IMG/VR virus record: IMGVR_UViG_3300047476_000982
Coordinates: 120,729 to 184,728 of that record
Direction: 5' to 3' (one strand)
DNA: 64,000 nt
Source: a virus
Shown here: in pieces, positions 1 through 64,000 of the stretch
Numbering within the stretch: the stretch's first letter is position 1
Layout of the letters: every line of letters begins with the position of its first letter
Program-made: the position numbers and the translations under genes
The notes under the pieces: generated by a model
The model's database searches: none
What the model was told of the DNA's origin: nothing
The model's input: only the letters and a program-made list of their open reading frames with translations

Positions 1-485
1 GATTCAAATACCCCTTTCTTTATTAGCATCCACCCAAAACCTGTATAAGCAACAGGAAATAAATCTTTCTTTTGTTTAATTGTATCTTGGTTTAAAAATT
101 CATATGTTCCGTTCTTAACAAAATAATCGTGATCCCAATTTTCTACAGTAGCATAGTGAAAGTTATTTTGCATTTTGTAAATACCACTCGCAATATCTTT
201 ATTATGATCCAGTAATTTAAAAAATTGATCAGGGTTAAATACCATATCGGAGTCTATCCACATAATATAGTCATAGTCTACTTTACCTTGAAAAGGTTTT
301 TGTTCTATGCCTTGAATACTGTCTCCACCTAAACACATATTTCTTACATAGTAAAGTAATGGAGAATAATGCTGGGATATTATAGGTTGTATTCCGTTTG
401 ATAAACAAGCATACATTAGTTCAGTCCATGATTGCAAAAATCTACCACTAAACTCTCTACCAGGAAGGCAAAATATTATTTTCAT
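1..485 (-). CDS. GT-A-fold glycosyltransferase-like phage protein (runs off window start; not in ORF track)
   Basis: Hand translation from ATG at 485: MKIIFCLPGREFSGRFLQSW...YDYIMWIDSDMVF...YTGFGWMLIKKGVFE. Has a DxD motif (IDSD) and the GFGxxLI motif of GT2-like proteins. ATGA overlap with the upstream ORF stop. Confidence 0.75.
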   Translation of the reverse strand, partial: MKIIFCLPGREFSGRFLQSWTELMYACLSNGIQPIISQHYSPLLYYVRNMCLGGDSIQGIEQKPFQGKVDYDYIMWIDSDMVFNPDQFFKLLDHNKDIASGIYKMQNNFHYATVENWDHDYFVKNGTYEFLNQDTIKQKKDLFPVAYTGFGWMLIKKGVFE

Positions 486-646
486 TTTACTATTGAATAC
501 ATTTTTATCTTTGATGTCCTATTCACTTCTTCTATTAACTTATTGATAGTTACTTTCCATTCTTGATATTCCTTCTTCTTCCTTTTATCTGGCATATCTT
601 CGAACATCTCTTCTATACGATCTACTAGATCAACTACATTAGGCAT
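482..646 (-). CDS. hypothetical protein (likely start MPNVVD at 646, TAATG overlap)
   Basis: ORF track 482..706; start trimmed to the coupled ATG. Confidence 0.55.
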   Translation of the reverse strand: MPNVVDLVDRIEEMFEDMPDKRKKKEYQEWKVTINKLIEEVNRTSKIKMYSIVK

Positions 647-912
647 TAAAAACGATTTGCAATGTTTAAAATTAGTTGTTCTTCTTCTTGAGTTAACATA
701 TTCCACTTACCATGAAGTTTATCAAGAGCATCTTCATAGAATGATTCACTAACTGAAATAGGTCCTTCTGAAATAGCTGTATTTCTTACGCTTCTTGGAA
801 GATATCCGCTATCAATTAAAGAGTCAATTAGATCTTCTACTTCACTATTAGAACATTTAGACACAAATTCATCAATATCGATGTCTACATCCTCTACATA
901 AAAACTAGGCAT
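646..912 (-). CDS. hypothetical acidic protein
   Basis: ORF track, tightly packed with neighbours. Confidence 0.65.
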   Translation of the reverse strand: MPSFYVEDVDIDIDEFVSKCSNSEVEDLIDSLIDSGYLPRSVRNTAISEGPISVSESFYEDALDKLHGKWNMLTQEEEQLILNIANRF

Positions 913-1078
913 AACTATTATTTTTATTTGTTATTAATTCTTTACATATTTTAAGTACTTCATTCCAATAAGACTGCTCCTTTATGTCCTGAACGTCTTC
1001 TAATAAACTATTAACAACTTGAATGCAATCTTCTCCATATCTTTCTACTAAAAAATTCGCTCTATCTTTTACTTGCAT
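905..1078 (-). CDS. small hypothetical protein, 57 aa (MQVKDRANFLVERYG...YWNEVLKI), similar to 47941..48228
   Basis: Hand translation fills the gap. Shares the KxxAxxLxxxY...YWxEV pattern with 47941..48228. Confidence 0.6.
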   Translation of the reverse strand: MQVKDRANFLVERYGEDCIQVVNSLLEDVQDIKEQSYWNEVLKICKELITNKNNSYA

Positions 1079-1087
1079 ATACAAAAT

Positions 1088-1843
1088 TTATCTTACTGAT
1101 CCTACACTTAATTTACCGTCTTCAATTATAAGATATTGTCCTGATGTTTCCATAGTATCTATGAAATAATATCTACCTCCTGTAAATTTATCTGAACTTT
1201 CTAAGTCGAGTCTCTTCATTTGGGTATGCCCTACAATTTGAATGTAGTCTTTGTTTAATCCTTTCTCATGCTTTTTATTTGCAACCATCAAAGCACTCGG
1301 TCTAATCCAAATCGGTGTCTGTGTTGTGTTATTACCTGTGGATTCAAAACCATTAAAGTCAAATGCTCTAGGTTTATATCTAAACAATTCATTTAGATCA
1401 ACTACAACATTTTCTTTTCTCCAATTTTCACCTTCATAAAAATCTTCATCCCCAAAGACTTGATCCATAAACACAGGACTCACACCAGCATGAGTAAATA
1501 GATATTCACCAAAACCATAAGCCATTTGTAAATGATGTCTATTCTCATCTATGACTTGCGTAATTGATGGAGCAATGCCTTTTTGAAAACCTGATGTACC
1601 TGTGTATCCTACTTCTGGAAAGTAATGATGATCGTGGTTACCTATTAACAATACTACTTCTACTTGAGGATTGTCTTCTTTATACTTTACAATCTCTTTA
1701 AAGTTATTAATCTGTTCCGCTCCACTAAACTCGAATGAGTCAAAGTAGTCGCCAATGAATATAACTCTATCAGGCTTTTCTTGGTGAATAGCTAATTTCC
1801 AATTAGATCTTCCATGAGTGTCTCCTAGTACTATCGTTTTCAT
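1088..1843 (-). CDS. calcineurin-like metallophosphoesterase
   Basis: Motifs GDTHG, GDYFD, GNHD, THAG, GHT. Start trimmed to MKTIVLG (ATGA overlap). Confidence 0.9.
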   Translation of the reverse strand: MKTIVLGDTHGRSNWKLAIHQEKPDRVIFIGDYFDSFEFSGAEQINNFKEIVKYKEDNPQVEVVLLIGNHDHHYFPEVGYTGTSGFQKGIAPSITQVIDENRHHLQMAYGFGEYLFTHAGVSPVFMDQVFGDEDFYEGENWRKENVVVDLNELFRYKPRAFDFNGFESTGNNTTQTPIWIRPSALMVANKKHEKGLNKDYIQIVGHTQMKRLDLESSDKFTGGRYYFIDTMETSGQYLIIEDGKLSVGSVR

Positions 1844-2187
1844 TTCCACAATATTTGTACCAAAATTATACATAATGCAAGAAATAAACAAATTGAAGTC
1901 TTTAGTGTTATACCTTCTTTGAATAATATCCAACTTAATATACTAAAGATAATAACTCCAATCCCAAAACCTAATAGTCTTGAAGGCCACTGCTGTCCAT
2001 GAAATGCTAAGATAAAATTTTGAACACTCTTCATGAATGCCCAACTAATAGGAAGGCCAAGGAACATAAGAGCCCAACCGAATTTGTCGGTCCAACCCCA
2101 TTTAACGCCAGCTTGTAATTGTATGAATGATAAGACTTGTCCTATGATACCATAAAGAACTCCGTAAACTAAATTTAACAAAACCAT
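1840..2187 (-). CDS. small 4-TM membrane protein (SMR/DMT-like size)
   Basis: Four hydrophobic segments in 115 aa. Confidence 0.6.
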   Translation of the reverse strand: MVLLNLVYGVLYGIIGQVLSFIQLQAGVKWGWTDKFGWALMFLGLPISWAFMKSVQNFILAFHGQQWPSRLLGFGIGVIIFSILSWILFKEGITLKTSICLFLALCIILVQILWK

Positions 2188-2199
2188 TTTATTTATTTT

Positions 2200-2478
2200 T
2201 TATTCCTCTTCTGTACTCAAATACAATCCAGAGGATTTGTTACCGCCATCTTCTGCAATGGCTTCTTTATTAATTAATTCATTGATCTCTTTCTTAATCT
2301 CTTTTATAGCATCGATATATTCCTTAAGTTTCTTTTGATCATCAGGAGAAAGTTTTGCCACTCTCTCTTTCATGCTCATAGTACCTTCAACAGGAACGGT
2401 TTCCTCTTGTGCCATTGATTCATCTTCCATCAATGATAGTATTGCTTTGCTATACTTAACTGGATCTACGTAATTCAT
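2200..2478 (-). CDS. hypothetical coiled-coil protein
   Basis: ORF track; start trimmed to MNYVDP. Confidence 0.55.
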   Translation of the reverse strand: MNYVDPVKYSKAILSLMEDESMAQEETVPVEGTMSMKERVAKLSPDDQKKLKEYIDAIKEIKKEINELINKEAIAEDGGNKSSGLYLSTEEE

Positions 2479-2488
2479 TTTGTTCTTT

Positions 2489-2692
2489 CTAATAAATATT
2501 AGACATGCGAGCAATTTCCTTTGCTACATTCTTATCTTTAATGACATGAACTTCAAAGTCGCTTTTAGATCCTGCTGCTACGATACCTGTATATCTCTCG
2601 GCAGTTGAATGCTTTACACAAGAAGTAGAATATCCTAATGCTACACGTTTTGGGTGGATCTCAGTTCCACACACTTTACAATATTTTTTCAT
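2489..2692 (-). CDS. DksA/TraR-like zinc-finger protein
   Basis: CKVCGTEIHPKRVALGYSTSCVKH resembles CxxCGxxIxxxRLxAxPxxxxCxxC. Confidence 0.55.
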   Translation of the reverse strand: MKKYCKVCGTEIHPKRVALGYSTSCVKHSTAERYTGIVAAGSKSDFEVHVIKDKNVAKEIARMSNIY

Positions 2693-2958
2693 AACTCTTG
2701 AATTTGTTTTAATAGTTCTGTAACTTGTTCAGGCGTTAAATACCCTCTAACATCTCCATTTGCTACTGGATTATCATAATGGATTTGTCCGTCTTGATTT
2801 AATACAGCAAGCTCATATAGACCTTCTCTGCCTCCATAACTATAGTTGTGTCTAACTATACTGGCTCCATATCCATTATCAAATTCTACTCTACATTGAA
2901 CTCCATTATAGAATTGATCTTTCATTTCTATAAATTCTAGATCTTTAAATGTTTTCAT
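2689..2958 (-). CDS. hypothetical phage protein
   Basis: ORF track; FDNGYGASIV...GLYELAVL segment. Confidence 0.7.
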   Translation of the reverse strand: MKTFKDLEFIEMKDQFYNGVQCRVEFDNGYGASIVRHNYSYGGREGLYELAVLNQDGQIHYDNPVANGDVRGYLTPEQVTELLKQIQEL

Positions 2959-3836
2959 TATTCAGCATTTTCTTTTTTAGCGTATTGCCTATTGTATCTA
3001 TCGGTTGTATACTTACTATCACTTTCAGATCCACCATTCTGCCAATTAAATACATCATCGATAAACTCATTAAATCTTTTAATTGTTACTGTAATTTCTT
3101 TGAGTGAATGATTATCATTAGAAATCTCTAATGTACATTTGTACTTGTTTAATTCTTTCACTTTGAATGCACTTACATACACATAATCGTAATTGCTTCT
3201 ACCTATTTGCAATTTCATTTGATGTTTGATATCTTCTAAAGTAACTTCACCAGTGTCGTAATTTCTATTGATATATTTCTTAGTGTTTAGTTCACAAGAG
3301 AAGCCAACTTTTTTGTATTGATTCTTTAATTCATTAGCAATATCATATTTTGTATTACTAATCGTAGTACGTAACTCTGCGCATTCTCTTTCCATTTTAT
3401 TTGCTTCACGATATATCTCTAAGAATGCTGGACTCCATTCATGCTTGAACTTATTTTCTATCTCTTGAAACTTAGCAGCTACAGCTCCGAATATCTGTAC
3501 ATCGGCTAGAACAAATCCGTCTTTTGCCGTAGCTCTAGAACTATACCAACTAAATTCAGCATACTTAGATCTATTTTCACTTCTATAGTCATGCATTAGA
3601 GAAATCGTACACGAATTCCAACGTGCATGCTCTTCAAATTTCATGATCTCAATCCTGTCACTAGTAGCAACTATTTTTTGAATTAAATTAGATACATTTT
3701 CTTGGAACCAAGATAAGACGGCGGCATTTTGTGTTTCATAAGCTGGCTTGACTACGTCATTTTCGTAGGCTTCTGTTTCTGATTCTTTTGTCTTGAGTTG
3801 TGCTTCTAACGCTGAGAGGATAATTTGCTTATTCAT
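2958..3836 (-). CDS. hypothetical protein, 292 aa
   Basis: ORF track; first gene behind promoter cassette A. Confidence 0.7.
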   Translation of the reverse strand: MNKQIILSALEAQLKTKESETEAYENDVVKPAYETQNAAVLSWFQENVSNLIQKIVATSDRIEIMKFEEHARWNSCTISLMHDYRSENRSKYAEFSWYSSRATAKDGFVLADVQIFGAVAAKFQEIENKFKHEWSPAFLEIYREANKMERECAELRTTISNTKYDIANELKNQYKKVGFSCELNTKKYINRNYDTGEVTLEDIKHQMKLQIGRSNYDYVYVSAFKVKELNKYKCTLEISNDNHSLKEITVTIKRFNEFIDDVFNWQNGGSESDSKYTTDRYNRQYAKKENAE

Positions 3837-3849
3837 AACCTTTATTTGT

Positions 3850-3992
3850 TTGATACATAGTAAAATTAAGACATTCCGTCGAAATAAAAAAATTTATTTT
3901 AGTCTTTTTCAAAAATTGTCGATTGAAAATCAATAAGTTATAAGTAATTGATTATCAATAAGTTATAAATGGTTGGAAATCAATCAGTTATG
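3850..3992 (-). promoter_or_regulatory. promoter cassette A with three ~22-bp operator-like repeats
   Basis: Units gattgaaaatcaataagttata (3921), aattgattatcaataagttata (3946), ggttggaaatcaatcagttatg (3971), period 25. Near-identical cassette at 7382-7526. Confidence 0.75.
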
Positions 3993-4301
3993 AGAGGTGT
4001 ACTTCAGGATTAGTTGGTCTATGATCTGTTTATCTGATTGATCAAATGACTTTTTATTTTGAACCTTTTTTACGTAGTCAATATGCTTCTCAATTACTTC
4101 TAACTTAATTGCGTAATTTGAATGCTTGACTTTATTTTCGTTTGCGAATTTATATTCGTGAGTGAGTATCTCTTTTAGTGTCTGTACTTTTCTAATATAA
4201 TTATTTTCGACTTCTTTTTTATCGAAATGTTCTTTAGCTTCCATTGCCTTAACTAACTTATCTCCCATTTTGCCTAAAGAATATTTCCTGTAATCCATCA
4301 C
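3984..4301 (-). CDS. hypothetical basic protein
   Basis: ORF track. Confidence 0.6.
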   Translation of the reverse strand: MMDYRKYSLGKMGDKLVKAMEAKEHFDKKEVENNYIRKVQTLKEILTHEYKFANENKVKHSNYAIKLEVIEKHIDYVKKVQNKKSFDQSDKQIIDQLILKYTSHN

Positions 4302-4588
4302 TCATTATTTTTAACCATGTACTTGAATATTGTTTTCTGTAGTTCTCTTAACGCCTCAGTATTTTCTCTTATGAGTTCAGCCAATCTATCTCTTTCTTCT
4401 GCAATCATGGCCATCATCTCATCTTGAAGCTTATCTACTTTTTCTTCTAAAGCATCATTCTTTTTAACAAGTCTTTGATATTGCATCCATGCAAAATATC
4501 CAAGTAAAAAAGCAAGCATACCCAAAACTCCGTATTGTAAAAAATACTCTCTTATGTGTTCTGATTCTGCTACCTGAAGTAAGGTCAT
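4298..4588 (-). CDS. single-TM coiled-coil membrane protein (holin-like)
   Basis: YGVLGMLAFLLGYFAW TM followed by a coiled coil. Confidence 0.5.
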   Translation of the reverse strand: MTLLQVAESEHIREYFLQYGVLGMLAFLLGYFAWMQYQRLVKKNDALEEKVDKLQDEMMAMIAEERDRLAELIRENTEALRELQKTIFKYMVKNNE

Positions 4589-4636
4589 ACTTTATAGTTA
4601 TTTTATATAACAATAAATATTAATAATAAAATTAAA

Positions 4637-5017
4637 CTACTTAGTACCAAACAGTTCTTTTAAACACTTTTTTGTGTCCCTTTTAGCAATTTTTGTTGCC
4701 TCAATTTCCATGGGATTTTTATGATCTGGTAGATACATTGCAAGTATCTGATAATGTTTCATGTTTTGTTTGTAGTGTATATACTCATGAATGATACTAT
4801 TTGCTAACTCATTTAAATTATCATTAGCAACCTTATCTACAAATATAACGGCATCAATCTCATCATAATAGGCTATACATCCTTCTGTATAGTAATCTGG
4901 TTTCTTAAACTCTATTTCTGGGATTGGTCTATTGAACTTAGATTTGCCATAAGTTTTTATACACCAATCAAGGATTTGATTTACGTGTTTTCTTGTAGGC
5001 TTTATTGTTAAATCCAT
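4637..5017 (-). CDS. HEXXH zinc metallopeptidase-like protein
   Basis: SIIHEYIHYKQ motif and a downstream E (NPMEIEA). Confidence 0.65.
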   Translation of the reverse strand: MDLTIKPTRKHVNQILDWCIKTYGKSKFNRPIPEIEFKKPDYYTEGCIAYYDEIDAVIFVDKVANDNLNELANSIIHEYIHYKQNMKHYQILAMYLPDHKNPMEIEATKIAKRDTKKCLKELFGTK

Positions 5018-5019
5018 AA

Positions 5020-5613
5020 CTATAAGTTTTCTTGTATAAATACTTTTTCTATTCTTTTAGGTGTTATTGAATAATCTGCTTTAAAATATCTTGGCATCTT
5101 TTCTATGATCTTTTGGTTACTGTATGGACTATTGTTTGGAGTAGCCCACTTTCTTGTAGCTAACAATCTATTGTAGAAGTAGATATACGCATTAGCTTTC
5201 TTTATATAACTATCAATATCTACATCTAAACCAAACTTTTTAATAATTCTTACAGACCTTTTTTCGTTATCTAATTCTAATTCTCTAGATACTGCCAAAT
5301 GCTTCTTGATATTAGGAACATCTTCACCTTCTAACCAAGCATCTACAAGAGGCATACTTACCATACACTTCTTCCATATATCTATTTGCTCTACCCATTG
5401 TGTAAGATGAGAAAATTCATGTGCAAGGATCTCTATCCAATCCTTCCTATTCATTGAACAAACAAGAGCTGGAGCATCTTCATCAAAGTATCCTGAGCAC
5501 TTTATATTTCCTGATAGTCTGACGTATCTAGTTTTCCTCAAATCACATTTGACTCCGTACTTTTTACATTCAGACTTTACGTATTTGACGAACTCTCTTT
5601 CCTTCTTGTTCAT
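5020..5613 (-). CDS. HEXXH zinc metallopeptidase-like protein
   Basis: ILAHEFSHLTQ motif, ELDNE downstream. Confidence 0.6.
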   Translation of the reverse strand: MNKKEREFVKYVKSECKKYGVKCDLRKTRYVRLSGNIKCSGYFDEDAPALVCSMNRKDWIEILAHEFSHLTQWVEQIDIWKKCMVSMPLVDAWLEGEDVPNIKKHLAVSRELELDNEKRSVRIIKKFGLDVDIDSYIKKANAYIYFYNRLLATRKWATPNNSPYSNQKIIEKMPRYFKADYSITPKRIEKVFIQENL

Positions 5614-5631
5614 ATAGATAGGTTTTAGGTC

Positions 5632-5955
5632 CTATGATAAATATGAACCCTTTAAGTCCTCTATATGTTTACAGCTTCTTTTATTTCCAGAAAATTTAAA
5701 AGAGTGACAATTACACTCCCAAGTTTTTCCTTTGAGTGTCACTAGGTACTTCTTACCTTTTGTGCCTTGCACGTCCCACTCGATATCTCTTTCAAATGCA
5801 GGATTCTTTCCACCTCTATGAGGCTTCTTGAACCATAGGATCTGATCTCTTGTAGTACCTTGAGGCAAATCTCTTCTCCCGTCATCATCTATTAGATAAG
5901 GACCTTTCTCGTCTATCCAAAAGAACGGAACTATAAAAGAGTGCACAATTATCAT
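5632..5955 (-). CDS. SWIM zinc-finger protein
   Basis: WECNCHSFKFSGNKRSCKHI = CxC-x(n)-CxH. Confidence 0.8.
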   Translation of the reverse strand: MIIVHSFIVPFFWIDEKGPYLIDDDGRRDLPQGTTRDQILWFKKPHRGGKNPAFERDIEWDVQGTKGKKYLVTLKGKTWECNCHSFKFSGNKRSCKHIEDLKGSYLS

Positions 5956-6173
5956 AGGAATTTAAATTTAATCAATTTTAGGATATCTTTGAAACTAAAC
6001 TCTTCAGTCTGAGGAATTAGTTTGGTAAAGTCATAGTGTTCATTTAAAGAATGCTTCCTAGCTTTCTCTTTAGTAAGATCATGCGCACTTCCAAAATTAA
6101 ATTCTTTTAACCATTCATTATACTCTAAAGAATTCTTAGGTAGAATTGTTTTCTGTACTCTTAATTTATTCAT
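5952..6173 (-). CDS. hypothetical protein
   Basis: ORF track 5952..6239, start trimmed to MNKLRVQ. Confidence 0.55.
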   Translation of the reverse strand: MNKLRVQKTILPKNSLEYNEWLKEFNFGSAHDLTKEKARKHSLNEHYDFTKLIPQTEEFSFKDILKLIKFKFL

Positions 6174-6177
6174 AGTA

Positions 6178-6540
6178 TTATTTTTTATACCCAAATGTTC
6201 TTGACATATCATGTCCGCGTAGATGATAATTAACTTCAACTACTGACTCTAAAAATATTTCTGTAATTTGGCCAGTCAATCTATCTTCAATCATAGCATG
6301 TCCTGTACCATAACGATGATCAAGGTCTATTGTATTAAAATATTCTTCGGCCTCTTCATAAGTATCAAATACTTCTGTTGTGGTATCTTCATCAGTATAC
6401 CCGTCTATAAGTTCTGAATTATGATCTCCGAACTCATCAATAATTGTAATATAAGGACTTACTGTTACGAAGAACTTATTAGGAAGTTGTCCGTCTCCAA
6501 TAATCTCTGATGCAAATGCTTTAATTTCTTTCTGGGTCAT
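6178..6540 (-). CDS. hypothetical acidic protein
   Basis: ORF track. Confidence 0.65.
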   Translation of the reverse strand: MTQKEIKAFASEIIGDGQLPNKFFVTVSPYITIIDEFGDHNSELIDGYTDEDTTTEVFDTYEEAEEYFNTIDLDHRYGTGHAMIEDRLTGQITEIFLESVVEVNYHLRGHDMSRTFGYKK

Positions 6541-6778
6541 AACCTTAATTTAAGTGGATTGTTTGAATATCTTTTGGGAAATGCGGATAAGTAACGATTG
6601 GAATTGTTAACGTCATAACTATTTATTTAATGAATAAAATTGGAATTGAAGGATCTTTTGGAGCTCCATACTTTTTGTCAAACTCTTCACGTGGAATGTA
6701 TTCGATCTCATTATCGTCTATCCACAATACTTCTACGAAATAATCATTTACGCTTAATACTTTCATACAACTTTATTT

Positions 6779-7018
6779 TTAGTCAATGTTTACTGGAATA
6801 CTTACTTTAGTAATATCTCTGCCTTCGATCTTTACAGATCTCTTATTTCCTTCTAGAATATTCTTTATAGGAATAACTCTAATGAATTCGGCATTGATCT
6901 CTTTAACTTGTCCAGTTATATCATACCAACCTTGAGAACCGCTTCCAGCTCCGTAGTCGTAGTAGATGTTAAATGTATAAGTTTTTCCTTTTTTGATTTT
7001 TGATAAATTGATTTTCAT
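6779..7018 (-). CDS. hypothetical protein
   Basis: ORF track. Confidence 0.6.
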   Translation of the reverse strand: MKINLSKIKKGKTYTFNIYYDYGAGSGSQGWYDITGQVKEINAEFIRVIPIKNILEGNKRSVKIEGRDITKVSIPVNID

Positions 7019-7029
7019 AATCTGTTATT

Positions 7030-7374
7030 TTATAAGTTTTGAGAATAAAATGCAGTGTGAGCCATGTCTTCATAGCTAGGCATATCGCTGTCGCTTTCTA
7101 ATGCTGCACCTCCGTGCCATTTAGTCATGTATTCATTCCAAGCCATACGACCTTCGTCGTATGCTTGTTCATCTTTTTTCATGTTTATTGGACTAGCAAA
7201 TATGAAATTATCTTTGTCAATAACAAAATTAACTTGACAGTCTGGAAACATTTCGCTGAAAGCTTTATGATTGGCCTCAGCAGTTGCATAATCGCCTTGA
7301 ACAGTTATTGTACTGTCAATGACTGTCTCTTTAGTAATGTAGTTAAAAACGAAGATCTTGATATCCATATTCAT
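7030..7374 (-). CDS. hypothetical protein
   Basis: ORF track; first gene behind promoter cassette B. Confidence 0.65.
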   Translation of the reverse strand: MNMDIKIFVFNYITKETVIDSTITVQGDYATAEANHKAFSEMFPDCQVNFVIDKDNFIFASPINMKKDEQAYDEGRMAWNEYMTKWHGGAALESDSDMPSYEDMAHTAFYSQNL

Positions 7375-7381
7375 TATTGAT

Positions 7382-7526
7382 TTGATACATAGTAAAATTA
7401 CGACATATTTTTGACATAAAAAAATCTTTTTAGTCTTTTTTTAAAAATTGTCGATTGGAAATCAATCAGTTATGCAAGTGATTGAAAATCAATAAGTTAT
7501 AAAGTATTGGAAATCAATAGGTTATA
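7382..7526 (-). promoter_or_regulatory. promoter cassette B with three ~22-bp operator-like repeats
   Basis: Units at 7453, 7480 and 7505 (ttg[g/a]aaatcaat[a/c][a/g]gttat). Flank ttgatacatagtaaaatta...aaaaattgtcgattg is shared with cassette A. Confidence 0.75.
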
Positions 7527-7554
7527 TATATAAAGAAACTATATATATAAGTGG

Positions 7555-8307
7555 TTAGGTTCTGATGTCTATAAATTCTGATCCGTCATCTTGATCCTTG
7601 TAGTCTATAAGGTCTTGGTCTTTGAACAATATATCTCCATCTCCTTCTAGTCCAAGCTTTTTCAAATGTTCATAGTAAAAGTCATCAAGCTGATATAATT
7701 CTTGTACTTCTTCTTTTACTTCAGGACTATCTATAGGAACAGACTCTACTCTTTGTATCATCTTATTTGAGAACGGATCTCCCACATAAAGGAAATGACA
7801 ATTGTAACAAAGCCATTGTAAATTTTCAAGTCTCCAATCACTCTTCTTTCCGTTTTTAAAACTAAGTAATAGTGGAGCTTTCATATCTGTCAATCTTTTC
7901 TCTGAGAACTTACACGATGAACATTGGTATCCAAGTCTACCATCTTTCATTAAAGCTTCTTTGAGCTTTGCTATTCTCTTTGAATTAATAGGTTGGCTCT
8001 CTTTAAGCATTTCATCTAAGTCAACTTTCCACTTTGAACCCGCAAGATTTTTAGGTACACCTTTACCAGGAATATTTTTATGTAATTCAAATAAACTCTT
8101 TCCTGTTTCTTGATCAATATAAGACTTAGCATATTTCTTATATGTTATGTCTGTAATACCAAGCCATCTAGCAGCTTCTTTATTACTACGACTATTTGCC
8201 ATAGCTTCTCTAAGTTGCTCTTCTGTTAATTGAAGCCCTTTATTCCACCACGTATCTGGTCTGGCTTCTCTAGACATATTTTCTTTCGTAAAGAAACCTT
8301 TAGGCAT
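7555..8307 (-). CDS. HTH + HNH-like endonuclease domain protein
   Basis: N-terminal SRSNKEAARWLGI (HTH-like); CSSC...NGKKSDWRLENLQWLCYNCH (HNH zinc motif, first His degenerate). Confidence 0.7.
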   Translation of the reverse strand: MPKGFFTKENMSREARPDTWWNKGLQLTEEQLREAMANSRSNKEAARWLGITDITYKKYAKSYIDQETGKSLFELHKNIPGKGVPKNLAGSKWKVDLDEMLKESQPINSKRIAKLKEALMKDGRLGYQCSSCKFSEKRLTDMKAPLLLSFKNGKKSDWRLENLQWLCYNCHFLYVGDPFSNKMIQRVESVPIDSPEVKEEVQELYQLDDFYYEHLKKLGLEGDGDILFKDQDLIDYKDQDDGSEFIDIRT

Positions 8308-8707
8308 CTAATTTAGGATTTAGTTTACACATTAAATGCCAAAGATCATATGGGTTTTCAAGTATGAGTTCGTCTTTGTCATTAATTATTATTGGATTCA
8401 ATGTGCCGTCGCTATTAACTCTTTCGTATAAATAGAAACTAATTACTTCTGTGCATTGTTTACCAAAGTGCATATAGATAAGAGCATCTATAACAGTAAA
8501 GAACTTCTCATCATAATCTGCAAAGTCTAGACTTAGGTCTGCGTACATAATGTTTTGTCTAACATTTAATTCATCTAGGCTATTCATCATGTTAAAAAAC
8601 AACTCTCTCTTCTTATCAACCTCAGTCTTTTTCTTTCTTCTTATTACAGTCTTTGTTCCAATTATAGAGTCTACTCCTAATTGAATTTGTTTAAAATCAT
8701 TCTCCAC
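8300..8707 (-). CDS. hypothetical protein
   Basis: ORF track. Confidence 0.65.
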   Translation of the reverse strand: MENDFKQIQLGVDSIIGTKTVIRRKKKTEVDKKRELFFNMMNSLDELNVRQNIMYADLSLDFADYDEKFFTVIDALIYMHFGKQCTEVISFYLYERVNSDGTLNPIIINDKDELILENPYDLWHLMCKLNPKLDA

Positions 8708-9053
8708 TGTCTTTAGTTTTAGTTGTAAATTTTCTTGTCTTATTCTTTCCTTGAAGAGATTGAATTATATTCTTAATGTGTGTACACATTTCATAGTTCT
8801 CTTCTTCAATATACCATAACAAGCACGTCTCTAAAGCCTGAACCCAATGGTTTTTATGGATCTCTATATAGCTATTTGTTTCATTTATCTCAAAAATACA
8901 AGCGTATAATTTCTTATTAACTATAGCATACTCTATAGAATTAGGTACATGGATCTTTAATAAAGATTTAAGTATTTCAGATTGTGAAACGTCTTCTGCT
9001 GTAAGATGTTCTGGATTGTCAAATAAAGCTCTAACAACTCTTCTTTTTACCAT
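8697..9053 (-). CDS. hypothetical protein with UVR-like C-terminal helix
   Basis: EEENYEMCTHIKNII resembles the UvrB/C EdyExAaxxRD motif. Confidence 0.45.
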   Translation of the reverse strand: MVKRRVVRALFDNPEHLTAEDVSQSEILKSLLKIHVPNSIEYAIVNKKLYACIFEINETNSYIEIHKNHWVQALETCLLWYIEEENYEMCTHIKNIIQSLQGKNKTRKFTTKTKDSGE

Positions 9054-9070
9054 AACTAATTAATTTTATT

Positions 9071-9385
9071 TTAAGCTCCGCCTTTCATGGCTTTAATTAA
9101 TAGCATTGCCACAGAATTTAATGGCACAATAAAGCCGATAACGTTTTTATATGGATTACGATCATCATAGTCGACCATAACACCAGAAGCTCCAAGCTTC
9201 TTTTGTAGGGCAACACTAATTTCATTGGCAAGCATTTGTTTATCTCTAGGATCTTCAAGTTCTTGTTCTAATACGAACTGCATTTTAACTCCAAGCTTAG
9301 TTGGATTATCGTTAACATCAAACCTAAGTTTGTATTTCTTTCCTGCTACTGTTATATCGAATAATGGATTAGCTGCCTTTGCCAT
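9071..9385 (-). CDS. hypothetical protein (start MAKAANP)
   Basis: ORF track trimmed; ATATTTAT motif 10 nt upstream. Confidence 0.6.
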   Translation of the reverse strand: MAKAANPLFDITVAGKKYKLRFDVNDNPTKLGVKMQFVLEQELEDPRDKQMLANEISVALQKKLGASGVMVDYDDRNPYKNVIGFIVPLNSVAMLLIKAMKGGA

Positions 9386-9404
9386 TGTTTTTATATAAAT
9401 ATGT

Positions 9405-10175
9405 TTAGATTTTAAATAATTTTGAATTATTGATAGGATTATGATATGCATAAGTACCCCACTTATATTTAAAATATTCATGGCAACTCTGTTCCTTTTG
9501 AGTATTTTCAAGTACTTTCTGTTCAGATCTAGTTCCTATGGAAACAAAATGGTAGAAATGAGATTTATATGATCTAATCATTTTCATACCTGACATTTCA
9601 CATTTCATAAAAAATTCCCAATCTACTACCCAAGGACCCGGATAAGATTCGTCCCATCCTCCCACTCTTAAATAGTCTTTTTTAGATATTAATATAGGTA
9701 AAGTAGACCCTGATTCTTCTATCTTATTCTTACTTATTTCTTTTTCTTTATTAAAGAAATTATTTAAATCAAAAGTTAATGGATCCCTTCCTAAATTTTC
9801 TATATGAAACTGTCTGAACATACTTTGTATGGGTTCTATTTGATTAGGAGATACCACAAAATTAGGTTGATAAGAAGATTCTAAATTTATATCCCAGTTT
9901 TTAGGAAATACATTATCATCATTAACTATTAAAACTAAATCATTTGTAGCATTATATACTCCCATATTAGTGGCTCTACAAAGACCATAGTTACTTTCTA
10001 AATCTAAAACAGAGATATTGTTTTTATGTTTATCTAAAACTTTTTTATTTAGATCATAAAATCCATCAACAATAACTATTATTTCATTTTTATTGACTTG
10101 TCCTAATATTGCAGATGTTAAACATAAATCTAATACATCAGGTTCTTTATATGTCGGTATTATTACAGATATCAT
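9405..10175 (-). CDS. GT2 family glycosyltransferase
   Basis: ISVIIPTY, IIVIVDG, NDDNV (DxD), RVGGWDE...DWEF. Confidence 0.9.
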   Translation of the reverse strand: MISVIIPTYKEPDVLDLCLTSAILGQVNKNEIIVIVDGFYDLNKKVLDKHKNNISVLDLESNYGLCRATNMGVYNATNDLVLIVNDDNVFPKNWDINLESSYQPNFVVSPNQIEPIQSMFRQFHIENLGRDPLTFDLNNFFNKEKEISKNKIEESGSTLPILISKKDYLRVGGWDESYPGPWVVDWEFFMKCEMSGMKMIRSYKSHFYHFVSIGTRSEQKVLENTQKEQSCHEYFKYKWGTYAYHNPINNSKLFKI

Positions 10176-10851
10176 TCCAATTAATTAAAGGTGTTAACCA
10201 ATTTGTTTCACCATGGGTTGAGTATCCAGGTATTGGAGTTACTAAACTTTTTTGTTTACTCGCTAATTCTAAAAACATTTGGAAATCTTGAGGATAAGAT
10301 CCCCCTGTCCATTTTCTAAGTATAGATTCATCTTCTTTTAAAGTTTTAACTTTAGAAGCAAAAGTCATTGTTGTAGAATTAGTTATTTTCCAGTGACATG
10401 AATTAGAAAGCATGACTCTAGTTATTTCACCTCCTGATTCTACTAGAGGATTAGCTCCATCTATGTATTTATCTGGATGGTCGTATAGAGAAACGTAATC
10501 TGATCCTATGCCAAATCCTTCTAATAGCACCTTATCAGCATCTTTTTTATGAAGATAATCATTTTCTATAAAATATACTACTTCATTGTCATTAAAAGAA
10601 AGTGCTTTATCTAAAGCTAAATTAAAAGTACCTGCTCCATGTCCTATAGAAACTTTTATAATACAATTTTCTGGGATATACTTTAGTATCATTGAATACG
10701 TTTCATCTGAAACATTGTCAGCTATTACATGCCATGAGTGATTAATTGTTTTAAATATACTTGAGCAATTTTTTAAACAATTTTCATTGTTTATATAATT
10801 AGGTTTTACTTTATTATATCCTGTATCAGATATTCTATAAATTATATTCAT
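10147..10851 (-). CDS. GT-A-fold glycosyltransferase-like
   Basis: HVIADN, YFIENDYLH, STHGE. Confidence 0.7.
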   Translation of the reverse strand: MNIIYRISDTGYNKVKPNYINNENCLKNCSSIFKTINHSWHVIADNVSDETYSMILKYIPENCIIKVSIGHGAGTFNLALDKALSFNDNEVVYFIENDYLHKKDADKVLLEGFGIGSDYVSLYDHPDKYIDGANPLVESGGEITRVMLSNSCHWKITNSTTMTFASKVKTLKEDESILRKWTGGSYPQDFQMFLELASKQKSLVTPIPGYSTHGETNWLTPLINWNDICNNTDI

Positions 10852-11702
10852 ATTTTAAAATAATTAAATATTTTATCAAAGGCAAGTTTTGTTTCTTCTA
10901 TTTGATTTTTTTCTAAATTAAATAAATATTCTTTTAGTTTATGATTTGTTTCATTTGCGTACTTTAAATCATCTAAACCATAAGCTACTCCATATTTAAA
11001 TGCAGGTTGTTTTTCTAATAAGTCAGATTTTTTTAGATTTTTATATGGAACAACTATACTTTCACATCCACATAAAGAAGCTAATATATTAAGATATGTT
11101 TCTGTATCGTAACTATAAAATCTTTTACATCTATTGAATATATCAAGTAAGTATTCATCAGATACATTATATGGAATTTCTATACTATCTATAGGATGTA
11201 TTATATTTAAATTTTGTTTATCTTCACTTTTTTTTCTAAAAGTAAAACAAGATTCTATATCTCTGTCTTTATTTAAATTTATAAAATAATCTATTTTTGT
11301 ATGTAAAATATGTAGGAAGTTTGGTTCTTTTATTTTGTCATAAAACAAATCATGGAAGTACAACCAATAATCCTCAGATCCCCATGTTGCCATTGTATTT
11401 CCATGTTCTGGTAAATGGAACTTATTTAATATATACCTTATTACATTTTTAGATTGAAAAGGATTTCCACTTTCAATTTCAGGATAAATGACTATGTCAT
11501 TGTTTATATCAATTTCTGAGGCTATCTTGGTATTAAAATCAGGATTTAATACAAAATATTCAGTCTGACCGTTTAATTTTATTGTTGTAGTTAATGATGC
11601 ATCATAATTTAATTCATTTAAAATATGACATAACTTATGTAAAACAACCGCGCCTCCTATTGATGGATTATAAGAAGGAGCACATATTATAATTTGGGGC
11701 AT
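10848..11702 (-). CDS. GT-B-like glycosyltransferase (WavQ-like)
   Basis: GGAVVLHKLCHIL, VIYPEI, YSYDTETYL...ASLCGC. Confidence 0.55.
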   Translation of the reverse strand: MPQIIICAPSYNPSIGGAVVLHKLCHILNELNYDASLTTTIKLNGQTEYFVLNPDFNTKIASEIDINNDIVIYPEIESGNPFQSKNVIRYILNKFHLPEHGNTMATWGSEDYWLYFHDLFYDKIKEPNFLHILHTKIDYFINLNKDRDIESCFTFRKKSEDKQNLNIIHPIDSIEIPYNVSDEYLLDIFNRCKRFYSYDTETYLNILASLCGCESIVVPYKNLKKSDLLEKQPAFKYGVAYGLDDLKYANETNHKLKEYLFNLEKNQIEETKLAFDKIFNYFKI

Positions 11703-12487
11703 TAATCTTGATCTTTTTTATAAAATCTATTTTCAGAAGGCTGATACCATTCATCTAAAGATGCAGGAACTCTTGAATGATATCCTAACAATTGTTGCAT
11801 TTCATTTGAGAATTCATTAATTTTATCGTATCCTATTGCTCTTGGATAGTCTAACAATTGTTTCATAAAAGACTTACTTAATGTAATAGGAACAGCTCTT
11901 CTATCTTTATCTGTTTTATTTGGTGCTGATGCATGCCAAACATTAGCATCAAAAATTAAAATGTCTCCTCTATTTCCTATAGCTTGAATAGCAGAATTAA
12001 AAAATTCTTCATCAGAAGGTTTTGCTTCATTTAAATGAGATCCTGGTAGTAGATAGGTTCCTCCATTATCTAAAGTAAACTCATCTACCATTATCAAACA
12101 ATTTATCATAATAGGTAAATTTCCAGAATAGAATCTTAAGTCTCTATGCACTTTAGATGAAAAATTAGGTTTGTTTGGTATATTATTAAGAGCGCTTAAA
12201 GAATTTAAAATACATTTACTATTAAAATAATTTTGTTGTAAATTAGTAATGAATCCTTGCAATTGTAAAAATTCAAGTAGTTCTATAAAAACATTATCAC
12301 TTAATAATGCATGTAGTGCAACACCATCTGTAATTACATCACTATTATTTTTTATCTGTATTTTTTTATGCTCTATAAATGTTTTGTCTATAGAATCTGA
12401 TATTCTATTTAATAAATCATTTGGAACTATATTTTTTAATACTACATAACCTTCTTTCTTTAACTTTTCTATTTCTTTAATATCCAT
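11702..12487 (-). CDS. PhyH-family 2OG-Fe(II) dioxygenase
   Basis: EGYVVLKN, HRD (HxD), NGGTYLLPGSH, WHAS..N...R. Confidence 0.9.
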   Translation of the reverse strand: MDIKEIEKLKKEGYVVLKNIVPNDLLNRISDSIDKTFIEHKKIQIKNNSDVITDGVALHALLSDNVFIELLEFLQLQGFITNLQQNYFNSKCILNSLSALNNIPNKPNFSSKVHRDLRFYSGNLPIMINCLIMVDEFTLDNGGTYLLPGSHLNEAKPSDEEFFNSAIQAIGNRGDILIFDANVWHASAPNKTDKDRRAVPITLSKSFMKQLLDYPRAIGYDKINEFSNEMQQLLGYHSRVPASLDEWYQPSENRFYKKDQD

Positions 12488-12493
12488 ATTTTA

Positions 12494-13159
12494 TTATTTT
12501 AAAAATCTTTCTCCTTCATTTCTAGTTCTAATAATTTTTGCCGGATTTCCATAAGCTAAAACATTACTAGGTAAAGATTTAGTAACTAGACTACCTGATC
12601 CAACTACCGTATTTTCTCCTATTTCTAATCTATCAATTATTGTAACACCTAAAGTTACCGCAGAAAATTTACCCAACTTAACAAACCCTCCAGTTATTGA
12701 TCCTGCCGATATGCTTGAGAACTCTTCTATAATACAATCGTGTTCTACTTGTGCACCTGTTGCAAAAAAAGTAAAATCTCCTATAAAAGATTTAGGATTA
12801 AAAATACATCCAGCCATAGCAACAACTCCTATTCCTAATTTAACATTATTGCCTATAATAACAGAAGGATGAATAGCATTAAAAAATTGAAATTCAGGAA
12901 CTATTTCTTTTACTTGTGAATAAACATAATATCTACTCCAATTATCTCCTATAGAAATAACTCCTCCATCTATAGAATATTTTTCAATTAATTCTTTTAT
13001 ATTTTCTTGTCTGCCTAATACAGGATATCCAAATCTAATACTACCAATCTCTTGAATTGAATCTATTATGCCTACTATATTATATTTATTTTCTTTTTCA
13101 ATAATATCTATAGTATAATGAGCTTGATTTCCTCCACCTAATAAAACTATATTTTTCAT
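12494..13159 (-). CDS. NeuD/PglD-like hexapeptide-repeat sugar acetyltransferase
   Basis: GGGNQA N-domain, IHPS, EHDC, left-handed beta-helix repeats, YGNPAK. Confidence 0.9.
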   Translation of the reverse strand: MKNIVLLGGGNQAHYTIDIIEKENKYNIVGIIDSIQEIGSIRFGYPVLGRQENIKELIEKYSIDGGVISIGDNWSRYYVYSQVKEIVPEFQFFNAIHPSVIIGNNVKLGIGVVAMAGCIFNPKSFIGDFTFFATGAQVEHDCIIEEFSSISAGSITGGFVKLGKFSAVTLGVTIIDRLEIGENTVVGSGSLVTKSLPSNVLAYGNPAKIIRTRNEGERFLK

Positions 13160-13785
13160 TTTTTATATATTTCAAATTTAGATAAGTCTGGATAAGGTAA
13201 CTCTAGATCTTCATTTTTTTTCTTAGATCCATCTGTATTATAAAACTGATTCATTAACAATAATCCTCTAGCAGCTAATTCTGGCATCATATAAAAATTC
13301 CACCCTAACATATCAAAATGATCATCATGATAAGAACACTCTCTTCTTCCGCTATACCTAGCTCTTTTAAACCATAAGTAAGCTTCATGATCATCTGTTA
13401 AAATTGCACCACCTTTACTTAGTTTAAAATGTTTATAAGGACCTGTAAAAGATATACACATATGAGTATTAGGTTTATACATATCACCTGAGAAGCTGAG
13501 AGCTGAATCCCATACTTTTGTCGGTTCTAATTGATAAGCCCCTTTTAAAGTTTTTCCATTAATTTTTTTAAATTTTACTTTTGCTCCTGCATGAATAATT
13601 TCACAAGGTACTGATGGGTAAGTTCTATTTGGTATTGTAATTTCTAAATCTTTGACACCTTCATACATTAAAGATAAAAATAGTGCATTAGATTGATTAT
13701 CTACAGTAACAACATACGGAGCGCCGGTATATTCTGATAATGCTTTTTCAAACTCTTCAGTTATTTTGTAAATTCCATTCGCCAT
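13156..13785 (-). CDS. short DegT/DnrJ/EryC1/StrS-like aminotransferase (209 aa)
   Basis: FEKAL, DSAL, SFTGPYKHFKLSKGGAI, GWNFYM. Confidence 0.75.
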   Translation of the reverse strand: MANGIYKITEEFEKALSEYTGAPYVVTVDNQSNALFLSLMYEGVKDLEITIPNRTYPSVPCEIIHAGAKVKFKKINGKTLKGAYQLEPTKVWDSALSFSGDMYKPNTHMCISFTGPYKHFKLSKGGAILTDDHEAYLWFKRARYSGRRECSYHDDHFDMLGWNFYMMPELAARGLLLMNQFYNTDGSKKKNEDLELPYPDLSKFEIYKK

Positions 13786-13810
13786 ATAATTGTAATTTAT
13801 AAAAAGTTTT

Positions 13811-14710
13811 TTACAATAAACTATAATTCTTATAAGTAATAGAGTCTAAATAATCAGATCCTAAATTTCCAGTTGAAGGAGTACATATAACTTTTGAATA
13901 TCTACAGACTGCATCATTAACTCCGCTTTGATATCCTATATTTACTAACGCCTTTGTTTTAATATAAAGTTGAATTCTTATAGGAAGATTTAGATCTTTA
14001 AAATCTATGTACTTTATATGTTTAAATATAGTTTCTTTTATTGGTTTTGAACCATAATAAAAGTAAGTCAAATCAGAAAAACTATTTACTTCTTCTAATA
14101 AAATTTTATTAACTTCTTCAGGATAAAATTCTTTTACAGTATTAGTCAATAATAGTGTTCCAAATTTTTTATCTTCTGAATATTTTTCTATAATGTTATT
14201 TCCTTGAATAATTTCTTCTTGAGAAAAATATAACTCTGGCAAATAGTCTGATATTTCATCTTCTTTAAATTGCCAAAATTTTAGCATCTGTTTTATCAAA
14301 GGTTCTTGAAAGTTTTCTGGATTATATATTCTGTAGTGATCATGGAAAACTTCATCTTCTATACTATCTATAAAACTATCTATATAAGGATTATTTTTAA
14401 ATACTAAATTTGCACTTTCAAAAGGATTTTTCCAATGATTCCAATTATTAAATCCTCTAAACATATTTTCTATTAACTTAGAAGATGGTATAAAAACTTT
14501 ACAATCTGGATATTTTAATTTTAGCAATCTTGGAAATGCTGAAATAATTGCCCAGTCTCCTATAGAGTGGCAAGTTCTATATATTATAAATTTTTTACTA
14601 TTTAAATATTCATCTGGTATATAAGATGGGTCATGAGTTGGGAATCCTAATAAGTCCGTTTCAAATACTGGGGTTAAATTATTATTGTATATCCTCCAAA
14701 ATATTGCCAT
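13811..14710 (-). CDS. GT9-like (heptosyltransferase-like) glycosyltransferase
   Basis: SIGDWAIISAFPRLLKLKYPD...NNPYID; IGYQSG. Confidence 0.65.
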   Translation of the reverse strand: MAIFWRIYNNNLTPVFETDLLGFPTHDPSYIPDEYLNSKKFIIYRTCHSIGDWAIISAFPRLLKLKYPDCKVFIPSSKLIENMFRGFNNWNHWKNPFESANLVFKNNPYIDSFIDSIEDEVFHDHYRIYNPENFQEPLIKQMLKFWQFKEDEISDYLPELYFSQEEIIQGNNIIEKYSEDKKFGTLLLTNTVKEFYPEEVNKILLEEVNSFSDLTYFYYGSKPIKETIFKHIKYIDFKDLNLPIRIQLYIKTKALVNIGYQSGVNDAVCRYSKVICTPSTGNLGSDYLDSITYKNYSLL

Positions 14711-15191
14711 AATATTCTTTTTTTAATATAGACATTACTATAGAATCTATATAATATCCATTTTTATTTACTTCCTCTCTTTTAATTCCTTCTTGAACAA
14801 ATCCTAATTTTTTATATAAAGATATAGCAATTTCATTATTTGAAAGAACCTCTAAACTAATTTTATTTAAATTATATTCTTTAAATATAAAAGGAATAAA
14901 CTTTTTATATGATTCTTTACCGTATCCCAATCCTTTAAATTCAGGAGATATATCTGCTCCTATATAAATGTTATTATTAGATTTTGAATAATTAGATAAT
15001 CTAAAGTAACCTATTTTTTTATCTTGATCAAAAATAATCCAAAAGTCAGGATTTGTTTTAGAAAACCATTCAAATGCTTGATAGTTAGTAAATGTTCTAC
15101 TATCATGTAAAAATTCTTTAGCATATTGATTTCTAATACTATTTACAAATATTACATCTTGACTAGTAATTTTTTTGAATTGTAAATTCAT
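14682..15191 (-). CDS. GNAT N-acetyltransferase (PseH/RimJ-like)
   Basis: GLGYGK, LEVLSNNEIAISLYKKLGFVQEG. Confidence 0.85.
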   Translation of the reverse strand: MNLQFKKITSQDVIFVNSIRNQYAKEFLHDSRTFTNYQAFEWFSKTNPDFWIIFDQDKKIGYFRLSNYSKSNNNIYIGADISPEFKGLGYGKESYKKFIPFIFKEYNLNKISLEVLSNNEIAISLYKKLGFVQEGIKREEVNKNGYYIDSIVMSILKKEYYGNILEDIQ

Positions 15192-15192
15192 A

Positions 15193-16383
15193 CTACCAAC
15201 CTTTTTTAATACAATCTACTATATATTCTCTATCTTCATTACTTACCCACCAACCTACTGGTATTGATACAACTTTTCCTATTGTTTTTTCTAGAGTTGG
15301 TAAGTTGCATCTATATTCATTTACGCAAGTGTGTTTGTCATTTCTTTCATGTACTTGAGATACTATTATACCACACTCTTTCATATGTTTATAAAAACCG
15401 TCTCTATTTTCAACTAGCATACTGTATATCCAAAATGCTGAATTGTGGTCAGGATGTCTTTCTAATAAAGTTAATCCTGGTACATTCTTTAGATTATTAT
15501 CGTAATGGCTAGCATTACTTCTATGTTTAGATATTATTGAATCAGCATGTTTTAGGTTTTCTATTCCAACAGTTGCACATACATCATTCATATGAAATTT
15601 AAATCCCCATTCTAATATATCTGCTTCGCATCTAAAATCTTTTCTATTTCCTTCTCTGTCTATTCCATACCATCTAATCAATTTTGCTCTATTATAAAGT
15701 TCTTGATATGGCAGTATTAAAATTCCTCCATCAATAGAAGTTATATGTTTTATTGCTTGCAGAGAATGCATTACAATATTTCCATGATTGCCTAATTTTT
15801 TACCTTTATACTCAGTTCCAAAAGAGTGGGCACCATCTTCTATGATAGCTGGTTTAAATCCATATAGATTAAAAGCTTTATTTTGAATTTCTTTTAATCT
15901 ATCTAAATTAATAGGATATCCTCCCCAATGTACAGCCATTATTATTTTTGTTTTAGGAGTTATTTTTCTTTCAAGATCATCTAAGTCTATGTTAAGAGTT
16001 TTTGGATCTATATCAACCCACTTTATTTTTAGATTATTTGATAGAATCGGCCAATTTGTAGCAGTACATGTAAGAGAGGTGGTTAATACTTCATCACCGT
16101 CTTCTAATCCAGGCCAATTAGATTCTAATACAGAATATCCATCAGCTCCTACTATTGTATTTTTTTTATTTTTTAATAGATGTATAGCTAAATGTAAACC
16201 AGAAGTTCCTGAATTTAAAGTTACCACTCTATCATTATTTATGTAGTCCTTTAAATGATTTTCAAATTCATCTACTTTTTTACCTTGCCCTATATATCCA
16301 CTATTCAAAATTGTTTTTACTTCATCTCCAGCAGTTGGGGACATATAAACTTTAAATAGATCTATGTTTTTATTTATTTTCAT
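15193..16383 (-). CDS. DegT/DnrJ/EryC1/StrS PLP-dependent sugar aminotransferase
   Basis: NSGTSGLHLA, VHWGG, IEDGAHSFG, SLQAIKHITSIDGG, GFKFHMND. Confidence 0.92.
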   Translation of the reverse strand: MKINKNIDLFKVYMSPTAGDEVKTILNSGYIGQGKKVDEFENHLKDYINNDRVVTLNSGTSGLHLAIHLLKNKKNTIVGADGYSVLESNWPGLEDGDEVLTTSLTCTATNWPILSNNLKIKWVDIDPKTLNIDLDDLERKITPKTKIIMAVHWGGYPINLDRLKEIQNKAFNLYGFKPAIIEDGAHSFGTEYKGKKLGNHGNIVMHSLQAIKHITSIDGGILILPYQELYNRAKLIRWYGIDREGNRKDFRCEADILEWGFKFHMNDVCATVGIENLKHADSIISKHRSNASHYDNNLKNVPGLTLLERHPDHNSAFWIYSMLVENRDGFYKHMKECGIIVSQVHERNDKHTCVNEYRCNLPTLEKTIGKVVSIPVGWWVSNEDREYIVDCIKKGW

Positions 16384-16397
16384 ATTTGGTTATTTTA

Positions 16398-17270
16398 TTA
16401 ATTCCATTCAGAAATTTTGTTTTCTATAAAATCTAACATTTGTTTTGGTTTAGTATGTCCAAAGTAATGAAGAACTTTTGATTTTTCCTGTACTTTAAGA
16501 TCTAGATAAGAAGGATAAAAATAATATTCATCGGTATTTAAAAGAACATAATTAGTACTAAACATTCTATTTAATAAAGAATGAAAAGATTGTTCTTGTG
16601 TGTCTATTAAAGTTCTAGTAAATCCAGTTTTTTCAGATCCATCTAAATTATATATTCCAGAAAAATCAAAGCAATTTAATAATTCAATAAATGTTGAAGG
16701 ATTCATAAAATTATCAAACATTTTTAAATTCATTCCCTGAAATCCAGCATTAATACCAAAATTAAAATAAGGAACTAGGTTTCTTAAGTCTGATTGGAAC
16801 AATGAGCTTAGGCTATTTAATAGTGCTTTATCACAATTTGGATTAGCAGGTTCATGTATTCCAAAAGGTATTTTATTTTTTATACATTTATCTAAATCTT
16901 TTAGATCTTTTGAATTAAATATTATATCATACTCGTATGCTAATGCGTAATCAAATCTTAAAACTCTTCTTAAATAATGAAATATTATTATATGGTAAAA
17001 ATGAACAAAATTAGGAATTTTAGATTCAAATTGTTCATCTATATATCCGCACTGCTTTCCATAATCTATCATGTCTTTAGTAGAATACCATGTTATACTT
17101 GTAGGTAATTCTTTTATTTTGGCAGTCCATTCATCTTCATAATCAAAAGAATGAAGTATTATATGCAAATCAAATTTTATATTAGGAAAAGATTCTAATA
17201 ATTGCTTAATACAAAAATACTCTAATTTTCCTTTCTTATGCCACAATCTAGCTACTGGTATGGTATTCAT
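16398..17270 (-). CDS. GT-A (GT8-like) glycosyltransferase
   Basis: YEYDIIF, INAGF, QEQS, LHYFG..KP. Confidence 0.6.
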   Translation of the reverse strand: MNTIPVARLWHKKGKLEYFCIKQLLESFPNIKFDLHIILHSFDYEDEWTAKIKELPTSITWYSTKDMIDYGKQCGYIDEQFESKIPNFVHFYHIIIFHYLRRVLRFDYALAYEYDIIFNSKDLKDLDKCIKNKIPFGIHEPANPNCDKALLNSLSSLFQSDLRNLVPYFNFGINAGFQGMNLKMFDNFMNPSTFIELLNCFDFSGIYNLDGSEKTGFTRTLIDTQEQSFHSLLNRMFSTNYVLLNTDEYYFYPSYLDLKVQEKSKVLHYFGHTKPKQMLDFIENKISEWN

Positions 17271-18151
17271 TTGTAATATTCATTTAGATATTCTATTAGG
17301 CAAACTTTCCAATTTCTCATATAATTTTTATTTAAATCATTTAGAGATTTGTTAATTAGTTTTTCTGAATATGGTCTTGGTGCAAAATATTCATTTTTAA
17401 AATGATCACTAGATACTTTATTTATTTTTAAACCTAAATTTAAATATTCATTAATTGCTAATGCTGTTTCATATCTACTAGCTTCTCCATTACTAACCAT
17501 ATTATAAAGTCCATAAGGAAGTTCTTCTTCTATATGTTTTATAATTGAAGATGCAAAATCTTTTGTATAAGTAGGAACTCCTAATTTATCATCTACTACA
17601 AATAATTCTTTAGCTCCTGAATTTATTTGTTTCATTAACTTATTAACAAATTTTTTATCTTTATCAGGTCCTCCACCCATCATCCAACCTGCTCTAAATA
17701 TCCAGTATTTTTCATAGCTTTGATTTTGTATAATTTGCTCAGTGTAGTATTTACTTTTTCCATACGCACTTAAAGGATACGGTGTATCTTCTTCTGTATA
17801 AAATTCTTTATCATTTCCAAATATACCTGCGGTACTTATAAAAACATAAGGAATATTTCTATCTTTAGCTAGATTAAACAAATGTAAAGCAGAAATTGTA
17901 TTTGTCAAATAACAATCATCTTTTTCTTTTTCACAATATTCTAAATCTACTAATGCGGCAAAATTTAAAATAATATCAGGATTATATTTTTCTACTATCT
18001 CATTACAACTTTTTATGTCTCTTATATCACAATATACTTCTGATTCTTCTTTGTCTGTAATTATTAATTCGTAGTTATCATTTATTTTTTGTAGTGTAGT
18101 TCCTAACATCCCACTTCCTCCAAATACTAATATCTTATTATATTTTTTCAT
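17267..18151 (-). CDS. rmlD: dTDP-4-dehydrorhamnose reductase-like SDR
   Basis: GGSGMLG, NFAALVD, ISTAGIF, YGKSK, VVDDKLGVPT, APRP. Confidence 0.85.
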   Translation of the reverse strand: MKKYNKILVFGGSGMLGTTLQKINDNYELIITDKEESEVYCDIRDIKSCNEIVEKYNPDIILNFAALVDLEYCEKEKDDCYLTNTISALHLFNLAKDRNIPYVFISTAGIFGNDKEFYTEEDTPYPLSAYGKSKYYTEQIIQNQSYEKYWIFRAGWMMGGGPDKDKKFVNKLMKQINSGAKELFVVDDKLGVPTYTKDFASSIIKHIEEELPYGLYNMVSNGEASRYETALAINEYLNLGLKINKVSSDHFKNEYFAPRPYSEKLINKSLNDLNKNYMRNWKVCLIEYLNEYYK

Positions 18152-18152
18152 T

Positions 18153-18752
18153 TTATATAGTGTTATAAAAGTTATTTTGTTTTTCTTGTCGTACTATATC
18201 TTTAGGATGAAATAAACAGTATTCTTCCATTTGTGGCAATGCTGAGTATGTTTCAAATCCATCTAAGCGTTCATGTACTTTATTTATCCACTTAATCTTA
18301 CTATTGTTTTTCCATATTCTCCATTGATAATCAGGGAAGTTAATCCATCCTTTATCATTAATATTCCAACGCCAATTGCCAATGTGTTGCGCAGTTAGTC
18401 CTTCAACTGTATTAATCCTAGGTATTAAAAGTACATCAATTGTTTGATTGTATTCTAATATATCTCCCAAGTTAGTAATTAAATGTGCGTGAGGATATTC
18501 ATCTGCATCTATTTGAAAGATATAATCTTTAGTACAATACTTACTAAGATTATTTTTAAATGATGCAAAGTCTTTATTAAGAGGAAACTCTATGTAGTCT
18601 TTAGCAATTTGTCTCACCTCCTCAGTCGCATTAGAGTCTAATTGGACCACGATTTGATCTTCTTGACGTATATTATTAGTCAATAATTCTAATAAGAATG
18701 ATAATTCTCTGTGCTCGTTACAAGCGGTTATAGCATAACTAATTGATGGCAT
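18153..18752 (-). CDS. GT2 family glycosyltransferase
   Basis: ISYAITACNE, IFQIDADE, VHE. Confidence 0.85.
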   Translation of the reverse strand: MPSISYAITACNEHRELSFLLELLTNNIRQEDQIVVQLDSNATEEVRQIAKDYIEFPLNKDFASFKNNLSKYCTKDYIFQIDADEYPHAHLITNLGDILEYNQTIDVLLIPRINTVEGLTAQHIGNWRWNINDKGWINFPDYQWRIWKNNSKIKWINKVHERLDGFETYSALPQMEEYCLFHPKDIVRQEKQNNFYNTI

Positions 18753-18757
18753 AACAT

Positions 18758-19204
18758 TTATTTTATATCAAAGAAGCCGATATAGTCACAGGCTTCAAAA
18801 TAATCTTTACCAAAACTTTTTAGTGTCTTAGAATCTGATTTGTACTTTTTTCCTTTGAACTTAGGTTGTTCTTTTTCTTCTTTAGTAAGTTTTACACTTT
18901 TAATAGAACTCCATTCCCATTCATCTTTTGAAGTACCATTAGCAAATACAGTTCCTTTACCTTCTACATTAATTATATTAGGATACCAAACCCTTCCTTC
19001 TTCATCAACTTCTTTTATATCTTTATAAAGTTCTGGAAGTTCATTCTCATATTCTTCAAAGTTAAATTCAGCTTCACGCATTAAATCATTTGTTTGAAAA
19101 CCACAAGATAGACAAACATAAGCTTTGTGAAATTCATTTACAGGCTGAGTGTAGCACGATTCAGGTGCTTTACATTTTGGACATGCTATTAAATTATCAG
19201 TCAT
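18758..19204 (-). CDS. zinc-ribbon protein
   Basis: CPKC...CLSCGF. Confidence 0.6.
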   Translation of the reverse strand: MTDNLIACPKCKAPESCYTQPVNEFHKAYVCLSCGFQTNDLMREAEFNFEEYENELPELYKDIKEVDEEGRVWYPNIINVEGKGTVFANGTSKDEWEWSSIKSVKLTKEEKEQPKFKGKKYKSDSKTLKSFGKDYFEACDYIGFFDIK

Positions 19205-19517
19205 TGAGTTGTTGTTTAGTTGTGTAAGTAATACTTGTTCCAGGAGGTAGGTTTGTTAAATCAAATCTAGTAGTACCTGTTTGACCTAGAGTAGTGAATA
19301 TTTGACTACTAGATGAAGCAAAGGATACGCTACCTGTAAGAGGCATTGTGACAGATAGCGGACTTCTTATATAACGAGGAGTTAATTCTTCAATAGAATT
19401 ATCACTTACTTCATCTAAAACTTCTTTTATTCTATCCCACTGTTCAGGTGTAGCAGTGAAGTCATTACATGCTTCTGTAAAACCTTTTAACCATATTACA
19501 AATTCACTTGATGTCAT
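19197..19517 (-). CDS. hypothetical protein, S/T-rich C-terminus
   Basis: ORF track. Confidence 0.55.
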   Translation of the reverse strand: MTSSEFVIWLKGFTEACNDFTATPEQWDRIKEVLDEVSDNSIEELTPRYIRSPLSVTMPLTGSVSFASSSSQIFTTLGQTGTTRFDLTNLPPGTSITYTTKQQLND

Positions 19518-20821
19518 TAGTCTACTTTTTTAAGTTTAGGAAGTTCTATCTTCTTTAGTTGAGGAAGTTGCAGTCCTACTTGTTTTGGTATCTTATCTAA
19601 GTAAGTGGCAAGTAAGTTTTTCATCTCATCAAATGAAAATTTAGTTTTAGATGTATGAGATTGTCTTTTAGCAAGTTCTTCATACTTAGAATATTTTTCA
19701 TAAACATTCTTTAAGTGTGTACTTGCTTGGGTAATATCTGGACTGAACCACATAGACTCTGGTAATATCATATTTTGTACTTGTGCTGATGGATGGACGT
19801 TTTTTAATTCACCTCCAATAAAGCAGCAGAATTCTCTATCAAGAAAATCTATATGTCCTGACCAAGCTGATACAATAATTGGCTTTTTGCTAAGAGTGAA
19901 CTCTAATAAAGGTCTACCAAATCCTTCACCCTTAGTTAAATTAAACATTGCTTTTACTTTAGGATGATTATAAAGATTATTAATGTCTTTGTCATCTAAT
20001 TCACCATGGAGTAAATATACGCTAGGTAAATCTCCGTCAACTGTATTTTTAATAGAGTCTATCTTTTTAAGCATTTCATCACGATCCATTATACTAGATC
20101 CTGCACCAGATGTTTTCATTATTAATGCAGGTTTATTTTTCTTACCTTTAAATGTTTCTAGAAATGTTTTTAGCATTAAGCTAGTATTTTTTCTATCTTC
20201 ACCAATTTCTCCTTGAAGCCAATGTCCTACATATAGAAAACAAAACTCTTCTTTAATTTCGTCTAATTCAAGCACTACATCTGTTTCTTCAAGATCTTCA
20301 TCTTCAATGTAAAAGTATTTATTTAAATCTACTCCTTCAAATAAAACTTCAACTGGTTTTTCAAGTTTAATTACTCCAAGAACTTGATTTTGTTGGTCTC
20401 TTTTTTCAAATGTAGATTGTTGAAATACTTTTTTAGAATGTTCTGAAGATACTAAAGTTATATTCATTCTATTAACTCCTTCAATCCAACTAGGATCGCA
20501 AATTGTAGTTTCAATACCAGCCGTCAAACCTATATTATATTTTCCAATAGGTTGAAATTCATTTGGTACGGTAATTTGAATCCAAATGTCTGGTTGTTTT
20601 GGTAATTGAGGGATTTGAAGTATTAGGGATTCTAACCAACTATACTCTTCTTTATTGTCTTTGATATATCCCCAAGGAGTAACTCCCCAACGTTGAGATA
20701 TGATTTTAATATCATACTCATCTTTTTTTAATTCATATAAAGCTTTAACAAAGTCTCTAGATCTAGCACCATAACCTGAATATGTGTCAATAGGACAACT
20801 AATTACGCACAACTGTTTCAT
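19517..20821 (-). CDS. GT4 family glycosyltransferase
   Basis: SGYGARSR, DRKN, KGEGFGRPLLE, WSGHIDF. Confidence 0.88.
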   Translation of the reverse strand: MKQLCVISCPIDTYSGYGARSRDFVKALYELKKDEYDIKIISQRWGVTPWGYIKDNKEEYSWLESLILQIPQLPKQPDIWIQITVPNEFQPIGKYNIGLTAGIETTICDPSWIEGVNRMNITLVSSEHSKKVFQQSTFEKRDQQNQVLGVIKLEKPVEVLFEGVDLNKYFYIEDEDLEETDVVLELDEIKEEFCFLYVGHWLQGEIGEDRKNTSLMLKTFLETFKGKKNKPALIMKTSGAGSSIMDRDEMLKKIDSIKNTVDGDLPSVYLLHGELDDKDINNLYNHPKVKAMFNLTKGEGFGRPLLEFTLSKKPIIVSAWSGHIDFLDREFCCFIGGELKNVHPSAQVQNMILPESMWFSPDITQASTHLKNVYEKYSKYEELAKRQSHTSKTKFSFDEMKNLLATYLDKIPKQVGLQLPQLKKIELPKLKKVD

Positions 20822-20822
20822 A

Positions 20823-22265
20823 TTAATAAACTAAAGGGTGTACAATTTTTTTTCTTTCTAATTTTTCTGTTTTAATTAATTCAAACTGTTTTTTAGGTTT
20901 GAATGTATTAATAGTTTCATTGATAGTAGATATAACATTATCGCACATATGATTTGCACTCATCATAGATTCATTAGATAGCGCCCATTCTCTACCTGCC
21001 ATACCTCTATTATTTCTTTCATCAGGAGATAAGTTATAGCAATCTTCTATTGCTTTAGCAACGTCTCTAAAATCGCATCTATCATCATAAATGTAAGGAG
21101 TCGGTATAGATCCTACTATACTAATATTTGTTGGAAATACTGGTAAAGACCATTTACCGTGTTTTTTATATCTTCCAAAATGATTAGAACAAAATTTATC
21201 ATTGAAGTCAATCCACTTACCATCTTCATCTTCAAATCTCATTTGATCTTGCATTCCTCCTGTGACGTTTGCTATGATCATTTTGCCTGCCATCATAGAT
21301 TCAGTTAGAGACAATCCCCAACCTTCATTAGAAGATATTAGTGCAGTTACATCAGACATATTGTAAAGTAAATTTATATCTTCTGCATTAAGTCTTACAT
21401 CTGAAAAATATACTTTTTGATATTCTGGATTACATAGCAATTCTGTAACAGCGTTTAAATCAGTTCCATTTTCATCTGCTCTTTGAGTGTGCATTAATAA
21501 AGCACATTTACTAGCTTTTTCTTTTCCTATCTTATCACAGAAAGTAGCATACGCAGCAATTAAATCAGAAGTACTTTTTCTTCTAATATTTCTAGCATTA
21601 TAAAATACAACAAACTCAGGCTTAAAATCACCAAAAATTTCTTTTTTCTTTTTTTCTAATGCCTCATTTTGATTCTGCATAAATTCAGTAATAGGATAGA
21701 ATATCTTTTCATTAATTCCATGAGGAACATATTTAAGAATTTTCCCTTTTACTTTATCTCCTAAAACCATTTTATTTATATTAAGAGTTTGTTTTGATAT
21801 TGCCATCAAAGCATCACAAGAATCATAAAATGATTTATTATACAACGGAGCAGGAAGATCATCCCAAATATTTAAATAAATCATAGGTATTTTTTTCCTA
21901 ATCTCATTTTCCATTTGAAATAACCATACCCAATATCTAGGATCTGTAAAAAACATTATTGCATCAGGCCTTTCCATTTCTATAAGCTGCCTAATTAATT
22001 CAGGACTTCCATATCCATTAATAGGGTAAATAAAAACAGAAGAATCATTTATGCCCATGATCCTATTTGTGTCAGCAGATATGTCCAATTTTTTTCCTTG
22101 ATCAGGATGATTAATTGCACCACCTACATTTACCCAATTAAATATATGAGAACTTCCCACAACTATTTCTCTAGCCATTGTAGAGATACCACTTGTCATT
22201 CTAATATCATCACATAGAAAAAGAATTTTTTTTCTTTGTGTTTGAGGAATATAACCATTTATCAT
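20823..22265 (-). CDS. GT4 family glycosyltransferase
   Basis: RNIRRK, SNEGWGLSLTESMMAG, TGGMQDQ. Confidence 0.88.
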   Translation of the reverse strand: MINGYIPQTQRKKILFLCDDIRMTSGISTMAREIVVGSSHIFNWVNVGGAINHPDQGKKLDISADTNRIMGINDSSVFIYPINGYGSPELIRQLIEMERPDAIMFFTDPRYWVWLFQMENEIRKKIPMIYLNIWDDLPAPLYNKSFYDSCDALMAISKQTLNINKMVLGDKVKGKILKYVPHGINEKIFYPITEFMQNQNEALEKKKKEIFGDFKPEFVVFYNARNIRRKSTSDLIAAYATFCDKIGKEKASKCALLMHTQRADENGTDLNAVTELLCNPEYQKVYFSDVRLNAEDINLLYNMSDVTALISSNEGWGLSLTESMMAGKMIIANVTGGMQDQMRFEDEDGKWIDFNDKFCSNHFGRYKKHGKWSLPVFPTNISIVGSIPTPYIYDDRCDFRDVAKAIEDCYNLSPDERNNRGMAGREWALSNESMMSANHMCDNVISTINETINTFKPKKQFELIKTEKLERKKIVHPLVY

Positions 22266-22272
22266 GTGTAAC

Positions 22273-22491
22273 TTATTTTATTGCTTCAATTAAACTAGAT
22301 CCTGTGTAGTGAGTATTATATTGTTCGTGAATACTTTGTCTAAATGCTGAGTCTGTAAGATACATAAACATAGCTCTTTCAACTATATCTTGTAAATTTA
22401 TTTTAGTCTTAACAGATGTTACTTTAAAATCTTCGTATAGAGTTTCAGGTATCTTTACCGATGTTATAACTCTTTTTGATTTACTTACCAT
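22273..22491 (-). CDS. ribbon-helix-helix DNA-binding protein
   Basis: TSVKIPETLYEDFK...INLQDIVERAM strand-helix-helix pattern. Confidence 0.65.
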   Translation of the reverse strand: MVSKSKRVITSVKIPETLYEDFKVTSVKTKINLQDIVERAMFMYLTDSAFRQSIHEQYNTHYTGSSLIEAIK

Positions 22492-22550
22492 ATTTCTTTT
22501 ATAATAAATATACTAGAATATACAAATAAATATGTAAATAAAAAAATATT

Positions 22551-23456
22551 TTATAGAGTTTTATTACACAAGTCTGGCTTATTTGTATAGGGACAGAACT
22601 TACAACTATTGATATTCTTTGTATAAGATCTTTCTTTATTATGCTTAGCATTGGGATTGAAACATTCTCTTATGAATTTAGAGAAGTCTTCAAATGCATC
22701 TTGCACTTTTTTCTTTCCATTAGCTGGTATAAACTCTTGAACTCTATAAGTTGGATAATCTGGATTAACAAATACTTTTCTCTTTACTATAAAGAATTTA
22801 ACATCAATCTTCTCTTCTGGAACATTCATCGCCTTTGAATAAAACCTCTTGTAAAGAAGTATTTGATTTATTTTTGTTTGATCTTTCTTTTCATAATCAG
22901 ACCATCCTTTAGTTGATGTTTTTATATCATAGATAGTGTATTTATCTACAGCCTTTTCGTATATTATGAAGTCTATAGATCCATTCATAAGAACTCCAGG
23001 GATATCATCTATAACTGGAAGTAGGATAGGAATTTCTATACCTACTAAATCAGATGTCTTTCTGGAAAAGTATTTAGATCTATTTTTCTTGAACCAATCT
23101 AAAGTAGCTTGACCATCTATTAAGAATTCTTTTAACTCTTCTTTAGTACTAAAGTGTTCATTCTTATTGTCTACTAAACTCTGTTTGTAATTCTCTATAA
23201 GTCTATCTTCAAGTATCTTATTTAAGTCAAGTTCATCTGCAGCTTTACCAGATTTTTCATACATAAGTTTTAGATACTCTTGTATAGTCTCATGCATTGC
23301 AGTACCATAAACTAAATATATAGAAGGCTTGAATGAACTCTCTTTCTTTATATAAGTTAAATACCATTGGTATTCGCATTGCTTATAAATAGAATATTGA
23401 GAATAGGATACGGGGGTTTGAGTAGCCCAATTGATGTTTAAATTAGGTTTGGGCAT
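22551..23456 (-). CDS. PD-(D/E)XK nuclease (RecB/Cas4-like phage exonuclease)
   Basis: SYSQY..C, YGTAMHE, GSIDF..YDIKT, QILLY, CKFCPY. Confidence 0.85.
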   Translation of the reverse strand: MPKPNLNINWATQTPVSYSQYSIYKQCEYQWYLTYIKKESSFKPSIYLVYGTAMHETIQEYLKLMYEKSGKAADELDLNKILEDRLIENYKQSLVDNKNEHFSTKEELKEFLIDGQATLDWFKKNRSKYFSRKTSDLVGIEIPILLPVIDDIPGVLMNGSIDFIIYEKAVDKYTIYDIKTSTKGWSDYEKKDQTKINQILLYKRFYSKAMNVPEEKIDVKFFIVKRKVFVNPDYPTYRVQEFIPANGKKKVQDAFEDFSKFIRECFNPNAKHNKERSYTKNINSCKFCPYTNKPDLCNKTL

Positions 23457-23722
23457 TATTTCTTTTTACCTGTAATAATAGATTTAATTTTTTGTAGATA
23501 TAGAATGGCATCCATATGTTCTTCAATAGCGGCTTCTATCCACTGTTCTAAAGACCAATCTTCACGATCTAAAGTAACACCATATTTTTCTTTACCTACT
23601 CTAGAACGATCAATAAACTTATCTACAATTGAATCTACAATAGAATCAGTCTTAACTACTATTCTACTATTAGAATCATTATATGTTGTTATTGTTCCGT
23701 ATATGTCTTTATTCTTGCTCAT
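23456..23722 (-). CDS. small all-alpha NTP pyrophosphohydrolase-like protein
   Basis: RSRVGKEKYG...IEEHMDAILY (KYG + EExxD pattern). Confidence 0.5.
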   Translation of the reverse strand: MSKNKDIYGTITTYNDSNSRIVVKTDSIVDSIVDKFIDRSRVGKEKYGVTLDREDWSLEQWIEAAIEEHMDAILYLQKIKSIITGKKK

Positions 23723-23942
23723 TAGCTAATTCTTTAGGATAAAAGTCTTTATTAACATGTCCACATTTTGTACATACAAATGTTGCAATAGGAATAACTC
23801 CGTCTTGCATTTCTCCTGTCAAAAACTTACTAACCTTACGAAGCATGAGAGCTTCTTGAAATGTTGTATTAGAACACTCTTCGCATACTACTGACGTAGT
23901 CTTTTTTAAGTCTATATTGACTTTCATTCTTTGATCTTGCAT
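23709..23942 (-). CDS. zinc-ribbon protein
   Basis: CEEC...CTKCGH. Confidence 0.65.
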   Translation of the reverse strand: MQDQRMKVNIDLKKTTSVVCEECSNTTFQEALMLRKVSKFLTGEMQDGVIPIATFVCTKCGHVNKDFYPKELANEQE

Positions 23943-24078
23943 ATTATTTATTTTTAAATAGGTCTTTAAGTTTTTTTGCTGGTACTATTGTATTATACTC
24001 ATCATCTATTAATGGAGCTCTCCATACTTCATAAGCAATCCATAGCGCTGCTAATGCAAATAATGCTAAAAGCATAGT

Positions 24079-24330
24079 TTATATTTTTTTAAGATTCCAA
24101 TAAAGTTCTCTTACTTTACCTCCTAACTCTTGATCATTAGGTGTTGAATAGATTAATTCTTCACTTACGGTAATTAACCTTCTACTACGTTCTTGGCTAC
24201 ACATATGTGGTTGATAGCATCCTTGACCAGCACCTTCAACATATCCTATTCTAGTGTCGATGTGATCATTAAATCTGTATGGTGTATCTTTACCACACAT
24301 TACGCATTTGTCAATTGGGTTGTTTTGCAT
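24079..24330 (-). CDS. hypothetical protein with CxxC motif
   Basis: ORF track; CVMCG...GAGQGC. Confidence 0.55.
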   Translation of the reverse strand: MQNNPIDKCVMCGKDTPYRFNDHIDTRIGYVEGAGQGCYQPHMCSQERSRRLITVSEELIYSTPNDQELGGKVRELYWNLKKI

Positions 24331-24407
24331 AACTATTATTTTATTAATACAATAATAAGAAGATATCTTTAAATAGATAAATTAAAAATAATAGTGTAAA
24401 AGATTTG

Positions 24408-24479
24408 TTGCTGTACCTAGAATCGAACTAGGACTTTTTGGACCGGAACCAAATGTGCTATCCCTTACACTATACAACA
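24408..24479 (-). tRNA. tRNA-Arg(CCG), Gln-like scaffold
   Basis: TGTTGTA/TACAGCA acceptor, TTTGG-TTCCGGT-CCAAA anticodon arm, CCTAG-TTCGATT-CTAGG T arm; no encoded CCA. Confidence 0.85.
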
Positions 24480-24488
24480 AAGGAAAAT

Positions 24489-24516
24489 AAAAAAGGGACT
24501 TATTAGGTCCCTTTTT
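24489..24516. terminator. bidirectional rho-independent terminator
   Basis: aaaaaagggac-ttattag-gtcccttttt. Confidence 0.8.
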
Positions 24517-24800
24517 ATTGAGTACACTGCAGTTACCTGCTGTGGTTTGAACAACTCGCAAAGGGTTCTAATGTAAGCTCTCAAACCACGGAGTACTTGA
24601 GTTTCCGAAGCTAGAGCCACCAGTCAGGCTTGATCTGACACCTCTCCCGGTCGGAGTGGGAGGCTTCTACATTGAACTATGGCGGCGAGTATCTTGAAGG
24701 ATACTCAAACCTGCCTTGCGACAGTTTATTCGAGTTGTCTGCTCTAGATAGTTATAAAAACCGATTTAGTCGGCAAGGATTAGCCTATCTAGTCCCTTTG
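24492..24800 (-). ncRNA. unannotated ~310-nt structured RNA embedding a tRNA-like cloverleaf
   Basis: No ORF and GC-richer than the flanks. Ends pair over 9 bp (AAAGGGACT/AGTCCCTTT). Contains multiple stems, a pseudoknot and a GNRA hairpin, with ATATTTAT upstream and a terminator downstream. Confidence 0.7.
24615..24686 (-). ncRNA. atypical tRNA-like cloverleaf (Gly-like D arm, U73, 9-nt anticodon loop, non-TTC T loop)
   Basis: GCCGCCA-TA-GTTCAATGTAGAAG-C-CTCCC-ACTCCGACC-GGGAG-AGGT-GTCAG-ATCAAGC-CTGAC-TGGTGGC-T. Confidence 0.7.
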
Positions 24801-24823
24801 TTGTATTTGTATTTATAAATATC

Positions 24824-25162
24824 TTAACTAAATACAGAAACACCTATAACAGTTCCTATAGTTGCTGATATTAAAAATATAATTTGATCAATTCTAGTAC
24901 CGTATACCATTCTCTGTACATTTAACATAAATGATAACCAAAAAAAGAATGCTACAAAAGTTAATGTAATATCTGCACGCATCGTACCTTCTGCCCATCT
25001 AGCACTAATATTACTTCTCATCATAGCATGGAGAAATGCTGATGTAAACGCTAATACAAACGTAATTGGATTGTAGCTATTTACTTTAAGATACTGTGTA
25101 AATAGTGATTTATTTCCTTGAGTTAATACTTTTTTAATTTTCGGTTTTATTTGTTTTTCCAT
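24824..25162 (-). CDS. multi-pass membrane protein (start MEKQIK; the ORF-track extension overlaps tRNA-Leu)
   Basis: Three or more hydrophobic segments. Confidence 0.6.
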   Translation of the reverse strand: MEKQIKPKIKKVLTQGNKSLFTQYLKVNSYNPITFVLAFTSAFLHAMMRSNISARWAEGTMRADITLTFVAFFFWLSFMLNVQRMVYGTRIDQIIFLISATIGTVIGVSVFS

Positions 25163-25176
25163 AACTGTTAATTTAG

Positions 25177-25263
25177 TACCTGGAGTGGGACTTGAACCCA
25201 CACGAGCTTTTTCTGCTCACAAGATTTTAAGTCTTGCGCGTATACCGATTTCGCCACCCAGGT
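25177..25263 (-). tRNA. tRNA-Leu(TAA)
   Basis: ACCTGGG/TCCAGGT acceptor, CAAGA-CTTAAAA-TCTTG anticodon arm, long variable arm, A73. Confidence 0.95.
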
Positions 25264-25273
25264 TTATTTAATG

Positions 25274-25430
25274 CTGTCAGGGGAGGACTCGAACCTCCAT
25301 GCTGCAATTCAGTATTAGACAAAATAGCCGGCTTTGTGGTCAACCCATATCTAAATACCTATCTTGTTTTTCAGCGCCCACGAGACGAGTGGGTGTGTAT
25401 GCCATGTAGCTACTCTTTCACCACCTGACA
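25274..25430 (-). ncRNA. 157-nt giant tRNA-like RNA (expanded D loop, ~78-nt variable arm, non-canonical anticodon loop)
   Basis: TGTCAGG/CCTGACA acceptor, GGAGG-TTCGAGT-CCTCC T arm, CCCAC-TCGTCTC-GTGGG arm. Confidence 0.75.
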
Positions 25431-25434
25431 ATGA

Positions 25435-25653
25435 TTAAAAAATTCTGTCTTGTTTTTCTTGTTTATACTCTTTGTACTTTCTTACCCAAGTAAAGCTAAC
25501 ATCAACTGCCATCAATACTGGTGCCATTACTAATATGGCTAATGTTTCTAATGCAGGAGATGCATATAGAGGATCTTCATTTCTTTTGGCATAACTTGTA
25601 TACATTTTATATATACAGTAAATTATGCTGATAATGTAAATAGTTAGTATCAT
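25435..25653 (-). CDS. small membrane protein
   Basis: Two hydrophobic segments. Confidence 0.55.
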   Translation of the reverse strand: MILTIYIISIIYCIYKMYTSYAKRNEDPLYASPALETLAILVMAPVLMAVDVSFTWVRKYKEYKQEKQDRIF

Positions 25654-25799
25654 AACGTTTTATTTATTCAAAAATAAGAAGATATTTTGATATTAACACA
25701 ATCAATCTTTAGAGTGATTAATTTTATTGGTTTATAAAGATATTTATTCTTGTACCCACAGTATAAGTTGGGGCATATTTTTAACTTAAATCATTAGAA

Positions 25800-25970
25800 A
25801 TGAAAAAAAATGAATTGTTAGGTCTTATCAGACACGCCCTTACTTTTGTCGGCGGTATTATCGTTGCAAAAGGTTTAATTGATGAGAGCCTATTTCAAGA
25901 ACTCCTTGGTGGTGTTATGACTTTGTTTGGTGCTGGTTGGTCTCTTTGGGAGAAGAAAAAAGCTGCGTAA
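25800..25970 (+). CDS. small 2-TM holin-like protein, 56 aa (not in ORF track)
   Basis: MKKNELLGLIRHALTFVGGIIVAKGLIDESLFQELLGGVMTLFGAGWSLWEKKKAA. ATATTTAT at 25740 upstream, terminator downstream. Confidence 0.7.
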   Translation: MKKNELLGLIRHALTFVGGIIVAKGLIDESLFQELLGGVMTLFGAGWSLWEKKKAA

Positions 25971-25997
25971 TTAACAACACTTTATTTAAAACAAAAG

Positions 25998-26024
25998 AAA
26001 GCCGGTTTATGCCGGCTTTTTTTT
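25998..26024. terminator. bidirectional terminator between convergent genes
   Basis: aaagccgg-tttatg-ccggcttt followed by a T run. Confidence 0.8.
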
Positions 26025-26029
26025 ATTAA

Positions 26030-26366
26030 AAGGCTACTGTTCTTTAACTATTTTATTTTTTGTTTGTTAATTTAGTTTCTAATTTATCTAATCTTGAATC
26101 CAATTGTGAATAAATGTCTTTTTCAAAATTATCAATTCTTGAATGACAATGTCTATTCTCTTCAGCTATATTCTGATAAATTTCACCTACAACTGAATCA
26201 AGTTGTCTTTGGGTATTATCTAATTGATTTTTCACTTTTATTACCTTAACGAAAGCATAAGTAGCAACTATAGCTAAAGCTATAACCACAACGAATGCTA
26301 TCCCTAAAACGAATGATAGTGTTTCCATAATTTGTTTCTCCTTATATGTCAAAGAACAGTAGCCTT
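26030..26366. repeat. 16-bp perfect inverted repeat pair (26030-26045 / 26351-26366)
   Basis: aaggctactgttcttt and aaagaacagtagcctt. Confidence 0.85.
26053..26352 (-). CDS. single-TM coiled-coil protein
   Basis: ORF track; N-terminal TM, flanked by 16-bp inverted repeats. Confidence 0.6.
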   Translation of the reverse strand: MTYKEKQIMETLSFVLGIAFVVVIALAIVATYAFVKVIKVKNQLDNTQRQLDSVVGEIYQNIAEENRHCHSRIDNFEKDIYSQLDSRLDKLETKLTNKK

Positions 26367-26367
26367 G

Positions 26368-26441
26368 TTGACCCTCTCGGGCTTGAACCGAGGACCCACA
26401 GATTATGAGTCTGTTGCTCTAACCAACTGAGCTAAGGATCA
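26368..26441 (-). tRNA. tRNA(CAT): Ile2 (lysidine) or elongator Met
   Basis: TGATCCT/AGGGTCA acceptor, ACAGA-CTCATAA-TCTGT anticodon arm; body resembles ileX-type tRNAs. Confidence 0.9.
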
Positions 26442-26453
26442 ATCTTGATTCAG

Positions 26454-26525
26454 AGCCCCCGCCCAGAATCGAACTGAGTTATCGTGATTACAAGTCACGC
26501 GCATCGCCAGCAATGCTTAAGGGGC
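26454..26525 (-). tRNA. tRNA-Thr(TGT)
   Basis: CGTGA-CTTGTAA-TCACG anticodon arm, CTCAG-TTCGATT-CTGGG T arm; A at position 8 and a 7:66 mismatch. Confidence 0.9.
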
Positions 26526-26527
26526 AT

Positions 26528-26554
26528 AAAAAAAGGAAGCCATTTCTGGCCTCC
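26528..26554 (-). terminator. rho-independent terminator closing the tmRNA/ncRNA unit
   Basis: Minus strand GGAGGCC-AGAAAT-GGCTTCC-TTTTTTT. Confidence 0.8.
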
Positions 26555-26897
26555 CTCTAAAAACATGATGGGAGTAACGATTACCCATAATCCCTGGACG
26601 GACCCCTTTTCACCCATAGTCCACAAAGATGATCAGTCTAAGTGTTAAGACTAGCTGGATTGACTACCAGCAACGCCTGCGGAGATCGTCCGAATTATCT
26701 TCAGCGTATCCAGAGCACTTTCAGGTTGCGCATTCTACCCTCAGTGGTGGTGGTTTTAACTCATCCGTCTGTGATACCCAGCTCAATAGCTTTTCAGCTA
26801 TCTACCAGTGCCTTAGCAGCTCTCAACCACTTATTCGGCCACAGTTTGATAAATGACTTAGCCTGGGACAGTGAACCAGGAGAACTGTGCTAAGTAC
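26528..26897 (-). ncRNA. unannotated ~370-nt ornate structured RNA immediately 3' of tmRNA
   Basis: About 50% GC by eye, with a 5' pseudoknot, many hairpins and repeated UGARA/GNRA loops. The short ORFs on both strands look spurious. Confidence 0.7.
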
Positions 26898-26902
26898 TTT
26901 AG

Positions 26903-27291
26903 TGGAGATAGTGGGATTCGAACCCACGTCTCCGAAAGAGACAATAATACTAACGTCTCACATGCTTAGTACTGCTTGCGCTGCACCGTAAGGGCTGACT
27001 TGTTATGGTCGGATCCACCACTTGATTTATTATATCGACATCAAGAAACTAACTCACAGTCCTTATTTAACGAGTCGATCGTGAATACTCGGAGTAGTTC
27101 TGTTCCTAGGTTACTCACCCGTAGTTGACTAGGCAGCTACTGCGTAGTCAGCACCAACGAATGCCATAGCATCTTCGAAGGTGAATGAAGATAATTCTTC
27201 AGCGTTTATTGTTTAGTATCTTCTAAGGCAGTATACTCAAATGCCTGCATGTAGTATTACCTCTACATCCGGATCGATACCGGTTATCCCC
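26903..27291 (-). ncRNA. ssrA: tmRNA, tag (A)AEELSSFTFEDAMAFVGADYAVAA
   Basis: GGGGATA/TATCTCC-A acceptor with G3.U70, GGTATCGA 5' motif, GTGGG-TTCGAAT-CCCAC T arm; tag ORF 27129-27203 after ATAAAC ends YAVAA-stop. Confidence 0.95.
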
Positions 27292-27293
27292 AT

Positions 27294-27305
27294 ATGTTAA
27301 AGAAC
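27294..27305 (-). promoter_or_regulatory. boxA-like antitermination element before tmRNA (second copy 26347-26358)
   Basis: GTTCTTTAACAT and GTTCTTTGACAT versus rrn boxA TGCTCTTTAACA. Confidence 0.55.
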
Positions 27306-27517
27306 TATATAGTATAGTCTACTACAGATTGTTCATCGTAAACAGTTTCATCGCTAGTAATAAGAGGAACAAATCTATTAGAGTTGAATGATGTATATCC
27401 TTCTGGCACATTTATCTCTTCTAATAGGAAGTTATTACTAACAGTTACTTGAGCTACGGTATAAACTTCACCTTCAGTAAGTACGCCTTCATATCCATTT
27501 ATACACAAAACTTTCAT
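27305..27517 (-). CDS. hypothetical protein (start MKVLCIN)
   Basis: ORF track trimmed. Confidence 0.55.
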   Translation of the reverse strand: MKVLCINGYEGVLTEGEVYTVAQVTVSNNFLLEEINVPEGYTSFNSNRFVPLITSDETVYDEQSVVDYTI

Positions 27518-27598
27518 ATAATAAGTATTTGATTTTATAGAAAAAGACGTTTCAACGGTAGTCGTTCCGAGCATTTCCCTCGACCCTTGTTCAATAGA

Positions 27599-27844
27599 TT
27601 AAGGAAGCTTAACTTCTTCTAAAGACTCATTGTCTTTATTATCTGTTGAAATTTTACTTGCTGATTCTGAACCACTGATTGCATCGTTTAATTGAGCAGA
27701 ATCAGTTACTACATTTGCAGAATCAACTGGAGCTACTACTGAATCTACAGGAGCTACAAGTGAATCAGTGGCAGGAGTTTCACCAGAACCACCACAAGAG
27801 GCAAGCATAACAAGCATTGCCATAGCGATAACCATCTTTTTCAT
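27599..27844 (-). CDS. small lipoprotein with APVDS repeats
   Basis: Lipobox LASC; TDSLVAPVDSVVAPVDSA. Confidence 0.75.
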   Translation of the reverse strand: MKKMVIAMAMLVMLASCGGSGETPATDSLVAPVDSVVAPVDSANVVTDSAQLNDAISGSESASKISTDNKDNESLEEVKLP

Positions 27845-27869
27845 TTTTCTATTTTGATTTGTTTCAATA

Positions 27870-27877
27870 CAAATATA
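27870..27877 (-). promoter_or_regulatory. Bacteroidota -7 promoter element TATATTTG (also 39849-39856 and 40183-40190)
   Basis: Matches the TAnnTTTG consensus just upstream of gene starts. Confidence 0.6.
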
Positions 27878-27928
27878 AGATAGATTTGTTTATTGGATAT
27901 AATTAATCTTTATAGTGAGATACTTTTT

Positions 27929-29119
27929 TTATTGTCCCTTACTAGGGAATTTAGTCCAACCATTAATCCAAGTAGGCATAGCTAATTCAGGAATAATAAC
28001 GTCAATCTCTTTATTACCTTTTCCTAAAGCTAGTGTTTTAAGTTGATCATTAGTTAGAATTGTAGTTGCTTTACTAATAAAATTTAAAGTTGGATTAAAT
28101 GCACCTACTGAATTGTTTTCGAATATAGATACACCGTCTTTTACTGCTTGAGCTGTTTCATTACTTTCTAAACTAAGTCCACCTTTCATCCAACCGTAGA
28201 TTGCACTATTCTTTACTGTGAATTGAGTAGCTCTTCTAAATCTTAAACCTAGATTGTGGTTCGCTAATGCGGTTTGATTATTAGGTCCAACTAATACCAT
28301 TCCAATTAATTTAGGATGCGTAAATGGTTGTGCCAGTGAGCCCACACCATCATTATCACATTCTACACCATTACCAGCATCACCGTTATCTACAAATAAA
28401 GGATCGCGTTTTGCAATACCATTTGTTACAGTTCCAGTATACCCAAAATCAAAGTCAAAATCATCATCTGCTGTAGCATAAGCATAAAGATTTTTTGGAG
28501 ATACAGTACCACCAAAAAATTCAAATGCATCGTCATTAGCGTAAATAGTTTGTACATTTTCAATTACTGTACCAGAACCTACACCACCTAAAGTAAGTGC
28601 ATTAATTTCTGAGTTAGGTAGTGCAGCAATACCGGCATACTCAATACGAACATACTTTAGTATACCACTATTATCTCCATCATCATTACCACCAAATGGA
28701 CGGCCAATACCGCCTTCAATAGTTGGTTCAGATGAACGATTAGTTTTTGCTTTACCTAATATTACAATTCCACCCCAGTCACCAGGAGACCTCTCGCCGG
28801 CGATTTTTCCTGAGGTAAAAATGATTGGTTTTGTTGCCGTACCTTCTGCAATAATCTTTGCACCTCTCTCAATGCACAAAGCACCTTTTTCTGCAATGTC
28901 ACTTTTGATTACAGTTCCAGGTTGAATAATTAACGTAGCGCCATCTTTAACATAAACGTATCCTTTTAAAGTCCATTCTTTATCAGAAGTAAGAGTTGTA
29001 GTTATTGTGATATTACCTGTAATTGTTTTGTCAGTAGGTACATTAATAGGCGCATCTATTTGTTCTTTTTTACAAGCGAATAAACCGATAATTACTAAAA
29101 ATAAAGTTAGCTTTTTCAT
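27929..29119 (-). CDS. surface lipoprotein, beta-helix-like, TBDR-associated
   Basis: Lipobox LFAC + KKE; GDWGGIVILG, YVRIEYAG, DDAFEFFGG motifs. Confidence 0.8.
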   Translation of the reverse strand: MKKLTLFLVIIGLFACKKEQIDAPINVPTDKTITGNITITTTLTSDKEWTLKGYVYVKDGATLIIQPGTVIKSDIAEKGALCIERGAKIIAEGTATKPIIFTSGKIAGERSPGDWGGIVILGKAKTNRSSEPTIEGGIGRPFGGNDDGDNSGILKYVRIEYAGIAALPNSEINALTLGGVGSGTVIENVQTIYANDDAFEFFGGTVSPKNLYAYATADDDFDFDFGYTGTVTNGIAKRDPLFVDNGDAGNGVECDNDGVGSLAQPFTHPKLIGMVLVGPNNQTALANHNLGLRFRRATQFTVKNSAIYGWMKGGLSLESNETAQAVKDGVSIFENNSVGAFNPTLNFISKATTILTNDQLKTLALGKGNKEIDVIIPELAMPTWINGWTKFPSKGQ

Positions 29120-31365
29120 AAATTCAAATTAAATGTTAATGAAATTGATTGTTCGTTATTTGTTTTAATTAAATTGCCCCTTGATTTTTGATAATAAACA
29201 GAAGGTTGGGCAAGTATATCACCTACTGCTAATTTTATTTCTCCTTTACCTACCTTACGTAAGAATACTAAATCTATAACATCTCTAGAGTTTTCAAATA
29301 TGTCATCGTATCCTTGAAAACCTACTGCTGATATTCTATCTCCAACTCTATTATAAGAAAGGTTGATTGTGTTTTTTCCTTTATGTAAATTCAATCCACC
29401 ATTTACAACATAATTAGATTGCCCTTGTAATTGTCTTTTTCTACCGTTAACAACTACTTCAGATTTAACTATAGAAGTATTAGTATAAGCATCTAACCAA
29501 TTAGTTATTTTTTTACGAAACTCTATTTCAAATCCAGCAACTAATGCTTGATCTGGATTCAAGTATGTTAGTAATAGATTTGATGGTACTGATCCATCTG
29601 CTACTATTTGTTCAATTGGCTTTTTAAAGTCTTTAATAAAGAAAGCTCCTGATATGTTTTCACTTTGTTTAGGATAGTATTCTAACTTAATATCAACGTT
29701 ATAAACATCTGTCTTTTGTAGATTGGGATTACCTAATAGTTGGGCATTACGTACAAAATCATAGTATGCAAAGTTAGCAACTTCTCTAAACTCAGGTCTT
29801 GCTAATGTTTTACTAGCAGATATTCTATACTTAAATCTATCCCATTCATAAGAAAAGTTTACTGAAGGTAAAAGGTCTAGATACTTTCTATTTACATTAA
29901 CTCTCGTACCACTAAAGTCTGCGGTTTGTACATTAAACAAATTGTATTCTGTTCTTAAACCTGCATTTACTTTCCAACCATTTAATTCGCCTTCATATAA
30001 AGCATATGCACTTGCTAAATCAAAATCTGCAGAATACTTGTCAGTATTATTAGTAATTTCGTCTAACATATCTTCAGAAGTATATCTAAAGATTCTAGCT
30101 TTAAAAGTTCTGTATTTTTTAATATAGCTTGAACCTATTTTAAAACCACCTAATTGTTTATTCACGCCGGCATTTAAACCATTTTCATCCATGTCACTCC
30201 AAAAACGATAAGTATCTCTCCATGCAATTGCATAAGGTTCATTAACTCCTAATGACTTAGTTATTGGATTAATTCTATAGTCTGGTTGTTTTCTAATCAT
30301 TAAATTATATCCTACATTAAAATCAAAAGTTTTAATCTTGCCATCAAATTGAGAATTGATTAATGTTTTAACTATATTATTAGACGCATTACTTCTTACA
30401 TCTTGAACATTATCGTAATTCTCGCCTATACGAGTTAAATAAGATTGTTCTACTTGATGATTAAATAAAGTTTTTAAACTATATCTATTTTTTCCTGTAT
30501 AAGTTACATTAAAAAGCCCATTTAACAATTGAACTCTACTAAATGAAGTATCTCTGTATTTGTATGCTAATTCTGTTGATGATTGATAATCTTGTCTATC
30601 AATATAATTTAGTGCGTAAGTATTTCTTGCAGTTGAACTAAATAATACGTTCCACTTATTTCTTTTTAATCCAAAAGAAAGCGATCCATTTAAGTTAGGA
30701 ATAGATTTAAATTCTTGAACAATTGGAGACTTTATGAGACTTGTGTAATTCTTTTTCTCTGTGTTTGTGCTTACGCGATAAATGTAAGTGGATGGAAATT
30801 GAGTGGGGAAGGTCGTATAATCCACCAATTTGAAATTTTGGGAAGTTGAAACGGCCCCGTAATTCACTCCGAGGCCTAATGAGAAAAAATCATTAGATAC
30901 ATCTTTTGTAGTTACTTGAACAATTCCTCCTGCAAAATCACCAGGCAAATTTGCTGTAGCTGACTTTGCTACTATGATATTATCTATGAGTCCTGATGGA
31001 ATAATATCAAATGAAAATGCTCTACGATCAGGTTCTGTTGATGGTAAAATAGTTTTATTCAGCATAGCAGAATTATATCTATCTGCTAAACCTCTAACTA
31101 ATACAAACTTATCGTTCTGTATAGTAACACCATTAACTCTTTTAAGTGCATCACCTACACTACGATCAGGAGTTTTCTTTATAAACTCAACAGAAAGCCC
31201 ATCAGATATAACAGAACTATTTCTGATGCTATTAATCACTGCAATGTTAGATTCTTTCTTTTGAACAGAACGAATCGTAATATTATCTAGTTTTTGATTG
31301 AATAAAGTGTCTTGGGAAAAGGATAAAACTGGAAATAGTAAAAATAGTAACGCTTTTAATTTCAT
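29116..31365 (-). CDS. TonB-dependent outer-membrane receptor (compact, start MKLKALL)
   Basis: Signal peptide; plug DALKRVNGVT...VRGLADRYN...FDIIP...PGDFAGG; barrel motifs ARPEFRE, GNPNL, QGQSNY. Confidence 0.9.
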   Translation of the reverse strand: MKLKALLFLLFPVLSFSQDTLFNQKLDNITIRSVQKKESNIAVINSIRNSSVISDGLSVEFIKKTPDRSVGDALKRVNGVTIQNDKFVLVRGLADRYNSAMLNKTILPSTEPDRRAFSFDIIPSGLIDNIIVAKSATANLPGDFAGGIVQVTTKDVSNDFFSLGLGVNYGAVSTSQNFKLVDYTTFPTQFPSTYIYRVSTNTEKKNYTSLIKSPIVQEFKSIPNLNGSLSFGLKRNKWNVLFSSTARNTYALNYIDRQDYQSSTELAYKYRDTSFSRVQLLNGLFNVTYTGKNRYSLKTLFNHQVEQSYLTRIGENYDNVQDVRSNASNNIVKTLINSQFDGKIKTFDFNVGYNLMIRKQPDYRINPITKSLGVNEPYAIAWRDTYRFWSDMDENGLNAGVNKQLGGFKIGSSYIKKYRTFKARIFRYTSEDMLDEITNNTDKYSADFDLASAYALYEGELNGWKVNAGLRTEYNLFNVQTADFSGTRVNVNRKYLDLLPSVNFSYEWDRFKYRISASKTLARPEFREVANFAYYDFVRNAQLLGNPNLQKTDVYNVDIKLEYYPKQSENISGAFFIKDFKKPIEQIVADGSVPSNLLLTYLNPDQALVAGFEIEFRKKITNWLDAYTNTSIVKSEVVVNGRKRQLQGQSNYVVNGGLNLHKGKNTINLSYNRVGDRISAVGFQGYDDIFENSRDVIDLVFLRKVGKGEIKLAVGDILAQPSVYYQKSRGNLIKTNNEQSISLTFNLNL

Positions 31366-31439
31366 ATTGTGTGTTGTCTTTAAATAGATATTTTGAGCTA
31401 GTTGCCCAGGCAATATCTTTGTATTATCAAATTATTAAA

Positions 31440-32567
31440 TTAATTAGAAGAATGAGATAGATTTATGTCTCCTAAAATACAGTACTTAATGTTTTGAGTA
31501 ACATTAGAAGTCACAACATTAATTGTAAATGAGGCTACTGGGTTAATTGTAGAATAATTGGATCTGTTTATTAAATCATAATTAGCTGAAGTAAACCATA
31601 ATACTTGATTTATAGGTCTTAATCCACTAAGGTGGGCTGCTACTAGGTAAGCATCACCTAAATCTAATATACCATTTCTATTCACATCAGCTGCTTTCCA
31701 CTGTTTAGTTCCAGTCATTACTAGACCTTGAGCCGTATTAGATGGTATGTTTATATTTTTAACTTCACCCCAAATTAAATCAAAGTCAGTTGATGTTATA
31801 CCTTGAATTGTTAATGAAGGATATATTTTGTAAGTAGTATTATTAGCTGGTACTGTAAATGAGTATGTTCCATTTGTAGCTACAGTTTTAGTTTCAACTA
31901 AATTTTCACTCGTTCCAACTATTCTATATAAACTAAGTGTAGGATATGAAATTAAAGTTGGTACTGACACTATTCCACTTATTGTAGCTAAAGGTACTAC
32001 TATACCTAATTCAGTAGGTTGTAATGAATAAGCTGATTGTGAAGGTCTTTTCCATACAACTGCCATACCATCACCCCCACCATACTCTTGCATTCGGGCG
32101 ATGAATGTATATGATGTTCCTGCAACTAAACTAACAGAACCATATTGATAGCCACTCATACCGTGACCTCCATAAAATGAAGTTACCAAAGCACCATTTA
32201 TAAGCAAATCAGAACCGTCATCAGAATTTATTCCAAATGTATAGATTCCTGTTTCTGTAGGAGTAAATACTCCACTCACTTCAACAGCATAAAAATCACC
32301 ATTATTGGGAATACTAGCACCTGCATTTGATAGTGTTGTCCACGTAGTAAAATTTAAACACGTAGTTGCATTCATAGTACCACTCCACCATAATGTAGTG
32401 TTTGAGTATGATGTATTAGTTAAAATATCCATCTGAGCTTTATTATTGGCAAAATTGGGATATTGTGAAGTATTACCATTACCAGCATGTGTACGAAACA
32501 CTTTTACATTTAGTGTTTGTCCAAATGTTAAAATAGGAAATAATAATATAACTAAGACTCTGATCAT
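31440..32567 (-). CDS. secreted PA14/GLEYA-like domain + dockerin-like protein
   Basis: FGINSDDGSDLLING, QEYGGGDG; ADVNRNGILDLGDA, GDINLSHS. Confidence 0.75.
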   Translation of the reverse strand: MIRVLVILLFPILTFGQTLNVKVFRTHAGNGNTSQYPNFANNKAQMDILTNTSYSNTTLWWSGTMNATTCLNFTTWTTLSNAGASIPNNGDFYAVEVSGVFTPTETGIYTFGINSDDGSDLLINGALVTSFYGGHGMSGYQYGSVSLVAGTSYTFIARMQEYGGGDGMAVVWKRPSQSAYSLQPTELGIVVPLATISGIVSVPTLISYPTLSLYRIVGTSENLVETKTVATNGTYSFTVPANNTTYKIYPSLTIQGITSTDFDLIWGEVKNINIPSNTAQGLVMTGTKQWKAADVNRNGILDLGDAYLVAAHLSGLRPINQVLWFTSANYDLINRSNYSTINPVASFTINVVTSNVTQNIKYCILGDINLSHSSN

Positions 32568-33823
32568 AAATTAACTTTACTACCAATTAAGAAAAATGAT
32601 AGCATTGGTATTTCAGTATTAGTACTTACATTTAGTTTATAGTTAAAGTTAAATTTAAAACGTTTAGTTATTTTATAGTCAAATCCAGATCCTATAAAAG
32701 CTGCAAACGTTCTATCCGTTGATGTTACTCTATCTTTTGCAGAATATATTAACGGAGTTGACATAATATACAATTCCGGTGATATGGTTAATTTTTTCCC
32801 TGTAGTGAATGGTTTTGTATAGAAAGCAGTTACTGTTGGACTAAAGAAAGAACTCTTGTCTTCAGATATAAGTGCACCAGACGCGCTCACATTGAATCCT
32901 GTAACACCATATTTGTTTAAATTGATAATACCACTGTAACCTGCAAAACCTATCAGATTGCCATAAGAATAAACACCGGTTATACTGAAGTTATGAATGT
33001 ATCTTAAAGATCCTGATTTGCTAAATTGCATTTTAGTGTATCTTCCTGAAAGTGCAAATTGTTTAAAATTCATCCATATCATTCCTGTTAGTCCCCAACT
33101 AGAAGCTCCAGTCATTGAAGATTGCGAAAGTCCTAAATTAAGTATTGGAGTGAAAGAACCATTTAAATTCTGGGCAGTTGTTAGATCTGATTGTACTAAC
33201 ATAGGATTAGAGTTAGAAGCCTTTGCTTTAGAGCCGCCACCTTTTCCTCCACCTGATTTGCCTCCTCCACTATTTGAACTAGTTTCTGTTTTTTGATCAT
33301 TACTAGCATCTTGACTTGATGTTGTACTAGAAGCAACTTCTTGACTTCCTTGTTCAGATCCGCCACTAGAAGACGCGCTAGATGATACGCTACTAGTAGC
33401 ACTAGAAGAAACACTAGACGTTGCACTAGATGACACGCTACTAACCGCACTAGAAGTAACTGATGACACAGCAGACGTAGATGCTGATCCTATTACATTA
33501 CTTACTACACTTTGAACTGCGTTACCTACTACTTGAGATGTAATTTGATTTTGTGTTACTTGACCAGATTGAATTGAACAAGGTGATACTTTTCTATAGT
33601 CAGAATAAACTTGATTAATCCAACTAGCTAAATTACCATTGGCTACATCACCAGCAATAAATGCTTTTGATTTATTTAGGAAAAAAATTACGGTGCCATT
33701 TGCAGGCACCATAAAAGTACTAACTTGTTTTGTACAAGGATCAATAAATGTATAGACAAGAGATTGGCTCTTAGTATAGAGTCCAATAAATAGGAACAAT
33801 ATTATGTATAATATCCTTTTCAA
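32564..33823 (-). CDS. secreted/outer-membrane protein with Ser-rich linker and C-terminal beta-barrel-like region
   Basis: Signal peptide, SSVSSSAT repeats, alternating-hydrophobic strands ending GSKVNL. Confidence 0.6.
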   Translation of the reverse strand: MKRILYIILFLFIGLYTKSQSLVYTFIDPCTKQVSTFMVPANGTVIFFLNKSKAFIAGDVANGNLASWINQVYSDYRKVSPCSIQSGQVTQNQITSQVVGNAVQSVVSNVIGSASTSAVSSVTSSAVSSVSSSATSSVSSSATSSVSSSASSSGGSEQGSQEVASSTTSSQDASNDQKTETSSNSGGGKSGGGKGGGSKAKASNSNPMLVQSDLTTAQNLNGSFTPILNLGLSQSSMTGASSWGLTGMIWMNFKQFALSGRYTKMQFSKSGSLRYIHNFSITGVYSYGNLIGFAGYSGIINLNKYGVTGFNVSASGALISEDKSSFFSPTVTAFYTKPFTTGKKLTISPELYIMSTPLIYSAKDRVTSTDRTFAAFIGSGFDYKITKRFKFNFNYKLNVSTNTEIPMLSFFLIGSKVNL

Positions 33824-33829
33824 TCATCA

Positions 33830-34552
33830 CTAAGATTTGAATACACCTTTCTTGATCATGCGAGTAAGTATTCTACCGCATGCAATATCAAGAGCTTTTT
33901 TAGTTGCGATTGAAACTGTTGATTGATTAAATTTAACTGGATCTAGAGTAGCATCATTTAATATAGTAAGCTCTCTTATTGTCTTTGCTTCACCTAAACC
34001 TGATGCTGCAATGATTTCTCCTGTCTCTGCATCAGTAAAACGAACTTGAAGACCTAAACGAGTTACCATCATATTCTTTACTCCGTCTTTCATATTAATC
34101 TCTTCATCATCACTTACACTCCAATCATACACTTCTATTTCAACAAAGTAATGAGCTAAACGAATTTTACCTCTACCATCTAACTTGTCTTGGCTTATTC
34201 CTGCTTGAGAGGCTTGAAACTGTTTAACCATCCTATTCTTAATCTCTGTTTTATCTTCTGTAAAGCTAAATCTATTAAGATTCTCCAAATATTCAAGCGT
34301 GATGTTAGCCACACCCAAACCCACTTTCTTTTCTTTGAGTTCAGGATATTGCTCATAAAGCTCATCACCAATACCACATTTGAGGATCTGAATTGGTATA
34401 GTAGGTCCATCATAATCTAATAATGAATCAATATTAATTTTTGTCTCAAATGAAGCTTTGTATTGCTCTGTAGTTGTTTTACCTACTACTTGAGCACTAC
34501 TGCTTAAACCAATAAAAATTGGTATCACTAAAAATAATAATTTATTTACCAT
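33830..34552 (-). CDS. csgG: CsgG/HfaB-like protein
   Basis: RFSFTEDK, LGLQVRFTDAETGEII, FNQSTVSIATKKAL. Confidence 0.65.
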   Translation of the reverse strand: MVNKLLFLVIPIFIGLSSSAQVVGKTTTEQYKASFETKINIDSLLDYDGPTIPIQILKCGIGDELYEQYPELKEKKVGLGVANITLEYLENLNRFSFTEDKTEIKNRMVKQFQASQAGISQDKLDGRGKIRLAHYFVEIEVYDWSVSDDEEINMKDGVKNMMVTRLGLQVRFTDAETGEIIAASGLGEAKTIRELTILNDATLDPVKFNQSTVSIATKKALDIACGRILTRMIKKGVFKS

Positions 34553-34866
34553 TGTGCAGGTTGTTCTTTAAATTCGTCGCCTTCTTTTTTCTTTTTAGGA
34601 GCTTCTTTCTTTTCAACTGGTTTTTCAACCACTCTCTCTTTAATGATAGTTGTACCACCTGAAGCAGCTTGTTGTTGCTGTTGAGTATTGTTGATAATAA
34701 TAGAAGGTTGAGCAGCAGGAGTTGCTACTGTTTCTTCTTTATCTCCGCCAAATAGTAGAGTACTAAGCCATACGCCACCGCCGGCTACTACGGTTCCTAA
34801 TGTACCTACTATAGTTTTTTTAAGTCCTGACCATGTACCATCTTGTTGTTCTAATTCTTCTGACAT
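34546..34866 (-). CDS. membrane-anchored low-complexity protein
   Basis: TM segment followed by Q/T/K-rich linker. Confidence 0.6.
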   Translation of the reverse strand: MSEELEQQDGTWSGLKKTIVGTLGTVVAGGGVWLSTLLFGGDKEETVATPAAQPSIIINNTQQQQQAASGGTTIIKERVVEKPVEKKEAPKKKKEGDEFKEQPAQW

Positions 34867-34868
34867 AA

Positions 34869-36764
34869 TTAAAGTATTAAAAAGGGTTTAGTAATAATTT
34901 TCTTTTGATCCGTCATTGATAAATAGTAGTTACCTTGTCTTAAGTTAGTAGCATCTATTTTATAATTTGCTGTTAATGCATATTCATTGCTTGATAGTTT
35001 ACCTAGATCTTTAACTGGGCGTCCAGTTACATCAAATATCATAGCATTCATATTCATGTTATTTCTAGGGAAAGTAACTACTAATTCAAACATACCGTTA
35101 TTTGGATTAGGACGAATTGATGTAACTACCTCTTCATCGCTACCATTATAATATCCAGGTATTCTTCTACTTGATAATGCTACTATATCAGACTGAAGCA
35201 CGATATTAAATCTATCTCCATTTTGATCACCTGCATCCATTAATTTACGTACTTTAATATAGCTAGTAATATCATTGTTACCTATAGGAGAAAATTTAAG
35301 TTTAAACGGCATATAATTGCCAGTTATATATCCTACGTTTTGATTATTCATTCCACCAAAACGAATAGTTCCAGTTTGTGCATCATGGTTTACATATTGT
35401 AACCACGGACCTTGAATATTAGATACAATCTCTTCAAATTTTACTTTAGTTCTATCATAAGTCATTTCAAATTGAAGTGATGCATTTTGAAGTCCATTCG
35501 TACTAACATTCATTGGAACATATAGTGGTTCTCCTACATTAGCAAATGTGTTAGGTATGTTAACATTTAAGTTGCCTATAGTATTATAAGCCACTATTTC
35601 TTGGTTGTTAGCATCAAATACAGGTGATGAGTGGCTTCTATTTACGTCACCTACAATTGCATATTTAAGATTAACTACAAGATTAGCTGTACCTATACTG
35701 TCATAAACAAAGTCCATTCTATCTAAGAATGCAGGCCAAGATGTCCATTGATTTTCACCTAATACTAAATTATCATATTCAGTAGCAGTAAATACTTTAA
35801 TTAATCCTGCCGTATCGATTTGTTTTAAACCAGCTACAGAAGCATAAATACCATAAGCGTCTCCACCATCTAATCCAGCACTCTTATTAATATCAGCTTG
35901 TAAGTAACTCAATCCTGATTTTAAGTATTGTCTTGTGTATACTTGATTTACATCTGTATTAACAAATTCATCATACACTTTAGCACCATCAGTTATTGTT
36001 ACAGCGTTATCTCTAATTGTAGTTAATTCAGCTTTAGGGAATAATAATTGTATTTTATATTTTGTATTTTGTTCAATATTATCTAATGTGTAAGTACCAT
36101 CAGTAGCAATAGCAACACTTGAAGCAACGGTACCATCAACTGCATCTATTGCTAATACTGTAGGTTTAGAAGTCATATTAGCAGCCAACCATACTTTACC
36201 TGAAATGGTTAAGTTACCTTTTAAGAATACGGACATGCTCTTATTAGTAAGATTAGCTACATTATCTCCTATTGTATTACCATCTTGAGTGAATAATCTA
36301 GCCCAGTTAATTGTAATAGAATCAGATACGAAGTTTGCTTCTACTGAGTTAATTTTATACTTGTTGTGTATAATATAAGCTTGAGATCCAATTTGATTAC
36401 CACTAGCTAAGATTAAATAGTTACGAGCTACAGTCCAAGCAGTGTCAGATACATAAGTATAATTACCTGCGGTATAGCCTGAGTATTTAGAATTATCAAA
36501 TTGCTTATAGTCAATATAAGGAGTTTGAGTTGCAAATGCTACATCAACAGTAGTTGCAATGTGAGTTAAAAGTCTTTTCTTATATTGAAAGTCAACTTGA
36601 AATGTACGAACATCTTTACTAGCAATAGGTTGATAATACCAGGCAACATCTAAAGTGTCACCTCTTTTAACAGTTGCGAGCTGTTGAAAGTGTCCGATTG
36701 AAGGTTGTTGGGCAAAGGAAGCATAACTAATTAATACTGCAAGCAGCGTTAATAGTTTTTTCAT
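34869..36764 (-). CDS. cohesin/dockerin-like protein with T9SS C-terminal sorting domain
   Basis: Cohesin-like VGEPLYVPMNV...LQFEMTYD; ADINKSAGLDGGDA; CTD SIRPNPNNG...IFDVTGR...GNYYLSM...KPFLIL. Confidence 0.8.
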   Translation of the reverse strand: MKKLLTLLAVLISYASFAQQPSIGHFQQLATVKRGDTLDVAWYYQPIASKDVRTFQVDFQYKKRLLTHIATTVDVAFATQTPYIDYKQFDNSKYSGYTAGNYTYVSDTAWTVARNYLILASGNQIGSQAYIIHNKYKINSVEANFVSDSITINWARLFTQDGNTIGDNVANLTNKSMSVFLKGNLTISGKVWLAANMTSKPTVLAIDAVDGTVASSVAIATDGTYTLDNIEQNTKYKIQLLFPKAELTTIRDNAVTITDGAKVYDEFVNTDVNQVYTRQYLKSGLSYLQADINKSAGLDGGDAYGIYASVAGLKQIDTAGLIKVFTATEYDNLVLGENQWTSWPAFLDRMDFVYDSIGTANLVVNLKYAIVGDVNRSHSSPVFDANNQEIVAYNTIGNLNVNIPNTFANVGEPLYVPMNVSTNGLQNASLQFEMTYDRTKVKFEEIVSNIQGPWLQYVNHDAQTGTIRFGGMNNQNVGYITGNYMPFKLKFSPIGNNDITSYIKVRKLMDAGDQNGDRFNIVLQSDIVALSSRRIPGYYNGSDEEVVTSIRPNPNNGMFELVVTFPRNNMNMNAMIFDVTGRPVKDLGKLSSNEYALTANYKIDATNLRQGNYYLSMTDQKKIITKPFLIL

Positions 36765-37240
36765 AGTACGGTTTCAATTACGTTTATAATAGTTTTCTTG
36801 AGGGCAGAACGAGCTGATGCTTGGTTAAAACCACCTCCTTCATCTATTATCATCGTAGAAGTAGAGATTTCAGAAGATTTACCTGTTCCTAAGTATTCCT
36901 TAATTTTCTTTCCACCTTTGGTTAAAACTCCCTTAATCCTAATAATGGTCTCGTTGTCATTTTTATGAAACACACTAACACCAGCACTAGTTTGCAAAAC
37001 ATCAAAATAAACAACTTCAAAACTAATTTTATAAGTAGAATCATTTTTTCCTACTATAGAATAACCTTTATCCATTATAGCTTCTTCCGCTATATTTTTT
37101 ACACCTAAAACTAAATTTTTATTTCCTGCTAAAGGACCTATCTTAATATTATTAGATACGTCTCCAACATAAATCTTAACATCTTGAGAAAAAGAGACTG
37201 CGCTCAAAAGTAAGCACAGTCCCAATAAAAAGTTCTTCAA
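36761..37240 (-). CDS. secreted protein, possible CsgG-like/accessory partner
   Basis: Signal peptide; FNQASARSALKK echoes the CsgG-like FNQSTVSIATKK. Confidence 0.5.
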   Translation of the reverse strand: MKNFLLGLCLLLSAVSFSQDVKIYVGDVSNNIKIGPLAGNKNLVLGVKNIAEEAIMDKGYSIVGKNDSTYKISFEVVYFDVLQTSAGVSVFHKNDNETIIRIKGVLTKGGKKIKEYLGTGKSSEISTSTMIIDEGGGFNQASARSALKKTIINVIETVL

Positions 37241-37252
37241 TCGTCAAATGGT

Positions 37253-37513
37253 TTAGTGAGCTAAACTATCAACAACAATTACTGTGGTGTCTATTTGATT
37301 AACAACTGTGTCAACTACTTCTGTGCTATCAGGAAATGCTGCAGATATTTGATCAATAATAAGATCGAACTTTACTGCATCTTCACTAATATAGCCTTTC
37401 TGAACTGCAAATATTACAGCAGCAATAGCTACTACAGACAAAATAATAACTTGCTTCTTTTTACCTTTTAACTTAGCTACTAAAGGAATGAGTTTTGATA
37501 CTACGTTTTTCAT
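37253..37513 (-). CDS. single-TM membrane protein
   Basis: Hydrophobic segment and V/D/T-rich tail. Confidence 0.55.
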   Translation of the reverse strand: MKNVVSKLIPLVAKLKGKKKQVIILSVVAIAAVIFAVQKGYISEDAVKFDLIIDQISAAFPDSTEVVDTVVNQIDTTVIVVDSLAH

Positions 37514-37637
37514 TAATTGTTTTTTAAATGGTTTTCTATATTTTTTATAACCTTTATATTTTCATCAATTAATTTACGATCTTTAAGGCCATTCCTTCTC
37601 GACTTCATTGGTCTTGGTTTTGGTGATTTTTTTGCCA

Positions 37638-37916
37638 TTACAATACCTCCTCTACTGGTTCTTCTTCTTTAGCTCCAGCTTTTTTATTCACAAACTTATC
37701 TACAGATGCTATACCAAAACATCCTAATACTAACCACATAAATGCATCAAATATAAAATCATTGATTACTAATGGTTTACCTAAATAACCTGTTATGATA
37801 TCTGCTATTGCAAATCCTACCATCATTAAAAAGGCTAGAAAGCCTACTACAGACTTTTCATTAATATCGTTGTTATCTTTAAACAACTCTTTTAAAAAAG
37901 ATTTTTTCGATTTCAC
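37638..37916 (-). CDS. 2-TM holin-like protein
   Basis: Two TMs, charged C-terminus, next to the endolysin. Confidence 0.55.
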   Translation of the reverse strand: MKSKKSFLKELFKDNNDINEKSVVGFLAFLMMVGFAIADIITGYLGKPLVINDFIFDAFMWLVLGCFGIASVDKFVNKKAGAKEEEPVEEVL

Positions 37917-37963
37917 TTGTTATACTTTTAATTTAATAAATGTACAACCATTATGAAACTGAA

Positions 37964-38563
37964 CTACTTCAATAAGTTATAGTACTCTTTGAAATGTTTG
38001 ATTCTGTCAGGAAGACCTATGGTACCACCATTTACTCTTTTGGTAACTGAAGTAACTACAGCATCTGTAGCACCTTGGTCTGCGATTTTATGAAGACCGT
38101 TCTTATGAAAAAACCATGCAGCAGATAATAGAGGATATTTAGTAGCAACTAAATCTGGATTATCTATAATTGATTCTACAACTACTGCATCAAATGCTTT
38201 GTAGTTATCTTTACCAGTTAATTGAATATAGCCACGACCACGGAATTTCCAACCTTCACCAGAAGCTTCAGGGCCATTACCCATTCTAGCTCCATAAACT
38301 AGGTTAGCAATTTTTTCCGGTTTACGCTCGTATAATTTAGCTTTCTCTTCTGTTGGGAAATATTTCTTAAATATACCCAATAAACCTTTTGCTCCGTAGT
38401 TTAAATTTTCGTTAACTGCTTTAAAGCCGCCTGATTCATGGCCTGCTTGAGCAAGAAAATGTGCTAGACGAAGTGGAGTATTTAATTCAAATTTAGCAAT
38501 TGTGTCAGGTAGCTGTGTAATAACAGCATCAGGGATGTGACCCTTTAACTTGTTTATATCCAT
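37964..38563 (-). CDS. GH19 chitinase-like endolysin
   Basis: RLAHFLAQAGHESGG..ENLNY, GWKFRGRGYIQLTGKDNY, VTKRVNGG..GL.DR. Confidence 0.9.
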   Translation of the reverse strand: MDINKLKGHIPDAVITQLPDTIAKFELNTPLRLAHFLAQAGHESGGFKAVNENLNYGAKGLLGIFKKYFPTEEKAKLYERKPEKIANLVYGARMGNGPEASGEGWKFRGRGYIQLTGKDNYKAFDAVVVESIIDNPDLVATKYPLLSAAWFFHKNGLHKIADQGATDAVVTSVTKRVNGGTIGLPDRIKHFKEYYNLLK

Positions 38564-38770
38564 AGTTTATAAATAATTTACTTAATTTATTTACAACCTG
38601 GTTTCAAAACAATTAAGAAAGTATATTGACTATTTTATTTACTAAATCTTTTCTTCCTAAAAATTCTAAGATTGCTAAAGTTCCACCTAATGCTAGGGCA
38701 GATAATTGAACTACAATTATACTTTTTAAAGCAAACTCTATTATTCGGTTTTTCATAACATTTATAAATA

Positions 38771-39028
38771 TCATCTAAATTGACTCAAAACTCTAGAAAG
38801 TTGATCTTTTGGCATAACTCCTGAGTTTCTGTAAGCTACTTGACCTTGCCCATCTAATATGATTAAAGTTGGTACAGAAGTTACAGAATACCTCTCTGCA
38901 TAAGATGCATCATAGTCTACATTAATATAATTTATATTGATTCCTAATTCTCCAGATACTGTTTCTACAACTGGTTTAAACATCTTACATGGTCCACACC
39001 AAGGGGCAGTGAAATACAAAACTTGCAT
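38771..39028 (-). CDS. trxA: thioredoxin
   Basis: WCGPC; VTSVPTL. Confidence 0.92.
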   Translation of the reverse strand: MQVLYFTAPWCGPCKMFKPVVETVSGELGININYINVDYDASYAERYSVTSVPTLIILDGQGQVAYRNSGVMPKDQLSRVLSQFR

Positions 39029-39029
39029 A

Positions 39030-39674
39030 TTAATCTATTTTAAATTTAAAGTTAGTTAATTTTTCTACTTCTTTTATGTCTACTTTATTATTTTCTATTC
39101 CATCAGCTTTAGACTGATCATTTTCAAATATATAAGCTTGCCATTCATTTTTACTTTTTATATAAATAACTTTCCAACACTTATCAGGAACAGACACTTT
39201 ACCTATCTTTCTTTTTTCTCCTACTGATCCTGTCCATACTTTAACTGAGTCTAAAGATTTTGCTAATTCTCTAGTTCTCATTTCTAAAGTTTTCCAATCT
39301 CCTCTATTTAATTGCCCATATTGTGGAGCCATATTAGAAAAGTAAAATGACTCTATCATAGCATCTTGACCTGAACATTGATTATCGGCTGCTGGAGCCA
39401 TGTGGCCGCGATCATATCCTGATCCAATATAATCACTAGCTAAGTCAGTATATGCAAAAAGAAGTGGGTCTGGTGCGAATCTATCTTGTCTTGGTATTAG
39501 TTTAAGACATGACACCTTTTCTTTTGTTACCCACCATTCAACTAATACAGGATACTTTAATGATTTTGAAAACACACTAGTATACTGTTTATGAACCAAT
39601 CTCACTGTATCTTGCGACTTTAACGATGCATTAAGAAAAAGAACTAACGCTGCGGATAATAATGTTCTAAACAT
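39030..39674 (-). CDS. secreted DNA/RNA non-specific endonuclease (NucA/EndoG family)
   Basis: Signal peptide; GYDRGHMAP, FYFSNMAPQ...LNRGDW..LE. Confidence 0.92.
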   Translation of the reverse strand: MFRTLLSAALVLFLNASLKSQDTVRLVHKQYTSVFSKSLKYPVLVEWWVTKEKVSCLKLIPRQDRFAPDPLLFAYTDLASDYIGSGYDRGHMAPAADNQCSGQDAMIESFYFSNMAPQYGQLNRGDWKTLEMRTRELAKSLDSVKVWTGSVGEKRKIGKVSVPDKCWKVIYIKSKNEWQAYIFENDQSKADGIENNKVDIKEVEKLTNFKFKID

Positions 39675-39844
39675 TCTTTATTATAAATATCTTTTGTCCT
39701 AATATACCTTTTAGGTTTAAAAGTATAAGTTTGTTTAGGTTTATTTTTCTTTTCCCATTCTGCATATTGATCTTCTTTAAGCCAATGATCAGTTTGCTTT
39801 CTCATTATTTTAAGTAAGAAGTCTCGTCTTTGTTCGTATGTCAT
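39644..39844 (-). CDS. hypothetical basic protein
   Basis: ORF track; TATATTTG upstream. Confidence 0.5.
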   Translation of the reverse strand: MTYEQRRDFLLKIMRKQTDHWLKEDQYAEWEKKNKPKQTYTFKPKRYIRTKDIYNKECLEHYYPQR

Positions 39845-39857
39845 ATAACAAATATAA

Positions 39858-39884
39858 AAAAAGCTCCTGATAAGGAGCTATTTT
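39858..39884. terminator. rho-independent terminator
   Basis: aaaaaaagctcc-tgataa-ggagctattttt. Confidence 0.7.
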
Positions 39885-39887
39885 TGT

Positions 39888-40157
39888 TTATAGTGAGGAA
39901 TTGTTTTTTTCGTGATCTAATCTACCTACTTCTTGATAAGCGTCCCAAAGTTGTCCTAGTGCATACTCTAATTTAAATTGTAGGTCTTTATATTCTTCTG
40001 CTACTGGATGTTCTATGCAGTGTTCTTGTATATTACACATAATAATGTGTAGGCGATCCATTAATTCTAAATAGTGGCCAGGGGTTAAATCAGGCTTATT
40101 TAAATTAGGTGGATTCATCCAAAATTCTTTATTCATTATAGGACCATCTGTTTGCAT
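39888..40157 (-). CDS. hypothetical protein (start uncertain)
   Basis: ORF track trimmed to lie behind the TATATTTG at 40183. Confidence 0.5.
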   Translation of the reverse strand: MQTDGPIMNKEFWMNPPNLNKPDLTPGHYLELMDRLHIIMCNIQEHCIEHPVAEEYKDLQFKLEYALGQLWDAYQEVGRLDHEKNNSSL

Positions 40158-40259
40158 TTTAAGTTTTTTTACTTTCATATAACAAATATAAACACATTTT
40201 CTTATCGTATAAAAAAAAGCTTTATAGTAAAACAAGTATTTCTGGATATTTATTTATAT

Positions 40260-40508
40260 ATGATCTTAGTAGAAGAAATACCTTGGCTGCACTTTGTAAA
40301 ACTAAATCACATTAGCAAATTGCCTTTAAATGAACAGGTTAGTGCTTATAGACAACATCTTTGTGACATTGAGCAAATAAGAGCTTGCGGAGGAAAATCA
40401 ACTAGAAAAGCTATAGTACTTGAAGGATTTCTTCAACAAGAAGATCTATTTTATATCTTACAAGAAGATGGATCAAAAATTTACGTAACAGTAGAAAAAA
40501 ATATATAA
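40260..40508 (+). CDS. small virion-type protein with LQEDGxxI motif (start MILVEEI)
   Basis: FLQQEDLFYILQEDGSKIYV; ATATTTAT at 40246. Confidence 0.55.
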   Translation: MILVEEIPWLHFVKLNHISKLPLNEQVSAYRQHLCDIEQIRACGGKSTRKAIVLEGFLQQEDLFYILQEDGSKIYVTVEKNI

Positions 40509-40509
40509 A

Positions 40510-41151
40510 ATGCCAGATTTACCAATATCAGGATTACCAGCAGCAAGCTTACCTTTAGATGGAACAGAATTATTTGCGACAGTTCAAGGAGGAATAACTA
40601 AATATTCAACACTAAACTCTGTAAACTACATTCCTGGTAATAGTTATGGATTATTTGCTCAGACATCAAATAGTGCTATTATAACTGCTACAACAGCAGA
40701 ATTATCTTTAATTAATGGTGGAGTAGGTACACTAACTGTTCCTGCAAATGGATTTAGAATTGGTGATAGTTTTAGAGCAGATTTTGGTGGCCAGCTTTCT
40801 TCTAAAAATAATGATACTATAAGAATTAAAGTTAAAGCAGGTAGCGTAATTTTAGCAGATAGTGGAACACAGGTTATGTCAACAGCAGTTGCTGATATTT
40901 GGCAGTTTTCTATAAATTTTACAATTAGAGCATTAGGAGTAGCAGGAGTAGCAGATACTGTTTCTCTTGGTGTATTTCATACTACAAAACAATCTAATGG
41001 AGCACCTCAAGGATTTGCCTTTAATACTGTTAATAATACAACATTTGATACTACGATATCAAATACTTTAGATGTTACTGCTCAATTTAGTTCAAATAGT
41101 CCTTTAAATTCAATATATACGGACATATTTGTATTGAATAAAATCTATTAA
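40510..41151 (+). CDS. tail-fibre/virion decoration-like beta protein
   Basis: N-terminal ISGLPAASLPLDGTE...VQGGIT motif typical of fibre anchors; G/T/N-rich. Confidence 0.55.
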   Translation: MPDLPISGLPAASLPLDGTELFATVQGGITKYSTLNSVNYIPGNSYGLFAQTSNSAIITATTAELSLINGGVGTLTVPANGFRIGDSFRADFGGQLSSKNNDTIRIKVKAGSVILADSGTQVMSTAVADIWQFSINFTIRALGVAGVADTVSLGVFHTTKQSNGAPQGFAFNTVNNTTFDTTISNTLDVTAQFSSNSPLNSIYTDIFVLNKIY

Positions 41152-42191
41152 TTGCTTAATGCAGCTTTGATTTTTGGATGAGATTGATAATCTATTAATT
41201 CAAAACAATCTGGTCTGTAACTTAATATTTTTTCGCTAAATGTTTTTTCTCCAAGATATTCTTTAACTGCTTCATGCATATACCAATTCCTTTCAGTTAT
41301 TTTAACTTTAGGTAATTCATATGGAGTTCTAGTTATTTGCTCTTTAGCTTGTTCAATATGGTTATTATACAAATGAACGTCACCTAAATTACCAATCAAA
41401 TCTTCAGGCACCATGTTTACTTCTTTAGCAATAATCTCAAGTAGTAGTGCATATGAAGCAATATTGAATGGTAGACCAAGGAATGTATCTACTGAACGTT
41501 GATTCCACATCAGAGATATGGCTCTTGAAGGAGCATAGTCTAATGGATCAATATTTTTTATGTATCCTCTTTTTTCGTATTCTTCAACTCTTTCTTTTAT
41601 ACTTAATTCTCTAGTATAAACTTGAAAACCATAATGACAAGGTGGAAGTACCATTTGATTTAACTCACTTACATTCCATGCACTAACCATTAATCTTCTA
41701 CTATTAGGATTTGTTTTGAGTTCACTAATTAGATTTTGTATTTGATCTATACCACCTTTATTAATTTCATTAGGTACATTTAACCAATTTCTCCATTGAG
41801 CACCATAAATCGGACCTAAATCACCGTATTTTTCACAGAAGTCTTTATTATTTTTTATTTCATCAATAAACCATTCTTTTGATGGAACTTCTTCATATCC
41901 TGCAAATTTATTTGTGTAATTTTTATATGCGTCTCCATCCCAAATATGACAATCGTAATCTAATAAGAATTTGATATTTGTATCACCTCTTAGGAACCAC
42001 AACAATTCTGTTACCATAGTTTTCCACGCCATCTTTTTTGTAGTTAGCAATGGAAAGCCTTCTTTCATGTTGTGTCTAATTTGCCAACCGAAGATTGATT
42101 TAGTGCCTGTTCCAGTACGATCTTTTTTATCTACACCAAAATGTAGAATGTGTTCTAATATTTCTTTATATTGACGATCAATATTATTCAT
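41148..42191 (-). CDS. thyA: thymidylate synthase (canonical, dUMP-type)
   Basis: DRTGTGT, FPLLTTKK, LPPCH, QRSVDTFLGLPFNIASY (Asn), DVHLY. Confidence 0.97.
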   Translation of the reverse strand: MNNIDRQYKEILEHILHFGVDKKDRTGTGTKSIFGWQIRHNMKEGFPLLTTKKMAWKTMVTELLWFLRGDTNIKFLLDYDCHIWDGDAYKNYTNKFAGYEEVPSKEWFIDEIKNNKDFCEKYGDLGPIYGAQWRNWLNVPNEINKGGIDQIQNLISELKTNPNSRRLMVSAWNVSELNQMVLPPCHYGFQVYTRELSIKERVEEYEKRGYIKNIDPLDYAPSRAISLMWNQRSVDTFLGLPFNIASYALLLEIIAKEVNMVPEDLIGNLGDVHLYNNHIEQAKEQITRTPYELPKVKITERNWYMHEAVKEYLGEKTFSEKILSYRPDCFELIDYQSHPKIKAALSN

Positions 42192-42484
42192 TATTCAGTC
42201 ATTGATAGATGTTTATTAAATTCAGATGCTGCAGCATAGTTTTCGCTTTCTAACATTTCAAGAGCGATTCTATATCTATTAACCTCTGTATCTACAATAA
42301 ACAATTCACTTTTAATACTATCAGCAAAATTTTCTGCTTGTATTACTCTAATCTGTAAACTATCACAAATTAACTGGGATTGTTCTAGATTTTTAATTTT
42401 AATTGAATCTGAATATTTTTGACCTAGTAGTATTCCAACTACAAACATCAATACAATAGTTAAAACCTTTATCATATTTAATTG
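42191..42484 (-). CDS. single-TM coiled-coil protein (start uncertain)
   Basis: ORF track 42191..42535; MIKVLTIVLMFVVGILLG TM. Confidence 0.5.
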   Translation of the reverse strand, partial: QLNMIKVLTIVLMFVVGILLGQKYSDSIKIKNLEQSQLICDSLQIRVIQAENFADSIKSELFIVDTEVNRYRIALEMLESENYAAASEFNKHLSMTE

Positions 42485-42485
42485 T

Positions 42486-42677
42486 TTAATATATTTCTTC
42501 ATATAGATTTTCATCATAGACTTCTCTACCAGCAACTCTATTTATTCTTTCTGTCTCATCTAAAAAGTCTTCTCCTTTGTAATTAGGGTGGTTTTTCTTC
42601 ATATAGTCTATACCTCCTACCCAGAGCCAGACAAGCGCTGCTAGTATAGTAAAGGCAATTGCATAAATTATAAACAT
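42486..42677 (-). CDS. small membrane protein
   Basis: N-terminal TM. Confidence 0.55.
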   Translation of the reverse strand: MFIIYAIAFTILAALVWLWVGGIDYMKKNHPNYKGEDFLDETERINRVAGREVYDENLYEEIY

Positions 42678-42688
42678 AGTATATTATT

Positions 42689-43264
42689 TTAGTCCCACCA
42701 GGTTCTGAGATCTGACCCATCCCAATCTTTGTACTCTTTGTACTTTTTCCCATGGATGATCTCGCAAAACTCTTTCCACTCTTTTTGCTCTAACCTATGC
42801 GCTTCTTTATATACTTTTCTTTGATGTTCTTTCTCTTCTGGAGTATCATCGTCGGCTAGCATATAAAACTCTTCATTCTCTGTCTGTATAAATCTGAGTG
42901 GTTTATAATTAATTTGTCCATGAATTTCTTCTGCCATCATGATATAGTTTGAATCAACTATGTTATCAATAATTTGACAGAGCCTCCTCATTTTTGCCAC
43001 CTTCTTATCACTGGACTCTTTAACTTCATAACCTTTTGCTTCCATTCCGTCAGCCTGTATTTGTATAGACTTTCTCAACATCATCAAAGTAAAGCTATGA
43101 TCCCACCATCTATGAGACCACAACTCACGGCGAAACCTCCATACGTTCTTAAAGAACTCAGGAAGTTGTTTCACTATGGTATCATAAGTCCTATAAATAA
43201 GACTAGACTCCCACGTTAACCTCTTCAGACTTTGAAAAAAGGAATTTTTTGCTTTGACTTCCAT
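42689..43264 (-). CDS. hypothetical protein
   Basis: ORF track. Confidence 0.7.
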   Translation of the reverse strand: MEVKAKNSFFQSLKRLTWESSLIYRTYDTIVKQLPEFFKNVWRFRRELWSHRWWDHSFTLMMLRKSIQIQADGMEAKGYEVKESSDKKVAKMRRLCQIIDNIVDSNYIMMAEEIHGQINYKPLRFIQTENEEFYMLADDDTPEEKEHQRKVYKEAHRLEQKEWKEFCEIIHGKKYKEYKDWDGSDLRTWWD

Positions 43265-43311
43265 AACCTTTCTTTTGATAAATATACAAAAAATAAAATA
43301 GACAAAAAAGT

Positions 43312-43770
43312 TTATAACTTTAGTAGTGGAATATCTTTTTTGGTATGAAGTATGTGTCTTGGTTGGCCTGATTTTGTAAGACCTATAGTATAAGCTTTCT
43401 TCTTTATAGTAGGGAATATCTCTTCTACTCTTTTCTTTTCTGCATTATTTCCCCAAATACAAAGTATTTTTTTACAAGCATTTTTCATATTCTCAATCCA
43501 AATATCATTATCTGATCCTACTGGATCATTTACTCCTTTTAGGTCTTTTGGGTTGGGTGTTATATAACCGTATAGATTGGTCACAACTATACTATCAAAA
43601 CCTTCTCTTAAGGCAATATCCATCAATATAGAAACAGTACTGTTCTTACCATTCTTTATATGAGAAGGATTCAAACCTAAAACACCCATTGGATTGTACG
43701 CAGTTCCTGAATCAAATATACTAAGATACTGATACTTTTGGCATGGGCTTACGATTCTCAGAATGTTCAC
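43312..43770 (-). CDS. DUF1643 family protein
   Basis: VLGLNPS, VTNLY..ITPNPKDL, DPVGSDND, IWGNN, GLTKSGQPRH. Confidence 0.8.
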   Translation of the reverse strand: MNILRIVSPCQKYQYLSIFDSGTAYNPMGVLGLNPSHIKNGKNSTVSILMDIALREGFDSIVVTNLYGYITPNPKDLKGVNDPVGSDNDIWIENMKNACKKILCIWGNNAEKKRVEEIFPTIKKKAYTIGLTKSGQPRHILHTKKDIPLLKL

Positions 43771-44218
43771 CTTTTATTTGTTTTATGTGTTGATAAAGTT
43801 CTAATGTTGTGCCTTCAAAAGATTCCATGATAGAGTCTAGTTCTTCTTCAGATATTTTGAACTCTTTCTTGAAGTCTTTCTTCATGTTTTTAACTATTTC
43901 TGTTTCTTCTTTTAGGAAGTCTTCATGAAGCTTTTTGTATCTGGCTCTAAATAAACTGATCTTATCTAATTTCTCTTCATAAGTCTTTAGATACTGAGTA
44001 GCATCTTCAAGTAAATAGTTTTCGTGTTCTGCCTGATAATAGTAGTCAGAAGTTTCATAATCACCATTAAGTATCTTCTCATAAAGAGTACGATAAGGAT
44101 GCAGAGTTTGCCTTTGTTGATAGCGTCTCCACCAAACAAATTGATTGTAAGTTTTTCTTGATAATTGAGAAAGTCTTTCTTCAATGTGCTCTCTCGCCAT
44201 TCTAGTTTCGAATATCAT
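43721..44218 (-). CDS. hypothetical protein
   Basis: ORF track. Confidence 0.65.
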   Translation of the reverse strand: MIFETRMAREHIEERLSQLSRKTYNQFVWWRRYQQRQTLHPYRTLYEKILNGDYETSDYYYQAEHENYLLEDATQYLKTYEEKLDKISLFRARYKKLHEDFLKEETEIVKNMKKDFKKEFKISEEELDSIMESFEGTTLELYQHIKQIKGEHSENRKPMPKVSVS

Positions 44219-44235
44219 AACCTTTATTTTTTTGT

Positions 44236-44883
44236 TTAGTTGAACATATCGTAATGTCTAGGATAAACATGTAGATTTGTAATGAACCAATGCATTTGGC
44301 CTATTGGATATTTTATTTTACGAGAAACGTGTTCCATTAGTTTAGCAAACGTGTATTGGTCGTTACAGAAACCAAACACAAGATCAATGGATCTAGCAAA
44401 GACTGTGAGATGTAGTTTATCGTCTTTGATATAGAAATTAAGTACGTCATTACAAGGAGTATCATATTTATATCTATCTATTTCGTGTAGAATGTAATGT
44501 ACAACAATTGCTCGACGTGTTTCTTTATTTCTTTTTAGTTCGTCGATAACTTTGTTAAGTTGATTGTTATAATTCCAGAAGTATCCATAATTAGAGTTTA
44601 CTTCAGTAGTACCTGGTACCATCATTTGATTCCATATCTTAGCACGTTCACCTATCTCTTTAGCATCTCTATCTCCTTTGAGATACCAATGCCATTCATA
44701 TTCTGCATAATCTTGATTAAACTTACGTCTAGGTGTTGTGATTACTTTATCTACTGGATTATCGATGGTGAAAGAGACGTTGAACTTTGCTTTAGTATTA
44801 GCGAAGTCTTCACCAGTGTCTACAATGTAGTGGAATAAGTTTTCAAATGCACTAGTAGGGGTCGAATAGATTTTATTGTCCAT
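44236..44883 (-). CDS. thymidylate-synthase paralog, predicted dCMP hydroxymethylase/hydroxylase
   Basis: YAEYEWHWY, VNSNYG, DTPC (catalytic Cys), RSIDLVFGFCND with Asp at the ThyA-Asn177 position, NLHVY. Confidence 0.8.
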   Translation of the reverse strand: MDNKIYSTPTSAFENLFHYIVDTGEDFANTKAKFNVSFTIDNPVDKVITTPRRKFNQDYAEYEWHWYLKGDRDAKEIGERAKIWNQMMVPGTTEVNSNYGYFWNYNNQLNKVIDELKRNKETRRAIVVHYILHEIDRYKYDTPCNDVLNFYIKDDKLHLTVFARSIDLVFGFCNDQYTFAKLMEHVSRKIKYPIGQMHWFITNLHVYPRHYDMFN

Positions 44884-45337
44884 GTTGTTCTACTTCTATA
44901 AATTGTGATAAAAAGTCTATGCCTTGTGTATTTCGATATACATTCAAATATACAACTCTTTTTATTCCTGATTGCAAAATAAGTTTAGAGCAGTCTAAAC
45001 AAGGGCTAAGTGTTAAGTACAAAGTAGAACCATCTACAGAGTTGCCTGTTTTTGCTGCTTTAAGAATAGCATTTACTTCTGCATGTATAACATGGGGCAG
45101 AGTGACATCATCTTTCTCACAAGTGTTGTCCATACCTGCAGGAGTGCCATTATATCCAAAAGATATTATATTGCCATCTTTAACTAAAACTGCGCCGACT
45201 TTTGATCGAACGCAGTGTGACAGAGTAGAAGTTTCCTTAGCTATGTTAATAAATACTCTGTCTAGTATTTTTTGCTTAAAGTCCTGTAGAACCGAATCCA
45301 CCTGAACCTCTTTGTGTGTTTCTGTTTGGTAATTCAT
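44873..45337 (-). CDS. dCMP deaminase (start uncertain, see findings)
   Basis: GYNGTP, HAEVNA, LSPCLDC. Confidence 0.92.
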   Translation of the reverse strand: MNYQTETHKEVQVDSVLQDFKQKILDRVFINIAKETSTLSHCVRSKVGAVLVKDGNIISFGYNGTPAGMDNTCEKDDVTLPHVIHAEVNAILKAAKTGNSVDGSTLYLTLSPCLDCSKLILQSGIKRVVYLNVYRNTQGIDFLSQFIEVEQHGQ

Positions 45338-45704
45338 CAACTTCTAATATATCTAGGTAACCAACTGGAATTAAAACGAACTGAACTAACTTTTGTCCTG
45401 TAACAATAGTTTGATCTTTATCAGATGTATTGATCATGTGAAGATGTACTTCTCCTTCATAATCTTCATCTACTACGCAAGCACCTACCGATAGACCTTG
45501 CTTAACAGCTACACCTGATTTATTAAATGCTACTAGAGCATAGCCTCTTGGAACTTGTACTCTAACACCTGATGGGATCAATACTGATTCACCTGGCTTT
45601 AGTATCGTAGTTTCAAAATCCTCAGGTACATAAAAATCAATTCCTGCTGATGCTTCTGTGCCCCTATTTGGGGTCTTTACGTTTCGTAACTTTTCTATCT
45701 TCAT
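45276..45704 (-). CDS. dut: trimeric dUTPase
   Basis: SAGIDF, KSG, VVDEDYEGE, RGSGGFGSTG. Confidence 0.93.
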   Translation of the reverse strand: MKIEKLRNVKTPNRGTEASAGIDFYVPEDFETTILKPGESVLIPSGVRVQVPRGYALVAFNKSGVAVKQGLSVGACVVDEDYEGEVHLHMINTSDKDQTIVTGQKLVQFVLIPVGYLDILEVDELPNRNTQRGSGGFGSTGL

Positions 45705-45969
45705 TTTGAACATTGTTTTGATAATCATTTAGTGAAGCAATATACGCAACACAATCTAATAAATTGTCTTCTTTGTGGTTATAAGCTTGTCTTGATAACT
45801 TTAATGCAATCATACAATTGTACATATCGACTGCAGTTAGTTCTTTACGACTTAATAACGATGCAATTTTGGCTGCCTCTTGCATACCTTCTTGCATTGG
45901 CCCATATTGACGGGCTTTTTCTTCAGATCTCTTGTAGATGATCTCGTTTGCTTGTTCTAGTATATTCAT
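45664..45969 (-). CDS. DUF6378-like (dNTP diphosphohydrolase-related) protein
   Basis: RSEEKARQYG, MIALKLSR...HKEDNLLDCVAY. Confidence 0.7.
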   Translation of the reverse strand: MNILEQANEIIYKRSEEKARQYGPMQEGMQEAAKIASLLSRKELTAVDMYNCMIALKLSRQAYNHKEDNLLDCVAYIASLNDYQNNVQNEDRKVTKRKDPK

Positions 45970-46005
45970 GGAATAAATATAAAACAGAATTGATAAATGA
46001 TAAAA

Positions 46006-46893
46006 CTATTCTCCTAAGTACTTGATGATATCAGATTTATCACCCCACTCTCTTTGAGAGTCGATGTCACTTGGCTTGATTGTAGGTTTAGGCATATTTC
46101 TTGCAACATTCCAAAACCAATTTCCAGAGTGGCCATAACGTTTCATGTAGTCCCAACCTTTTGCATCATAAGTTTTGATACAATCAAATGGAGTATCAAT
46201 ATCACAATCTTTAAGAAACTCTTTATGATACGCGTAGAATTTAGCTCTACCTAATTCACCTGGTTGTACATTTCTTGCAACTGCTACTGCATTAAATTTA
46301 GTATTAGGAAGTGCAATTTGAAGTGTTCTAGATAAAACGCCTGTTGAGAAAACAGTCCATAGTTCGTCTATATTTTTATCTTTAAATGCTTCATGAAATA
46401 TCTTTACACCGCCTGCTACAACTTGTTCGTGTTTAAGACCAAATGGTAAATACTTTGCACCAATTTTTTGTGCGAACTCTTTTGCCCAACCATTTATAGT
46501 CGGCATAGCAGGAGTTTTTAAGAATATTGGAGTTGCGCCATCTTCAATAACACGTAGTTGATGTTCAGAAGCTTCTTTAGATGCTGGCATAAGTAGTACA
46601 AGTTTTTTATTATACTTCTTTGCAAGATATGTAAGTGAATATGGAGCATAGCCTGTTCTTGGTGCAACATAAACTAAAGTGTCTTCTTTTACTTGGCTGA
46701 TCATGAAGTCGCCCATCTTTGCTTTAGTTCCATATTGAAACTCCCCATCGTCTATTACATTATAACCATCAATTTGTTTTATAGAAAAGTCAAAGTCTGG
46801 TTTATAATCTTTGGTCATTTCTAGATAGTAGTTTAAATCTCTACCATCTGCCATGTCTAAATTAGATTGATCAGTCGCTTTGTTTATAAACAT
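46006..46893 (-). CDS. fold-type II PLP-dependent enzyme (TrpB/cysteine synthase/ACC deaminase-like)
   Basis: YGTKAK Schiff-base Lys, GYAPYSL, FSTGVLSRTL phosphate loop, YDAKGW, WFWNV. Confidence 0.75.
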   Translation of the reverse strand: MFINKATDQSNLDMADGRDLNYYLEMTKDYKPDFDFSIKQIDGYNVIDDGEFQYGTKAKMGDFMISQVKEDTLVYVAPRTGYAPYSLTYLAKKYNKKLVLLMPASKEASEHQLRVIEDGATPIFLKTPAMPTINGWAKEFAQKIGAKYLPFGLKHEQVVAGGVKIFHEAFKDKNIDELWTVFSTGVLSRTLQIALPNTKFNAVAVARNVQPGELGRAKFYAYHKEFLKDCDIDTPFDCIKTYDAKGWDYMKRYGHSGNWFWNVARNMPKPTIKPSDIDSQREWGDKSDIIKYLGE

Positions 46894-46895
46894 AA

Positions 46896-47939
46896 CTATT
46901 TTAGTTTGGTTGCGAAGTCATAATACTTATCATGACCCCATGTTTGTTTAAGAATCGTATTATTGCTCATTCTACGACCATTGTTTTTAATTACATGGTC
47001 AGCAGATTGATATTCTTGAAAATAACGAACTACGTCACAAGCTCTACTATCTTCACAATCAATTGGATTTAAGTTATATCTATTAGATAAGAATTGTAGT
47101 ACTTCATTAATGTATTCAAACTCTTTTACTCTAGGACTAACTTTAGGAAAAATAGCGTTAATACAACGAACAGCATTTGTTCCTGCGTACACCCAACCTT
47201 TAGGATTAACATAGTTAGGGAAATATTCACCCAAGTCTGCTGCAAATGCAGTTAATACAAAGTTTTGCTTTTTAAATCCAAGGTTTTTAAGATACTCATT
47301 ACCTAAATCTGTTACTTGATAGATATCACATCTTTTACTCTTAACTGCATCATAGATATGTCTAACTAAGCCTTCTGAGTATTCTAAAATAAACTTTCTT
47401 AAGTGACCTCTAGTTTCGTTCTCAAATGTAAATTGAGGAAGTAAGTATCCTTTATTATCTGTAAAAGGTGTGATGCGGTTATAAAGGTCCTGTTTCCATT
47501 CTGGCCACGTGTAATGTTCTTTCAATATAGAATCCACAATCCAGAAATTACCGAAACCGTGCGTACCCAGGATGTCCTTGATATGATCCTTCTTATATCT
47601 TGGTACATAATTAATACCAGAACCACAAAGTCTAAATAAATAGAACAGCATAAACCAATCAAACTCATCATTAATATCATGTTGAGTAAAGTGGTGACCC
47701 ATTCCTCTCATATCTTTTTCTTTATACCATACTGCTTCAGTGAATGCACAGAACGCTGCAAATCTACGGTGCGCGGTATCATAAATAGGCACATGATAGA
47801 TTAGATCATCATTTACATCTTTATATAAATCTCCTTCATAAGGAAGACCTAGACTACCATGTTGTTGCATCAATAAACTACGTTTATCGTATTCATCTAA
47901 GGCTTCAAGGAGTTTTTCATTCACAATGAATTTTTGCAT
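46896..47939 (-). CDS. HhH-fold amino acid:DNA transferase (AADT/aGPT-PPlase)-like protein
   Basis: IYDTAHRR (cf. NVxRxxD), GFKKQNFVLTAFAADL HhH, AGTNAVRCI (cf. GPGAxRGL), IDCEDSRACDVVRY (cf. DxExxLCExxKY). Confidence 0.6.
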   Translation of the reverse strand: MQKFIVNEKLLEALDEYDKRSLLMQQHGSLGLPYEGDLYKDVNDDLIYHVPIYDTAHRRFAAFCAFTEAVWYKEKDMRGMGHHFTQHDINDEFDWFMLFYLFRLCGSGINYVPRYKKDHIKDILGTHGFGNFWIVDSILKEHYTWPEWKQDLYNRITPFTDNKGYLLPQFTFENETRGHLRKFILEYSEGLVRHIYDAVKSKRCDIYQVTDLGNEYLKNLGFKKQNFVLTAFAADLGEYFPNYVNPKGWVYAGTNAVRCINAIFPKVSPRVKEFEYINEVLQFLSNRYNLNPIDCEDSRACDVVRYFQEYQSADHVIKNNGRRMSNNTILKQTWGHDKYYDFATKLK

Positions 47940-47940
47940 A

Positions 47941-48228
47941 TTATAGTTTTTCTATTTCTTGTTTTACTTCTTCCCAATAAGATTTAGCCATTCTCCAATC
48001 ACCACTATCAGACATTATCCCCATAGATAGTATTTCATTTACTGTTATTGAAGCATAAAATTTTGCGATAGGCTTTGTGTTGGAATATTCTTCCATTTCT
48101 ACAAATGTTATTTCAGGTCTTTCGTATATTTTGTTTAAAGTTTCTTTAATATCATTAGGACATTTAATGAAATAAACTCCGCGTAAATATTTTTGAAACA
48201 ATTCTTCTGCTTTTTCTTTTGGTGTCAT
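47941..48228 (-). CDS. small hypothetical protein (MTPKEKAEEL...YWEEVKQEIEKL family)
   Basis: ORF track; similar to 905..1078. Confidence 0.65.
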   Translation of the reverse strand: MTPKEKAEELFQKYLRGVYFIKCPNDIKETLNKIYERPEITFVEMEEYSNTKPIAKFYASITVNEILSMGIMSDSGDWRMAKSYWEEVKQEIEKL

Positions 48229-49154
48229 TTTACAAATTCATTTGCGAACATATAATATTTAGGCTTCAAATGTACCGATTGTTTAGGTTCCATGTATTCA
48301 AACATACCTGTACCATCTTCATCAATCCATTCATTTGGCCATTGAAGTGTTTTGAGTCCTGAGTTATTCATGATTCTATTTGCAGTATCTACTAATCTCA
48401 TTCTTTCTTGTCTTGTACCAAAATAAGGTTGTTTGAGATATAAACCTGTACCAGGTAATTTACGACTTTCATGCTCAACTGGCAACAAATTAACTAGAGT
48501 AGCATTATTTAGTTTTCTAGCAAACTCTACATAGCGTCTAATAAGATCTCCTACAGCTTCAGCAGGATTATCTTGTCTCATTAAGTGAAAACGAATATCG
48601 ATATTACCAAAGTAAAGAACCACTTCATCATACTTTTCATTCCATTCTCTAACGAGTGAATCAGCTTCTTTCAAAAAGCCAAACAAAGTTTTACCGTCTG
48701 TTCTATCAAGACCAAAACCAGGTCTCCATACACTAAGAGAATGCGAATCTCCACGAACTAACTTTCTTGTATCTTTACCATAATGTTTAGCATAGTTGAT
48801 ACAATTAATAGCTGGGAATACATGGTCTAAACCAAATCTTTTATTAAATATATTAAGATCAATAGGAACATTAACTGCGATAGCTAAACCTTTATAATTA
48901 GCCATAGCTTCAAGCTTAGCTCTATGTTCAGGTTGTGGTCCTCCAATAAAGTTGAATGTGTTCTCTTGATAGTTAACTCCTTCTAGAATATAGAGTCTTT
49001 CATAATCATTCCATGTTGAAGGATCAGGATTAAATTCTAATTCTCCTTTGTGTTGTGATTTTAATATACTCGACATAACATGATAATAGCCTCCACCGTG
49101 ATGGCTTTGGCTACTACCGATATTATTGAGCATACCTATTACGGCTGCTTTCAT
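48225..49154 (-). CDS. protein with C-terminal SGNH hydrolase/acyltransferase-like domain
   Basis: GDSH (block I), FGNID (block III), SVHL (block V). Confidence 0.65.
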   Translation of the reverse strand: MKAAVIGMLNNIGSSQSHHGGGYYHVMSSILKSQHKGELEFNPDPSTWNDYERLYILEGVNYQENTFNFIGGPQPEHRAKLEAMANYKGLAIAVNVPIDLNIFNKRFGLDHVFPAINCINYAKHYGKDTRKLVRGDSHSLSVWRPGFGLDRTDGKTLFGFLKEADSLVREWNEKYDEVVLYFGNIDIRFHLMRQDNPAEAVGDLIRRYVEFARKLNNATLVNLLPVEHESRKLPGTGLYLKQPYFGTRQERMRLVDTANRIMNNSGLKTLQWPNEWIDEDGTGMFEYMEPKQSVHLKPKYYMFANEFVK

Positions 49155-49174
49155 AACTTATTGTTTTTTAAATA

Positions 49175-50797
49175 TTACATTCCCATAGTCATATCCATCA
49201 TAGGATCTGACTTGTCATTTTTTTCTTTCTTTTCAAATACAACAGATTCAGTTGTCAAAATAGTTCCTGCTACTGATGTTGCATTTTTAAGTGCTGTGAT
49301 AACAACTTTAGCTGGATCAATAATGCCTGATTCAAATGCATCTACCATTTTATGATTCTTTGCATCGTATACTTGTCCAGTGCTAGGGATATTTTCAAAC
49401 CAATTCTCAATACCTGCATTAGACAATATCTTTTTGAATGGCGCTTGTAAAGCATTACGAACAATATCTCTAGCGATTGCTACGTTACTATTGCTTTCTG
49501 CTCTATGATTAAGTGCTACTCTATAAAGTGTTGCACCACCACCAGGTACAATACCATCAGCAAGAGCGGCTTTAGTTGCAAATAATGCGTCTTCTACACG
49601 GTCTTTCTTCTCTCTAATTTCAATATCACTATTACCGCCTACAGAAATAATTGCAACACCACCAATCAACTTACCAAGTCTTTCTTGTAACTTTTCTTTC
49701 TCATAGAATGATGTAGCTTTTTCAATCTGCTCTTTTATTTCTTCTGCTCTAACTTCAATTGCTTTTTCATCACCTTTACCATCAATTATAGTAGTCTCCT
49801 CTTTAGATACAGTTACAAGTCTTGTTGTACCAAGATATTGAGCAAGTTGTTGTGTAGACAATTTATCAAGCTTCAAACCTTTATCTTTAGAAATAACTTG
49901 TCCACCTGTCAAGATAGCAATATCTTCTAAGATTAATGTTTTACGCTCACCAAAGTCTGGTGCTTTAACTGCACAAACTTGTACAATACCACGCATTTTA
50001 TTTACAATCAATGTAGCAAGAGCTTCATCACCAATGTCTTCAGCAATAATCAACAAAGGTCTATTCTCTGAATTTGCTTTAGTTAATACTTGCAATAACT
50101 CTTGTGCAGTTGAAATACGTCCATCATACAAAAGAATATATGGATTATCAAGCACAGATTGCATTGTTGTATTGTTAGTTACAAAATAAGGTGATTTGTA
50201 ACCACGATCAAATTGCATACCTTCAACAATCTCTAATGTAGTTTCACCAGTCTTAGATTCTTCAATAGTAACTACACCTTCACGACCAACTTTATCAAGT
50301 GCTTCAGCAATTAAGTTACCAACTTCAGGATCATTATTACCTGAAATAGTTGCAACTTGTTTGATTTGATCTTCTGAAGAGATTTCTGTTGCTAATCCTT
50401 TAATTTCTTTTACTACTTCATTAACAATATTGTCAATTTCATTCTTAATTTCAACAGCGTTGACTCCTTGACGAATTTCTTTAAGACCTTGCTTAATCAT
50501 TTCAGTGGCAAGAAGTGTAGATGTTGTTGTACCATCACCTGCTTCATTTGCAGATTTAATACTAACTTGCTTAACAAGTTGTGCACCAAGATCTTCAATG
50601 TCATCTTCAAGCTTGTGAAATGCTTTAGCTACTGTTACACCGTCTTTTGTAACTTTAACTTCGCCATTTTGTTCACGAATTAATACTGTACGTCCACCAG
50701 GACCTAATGTTGATGATACTGATTGATTTAGTTTCTCTATACCGGAAAGTAACTTTTCTTTAAGCTCTGTTCCAAAAACGTTTTTTGTTGTACTCAT
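49175..50797 (-). CDS. groEL: chaperonin GroEL (start MSTTKN)
   Basis: [46 protein letters not shown]. Confidence 0.97.
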
Positions 50798-50810
50798 AGT
50801 CTTTTTTATT

Positions 50811-51101
50811 TTATTCAATAACACCTAAAATGTCTGATTCTTTACAAATGAAATAGTCTTGTCCTTCAAATACGATTCTTTGAGAACCAAGTTTAGGGAT
50901 TAATACTACTTCTCCTTCTTCAAGAGTTGACATAACTAGTTTGTCTGTGTTGTAATTGTAAACATTAGATGTTGCTACTACTGTTCCCATCTCAGGTCTT
51001 TCTTTACCAAGATCTGGAATAATGATGTTACCGAATGTTTCTTCTTCGCTTTCGATTGGCTTTAATACTATATAGCCATTTAGTGGGGTTATTTTATTCA
51101 T
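50811..51101 (-). CDS. groES: co-chaperonin GroES
   Basis: ITPLNGYIVL, FGNIIIPD..KERPEMGTVVA, ESDILGVIE. Confidence 0.93.
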   Translation of the reverse strand: MNKITPLNGYIVLKPIESEEETFGNIIIPDLGKERPEMGTVVATSNVYNYNTDKLVMSTLEEGEVVLIPKLGSQRIVFEGQDYFICKESDILGVIE

Positions 51102-51105
51102 ATTG

Positions 51106-51300
51106 CTAATTTAATATTTCTAATTCATTTACTTTAATACAAAAATAGAGTAAGGCATCTTTTTTAAAGACAGCATCTACTCCAAACCATATTTTAAAAT
51201 CATCAAGGTTTTTACCTTGCACAAACTCTTCTTTTAGAGTTCTTTTGATTTCAAATAAGTCTCCATTAATGTTAATGAAATTTCTGTGTAATTGAAACAT
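51106..51300 (-). CDS. hypothetical protein
   Basis: ORF track. Confidence 0.55.
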   Translation of the reverse strand: MFQLHRNFININGDLFEIKRTLKEEFVQGKNLDDFKIWFGVDAVFKKDALLYFCIKVNELEILN

Positions 51301-51332
51301 AACTGGTTGTAGGTAGGCCTTTTATTTATAAC

Positions 51333-51764
51333 TTATTTTAGTTGTTTTTTTGGAGTTGTGATCTCAATCTTTCTTACAGCTTTACCTTCAGCAATTGGAA
51401 TATCTAGAGTAAGAAGGCCTTTATCTAACTGTGCTTCTAGTTTAGAAAGATCAAACTTAGTACTAATTTTCCAAGTTAAATCAAAGCTAGAACGCTTGAT
51501 GCCTTTATAAATAACAGACTCTTCAGTTTCTGTTTGAGGCTTTTCATACTTAATACGAAGTTGATCATTATCGATTTGAATATCGATATCTTTTGAATCA
51601 AGACCTACAGCAGCTACTTCAAATTTAATGCCACTAGGTGTTTCGTAAATGTCTACAGGATGTGTTACTTTCTGCGTAATTGCAGAGAATCGTGAATTGT
51701 TTTCGAATAAGTCTCGCCATAGTAAATCAAATGGGTCGAGCTCAAATGGTCTAAATGTTCCCAT
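51333..51764 (-). CDS. Hsp20 small heat-shock protein
   Basis: PVDIYET, KGIKRSSF, AQLDKGLLTLDIP. Confidence 0.92.
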   Translation of the reverse strand: MGTFRPFELDPFDLLWRDLFENNSRFSAITQKVTHPVDIYETPSGIKFEVAAVGLDSKDIDIQIDNDQLRIKYEKPQTETEESVIYKGIKRSSFDLTWKISTKFDLSKLEAQLDKGLLTLDIPIAEGKAVRKIEITTPKKQLK

Positions 51765-51894
51765 GTTTTTTTGTTTTGTGTTCCCTTACGGTGAACGGTT
51801 AATTAATGTTTATTTTATAACCTTGGCCTACCTACAGTGCCATTTATTATAAATATATAAAACTAGAAAATATTGGAAAAATTAATCTTTAGAG

Positions 51895-52212
51895 TTACTT
51901 ATCTTTCTTTTCATCCCTCTTAGGAAACTCTCTTATCGGTGCAGTTCTAGGACCTCTTGGGGCTGATGGTGGCGCGGTTGGACCGAACGCATTTCTCCTA
52001 GGTTGTTGAGGTTGTCTAGGAATAGGTCGATCTCTATAAATTATAATAGGAGATTCTCTTCTATAAAAGAAAGGATCTATATAACCTGGTACTACGTAGA
52101 TTGGATCCCAATCATACATTCTTCTTTGTCTATAGTCTATGTAACCTACTGGTTCAGTTATATAACAACTTGATAAAGATACTAAAAATAAAATTATAAG
52201 TGCCTTTTTCAT
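51895..52212 (-). CDS. Pro/Arg-rich lipoprotein
   Basis: Lipobox LSSC. Confidence 0.65.
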   Translation of the reverse strand: MKKALIILFLVSLSSCYITEPVGYIDYRQRRMYDWDPIYVVPGYIDPFFYRRESPIIIYRDRPIPRQPQQPRRNAFGPTAPPSAPRGPRTAPIREFPKRDEKKDK

Positions 52213-52224
52213 ACTAATAAATAT

Positions 52225-54528
52225 TTAATGGCCGTCACGAAGATTGTGTGCTAGTGCTGGGGGTGCTTTCAAATCAATACTAAGTTTAGTAGTGTTCTCC
52301 ATTAAATCCTGGACGATCCTGGCCGCTTCTTCTGATCTGGCTTGTTCTACCTCAATAACTAACTGGTCATGGATCTGAGCACATACCCAGCCACGTATAC
52401 CTAGTTCTATGAACTTTCTATTGATAGCCAATGCTGCACGGTTAACTATTGATGCTGCGAGACCTTGGATCTGTACGTTACAAGAGTTATTTAGTCCATT
52501 AATATAGTCTCTACTAAGATTCTTAATTTGATCTACACCATATTGTCTTTCCATTTCTTTCTTAATGTTCCAATCAAGTAAGTCGTCACCAATCTTATCG
52601 TAAATAGCTTTTACTTTAGGAAGATGTCGAATACGTCCAACTTGGGTACTAACGTATCCTTTTTCCTTAGCTTGTTTTTTAGATCTTTCCATCCAGTTTT
52701 TAAGTTCAGGAAACCCATTTAAGTAACCATCAACAAGCTTCTTAGCTTCTTTAGTAGGAATACCAAGAGTCATACCAAGTGCATAAGCTCCCATACCATA
52801 AGGAATACCTAAAGCATAAGCCTTTGCTTTATTTCTTAACTTAGGTTCAAGTTTACGAAGGAAGTTAGGTGCTTTTTTATCTGGTGAATATTGGTTCAGC
52901 TTTTCTGTTTTAATTGCGATAGTAGAGTAGAAGTCCCAGTTGTTTCTAAAAATATCTTTTAGTCCTTCATCACCAGATACGTGAGCAAATGTGTGAGGTT
53001 CGAGTGATTCATAGTCGCAGTCTACAAATATGTTTCCTTCATCATGAATAAAGAATGCTCGAATCAAGTTATTGTATTCAATTACAATTGGTTCATCATC
53101 ACCTTCTTCTTTAGGTCTAGGAAGCTGTTGCGCATCAGAACCATAACGTCCTGATACTGTGCCATGTTGTTTATAATAGAAGTAGTATCTACCGTCTTCT
53201 TGAGCATCTAAGAAACGATCCATGTAAGTACTCTTGATCTTAAGTAGTCTATTATAGATGCGTAAGTTCTTTGCCCATTCATATTTGCCTGCTATTGATT
53301 GAACAGTATCGTCATCAAATTGAGGTTTACCTGTTTTTGTAGTAGACAAAGGTTTAATACCTAATACGCCAAAAGCAATTTCACCGAGTTGATCTTTAGA
53401 CTGGATATTGAAATACGCTCCATCATTATCTTCTCTCCATAACTTCATACTAATTTTCATACTAACATCACGATCTAATACAGCGGCATCTCCATGAAGT
53501 AGGAAATGTTTAGCAGAACATTCAGGAAGTCTCATTAATGCAGACTTAGTTACAGTATATTTACCAGTCTTAGCAGATTGTTCTAGATCAAACTTCATTT
53601 CTTTTACTAGCTCTTGAGCAAATGTACCTTTATTATTTGGTGGATATGCATCTTGAGCTTTGTATACTACCCAAGCTCTAACATCTGGATTTTTGAGTAA
53701 TTCTTTTGTTACTAGATCTGCATATTCTTGTAGCTTTTCTATAATTTTAGCACGACTAGATTTTATAAGTTCCATGTCAAGTTTAATACCAACTTGTTCC
53801 ATAGGAATAGTAACCTCTTTGTAAAGAGGCATTACTTCATCTTCAAAGAAGAACTTTTCTAGACCTTCATCTTTAAGTGTCTTCATGAAATGATTATATA
53901 CTCTAAGAGTTAAGTCAGTATCTGCTGAAGCGTATTCTGAAAGTAGTTCAAGATCTGCTTTCCATATCTCGTAGTTCTCTCGTGTTATCTGACCACCATT
54001 TCTTTTTATTGATTCTTTAAGAGCAACTTGTTCTTCATTAGCGGCTTTTTCTACATCTAGACCAATATCTTTTTGAATCATCTTAGCAATGTCTTTAAGA
54101 CCGAATGCAGAACCTCCCATGAAGCCTGCGCCTTCTTCTTTTACAGTATGAACGAGTAGCATTGTATCTACATGTAGTGAAGAAAGTAAATCTACATTAT
54201 AAAAACACTTAACGAATCTAACGTCAAATGATGCGTTATGCATTACTAGTTTTTTACCTACTAATAAAGAGATAGTTTTTTTTGCAAGATCATGTGCTAG
54301 TTTACCTTCAATGATAGCATCTTGAAGTTCATTATCTTTGAATATCATAGTTGGCATATAATATCCTTTACCAACTTCACCAGATACAGAAAAACCAATA
54401 ATCTTACCTTTACGAGGATTAAGACTATTAGTCTCAGTATCAAACGCAATTATTTCACACGACTTTATATGTTCGATAAGATCTTTAAGTTTGTCTATCG
54501 AATCAACTGTAACATAACTTTTATTCAT
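52225..54528 (-). CDS. polA: DNA polymerase family A with 3'-5' exonuclease (Leu762 type)
   Basis: FDTET, HNASFD, YASAD; DYESLEP, RNKAKAYALGIPYG, QIHDQL. Confidence 0.95.
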   Translation of the reverse strand: MNKSYVTVDSIDKLKDLIEHIKSCEIIAFDTETNSLNPRKGKIIGFSVSGEVGKGYYMPTMIFKDNELQDAIIEGKLAHDLAKKTISLLVGKKLVMHNASFDVRFVKCFYNVDLLSSLHVDTMLLVHTVKEEGAGFMGGSAFGLKDIAKMIQKDIGLDVEKAANEEQVALKESIKRNGGQITRENYEIWKADLELLSEYASADTDLTLRVYNHFMKTLKDEGLEKFFFEDEVMPLYKEVTIPMEQVGIKLDMELIKSSRAKIIEKLQEYADLVTKELLKNPDVRAWVVYKAQDAYPPNNKGTFAQELVKEMKFDLEQSAKTGKYTVTKSALMRLPECSAKHFLLHGDAAVLDRDVSMKISMKLWREDNDGAYFNIQSKDQLGEIAFGVLGIKPLSTTKTGKPQFDDDTVQSIAGKYEWAKNLRIYNRLLKIKSTYMDRFLDAQEDGRYYFYYKQHGTVSGRYGSDAQQLPRPKEEGDDEPIVIEYNNLIRAFFIHDEGNIFVDCDYESLEPHTFAHVSGDEGLKDIFRNNWDFYSTIAIKTEKLNQYSPDKKAPNFLRKLEPKLRNKAKAYALGIPYGMGAYALGMTLGIPTKEAKKLVDGYLNGFPELKNWMERSKKQAKEKGYVSTQVGRIRHLPKVKAIYDKIGDDLLDWNIKKEMERQYGVDQIKNLSRDYINGLNNSCNVQIQGLAASIVNRAALAINRKFIELGIRGWVCAQIHDQLVIEVEQARSEEAARIVQDLMENTTKLSIDLKAPPALAHNLRDGH

Positions 54529-54534
54529 AACTAT

Positions 54535-54729
54535 TTATTGTTGGTTTTTGTCTTTCTTTTTGTAAGGAAACAATTCGTTTAGCTTTTCTCTACGTCTATT
54601 ACATCCGCAGTCTTCTTCACCCATTGCATGTGCAACTTTCTCTGCTAATACATCTAGTTTAAGAACATGAGTAACTTTAGCAATAGTATCACCTAAGCCT
54701 TTTGATTCATCATTTGTCTTGTTTTCCAT
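54535..54729 (-). CDS. hypothetical phage protein
   Basis: SKGLGDTIAK...DCGC.RR. Confidence 0.65.
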   Translation of the reverse strand: MENKTNDESKGLGDTIAKVTHVLKLDVLAEKVAHAMGEEDCGCNRRREKLNELFPYKKKDKNQQ

Positions 54730-54913
54730 CTAGATCTTTTTTTATCTTGTCTAACATACCTCCAGCAGACATAGCTAATATACCAATTTGTGACCAAACA
54801 TCTTCTAATTCTCTTTTTAGTTTAGCTATTTTTCTCCATTGAAGTACTTGGATAAGCATTAAAATTAAAGTAACAGTCAAATATAAGTATTCTGAATTTA
54901 TCGTAACCGTCAT
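54710..54913 (-). CDS. single-TM coiled-coil protein
   Basis: ORF track. Confidence 0.5.
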   Translation of the reverse strand: MTVTINSEYLYLTVTLILMLIQVLQWRKIAKLKRELEDVWSQIGILAMSAGGMLDKIKKDLDGKQDK

Positions 54914-54915
54914 AT

Positions 54916-56959
<2,044 letters not shown>

Positions 56960-57071
56960 TTTAGTTTTGTTTTATAAAAGTTTAAAAAATAGTTTAGCCT
57001 CTAGAAGGTTTCTTTTCCTTCTAGTCTAGTCATAACCTGATTAATTTAAGATCTGTTGTGTTTTGAACTAA

Positions 57072-57293
57072 TTACTTAGCTCCTGGAAGTACTGAATTGC
57101 CTGAAGTGCTTTGAGTAGGCGTAGGCTTAGTCTTCTGAATCTTACTGATCGTATTAGTATTTAATTTACTTGCTTGGTTAGGATTAACCGAGTTAAGCTG
57201 CGCAATTTGGTCATTATATTTAATAGGAGATGCAGTAGCTCTAAAATTGTCTCCTTTAATTGCTTTTCTAAATAAATCGATCAAAAAATTCAT
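57072..57293 (-). CDS. small basic hypothetical protein
   Basis: ORF track; ATATTTAT upstream. Confidence 0.5.
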   Translation of the reverse strand: MNFLIDLFRKAIKGDNFRATASPIKYNDQIAQLNSVNPNQASKLNTNTISKIQKTKPTPTQSTSGNSVLPGAK

Positions 57294-57336
57294 AGTAGTC
57301 TATTTTCTTTAATAAATATAACCTTTTTGGGTTAAT

Positions 57337-58722
57337 TTATAGTCCTAGCTCAAAAAATTTACCTGCTAAATAAGCCTTTTCATCTTTATCTAAACCTGAG
57401 TTAAAAGATTTGTTAGATCCTGATACAGGAGTAGATGTTTCAAATGTTAATTCATCGTCATCCATACTATCTGGATTGATCTCTATATAACCATTATTAG
57501 TGCTAATCTTGGCTGCATAAGTCATACCATCCATACCATAACGATTTTTCATAATATGAATACGGCCTGTACCATTAACCTTATCTTGCCTTTTTCTTGA
57601 TAGAGACATTGCAAAGTCTGCAATCATCATTTTATTATATGATCCTGCTGCTTTATCTCCTTCAATTACATCATCTTTAGCACCAGCACGATTAACCTGG
57701 GATACCGTCCAGATAGGTACTTTAAGTTCTCTTGCCATACCTTTTGTAGCGGTATATACATCATCAATTGCATCTTTAGGATCTATTGACTTAGTTTTAC
57801 TTTTTAACAAGTCAACGTAGTCAATAATAACTAAATCTGGAGGATATCCTAAATCTCTACACTTTTGAATATGGGATTCAATTGTATGCGTAGTAGCTTT
57901 TCCCATAGGGAATTCTTTAATGATAAGCTTACCTTTAATCTTGCTAACAGTATCTTCAATAGTTTGTCTATTTTTTTGTACATTTTGTACATCAATACCT
58001 GTAAACAATGCATCGTAACGCTTACCTACATAATACTCAGACAACTCTAATGTATAGTGACAAACAGTATATCCTCTTTTAACTGCTTCAGCTCCTATGT
58101 TAACAAGCATCCATGATTTACCTCCACCAGGATTACCAAATATGATACCTAGATCACCTACACCTAAACCTCCCATTAGCAACTCGTTAATGTGTGGCCA
58201 GAATGTTGGCATTGGAGCTCTTTCTTCTTCACGATATCTTGTTTCAATATCTTTTTCATATTCATGTCCAATAGACTTTTCTTGACCTGCTTTTAAGGCT
58301 TGATCAATCATATATTTGATATCATCGTATTGTCCTTTTTCAAGTAATGATACTGAGCTTAGGATAGCTTTTTTAATTTGTTGATTTTTACAAAAGCTAC
58401 TAAACTCTTGCTCTACGTATTCTCTATCTTCATTAGAGCTCTTTAGTGCTTCTTTTAATTGCTCTACTACACTAATCTTGAGTACTTCATTTTCAATCTT
58501 TCTTACTTCAACTTGTAGAGCATCAGTTGATGGAGTTGTATTATATTTGTAATAGTATCTCAATATCTCACCAACAATCCATTTATGCGCTGGATTATCA
58601 AACATTTCTGTATCAAGTATATCGTGTATATTTTGTAGAAATTCTTTATGCTTTAATAAACTTGATAATACCTTGATTTGAAAACTAATACCGTATTGCT
58701 GTAACTGATTTAATGACGACAT
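57337..58722 (-). CDS. dnaB: DnaB/gp41-like replicative helicase
   Basis: GNPGGGKS, TLEL, IIDYVDL, SQVNR, KNRYG. Confidence 0.93.
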   Translation of the reverse strand: MSSLNQLQQYGISFQIKVLSSLLKHKEFLQNIHDILDTEMFDNPAHKWIVGEILRYYYKYNTTPSTDALQVEVRKIENEVLKISVVEQLKEALKSSNEDREYVEQEFSSFCKNQQIKKAILSSVSLLEKGQYDDIKYMIDQALKAGQEKSIGHEYEKDIETRYREEERAPMPTFWPHINELLMGGLGVGDLGIIFGNPGGGKSWMLVNIGAEAVKRGYTVCHYTLELSEYYVGKRYDALFTGIDVQNVQKNRQTIEDTVSKIKGKLIIKEFPMGKATTHTIESHIQKCRDLGYPPDLVIIDYVDLLKSKTKSIDPKDAIDDVYTATKGMARELKVPIWTVSQVNRAGAKDDVIEGDKAAGSYNKMMIADFAMSLSRKRQDKVNGTGRIHIMKNRYGMDGMTYAAKISTNNGYIEINPDSMDDDELTFETSTPVSGSNKSFNSGLDKDEKAYLAGKFFELGL

Positions 58723-58725
58723 AAC

Positions 58726-59736
58726 TTATTTATATTTTTGTAGATCGTGAAAATGATTAAATAACCATGATTGAACATTAGGTATTGAATTGCCTAATTG
58801 ATCTTCATGATACAAATTTAAGAATTCCTGTGAATCATATATCTTTTTTGGATCTAGTAAAACACTATTTATTTCTTCTATTGCTTCTTCAGGAATATTA
58901 GGATCTTTTAAGTCCATCAACTTTTTATTTATTCTAAGTTGAAATTCGTAGTTCTTAATTGATTCTAGTATTTTATGCTTACCTTCACATTTTTGTAATA
59001 TATCATCTAGGGTAATCTGTTTATTAGATCCTAATTCAGGAAAATGTTTTAACATAGTCTTAGCTCCTAAACCTTTTACTCCAGGAACATTATCTCCAGA
59101 ATCACCTAATAATATTTTTTGTGTTAAAAAGTTTTTAGGTGTAACTCCGAATTCATTTAAAACAAGATCTTCATCATAAAATCTTTTTTTTGTAGGAGAA
59201 TAGATTGTTATTTTATCTGATACTAACTGTAGATAGTCTTTGTCGCTAGACATAATAGTTATCTCACCATCTAGTTTACCTGTTATATATCCTATTACAT
59301 CATCTGCTTCAATTTTATCAATAGATATAAGATCAACAGGAAGTGTTTTTAGATAGTATATTAGTCTAACAATCTGATGTGTGATAGCTTCTGATTCATC
59401 TTGTTGTGAATCAAATGAATCCCAGTTAGTAACTCTATTAAGACCTCTATTTGCTTTATATTCTGGATAGATATATCTTTTGTTAGTAGATGATCCTTGG
59501 CCATCAAACACAACAACCACTCTAGTTGGTCTAACCAATTTAATTACATACCCTAAAGAACGTAAAAAACCGGTTAAACCTCCTATATGAGATAGATCTT
59601 TATTAACCCAACCAATTGCAGTAAATGCTCTTAGAAAAGTATTTAATCCGTCAATAAGTAGAACTCTACTATTGAGTGATGCTTCGGCTTTCTCTGATTT
59701 AAGAGAGTCGAATATTTTTTGATATTCTTTATTCAT
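58726..59736 (-). CDS. 5'-3' exonuclease / T4 RNase H-like flap nuclease
   Basis: LIDGLN, YKANR, EADDVIG, SSDKD, GDSGDNVPGVKGLG. Confidence 0.93.
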   Translation of the reverse strand: MNKEYQKIFDSLKSEKAEASLNSRVLLIDGLNTFLRAFTAIGWVNKDLSHIGGLTGFLRSLGYVIKLVRPTRVVVVFDGQGSSTNKRYIYPEYKANRGLNRVTNWDSFDSQQDESEAITHQIVRLIYYLKTLPVDLISIDKIEADDVIGYITGKLDGEITIMSSDKDYLQLVSDKITIYSPTKKRFYDEDLVLNEFGVTPKNFLTQKILLGDSGDNVPGVKGLGAKTMLKHFPELGSNKQITLDDILQKCEGKHKILESIKNYEFQLRINKKLMDLKDPNIPEEAIEEINSVLLDPKKIYDSQEFLNLYHEDQLGNSIPNVQSWLFNHFHDLQKYK

Positions 59737-60797
59737 TAATCTTCTGTATCAAAAATGTCAGGAGATAGCGCTGTTTCTTCTTCTACAATATCAAATGTAC
59801 TTGATCCTAAAACTTTCATCCATTGATCAGAGTATTTCTTTTTGTATTCATCAAGTTCTTTTTTATCATCTTTGATAAATCCATGAACTGTCATGATAAC
59901 TTTGTTAACTGCTGTTACACCAGTAACGTGATTTTTATCACAACTAATTCTAGTCCTTTTAGCGAACTCTACTTCCTTACCATTCTTAGTAGCTTTAATT
60001 TTATTTGTACCTGCTCTAGCAATGTTACCGAATGTAACTACTAATGATGAGTCAAAATACATTGTGTTACCACCTTTGTTATTAAGTGTAGGTTGTCCCA
60101 TTGGTGAATCAGGCTTTGCTACCCAAACTTTATTAATTGCTACAAATGTATTTGTATAAGGTTGTGATGCTTTACGAGACAATACAATTCTTTGGTTAAT
60201 GAAGTTACCAAATTGTTGAGACATTGCTCCTGCATTCCATTCGTTATTATTTGTTGATTTTTCAACACTCATTCTACAAGGAATTGATCCTACAGAATCC
60301 CAGAAGAAACAAATATCATGAGGCAACGTTCCTCTTTTTTGCTCATCAAGAATATCTGCAATAAATGCTGATACATCTTCAATACATTCTAGCTTTTCAC
60401 GATCAATATATAAGAAGAAACCTTTATAGTCAATAACTTCTCCAGTATTTGGATCTGCCACTTCTTCAAATTCAAATCCCATCTCTTTAGCATGACTCCA
60501 ATCCCACTTCATTTCTGTAATAATGAATACAGGAAGAATTCCCATCTTTTGTGCACTAACTGCTGCTTCAAGAAGCGCTGTAGTTTTACCTGTATCTGAG
60601 TGTCCTCTTAAAAGAGTAATATGACCAACTGGAATACCTGGGATTTGTAGTGTTTCTTGAAATGCTTGAGAAAGTGGAATCCATCTTTGCTCTTTAAATA
60701 CTACGCTAGTTGAAAGGTTTTTGCCTTTCTTAAATTTCTCTAAACTTGAAATGTCTTTGATTGCGCTAGACACAGCGCCTGTAACTGATTTTGCCAT
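59736..60797 (-). CDS. recA: RecA/UvsX-like recombinase
   Basis: GHSDTGKT Walker A, WDSVGS, GGNTMYF. Confidence 0.88.
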   Translation of the reverse strand: MAKSVTGAVSSAIKDISSLEKFKKGKNLSTSVVFKEQRWIPLSQAFQETLQIPGIPVGHITLLRGHSDTGKTTALLEAAVSAQKMGILPVFIITEMKWDWSHAKEMGFEFEEVADPNTGEVIDYKGFFLYIDREKLECIEDVSAFIADILDEQKRGTLPHDICFFWDSVGSIPCRMSVEKSTNNNEWNAGAMSQQFGNFINQRIVLSRKASQPYTNTFVAINKVWVAKPDSPMGQPTLNNKGGNTMYFDSSLVVTFGNIARAGTNKIKATKNGKEVEFAKRTRISCDKNHVTGVTAVNKVIMTVHGFIKDDKKELDEYKKKYSDQWMKVLGSSTFDIVEEETALSPDIFDTED

Positions 60798-60812
60798 ACA
60801 AAACTTTTAGTT

Positions 60813-60840
60813 AAAAAACCCCAACCGAAGTTGGGGATTT
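60813..60840 (-). terminator. rho-independent terminator with UUCG tetraloop
   Basis: CCCCAAC-TTCG-GTTGGGG-TTTTTT. Confidence 0.88.
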
Positions 60841-60842
60841 GA

Positions 60843-61649
60843 TTAGATATCGAAAAGATCATCAATTGCCGAATCTACACTTGGCTTAGTCGTATTCAAT
60901 GTATACTGACCTTGTGTTGGCTTTTCCCATGGAAGATCTCCTTGAGGTTTAGCTTCTACAGCATCAGCTTGCTCTTTTAATTCTTCTTCTGGATTAAGAT
61001 GTTTAAGAAGTGCTTCTTTCATCTCATCATAAGAATACCTTTTGAATTGTCCTAAAGGATCTGGTTGTGTTTCAAGCCATAGCTTTACTTTATCTGCATC
61101 ATCAGAAAGCGGAGTTGATTTTGTTCTAACCCTAACAGTAGATGTATTATACATCAAGCCTGTTGTTTCTTTACCGGCAGTTTCAACTGTAATGTCACGA
61201 CCAGTAATTGGATCAGAATAATCTCCTACATCCTCATCTTCTGCAATAGAAAGCAAATCCATGTAGACTTGTTTACCAAATTCCCAAAGACGAACACCTT
61301 TGTCTTCTTCACCACGAACAATCACAGGAGCAAATACACGCATTTTTGGTTCAAGCTTTTTAGCTAGTTGCCAATTGTCACGTTCACTTGACTTGCGAAG
61401 TCCTTGTGCAAATTCAACAATAGGATCTTTTTCATTAAAGTTAGTCAAACTAATCATGGTACGATTGTTGATACCATAATGCATGTAGACTTCTTTAAAT
61501 GGATTTTGTTTATTAAACACTGAAGGCACAATACGTACTGAGTGTTTACCCACGGTAGGCCTCCAAATAGTTTGGCTTAGGTCCTTCTTTTGTCCTCCAC
61601 GTGGATTTTGTAGAGCCGACAATCTTGATTTGATAACTGATATATCCAT
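60843..61649 (-). CDS. gp32-like single-stranded DNA-binding protein
   Basis: IWRP..GKHSVRIVP, GVRLWEFGK, DPITGRDI, acidic C-terminus DDLFDI. Confidence 0.85.
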   Translation of the reverse strand: MDISVIKSRLSALQNPRGGQKKDLSQTIWRPTVGKHSVRIVPSVFNKQNPFKEVYMHYGINNRTMISLTNFNEKDPIVEFAQGLRKSSERDNWQLAKKLEPKMRVFAPVIVRGEEDKGVRLWEFGKQVYMDLLSIAEDEDVGDYSDPITGRDITVETAGKETTGLMYNTSTVRVRTKSTPLSDDADKVKLWLETQPDPLGQFKRYSYDEMKEALLKHLNPEEELKEQADAVEAKPQGDLPWEKPTQGQYTLNTTKPSVDSAIDDLFDI

Positions 61650-61717
61650 AATATAACTAATTTCGATAAATGTAAGACAGAAAGGCTAGATAGAAAAATC
61701 TATCTATTAAGTAAGAT

Positions 61718-61740
61718 AAAAAAACCGGCATTTAGCCGGT
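61718..61740 (-). terminator. rho-independent terminator
   Basis: ACCGGC-TAAAT-GCCGGT-TTTTTTT. Confidence 0.8.
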
Positions 61741-61746
61741 CTTTAA

Positions 61747-62202
61747 TTATTTTACAGGAATCCAAGTGCCGTCTTTAAGATTAGCAACGACGTGGTTTAA
61801 TTTAAAAACGTCGTGAGAACCAGGTTTTTTACCCTTCCAATTTAATCTTACAAAATGATTCCAATTTTTTGGATACCCAGTTAACACTGCTTTACCATCA
61901 CCAGTTTTAGGATATGTTACAGATACTATAGTATATACTGTTTTTTTAGGATCGTCTCTATGAGTAAATTTTATTCCTTTTAAACCATCCCAAATCTTTT
62001 TTAATCTAGCTGCTTTATCGTCTTGTTTTTTTATAGCGGCATAAATATCATCCATTCCCTCTTCTATCTCTGATGTACCAGGAACTTCTTCTTTATCAAG
62101 AAATTTTGATGTATCTACTGATTGTTCTCCTGTAGATATTTCTTCTTTTTTTATTCCTGCTATCTTCTGTAGCTTTTGTACTTCGTTTAATTGCTGTTTC
62201 AT
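61747..62202 (-). CDS. hypothetical protein with N-terminal LNEVQKLQKIAGI motif
   Basis: ORF track; own promoter motif and terminator. Confidence 0.65.
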   Translation of the reverse strand: MKQQLNEVQKLQKIAGIKKEEISTGEQSVDTSKFLDKEEVPGTSEIEEGMDDIYAAIKKQDDKAARLKKIWDGLKGIKFTHRDDPKKTVYTIVSVTYPKTGDGKAVLTGYPKNWNHFVRLNWKGKKPGSHDVFKLNHVVANLKDGTWIPVK

Positions 62203-62213
62203 GTTAATAAATA

Positions 62214-62642
62214 TTAGATTGCCACAATTTTGTGAATAGTAGTATTAAGTCTTTTTAAATCTTCTCCTTGAGTTAACAAGATTGAATTCTTGTAATCAGG
62301 CCAATTAATAGGAAATGTAGAATCTAAAACACCATTATTTAAAGTCTTGATTAAAGTATTCAAGGCGTTTATAGTGTATAAAGTATTAGACTCTTTCTTT
62401 CTATGAAGTAAAATTGTATTAGGCAGAATCCTAGTCTGGCCTCCTTCTATCTCGATATTATATGTACACATATACTCTTCTGAGTCTGGAGAAGCCAAAA
62501 CAAAGATTTTTTTATATAGGATTGTGTACTCTCTATTTATGTCTCTTAAGGTGTCTTCTAAAGACTCCTTTGGAGAGAAAGTACAAAAAAGTTTATTCAT
62601 AATTGATTCAGATGTTATTTCCAAAAATTCCTCATTTCTCAT
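62214..62642 (-). CDS. hypothetical phage protein
   Basis: KLFCTF...HRKKESNTLYTINALN. Confidence 0.7.
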   Translation of the reverse strand: MRNEEFLEITSESIMNKLFCTFSPKESLEDTLRDINREYTILYKKIFVLASPDSEEYMCTYNIEIEGGQTRILPNTILLHRKKESNTLYTINALNTLIKTLNNGVLDSTFPINWPDYKNSILLTQGEDLKRLNTTIHKIVAI

Positions 62643-62678
62643 AACCTTAATTTACTGTTAATAAATATTGATAATATA

Positions 62679-63974
62679 TTAGAAAGCATAGTTTACTCCG
62701 TACTTATGTTTGACTACCATGTTGTTACCTTCTAGGATTTGTTTAATCTTTTTTAGCAAAGGTTTACCATCTTCTTGAGAAAAATCAAACAAGAAAGAAT
62801 CATAAGTAATTAAGATCAATTTTGTCTTCTTTTTACTAAGAAGCTTGTTTACCTCTAAGATCTTGTATATGTTTTCTTTTGTCTCTAGATTCTGGACAAT
62901 ATAGTTAAATAATTTTAATTTATTCATTCCTGGTAGCTTCTTTAATATTCTGCCTGTAGGCAAAATCAAAGCTTTGTGGGCATTGTATTTCTTCCACTCT
63001 TGTTCTATAAATTGGTCTAATGCCTTAAAGAACTCTATATGTTGGTATTGCTGTTCTATACCACCATAAAGCTGCTTAAATGTAATGGCCTTTGATTCTT
63101 TATACTGTTCATCTGTGAGCTCGGTGGTATTGAAATATGCGCGTCCCAGGTAGTTATGCATAGACTCTTTAGGAGGTTCGAATCCTATAAGGCCAGATAT
63201 TAATCTTAAATGATATGCATCAAAGTCAAACTCTACCAAATAGTCATTTTTAGGTACAAAACATTCTCTAAAGTCTTTATCTTTAGGTATTGCTAGAAAG
63301 TTAATACTGTTGAAAGAGTTAGTGGGTCTAGCTGTTAAATTATAAAGATTATAGTAAGAATATATTGTGTCTCCTAAAAGTGAATACTCTTTATGTTGGA
63401 ATTGGTACTTTTTATTCAAGCAACTAAGATCAACTTTTATTCCAGCTTGCTCAACAGTTTTATACGCATCAACCAGTTTGTCTTGAAGTTCAATGTCCAT
63501 TTCAAGTTCAAAGTAATCTTTTACCATTTGATATAAACATTCGCATCTCTCATAATGTTTAGAAATAGGAATTATTTCATTTATAGTAGGTAAAATAGGA
63601 TGCTTAATATAAAAATCCCTATGAACCGGTGTATTACACTCAAAAGAACTATATTCATTATTTTTGTCTAAACAGATAAATTGCACATCAATAGAATTAT
63701 ATAGATCTAAAAAATAAGAGTGCATTTTCTTATCAAGAAGATAAATCTTATTGTGTTTCTTTAAAAACTCTTCAACTAATTTAAGATCTAAACTAAAACC
63801 TTCAGAGTGATTAATTACGAAGACATATCCTTTACTAGAATTATTATAATAGATTAAACTTACTCTAGCTAATTTTGGATGGTAATAATCATTTGAAGTA
63901 ACTACTTGAATAAATGCCTGATCAGACATTTCTAGACGACTCAACTGTTCTTTATCTTCAATAATGAAATACAT
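62679..63974 (-). CDS. second, reduced family A DNA polymerase-like protein
   Basis: LTARPTN, EFDFDAYHLR (motif A), KAITFKQLYG (motif B), ITYDSF (motif C); thumb shortened, exonuclease degenerate. Confidence 0.8.
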   Translation of the reverse strand: MYFIIEDKEQLSRLEMSDQAFIQVVTSNDYYHPKLARVSLIYYNNSSKGYVFVINHSEGFSLDLKLVEEFLKKHNKIYLLDKKMHSYFLDLYNSIDVQFICLDKNNEYSSFECNTPVHRDFYIKHPILPTINEIIPISKHYERCECLYQMVKDYFELEMDIELQDKLVDAYKTVEQAGIKVDLSCLNKKYQFQHKEYSLLGDTIYSYYNLYNLTARPTNSFNSINFLAIPKDKDFRECFVPKNDYLVEFDFDAYHLRLISGLIGFEPPKESMHNYLGRAYFNTTELTDEQYKESKAITFKQLYGGIEQQYQHIEFFKALDQFIEQEWKKYNAHKALILPTGRILKKLPGMNKLKLFNYIVQNLETKENIYKILEVNKLLSKKKTKLILITYDSFLFDFSQEDGKPLLKKIKQILEGNNMVVKHKYGVNYAF

Positions 63975-64000
63975 AACCTGTTATTAACTACTAATATACA

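What the first reader, a model, noticed from the sequence alone, without database searches (positions are those of the whole stretch)
26528..26897. Unannotated ~370-nt ornate ncRNA co-transcribed directly behind tmRNA
Seen on the minus strand, starting ~5 nt after the tmRNA 3' end: a pseudoknot (ACTTAG/CTAAGT 26890-95/26856-61 crossed by CACAGTT/AACTGTG 26883-89/26840-46, enclosing CCTGG/CCAGG). Then a GTGGTT/AACCAC multiloop with ATAGCT-GAAA-AGCTAT, nested CTGGA..CGGAC/GTCCG-TCCAG long-range pairs, hairpins GCTGG/CCAGC, AGTCT/AGACT and ATGGG/CCCAT, five UGARA-type loops, and a terminator. Known: large ornate RNAs such as GOLLD and ROOL occur in phages near tRNAs with unknown function. Inference: a new or divergent class of large phage RNA.
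Basis: partly seen in the sequence, partly recalled or inferred. Interest (0 to 1): 0.78.

Follow-up and report, generated by a model that had tools for sequence, protein, structure and literature searches.

The report
Enlarged manA-like RNA behind phage tmRNA
The gap between a phage's tmRNA gene and its tRNA genes encodes a real, evolutionarily maintained folded RNA of about 290-370 bases that is an enlarged, uncatalogued cousin of the 'manA' RNA (recently reported to build RNA-only cages), not a wholly new class of RNA.

Summary
The flagged stretch (26528-26897, minus strand) is a genuine structured non-coding RNA. I collected 23 distinct homologues from freshwater phage and metagenome contigs. 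A consensus fold of 79 pairs is 91.8% paired, 31 pairs carry compensatory changes, and 0 of 500 shuffles reached those values. No reading frame is conserved.

The conserved core is 26848-26561, followed by an intrinsic terminator (26554-26528). The 5' "pseudoknot" module (26897-26850) occurs in only three or four relatives, with identical sequence, so it cannot be tested.

No Rfam family reaches its threshold. However, all 16 relatives tested hit manA (RF01745) below threshold (18-31 bits against a cut-off of 55.2). They share its closing helix, its GAAUAA/UAAGG junction, its GNRA hairpin and its 3' hairpin. About 190 nt of new helices are inserted where manA has one short hairpin.

A loop-loop contact (ACGAU 26689-26685 with AUCGU 26581-26577) covaries. 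Two apical loops are palindromic. Both point to self-assembly, as reported for manA.

In relatives the RNA always lies in same-strand tmRNA/tRNA clusters of large phages whose host is probably a member of Bacteroidota. The scan had already flagged this family on other DNA. Its function remains unknown.

The parts
26900..27291 (-). Phage tmRNA gene directly upstream. The tag is AEELSSFTFEDAMAFVGADYAVAA. The 3' end reads ACUA, so CCA is not encoded.
   Evidence: ARAGORN; Rfam RF00023 at 69.5 bits; sequence.
26850..26897 (-). Optional 5' extension: hairpin ACUUAGC/GCUAAGU enclosing CCUGG/CCAGG. CACAGUU is complementary to the P1 region.
   Evidence: Present only in the window, L001 and L012/L127, with identical sequence. 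In L012 it follows the promoter-like motif, so it is part of that transcript. Fold z = -1.48. No covariation test is possible.
26842..26848 (-). P1 5' strand (CAAACUG). It pairs with CA(U)GUUU at 26567-26561 and closes the whole RNA.
   Evidence: A C-G to A-U exchange occurs in L144, L125, L008 and L009. The L007 group has a perfect 7-bp AUAACUG/CAGUUAU. Several relatives have a mismatch or a bulge. This is the manA closing helix in the cmscan alignments.
26770..26841 (-). manA-like 5' domain. It contains GUG/CAC, GCC-GAAUAAG-[hairpin AGUGGUU/AGCUGCU with loop L3]-CUAA-GGC, and the helix CUGGU/GCUGG enclosing the GAAA-capped hairpin AUAGCU/AGCUAU (26801-26786).
   Evidence: Covariation: 4 of 7 pairs in the hairpin, 5 of 6 in the GAAA hairpin, 2 of 3 in GCC/GGC. 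Aligned to manA positions about 17-97. Model R1.
26597..26769 (-). Central domain of about 170-190 nt, inserted in the manA P8 position. It is closed by GACGGAU (26769-26763) / GUCCGUC (26603-26597) and ACC/GGU. It holds the following arms:
- CACU/AGUG plus GGGU/ACCU, with apical UGCGCA (26732-26727)
- ACGCU/GGCGU, with a 25-nt loop
- GCUGG/CCAGC
- UAGUC/GACUA plus CACUUAGA/UCUUUGUG, with loop CUGAUCA (26636-26630)
   Evidence: Compensatory changes occur in CACU/AGUG (3 of 4 pairs), GCUGG/CCAGC (1 pair, 9 sequences) and UAGUC/GACUA (3 of 5 pairs). P8 and ACC/GGU are invariant, so they are consistent with pairing but untested.
26685..26689 (-). ACGAU in the 25-nt loop of the ACGCU/GGCGU hairpin. 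It is the partner of the 3' hairpin loop (a kissing contact or pseudoknot).
   Evidence: Pair types are CG 13 / AU 10 and UA 17 / CG 6. There are four sequence states, and the tree needs at least 3 changes.
26568..26588 (-). 3' hairpin P9: AUGGG/CCCAU with loop UAAUCGUUACU. AUCGU (26581-26577) pairs with 26689-26685.
   Evidence: Covariation. This is the best-aligned part of the manA model, GugGGUAuacAguAAUCCcaC.
26561..26567 (-). P1 3' strand (CAUGUUU).
26528..26554 (-). Intrinsic terminator: GGAGGCCA-GAAA-UGGCUUCC followed by U7. tRNA-Thr begins 2 nt further on, at 26525.
   Evidence: Sequence; MFE hairpin. Most relatives carry terminators of different sequence at the same place. The L007 group has a tRNA 20 nt downstream instead.
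26367..26525 (-). tRNA-Thr(UGU) and tRNA-Met(CAU) immediately downstream on the same strand.
   Evidence: ARAGORN; Rfam.

Best explanation
**What it is.** This is a free-standing, stable, structured non-coding RNA of a large freshwater phage, probably one that infects Bacteroidota. It belongs to an uncatalogued, enlarged branch of the manA RNA lineage.

**How it is made.** In this phage it is transcribed as part of the tmRNA - RNA - tRNA-Thr - tRNA-Met unit. Its 5' end is set free by 3' maturation of the tmRNA, which lacks an encoded CCA. Its 3' end is defined by its own terminator hairpin and/or by RNase P cleavage of tRNA-Thr. These steps are inferred.

**How it folds.** It adopts the manA core: closing helix P1, the GAAUAA/UAAGG junction, a GAAA-capped hairpin and the 3' hairpin P9. 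The place of manA's short P8 hairpin is taken by a junction of four helical arms of about 190 nt. This is shown by covariation and by the alignments to the manA model.

**How it most likely works (inferred).** As reported for manA in vitro, copies probably bind one another through three kinds of contact:
- the covarying contact between the loop of the ACGCU/GGCGU hairpin and the P9 loop, which corresponds to manA L8-L9 (intermolecular in the cryo-EM structure)
- two palindromic apical loops, UGCGCA and UGAUCA
- the GAAA tetraloop

These would give a homo-oligomeric RNA particle that acts in trans during infection, presumably in connection with the translation or tRNA machinery beside which it is always encoded.
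For: **Real and non-coding**
- 23 distinct homologues.
- The tested structure is 91.8% paired against 84.7% in shuffles. 31 pairs have compensatory changes, and 0 of 500 shuffles reach this. Slid controls give 32-45% paired.
- Every frame has stops, there is no 3-nt periodicity (46/54/45, p = 0.60), and indels are mostly 1-2 nt. There is no Pfam hit.

**Discrete unit**
- L001 is 98% identical across the RNA, while its tmRNA and its downstream flank diverge.
- Most relatives have a promoter-like TATATTTATATA(C/T)AC motif upstream and a terminator downstream.

**Relation to manA**
- RF01745 hits lie exactly on the RNA in 16 of 16 relatives tested. They score 18.3-31.3 bits, span model positions 1-192, and reach E = 1.9e-6 in a 421-nt search.
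- In the other direction, the best hit of R1 in a 3.2-kb P-SSM2 locus lies inside its 181.6-bit manA.

**Loop-loop contact.** It has four sequence states, all complementary.

**Palindromic loops.** Each is present in 20 of 23 sequences. Three different palindromes (UGCGCA, UGUACA, UGGCCA) occur at one apex.

**manA self-assembly.** Assembly through intermolecular L8-L9', L5-L7' and L3-L8' kissing loops and an L6 GNRA contact is reported in preprint 10.64898/2026.07.01.735769.

**Genomic context.** A same-strand tmRNA lies 7-1335 nt upstream in about 19 loci, and tRNAs lie nearby. Where the RNA abuts a tmRNA or tRNA there is no promoter motif.

**RNA libraries.** RNA-library contigs from four studies cover the core, and one exact 331-nt contig bridges the tmRNA/RNA junction.
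Against: - The window's own copy gives no manA hit even at E <= 10, and no relative reaches the Rfam cut-off. Homology to manA rests on consistent weak hits and shared motifs.
- Covariation cannot tell an intramolecular pseudoknot from an intermolecular contact.
- 6-nt palindromes are common by chance: about 4.6 are expected in 300 nt. In three relatives the palindrome is merely a stem plus a 4-nt loop. L007 has neither palindromic loop.
- My mapping of the manA loop numbers (L6 = GNRA, L8, L9) is inferred from the Rfam structure and the preprint's text, not from its figures.
- The manA cages were seen in vitro only.
- The RNA-library evidence comes from assembled contigs, which can contain DNA carry-over and show no ends.
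- No partner protein or target is known.
Confidence: 0.55

Rival explanations
1. It is a monomeric scaffold or decoy RNA. It folds on its own, with ACGAU/AUCGU forming an intramolecular pseudoknot. It then binds a host or phage protein such as a ribonuclease, an anticodon nuclease or other defence protein, a ribosomal protein or SmpB. In this way it protects or tunes the phage's tmRNA and tRNAs.
For: - The RNA always lies in tmRNA/tRNA clusters.
- Long invariant single-stranded stretches (GGUGAAAAGGGG, GAGUUAAAACC, UUGAGAG) look like binding or tertiary-contact surfaces.
- The covarying pair is equally compatible with an intramolecular pseudoknot.
- The OLE RNA precedent for protein docking is described in PMC12286853.
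Against: - No conserved neighbouring protein gene was found across the loci.
- This reading does not explain why palindromic apical loops are retained.
- The nearest known relative (manA) assembles without protein.
Confidence: 0.2
2. It is a cis-acting leader or attenuator. The fold senses a ligand or a tRNA and controls read-through of its terminator into tRNA-Thr and tRNA-Met. This would match the original proposal that manA is a riboswitch candidate.
For: - manA was proposed as a cis-regulatory or riboswitch candidate (PMC2864571).
- In the window the terminator U-tract ends 2 nt before tRNA-Thr, with no room for a promoter. The downstream tRNAs therefore need read-through.
Against: - In most relatives the terminator is followed by a new promoter-like motif and unrelated ORFs, not by tRNAs.
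- The L007 group has no terminator at all.
- In L131 the order is RNA - tRNA - tmRNA.
- The terminator does not overlap any conserved helix, so there is no visible alternative (anti-terminator) pairing conserved across the family.
Confidence: 0.1
3. The conservation reflects something other than an RNA function, for example a protein-coding gene on either strand, a mobile-element remnant or a DNA-level site.
For: - Plus-strand ORFs of 75 and 83 aa overlap the stretch.
- The element is 98% identical in L001 while its flanks are unrelated, which could suggest mobility.
Against: - Stops occur in all six frames in every homologue. The longest antisense frame varies from 40 to 99 aa. There is no codon periodicity, and frameshifting indels are present. 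There is no Pfam hit.
- Substitutions are compensatory in base pairs.
- No repeats or integrase-type neighbours were seen.
Confidence: 0.03

Closest known systems
manA RNA motif (Rfam RF01745; Weinberg et al. 2010, PMC2864571; cryo-EM preprint 10.64898/2026.07.01.735769)
   Same: - A closing helix joins the 5' and 3' ends.
- The junction motif UG-RYC-GAAUAA-[hairpin]-UAAGG-Y is shared.
- A GNRA-capped hairpin sits inside the next helix.
- The 3' hairpin GGGUAAUC..UACUCCC has an 11-12-nt loop.
- That loop is complementary to the loop of the preceding hairpin, as in manA L8-L9. In P-SSM2 the matching pair is CUGUA/UACAG, by eye.
- Both are phage-borne.
- Sub-threshold cmscan hits occur in 16 of 16 relatives, and there is a reciprocal R1 hit.
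   Different: - No member reaches the gathering score, and the window's copy gives no hit at all.
- The core is about 290 nt, against about 190 nt for manA.
- The two hairpins flanking the GNRA hairpin (P5, P7) are absent.
- The short P8 hairpin is replaced by a domain of about 190 nt with four helical arms and long invariant joining strands.
- It is a gene of its own (promoter plus terminator, or flanked by tmRNA/tRNA) in phages whose host is probably a member of Bacteroidota. manA lies in the 5' UTRs of metabolic genes of cyanophages; in P-SSM2 it sits before purL.
GOLLD and ROOL RNAs (Rfam; cryo-EM in PMC12286853)
   Same: They are encoded by phages and prophages, often beside tRNA islands. 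They are non-coding, ornate and of unknown function. They form RNA-only homo-oligomeric nanocages through a few loop-mediated contacts. The genomic setting and the suspected mode of action are the same.
   Different: There is no sequence or structure match (no hit at E <= 10). GOLLD and ROOL are much larger, at about 580-800+ nt.
Retroviral dimerisation initiation site (HIV-1 DIS) kissing loop (from general knowledge)
   Same: An apical loop carries a 6-nt palindrome flanked by purines (here AGAA-UGCGCA-A). A variant palindrome with a changed central pair occurs in a relative (UGUACA in L009).
   Different: The two are unrelated in sequence and biology. This is an analogy for the mechanism only. 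Dimerisation was not tested here.

Membership tests
manA (RF01745) | Score at or above the Rfam gathering cut-off (55.2 bits) | tested here: not met
   The window gives no hit at gathering or at E <= 10. Relatives score 18.3-31.3 bits.
manA (RF01745) | Closing helix pairing the 5' and 3' ends of the motif | tested here: met
   CAAACUG (26848-26842) pairs with CA(U)GUUU (26567-26561). Relatives show a C-G to A-U exchange and a perfect 7-bp variant. Some relatives have a mismatch or a bulge.
manA (RF01745) | 5' junction UG-aC-UGAAUAA-hairpin-UAAgGu | tested here: met
   UG-GCC-GAAUAAG-hairpin-CUAAGGC is invariant or covarying in all 23 sequences. It aligns to the model. R1 recovers the same motif in the P-SSM2 manA.
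manA (RF01745) | GNRA-capped hairpin (model 'cugcccgaaagggcag') inside the next helix | tested here: met
   AUAGCU-GAAA-AGCUAU (26801-26786). The loop is invariant and 5 of 6 pairs are compensatory.
manA (RF01745) | Two further hairpins flanking the GNRA hairpin (model 'cagGUGGUGcug' and the 18-nt element) | tested here: not met
   CUGGU/GCUGG encloses only the GAAA hairpin in all 23 sequences. cmscan leaves these model positions unmatched.
manA (RF01745) | Short P8 stem-loop (about 45 nt) before the 3' hairpin | tested here: not met
   It is replaced by a multi-helix domain of about 170-190 nt, closed by GACGGAU/GUCCGUC. cmscan treats it as an insertion of more than 150 nt.
manA (RF01745) | 3' hairpin GugGGUAuacAguAAUCCcaC | tested here: met
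   AUGGGUAAUCGUUACUCCCAU (26588-26568). It covaries and is the highest-confidence part of the cmscan alignments.
manA (RF01745) | Location in the 5' UTR of protein-coding (metabolic) genes | tested here: not met
   The RNA lies between tmRNA and tRNA genes, or between its own promoter-like motif and terminator. For comparison, the P-SSM2 manA lies before purL.
manA (RF01745) | RNA-only homo-oligomer or cage formation | not testable with these tools
   Only indirect signs are available: a covarying loop-loop contact and palindromic loops.
GOLLD / ROOL | Match to the Rfam covariance models | tested here: not met
   No hit at E <= 10 in a 381-nt or a 1.1-kb search.
GOLLD / ROOL | Phage-encoded and beside tRNA genes | tested here: met
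   The literature basis is PMC12286853.
RNase P RNA / group I intron | Match to the Rfam models; P4-type core in the canonical order | tested here: not met
   No hits. The ACAGACGGAU/GUCCGUC resemblance to P4 is in the wrong order, and the helix is the manA P8 equivalent.

The most novel reading that the evidence does not exclude
Enlarged manA-type RNAs would form a third lineage, beside GOLLD and ROOL, of self-assembling RNA particles encoded in phage tRNA islands. Here the ~190-nt domain inserted in manA's P8 position supplies new valencies: two palindromic loops plus the L8-L9-type contact. Copies made from the tmRNA/tRNA transcript would assemble into an RNA-only shell or lattice inside infected Bacteroidota cells. 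That particle would sequester or shield components of translation (tRNAs, tmRNA, ribosomal subunits) from host defence.
Probability: 0.12. Interest if true: 0.85.

Novelty: new variant of a known kind. Interest (0 to 1): 0.55.

Why it matters
manA was long filed as a small cis-regulatory riboswitch candidate of cyanophages. A 2026 preprint reports that it builds RNA-only cages. This family shows that the same core exists in a much larger, free-standing form. That form is expressed from tmRNA/tRNA operons of unrelated large phages whose host is probably a member of Bacteroidota, the same genomic niche as the cage-forming GOLLD and ROOL RNAs.

That points to a general, still unexplained role for self-assembling RNAs in the way phages take over translation. 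It also offers a compact test case of about 290 nt, with a covarying loop-loop contact and palindromic loops that can be probed by mutation. In addition, it marks a gap in Rfam: these RNAs go unannotated in phage genomes.

Tried and rejected
**Readings considered and dropped**
- A circularly permuted RNase P: ACAGACGGAU and GUCCGUC resemble the two P4 strands. Dropped because Rfam gives no hit, the order is wrong, and the helix maps to manA P8.
Rejected against the homologues.
- CUCUGG/CCAGGG as a long-range helix. Too many mismatches in the relatives.

**Searches that found nothing useful**
- blastn of the region against 50,697 phage records found only tRNA matches.
- The loose pattern GGTGAAAAGGGNNCCG fetched more than 100 loci, all chance except the known ones. 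L005 and L011 are chance matches.
- The scan of genome contigs gave 5 chance matches and none was confirmed by R1. So no copy with this exact 19-mer was found in the species-representative prokaryote genomes.
- The closest cultured relative, Flavobacterium phage immuto (DNA polymerase 57% identical), has no hit to R1 or RF01745. The tool warns that an empty answer proves little.
- No further manA-like RNA lies in the window's tRNA cluster.
- A search for variants of the 5' extension found only L001 and L012.
- Clustering of neighbouring ORFs gave no conserved partner.

**Technical limits**
I used a 76-nt model of the 5' domain instead.
- The window has no whole genome on hand.

**RNA-library data**
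- Parts of the stretch without contig cover are not interpreted.
- One X15 contig joins 26800 back to 26569. This does not correspond to the RNA's ends, so I do not read it as a circle.
Full report
**What is in the window**

On the minus strand lie a tmRNA gene (26900-27291), the flagged stretch, tRNA-Thr (26453-26525) and tRNA-Met (26367-26441). Further tRNAs follow downstream. The tmRNA 3' end reads ACUA, so CCA is not encoded.

No Rfam family reaches its gathering score on 26528-26899. None appears even at E <= 10 when only 381 or 1,101 bases are searched. The minimum-free-energy fold is only mildly better than shuffles (z = -1.93). Thermodynamics alone would therefore not establish an RNA.

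**Homologues**

- An IMG/VR contig (L001) carries the stretch at about 98% identity. Its tmRNA body and T-arm diverge and its downstream flank is unrelated. The conserved block begins right after the tmRNA and ends at the terminator.
- Two conserved words (GGGTGAAAAGGGGTCCG and ACAGACGGRTGAG...AAACCAC) retrieved nine further viral contigs.
- One metagenome scan retrieved 32 loci. A profile search confirmed 34 copies in all, of which 23 are distinct and full-length.
- All come from freshwater or lake samples. Viral contigs reach 175-183 kb. Public runs holding the stretch are labelled freshwater or aquatic.
- A scan of species-representative prokaryote genomes gave only chance matches.

**Boundaries**

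- The family-wide core runs from CAAACUG (26848) to CAUGUUU (26561).
- Most relatives have a conserved promoter-like motif, TATATTTATATA(C/T)AC, immediately upstream of the core. In L012 it lies upstream of the 5' module. They also have an intrinsic terminator of varying sequence downstream.
- In the window, L001, L009, L151 and L128 the RNA abuts the tmRNA 3' end without that motif. In L139 it abuts tRNA-Glu. In the L007 group a tRNA-Met follows 20 nt downstream instead of a terminator.
- The window's terminator is GGAGGCCA-GAAA-UGGCUUCC plus U7 (26554-26528), and tRNA-Thr starts 2 nt later.
- The RNA is therefore a unit of its own. It is expressed either alone or inside tmRNA/tRNA polycistrons, from which the tRNA-processing enzymes would release it. 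That last step is inference.

**Structure**

RNAalifold on 9 and then on 23 sequences gave the same helices, with 23-24 compensatory pairs. A hand-curated structure was counted on alignment A3:

| Measure | Observed | Control |
|---|---|---|
| Pairs tested | 79 | - |
| Cells paired | 91.8% | 84.7% in shuffles; 32-45% when partners are slid by 1-3 columns |
| Pairs with compensatory change | 31 | 0 of 500 shuffles reach this |
| Cells with compensatory change | 146 | 53 in shuffles |

In window coordinates:
- **P1:** 26848-26842 with 26567-26561.
- **5' domain:** GUG/CAC, then GCC-GAAUAAG-[AGUGGUU/AGCUGCU]-CUAA-GGC, then CUGGU/GCUGG enclosing AUAGCU-GAAA-AGCUAU.
- **Long-range helices:** GACGGAU (26769-26763) with GUCCGUC (26603-26597), and ACC/GGU. 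These are invariant, so they are untested. They close the central domain.
- **Central domain, four arms:** CACU/AGUG plus GGGU/ACCU; ACGCU/GGCGU with a 25-nt loop; GCUGG/CCAGC; and UAGUC/GACUA plus CACUUAGA/UCUUUGUG.
- **3' hairpin:** AUGGG/CCCAT (26588-26568).

An all-against-all column scan found a further non-nested helix. ACGAU (26689-26685), in the 25-nt loop, pairs with AUCGU (26581-26577), in the 3' hairpin loop. The four observed states are ACGAU/AUCGU, AUGAU/AUCAU, CUGAU/AUCAG and CUGAU/GUCAG. All are complementary, and the tree needs at least three changes.

**Not coding**

- Every one of the six frames has at least 2 stops in each homologue. The longest antisense frame ranges from 40 to 99 aa.
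- Variable columns show no 3-nt periodicity (46/54/45, p = 0.60), and indels are mostly 1-2 nt.

- Confirmed: the GAAA hairpin, GCTGG/CCAGC, ATGGG/CCCAT and the terminator.
- Contradicted: GTGGTT/AACCAC, CGGAC/GTCCG, CTGGA/TCCAG and AGTCT/AGACT. In each, one strand changes or pairs elsewhere with covariation.
- Untestable: the 5' module. Its own fold is ordinary (z = -1.48).
- A 7-nt complement between a 48-nt stretch and a 300-nt stretch is expected about once by chance. The CACAGTT/AACTGTG helix would also displace the conserved P1. I treat it as unproven.

**Relation to manA**

A note from earlier in this scan suggested manA, and I tested that here.
- At permissive thresholds RF01745 hits the RNA in every relative tested (16 of 16). 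The hits are on the right strand, span model positions 1-192 and score 18.3-31.3 bits against a cut-off of 55.2. E reaches 1.8e-4 in a 41-kb search and 1.9e-6 in a 421-nt search.
- The window's own copy gives no hit.
- The alignments anchor on four elements: P1; UG-RYC-GAAUAA-[hairpin]-UAAGG; the GNRA hairpin (clearest in the L007 group); and the 3' hairpin GGGUAAUC..UACUCCC. More than 150 nt are treated as an insertion.
- In the other direction, a 76-nt covariance model of the 5' domain (R1) finds exactly one copy per locus. Its best hit in a 3.2-kb locus of Prochlorococcus phage P-SSM2 falls inside that phage's bona fide manA. That manA scores 181.6 bits with RF01745; the R1 hit scores 12.4 bits at E = 0.032.
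- In P-SSM2 manA lies in front of purL. This is the cis context described in the literature.
- The family therefore shares the manA core but fails the membership threshold. It lacks two manA hairpins, replaces the short P8 hairpin with a domain of about 190 nt, and has a different genomic role.
- One relative (L007) also carries a small 141-nt manA-like RNA right after tRNA-Met (23.5 bits). The window does not.

**Clues to mechanism**

- The preprint reports that manA RNAs form decamers and a 60-mer cage. These are held by intermolecular kissing loops (L5-L7', L8-L9', L3-L8') and an L6 GNRA-receptor contact.
- Counting helices on the Rfam structure makes L6 the GNRA loop, L8 the loop of the hairpin before the 3' hairpin, and L9 the 3' hairpin loop. 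This numbering is my inference, since the figures are not held.
- On that numbering, the covarying contact found here corresponds to L8-L9. In the P-SSM2 manA the same two loops are complementary by eye (CUGUA/UACAG).
- Two apical loops are palindromic. One is UGCGCA (UGUACA in L009; UGGCCA in L008, L151 and L128), present in 20 of 23 sequences. The other is UGAUCA in a 7-nt loop, also in 20 of 23.
- This is suggestive only. Palindromic 6-mers are common by chance, some of these are simply a stem plus a 4-nt loop, and L007 has neither.
- GOLLD and ROOL are also encoded beside tRNA islands in phages and form RNA-only nanocages (PMC12286853). That gives a precedent for the setting.

**Expression**

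- Six metatranscriptome runs hold parts of the stretch.
- Contigs from four runs of four different studies cover the core. In one run an exact 331-nt contig spans 26850-27180. It bridges the tmRNA 3' end and the 5' module.
- These are assembled contigs from runs chosen by this very stretch. They are consistent with transcription and co-transcription but do not prove either.

**Phage and host**

- The window encodes family A DNA polymerase, a DnaB-type helicase, thymidylate synthase, a ribonucleotide-reductase-like protein and a GroEL-type chaperonin. It also encodes a TonB-dependent-receptor-like barrel and a protein with a type IX secretion sorting domain.
- The polymerase is 57% identical to that of Flavobacterium phage immuto.
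- A relative also has a protein with a type IX secretion sorting domain next to the RNA.
- The host is therefore probably a freshwater member of Bacteroidota.
- Neither R1 nor RF01745 finds a copy of the RNA in phage immuto.
- No neighbouring protein is consistently linked to the RNA.

**Verdict**

The feature is real, and its coordinates are right. The reading "novel class" should be replaced by [quoted passage not shown]. The same family, and sister enlarged manA-like RNAs, were already flagged by this scan on other genomes. Self-assembly is the best-supported mode of action but is inferred. The biological role is unknown.

Noticed in passing
window 26900-27291 (-): The phage tmRNA encodes an unusually long 24-residue tag (AEELSSFTFEDAMAFVGADYAVAA). 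Its 3' end is ACUA rather than ACCA, so CCA must be added after processing. In L001 the 5' part with the tag is identical, but the pseudoknot region has a ~70-nt insertion and the T-arm differs. The gene is therefore mosaic.
   Followed up: partly
window 24615-24686 (-): A sixth tRNA-like gene is found by Rfam (35 bits) but is not called by ARAGORN.
   Followed up: no
window 29116-31413, 31440-32567, 34869-36764 (-): The phage encodes three unusual proteins: a 765-aa TonB-dependent-receptor-like protein (Plug plus outer-membrane barrel), a PA14-domain protein, and a 631-aa protein with a type IX secretion C-terminal sorting domain. This is odd cargo for a phage and points to a Bacteroidota host.
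   Followed up: partly
window 49175-50824 (-): There is a phage-encoded GroEL-type chaperonin (Cpn60_TCP1, E = 1e-61). The related Flavobacterium phage immuto has a GroES next to its DNA polymerase.
   Followed up: no
L007:1728-1868 (+): A second, small (141-nt) manA-like RNA lies directly after tRNA-Met in the same tRNA cluster as the enlarged one (RF01745 at 23.5 bits, E = 6e-4 in a 651-nt search). Some of these phages therefore carry both forms.
   Followed up: partly
L003, L006, L012, L125, L129, L134, L144 and others, about 5-15 nt upstream of the RNA and again after its terminator: The motif TATATTTATATA(C/T)AC recurs and looks like the promoter consensus of these phages. It is not enriched in the window (15 near-matches against 14.6 expected).
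   Followed up: partly
window 26800 / 26569: One metatranscriptome contig (run X15) joins 26800 back to 26569. In RNA sense, the base just after the 3' hairpin is followed by the GAAA hairpin. The joint does not match the RNA's ends. It could be an assembly chimera between relatives, a tandem arrangement in a relative, or a template switch.
   Followed up: no
window 26528-26525: The terminator U-tract ends only 2 nt before tRNA-Thr, with no room for a promoter. tRNA-Thr and tRNA-Met must therefore depend on read-through of the terminator or on a promoter inside the RNA gene.
   Followed up: no

Follow-up and report, generated by a model that had tools for sequence, protein, structure and literature searches.

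A candidate phage cassette for amino-acid-type hypermodification of cytosine, with possible replacement of the DNA kinase by an SGNH enzyme

The hydroxymethylcytosine system of phage T4 comprises the dCMP hydroxymethylase gp42, the dCTPase gp56, the dNMP kinase gp1 and the α- and β-glucosyltransferases. In Salmonella phage ViI, the 5-(2-aminoethoxy)methyluridine pathway uses a dUMP hydroxymethylase, the 5-HMUDK gp67/gp243, the serine:DNA transferase gp247 and the PLP decarboxylase gp226 (PMC8989533). The Pseudomonas phages M6 and PaMx11 combine a 5-HMUDK with a glycine:DNA transferase (gp51/gp46; structure 8z2m), followed either by the PLP decarboxylase gp52 with a radical-SAM (rSAM) enzyme or by an FAD lyase with an acetyltransferase (PMC8989533, PMC11472151). 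SP10 gp186 and PhiW-14 gp37 join an activating enzyme, the 5-hmdU DNA kinase (PF18748), to an aGPT-PPlase-like helical domain (PF18723). On the cytosine side, MetaGPA identified thymidylate synthase (TS) homologs with Asp177 as markers of contigs with modified cytosine, together with a carbamoyltransferase that yields 5-carbamoyloxymethylcytosine from 5hmC (PMC8670742), and RB69 and DLP3 arabinosylate 5-hydroxycytosine (PMC13326640). Here, we report a computational analysis of a gene run from an uncultured aquatic phage, contained in a 64,000-nt window (the whole stretch of DNA analysed). The run is, on balance, probably a cassette for hypermodifying cytosine in DNA by the steps set out below, and its gene content suggests that an SGNH enzyme replaces the usual DNA kinase. 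In our reading, the product would be an amino-acid-derived, decarboxylated substituent on 5-hydroxymethylcytosine (5-hmC), the chemistry of which we infer in its entirety. The phage DNA may contain a chemically undescribed base, and the likely benefit is that its virions would carry DNA that withstands host nucleases; we found no paper in the literature that describes the cassette.

The cassette is most readily compared with the ViI pathway. As in ViI, a TS homolog would make the hydroxymethyl-pyrimidine as a nucleotide, and after replication a helical AADT-type protein, followed by a fold-type II PLP decarboxylase, would decorate it. Neither includes a radical-SAM isomerase, so the amino acid is probably linked through its side chain with a free α-amine. 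In contrast to ViI, however, the TS homolog is of the dCMP type, an SGNH protein is conserved in place of the P-loop DNA kinase, and the transferase-like protein lies outside Pfam PF18724. The PLP enzyme falls in the PHROG of M6 gp52 and the model of the 347-aa transferase-like protein superposes on PaMx11 gp46, but no homology of this protein to the gp51/gp46 clade is detectable by profile comparison, the cassette lacks the kinase, rSAM enzyme, FAD enzyme and GNAT of M6/PaMx11, and its target would be C rather than T. With T4 it shares a gp42-like hydroxymethylase with the same active-site signature, accompanied by a dCMP deaminase, a dUTP-hydrolysing enzyme and ThyA; unlike T4, it lacks a glucosyltransferase, neither a gp56-type dCTPase nor a gp1-type dNMP kinase was identified, and the predicted decoration is derived from an amino acid, not a sugar. 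The MetaGPA system likewise pairs an Asp177 TS homolog, which co-occurs with dCMP deaminase domains, with an enzyme that places an acyl-type group on the 5hmC hydroxyl, but that enzyme is a carbamoyltransferase rather than an SGNH protein and has no AADT-like or PLP partner (PMC8670742). In RB69 and DLP3, an Asp177 TS homolog with an acidic residue at position 143 also supplies a modified dCMP; these D169N enzymes, however, make 5-hydroxy-dCMP (PMC13326640), whereas Asp169 is invariant in the cassette's homolog, and the cassette shows no glycosyltransferases.

Gene content and conservation of the locus

The seven genes listed in the initial annotation are all present as co-oriented open frames between positions 44236 and 49154 (Table 1). 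The dCMP deaminase frame opens with TTG, shares 65 nt with the end of the dUTPase gene and abuts the TS paralog gene.

Table 1 Features of the cassette and its context
Feature	Coordinates	Strand	Assignment
SGNH-like protein, 309 aa	48225..49154	-	SGNH/GDSL fold; phrog_13881, phrog_17781
Small ORF, 95 aa	47941..48228	-	phrog_21441 at 8e-10
AADT-like all-helical protein, 347 aa	46896..47939	-	Predicted fold, AADT/aGPT-PPlase structural superfamily
Fold-type II PLP enzyme, 295 aa	46006..46893	-	phrog_7093 at 1.3e-27
DUF6378 protein, 101 aa	45664..45969	-	Pfam PF19905 at 2e-13
Trimeric dUTPase	45276..45728	-	Pfam PF00692 at 7e-25; phrog_135 at 2e-43
dCMP deaminase	44873..45340	-	Pfam PF00383 at 2e-26; phrog_174 at 9e-55
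TS-fold paralog, 215 aa	44236..44883	-	Pfam 4e-25; T4 dCMP hydroxymethylase at 9e-19
Canonical ThyA, 347 aa with insertions (context)	41148..42191	-	Pfam PF00303 at 2e-95

The co-occurrence check proposed with the annotation was run on 80 IMG/VR loci holding a homolog of the 347-aa protein, and the genes stay linked down to ~35–50% identity: 79 of the 80 loci have the PLP gene, 75 have DUF6378, 73 the SGNH gene and 64 the TS paralog. Because many of these contigs are short, some loci without a given match were probably cut off at a contig end. The core five genes (SGNH, transferase-like, PLP, DUF6378 and TS paralog) stay adjacent down to 31–50% identity, and a 100%-complete relative keeps the SGNH gene, though ~60 kb away. 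The grouping is beyond chance. The dCMP deaminase occurs in 50/80 loci, in many together with the TS paralog, and is missing from the neighbourhood of the core cassette in many diverged loci. The 95-aa ORF is outside the conserved core, having a homolog in only 4/80 related loci; in most, the flanking SGNH and transferase-like genes abut directly. DUF6378, by contrast, is a conserved member, found also beside the fused SGNH–AADT-like gene of L097. Its suggested role as a nucleotide hydrolase that depletes dCTP gained no support: we found neither a solved relative nor a named look-alike, and the literature offered nothing informative.

The predicted hydroxymethylcytosine step

The best solved relative of the TS paralog is T4 gp42 (1b49), and its FGFCND motif aligns with FGFRND of the T4 enzyme at the Asp179 position. 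The paralog scores far under every ThyA equivalog cut-off. All 17 aligned orthologs keep the catalytic Cys144 and D167 (E. coli D169), and at least 90% keep D141 (E. coli L143) and likewise D175 (E. coli N177). By the residue criteria for TS homolog types at positions 143, 169 and 177 (PMC13326640), the sequence carries all three residue signatures of a 5-hydroxymethyl-dCMP synthase, rather than a 5hoC-synthase, and the dCMP-type call thereby holds. The neighbouring ThyA, 2 kb away, is canonical as annotated, with motifs PPCH and RSVDTFLGLPFN that keep Asn177; its retention argues that thymine is made normally. Judged from their sequences, the dUTPase and dCMP deaminase are parts of the pyrimidine supply chain. 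The gene set, which is widely conserved, very probably yields hydroxymethylcytosine of the T4 type. A dNMP kinase that would act on hm-dCMP was not identified.

Candidate enzymes for activation, transfer and decarboxylation

The AF2 model of the SGNH protein (pLDDT 91) shows a Rossmann-like α/β domain (~residues 1–120) followed by an SGNH/GDSL domain (~122–306). VIA matched it to ~50 SGNH esterases and acyltransferases at Z 10–12, and Foldseek gave the SGNH fold a probability of 1.0, confirming the original call. Across 28 sequences, G135-D136-S137-H138, G154, N184 and H295 are invariant, and block V has Gln292 instead of the usual Asp. We propose that the protein may activate or acylate 5-hmC in DNA through an acyl-enzyme. 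In the metagenome fusion protein P0125, the N-terminal half resembles the SGNH protein (36% identity, 7e-57) and the C-terminal half the 347-aa protein (47% identity). Further SGNH–helical fusions (P0143, P0147 and P0176) span several lineages; such fusions adjoin PALP genes, and that of L097 also lies beside DUF6378 and a dCMP-type TS paralog. Together with 44RR ORF233c, these proteins share the layout of SP10 gp186 and PhiW-14 gp37, but as catalytic module they carry the Ser-His acyl-enzyme fold of SGNH proteins where those two have a P-loop kinase, and PF18748 is absent. From these fusions, the SGNH enzyme seems to take the place of the kinase instead of acting only in a late acylation, a change from the initial view. 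Known fusions also join non-consecutive enzymes, such as kinase–PLP–AADT (PMC8989533), and the SGNH fusion therefore leaves the order of steps unfixed.

The only Walker-A ORFs in the window encode a DnaB-like helicase and a RecA-like protein, which bears out the view that it contains no P-loop DNA kinase. Beyond the window, searches with PF18748, PF18723 and the M6 gp54 protein returned nothing in the near-complete relatives G001 (95%) and G002 (100%) or in G003; as a positive control, PF18748 finds M6 gp54 at 1e-19. The only uncharacterized P-loop protein of G001 is Zeta-toxin-like, and a search for it in G002 gave no match. The cultured Aeromonas phages 44RR, 31 and 25 possess genes 42 and 56 but lack a glucosyltransferase (PMC2993671). 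They carry SGNH-like homologs, that of 44RR (ORF233c) continuing as a fusion into a C-terminal region that matches HMUDK_hel weakly (E 0.0036); a gp52-like PLP gene is not detectable in them, so their product may differ.

The 347-aa protein was modelled as an all-helical, HhH-like fold (AF2, pLDDT 93). In BFVD, its first matches are labelled ‘Amino acid:DNA transferase domain’ (E 1e-12, TM 0.75), with weaker matches to the 5-hmdU DNA kinase helical domain (HMUDK_hel, E 0.04 or worse) and aGPT-Pplase1. VIA placed QNG1/DUF2419 on top (Z 9.1), with the PaMx11 5-PmdU glycinyltransferase gp46 level with it (Z 8.5, rmsd 4.5, 208 aligned residues) and AGOG, OGG, AlkA and EndoIII near (Z 5–7.5), a range in which Z below 13 discriminates weakly for helical proteins. 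The protein matched nothing in Pfam, PHROG, NCBIfam or PADLOC, nor Pfam AADT (PF18724) even at E 10, and profile–profile comparison with the M6 gp51 clade gave ~1% probability. The AADT assignment, first made from degenerate motifs, thus stands at the level of fold and falls at that of membership of the Pfam family. Across ~87 sequences, Cys301-Asp302 is conserved, without exception in set A1 and with few in the more distant set A5, which suggests AADT-type catalysis. PaMx11 gp46 uses Cys247 in its mechanism (PMC11472151), and Cys301, which likewise lies near the C-terminus, may be its counterpart. On its predicted structure, the protein is a new clade of the AADT/aGPT-PPlase structural superfamily, and we propose that it may act as a group transferase on activated 5-hmC.

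M6 gp52, a proven PLP-dependent decarboxylase of amino-acid:thymine conjugates in DNA (PMC8989533), matches phrog_7093 at 2e-159, the same PHROG as the PLP enzyme. Direct comparison by hhalign (probability 87%, E 4e-6) revealed the common motif PF..YDxKxW...FWN. K57 is invariant within GGTKxRAGEF, orthologs match PALP at 9e-8, and the atlas look-alikes are Trp-synthase-beta-like. By sequence homology, the enzyme belongs to the M6 gp52/ViI gp226 family, in agreement with its annotation as a fold-type II PLP enzyme, and we propose by analogy that it would decarboxylate an amino-acid:base conjugate.

Proposed pathway and alternatives

In the pathway that we favour, the TS paralog would convert dCMP to 5-hydroxymethyl-dCMP as T4 gp42 does, judging from its residue signatures, and the modified nucleotide would be built into phage DNA, while ThyA, dCMP deaminase and dUTPase would keep the thymidylate supply normal. 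After replication, the SGNH enzyme would act on the hydroxymethyl group through acyl-enzyme chemistry at Ser137, most likely esterifying it, such that a carboxylate leaving group replaces the phosphate provided by the 5-hmdU DNA kinase in thymidine pathways. From its fold, its conserved Cys-Asp pair and its gene context, the 347-aa protein is predicted to flip out the base, attack C6 through Cys301, expel the leaving group and add an amino acid to the exocyclic methylene. [quoted passage not shown]

The 347-aa protein could instead resemble the 5-hmdU DNA kinase helical domain and be a base-flipping, DNA-binding partner of an SGNH enzyme that esterifies 5-hmC with an acyl or aminoacyl group (taken, for example, from an aminoacyl ester donor), with the PLP enzyme then working on the ester-linked amino acid. 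Such a partner would fit the parallel between the SGNH–helical and kinase–HMUDK_hel fusions, the weak HMUDK_hel match of ORF233c and the missing sequence-level AADT match. O-carbamoylation of 5hmC is a precedent for O-acyl-type decoration (PMC8670742), and a different enzyme reportedly transfers aminoacyl groups to DNA in a tRNA-dependent manner (PMC13219725). We nevertheless consider this arrangement unlikely, as the closest BFVD structures are AADT-labelled, those labelled HMUDK_hel are much weaker, and the conserved Cys-Asp pair points to catalysis.

A final target of 5-hydroxymethyluracil, reached if the deaminase turned 5-hm-dCMP into 5-hm-dUMP in a variant thymidine pathway, is distinctly improbable. 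The deaminase does adjoin the TS paralog here and accompanies it in many loci, and derivatives of 5-hmU are the substrates of all characterized AADT and gp52-type enzymes (PMC8989533). However, the phage retains ThyA and a dUTPase, as T4 does, and this speaks for normal T; many diverged loci dispense with a nearby deaminase; and hmU phages encode dUMP-type (Asn177) hydroxymethylases, whereas Asp177 homologs go with modified cytosine (PMC8670742).

We give very little weight to the 347-aa protein being an HhH-type glycosylase or QNG1-like nucleotide hydrolase for attack on host DNA or base salvage, with the SGNH and PLP enzymes in small-molecule metabolism. The VIA ranking favours it, but with weakly discriminating scores, and the gene is tightly and widely linked to the gp52-family PLP gene and the dCMP hydroxymethylase-type paralog, its like occurs fused to an SGNH domain, and the best viral structural matches are AADT-labelled. 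That ordinary nucleotide-metabolism genes merely neighbour three unrelated accessory genes is hardly credible: each proposed step is deduced, and DUF6378 and the 95-aa ORF are unexplained, but the core genes remain adjacent at low identity, two of them are fused in several lineages and one is homologous to a proven DNA-modifying enzyme, M6 gp52.

Gene order and conserved linkage of the cassette

The cassette lies on the minus strand, which carries nearly all genes of this region, in low-GC phage DNA (about 31–35% GC), with genes for GroEL, Hsp20, a family-A DNA polymerase, ribonucleotide reductase, a DnaB-like helicase and a RecA-like protein upstream. The inventory made in the initial annotation is confirmed: the run is present at the coordinates tabulated here, and the four families that had been named are recognized by both Pfam and PHROG. 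The dCMP deaminase frame has a TTG start and a 65-nt overlap with the end of the dUTPase gene, and its deaminase domain begins only at residue 28. The canonical ThyA (347 aa) carries two internal insertions of ~27–35 residues and a ~60-residue C-terminal extension relative to paralogues and the Pfam model.

Coordinates of the cassette genes and of the canonical ThyA gene
Feature	Coordinates	Strand	Basis or E value
309-aa protein (SGNH)	49154-48225	-	open frame
95-aa ORF	48228-47941	-	open frame
347-aa protein	47939-46896	-	open frame
295-aa protein (PLP)	46893-46006	-	open frame
DUF6378	45969-45664	-	Pfam/PHROG
dUTPase	45728-45276	-	Pfam/PHROG
dCMP deaminase	45340-44873	-	Pfam/PHROG
Thymidylate-synthase (TS) paralogue, 215 aa	44883-44236	-	Pfam/PHROG
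Canonical ThyA	42191-41148	-	2e-95

Using the window's proteins, we searched 80 IMG/VR loci that carry a relative of the 347-aa protein (50–97% identity). The PLP gene was found in 79 of the 80 loci, DUF6378 in 75, the SGNH gene in 73 and the TS paralogue in 64; at least some of the missing genes are probably explained by contig ends, because many of these contigs are short. A diverged set of loci (L052–L082) keeps the order DUF6378, SGNH, AADT-like (amino acid:DNA transferase-like), PLP, TS paralogue, with partners at 31–48% identity, and has lost GroEL, ThyA and usually the deaminase. An exhaustive search for relatives of the 347-aa protein, which returned 92 representative clusters, also recovered long proteins with a 347-aa-type C-terminal half. 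The N-terminal half of one of these, the metagenomic protein P0125, is an SGNH protein (36% identity, 7e-57), and its locus reads DUF6378, fusion, PALP, a 176-aa ORF, TS paralogue and a dUTPase_2-like gene. Two further SGNH–transferase fusions adjoin PALP genes, and the 100%-complete relative genome G002 has kept its SGNH gene though it lies ~60 kb away from the rest. Co-occurrence, kept order, fusions and the SGNH gene retained in G002 thus show that the SGNH, AADT-like, PLP, DUF6378 and TS-paralogue genes form a functional unit. One lesser rival reading, that the genes are adjacent by coincidence, would have to account for the presence of the core partners in 64–79 of the 80 loci; a co-occurrence analysis is what the initial annotation had asked for.

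The surroundings of this core vary. With homologues in 4 of the 80 loci, the 95-aa ORF counts as a local insertion, and a DUF1643 protein encoded between the TS paralogue and ThyA (43312-43770; 4e-23; phrog_3230) is placed outside the core because only 8 of the 80 loci have a homologue. Some close relatives (L032, 6968-10001; L035; L007; L015) have 1–2 kb extra between the SGNH and transferase-like genes, including a homologue of the 95-aa ORF, and in others, such as L017, the transferase-like and PLP genes are separated by about 700 bp more; small insertions seem to be favoured at this junction. After the TS paralogue of the P0125 locus, a 151-aa protein (L097:13505-13960) with a faint match to dUTPase_2, the all-alpha NTP pyrophosphatases, is a possible counterpart of T4 gp56. 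No homologue of this protein was detectable in the window, and the 165-aa ORF downstream of the window's TS paralogue was rejected as its counterpart, as the two have no similarity. For the depletion of dCTP once ascribed to DUF6378, PDB-sequence searches, look-alikes and the literature gave no evidence for or against.

The TS paralogue and the PLP enzyme

The TS paralogue matches PF00303 (4e-25), scores far beneath every ThyA equivalog cut-off in NCBIfam and has T4 gp42, the dCMP hydroxymethylase (1b49), as its best PDB sequence match (9e-19); its FGFCND aligns with T4 FGFRND, which places an Asp at the T4 Asp179/E. coli Asn177 position. In an alignment of the paralogue with 16 orthologues (30–69% identity), the catalytic Cys144 (E. 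coli C146) and D167 in RS(I/N)D (E. coli Asp169) are invariant, and D141 in DTPC (E. coli L143 position) and D175 in GFCND (E. coli N177 position, the determinant of dCMP specificity) are conserved at a level of at least 90%. The window's ThyA, included for comparison, reads PPCH and LGLPFN, and the TS paralogue beside P0125 likewise reads KDTPCT, RSND and GFCID. Some ‘gene 42’ homologues actually make 5-hydroxy-dCMP, with D169N, and an acidic residue at L143 accompanies the hydroxymethyl product (PMC13326640, 2026); in MetaGPA, TS homologues with Asp177 were markers of contigs whose cytosine is modified, and dCMP deaminase domains occurred alongside them (PMC8670742). The conserved Cys, Asp169, Asp143 and Asp177 together form a sequence signature that points to a 5-hm-dCMP synthase, not to a ThyA or 5hoC type. 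The paralogue had been called dCMP-type, and its closeness to T4 gp42, the presence of Asp177 and Asp143 and the retention of Asp169 bear this out; Asp177 also speaks against a lesser rival reading, in which the target base is hmU.

The 295-aa protein (P0002) matches phrog_7093 (1.3e-27), a family with M6 gp52 as its archetype (2e-159). M6 gp52 is a proven PLP-dependent decarboxylase of C-alpha-glycinylthymine in DNA, and ViI gp226 is likewise modelled on a fold-II template (PMC8989533). A profile alignment (hhalign) of the window PLP family with M6 gp52 gave a probability of 87% (E 4e-6), and both contain the C-terminal motif PF..YDxKxW...FWN. Within the family, K57 is invariant in GGTKxRAGEF, a segment that we take to resemble the ACC-deaminase-type PLP lysine motif; the hhalign match to M6 gp52 begins beyond this lysine and so does not pair it with M6 K36. 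P0002 itself has no Pfam match, PALP matches orthologues of the 295-aa protein at 9e-8, narrowly missing the cut-off, and gp52 at 6e-10, and Trp-synthase-beta-like proteins are its look-alikes in the atlas. On these similarities, the 295-aa protein is a putative DNA decarboxylase of the M6 gp52/ViI gp226 family. The decarboxylated substituent proposed earlier is therefore grounded in real homology, through phrog_7093, the hhalign match and the shared motif.

A domain with 26–29% identity to the window's gp52-like PLP enzyme also occurs within a ~810-aa ‘DNA modification methylase’ of Erythrobacter phage vB_EliS_R6L (L083, 483-1232), and the same arrangement is seen in Erythrobacter phage ZS04 and Microcystis phage Mae-JY30. 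It could be a methylase–PLP fusion, and would then point to a further pathway of DNA-base modification with an enzyme of the gp52-like PLP family.

The SGNH protein, the transferase-like protein and the absence of a DNA kinase

The AlphaFold model of the 309-aa protein (28 sequences) has a pLDDT of 91 and comprises a Rossmann-like domain (residues 1–120) and an SGNH domain (residues 122–306), the latter similar to about 50 esterases, thioesterases and O-acetyltransferases (Z 10–12.1), with a Foldseek probability of 1.0 for the SGNH fold. The 28 sequences share invariant GDSH (Ser137), Gly154/G159, GNID (Asn184) and His295. The block V Asp is missing, Gln292 occupying the position three residues before the His, so the protein may use a Ser–His dyad, or E289 may substitute for the Asp. 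The protein has no Pfam GDSL match, and T4 beta-glucosyltransferase, 1c3j, appears in one weak global Foldseek row (E 9e-4, TM 0.25). The earlier SGNH-like call is thus upheld by both the fold and the invariant Ser, Gly, Asn and His.

The 347-aa protein has no match in Pfam, PHROG, NCBIfam, PADLOC or PDB sequences. NCBIfam and PADLOC returned nothing for any of the three core unknowns of the cassette, neither megablast with the region nor tblastn with the 347-aa protein gave a match among 50,697 phage records, and phmmer and profile searches of PDB sequences with the 347-aa, PLP, SGNH, DUF6378 and 165-aa proteins yielded no usable match. In metagenomes, 373 clusters of relatives of the 347-aa protein were found at E <= 0.001 and 825 clusters for the SGNH protein, with annotated sources including JGI, ENA, Logan and Tara metagenomes. 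The AlphaFold model of the 347-aa protein (35-sequence alignment) is all-helical with a pLDDT of 93. Among viral models (BFVD), its third match is labelled amino acid:DNA transferase domain (E 1e-12, TM 0.75, 19% identity), preceded by two uncharacterized relatives and followed by helical-domain proteins of 5-hmdU DNA kinases and aGPT-Pplase1. Against 48,161 solved chains, VIA placed QNG1/DUF2419 first (Z 9.1), aligned the PaMx11 5-PmdU glycinyltransferase gp46 (8z2m_A) over 208 residues (Z 8.5, rmsd 4.5) and ranked HhH glycosylases next (Z 5–7.5); Foldseek against the PDB gave no match at E <= 0.001, with only weak rows that include gp46, OGG1 and QNG1.

The model thus places the 347-aa protein, as a prediction, in the AADT/aGPT-PPlase branch of the HhH-like fold. 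The two-helical-bundle HhH-like fold is not specific to AADTs, because QNG1 and HhH glycosylases have it too, and sequence membership in the Pfam AADT family is rejected: PF18724 gave no match to the 347-aa protein even at E 10 (M6 gp51 control, 1e-46) and reached 1e-3 in only 1 of 52 distant relatives, and hhalign of the close and distant alignments against a 24-sequence alignment of the M6 gp51 clade gave a probability of about 1%. Comparisons by hhalign of the 347-aa family with single M6 gp51 or with 44RR ORF233c found no relationship. The AADT guess, made from degenerate motifs, therefore holds for the fold, through gp46 and the AADT-labelled BFVD match, and fails for membership of the PF18724 and gp51-clade sequences. 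Cys301-Asp302, within EDSRxCDxxRY, is invariant in the close relatives and nearly so in the 52 distant ones. PaMx11 gp46 attacks C6 through Cys247 and expels phosphate (PMC11472151), and Cys301 and Cys247 have a similar relative position near the C terminus, as compared by place in the sequence.

Two rival readings turn on this protein. In the main one, the cassette stays the same, the SGNH protein is an acyl or aminoacyl transferase, and the helical protein flips out the base for it; this would fit the missing sequence match to AADTs, and the conserved Cys301-Asp302 pair is the feature that speaks for a catalytic role instead. In a lesser one, the protein is an HhH-GPD glycosylase or a QNG1-like hydrolase, as the fold similarity to QNG1 and the glycosylases would allow; against it stand the AADT-labelled viral matches and the gene's place in the unit.

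In thymidine pathways a 5-hmdU DNA kinase (5-HMUDK) is needed, as its action makes the hydroxyl a leaving group (PMC8989533, PMC11472151). As had been stated, no kinase-like P-loop ORF lies in the window, and the claim held when the search was extended to relatives. As a stand-in for the whole genome we used G001, an IMG/VR contig of 162 kb that is 95% complete and collinear with the window at 72–85% nucleotide identity. Searches with the kinase-domain model PF18748, the model PF18723 of its helical domain and the M6 gp54 protein found nothing in G001, in G002 (183 kb) or in a third relative, G003; in the same run PF18748 found M6 at 1e-19, and M6 gp54 matched PF18748 at 8e-18. The sole uncharacterized P-loop protein in G001 is Zeta-toxin-like (261 aa, PF06414 5e-10; L085:10275-11060, equivalent to G001 29275-30060); it adjoins a DnaG-like primase about 100 kb from the cassette. 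We set it aside as the pathway kinase because searches of the complete G002, G003, 44RR and PTm1 gave no match to it; it may still be a dNMP (nucleotide) kinase.

A tentative pathway and its cultured relatives

The identity of the cassette parts and their belonging together are reasonably established. The TS paralogue would make 5-hm-dCMP, and the modified nucleotide would be incorporated into DNA; an acyl-enzyme at Ser137 of the SGNH protein would then esterify the hydroxymethyl group in the duplex, an activation independent of a kinase; the AADT-like protein, as a new clade, would expel the carboxylate through Cys301 and put an amino acid in its place; and the gp52-like PLP enzyme would decarboxylate the added amino acid, leaving cytosine with an aminoalkyl ether or amine. 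Among aquatic phages such a system would be widespread, and its reduced, fused form would explain the hmC modification of the glucosyltransferase-less phages 44RR, 31 and 25. We favour these steps over the rival readings, and put the full scheme, with its new base, wide spread and extension to the Aeromonas phages, forward tentatively, as possible rather than probable. The replacement of the kinase by the SGNH protein is suggested by the absence of the kinase, the conservation of the SGNH protein and SGNH–helical fusions that mirror kinase–helical fusions; because kinase–PLP–AADT triple fusions are known (PMC8989533), fusions are no proof of the order of the steps. The simplest case, by analogy with ViI, would be an amino acid attached through its side chain, its alpha-amine left free, since an rSAM isomerase is absent.

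The logic of a hydroxymethyl-pyrimidine acted on by an AADT-type and a PLP enzyme is known; new here are the base, the activating enzyme and the transferase clade. To our knowledge, all amino-acid-type DNA hypermodifications characterized so far modify thymine and require a nucleobase kinase, and in the literature searched we found no paper on amino-acid-type hmC hypermodification, SGNH enzymes in DNA modification or the function of DUF6378. If the scheme is true, this chemistry reaches cytosine, a hydroxymethyl base in DNA has a second activation route through an acyl-enzyme instead of ATP, and there is one more natural base, not yet described. Given the abundance of the 347-aa and SGNH families, the modification would then change how such phage DNA responds to restriction enzymes and CRISPR nucleases, to sequencing chemistries and to methylation mapping by enzymes. 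The SGNH, AADT-like and PLP proteins, as new enzymes acting on DNA, would be of use in labelling 5hmC at selected sites.

A tblastn search with the SGNH protein returned 43 phage records, which include Aeromonas T4-like phages (44RR2.8t, 31, 25, Aes508 and others), Stenotrophomonas phage IME13 and Tenacibaculum phage PTm1. In 44RR the homologue forms the N-terminal portion of ORF233c (795 aa), whose C-terminal region weakly matches HMUDK_hel (E 0.0036), and both 44RR and PTm1 have a second TS homologue. Phages 44RR, 31 and 25 have genes 42 and 56 and are without a glucosyltransferase, and a 2010 review left open what modifies their hmC (PMC2993671); to the question of what, if anything, decorates it, the tentative pathway would offer a testable answer. 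The product in these cultured phages may be simpler, because a gp52-like gene is not detectable in those carrying the SGNH gene. In 44RR2.8t, ORF233c (L001:5860-8247) directly follows a phage-encoded sodium:solute symporter homologue (4267-5790), an odd neighbour that might import a substrate for modification. The match to the second TS homologue of PTm1 (L105, record 123231-123866) contains one in-frame TAA, which could mean that the gene is disrupted, that the sequence has an error or that the stop is recoded.
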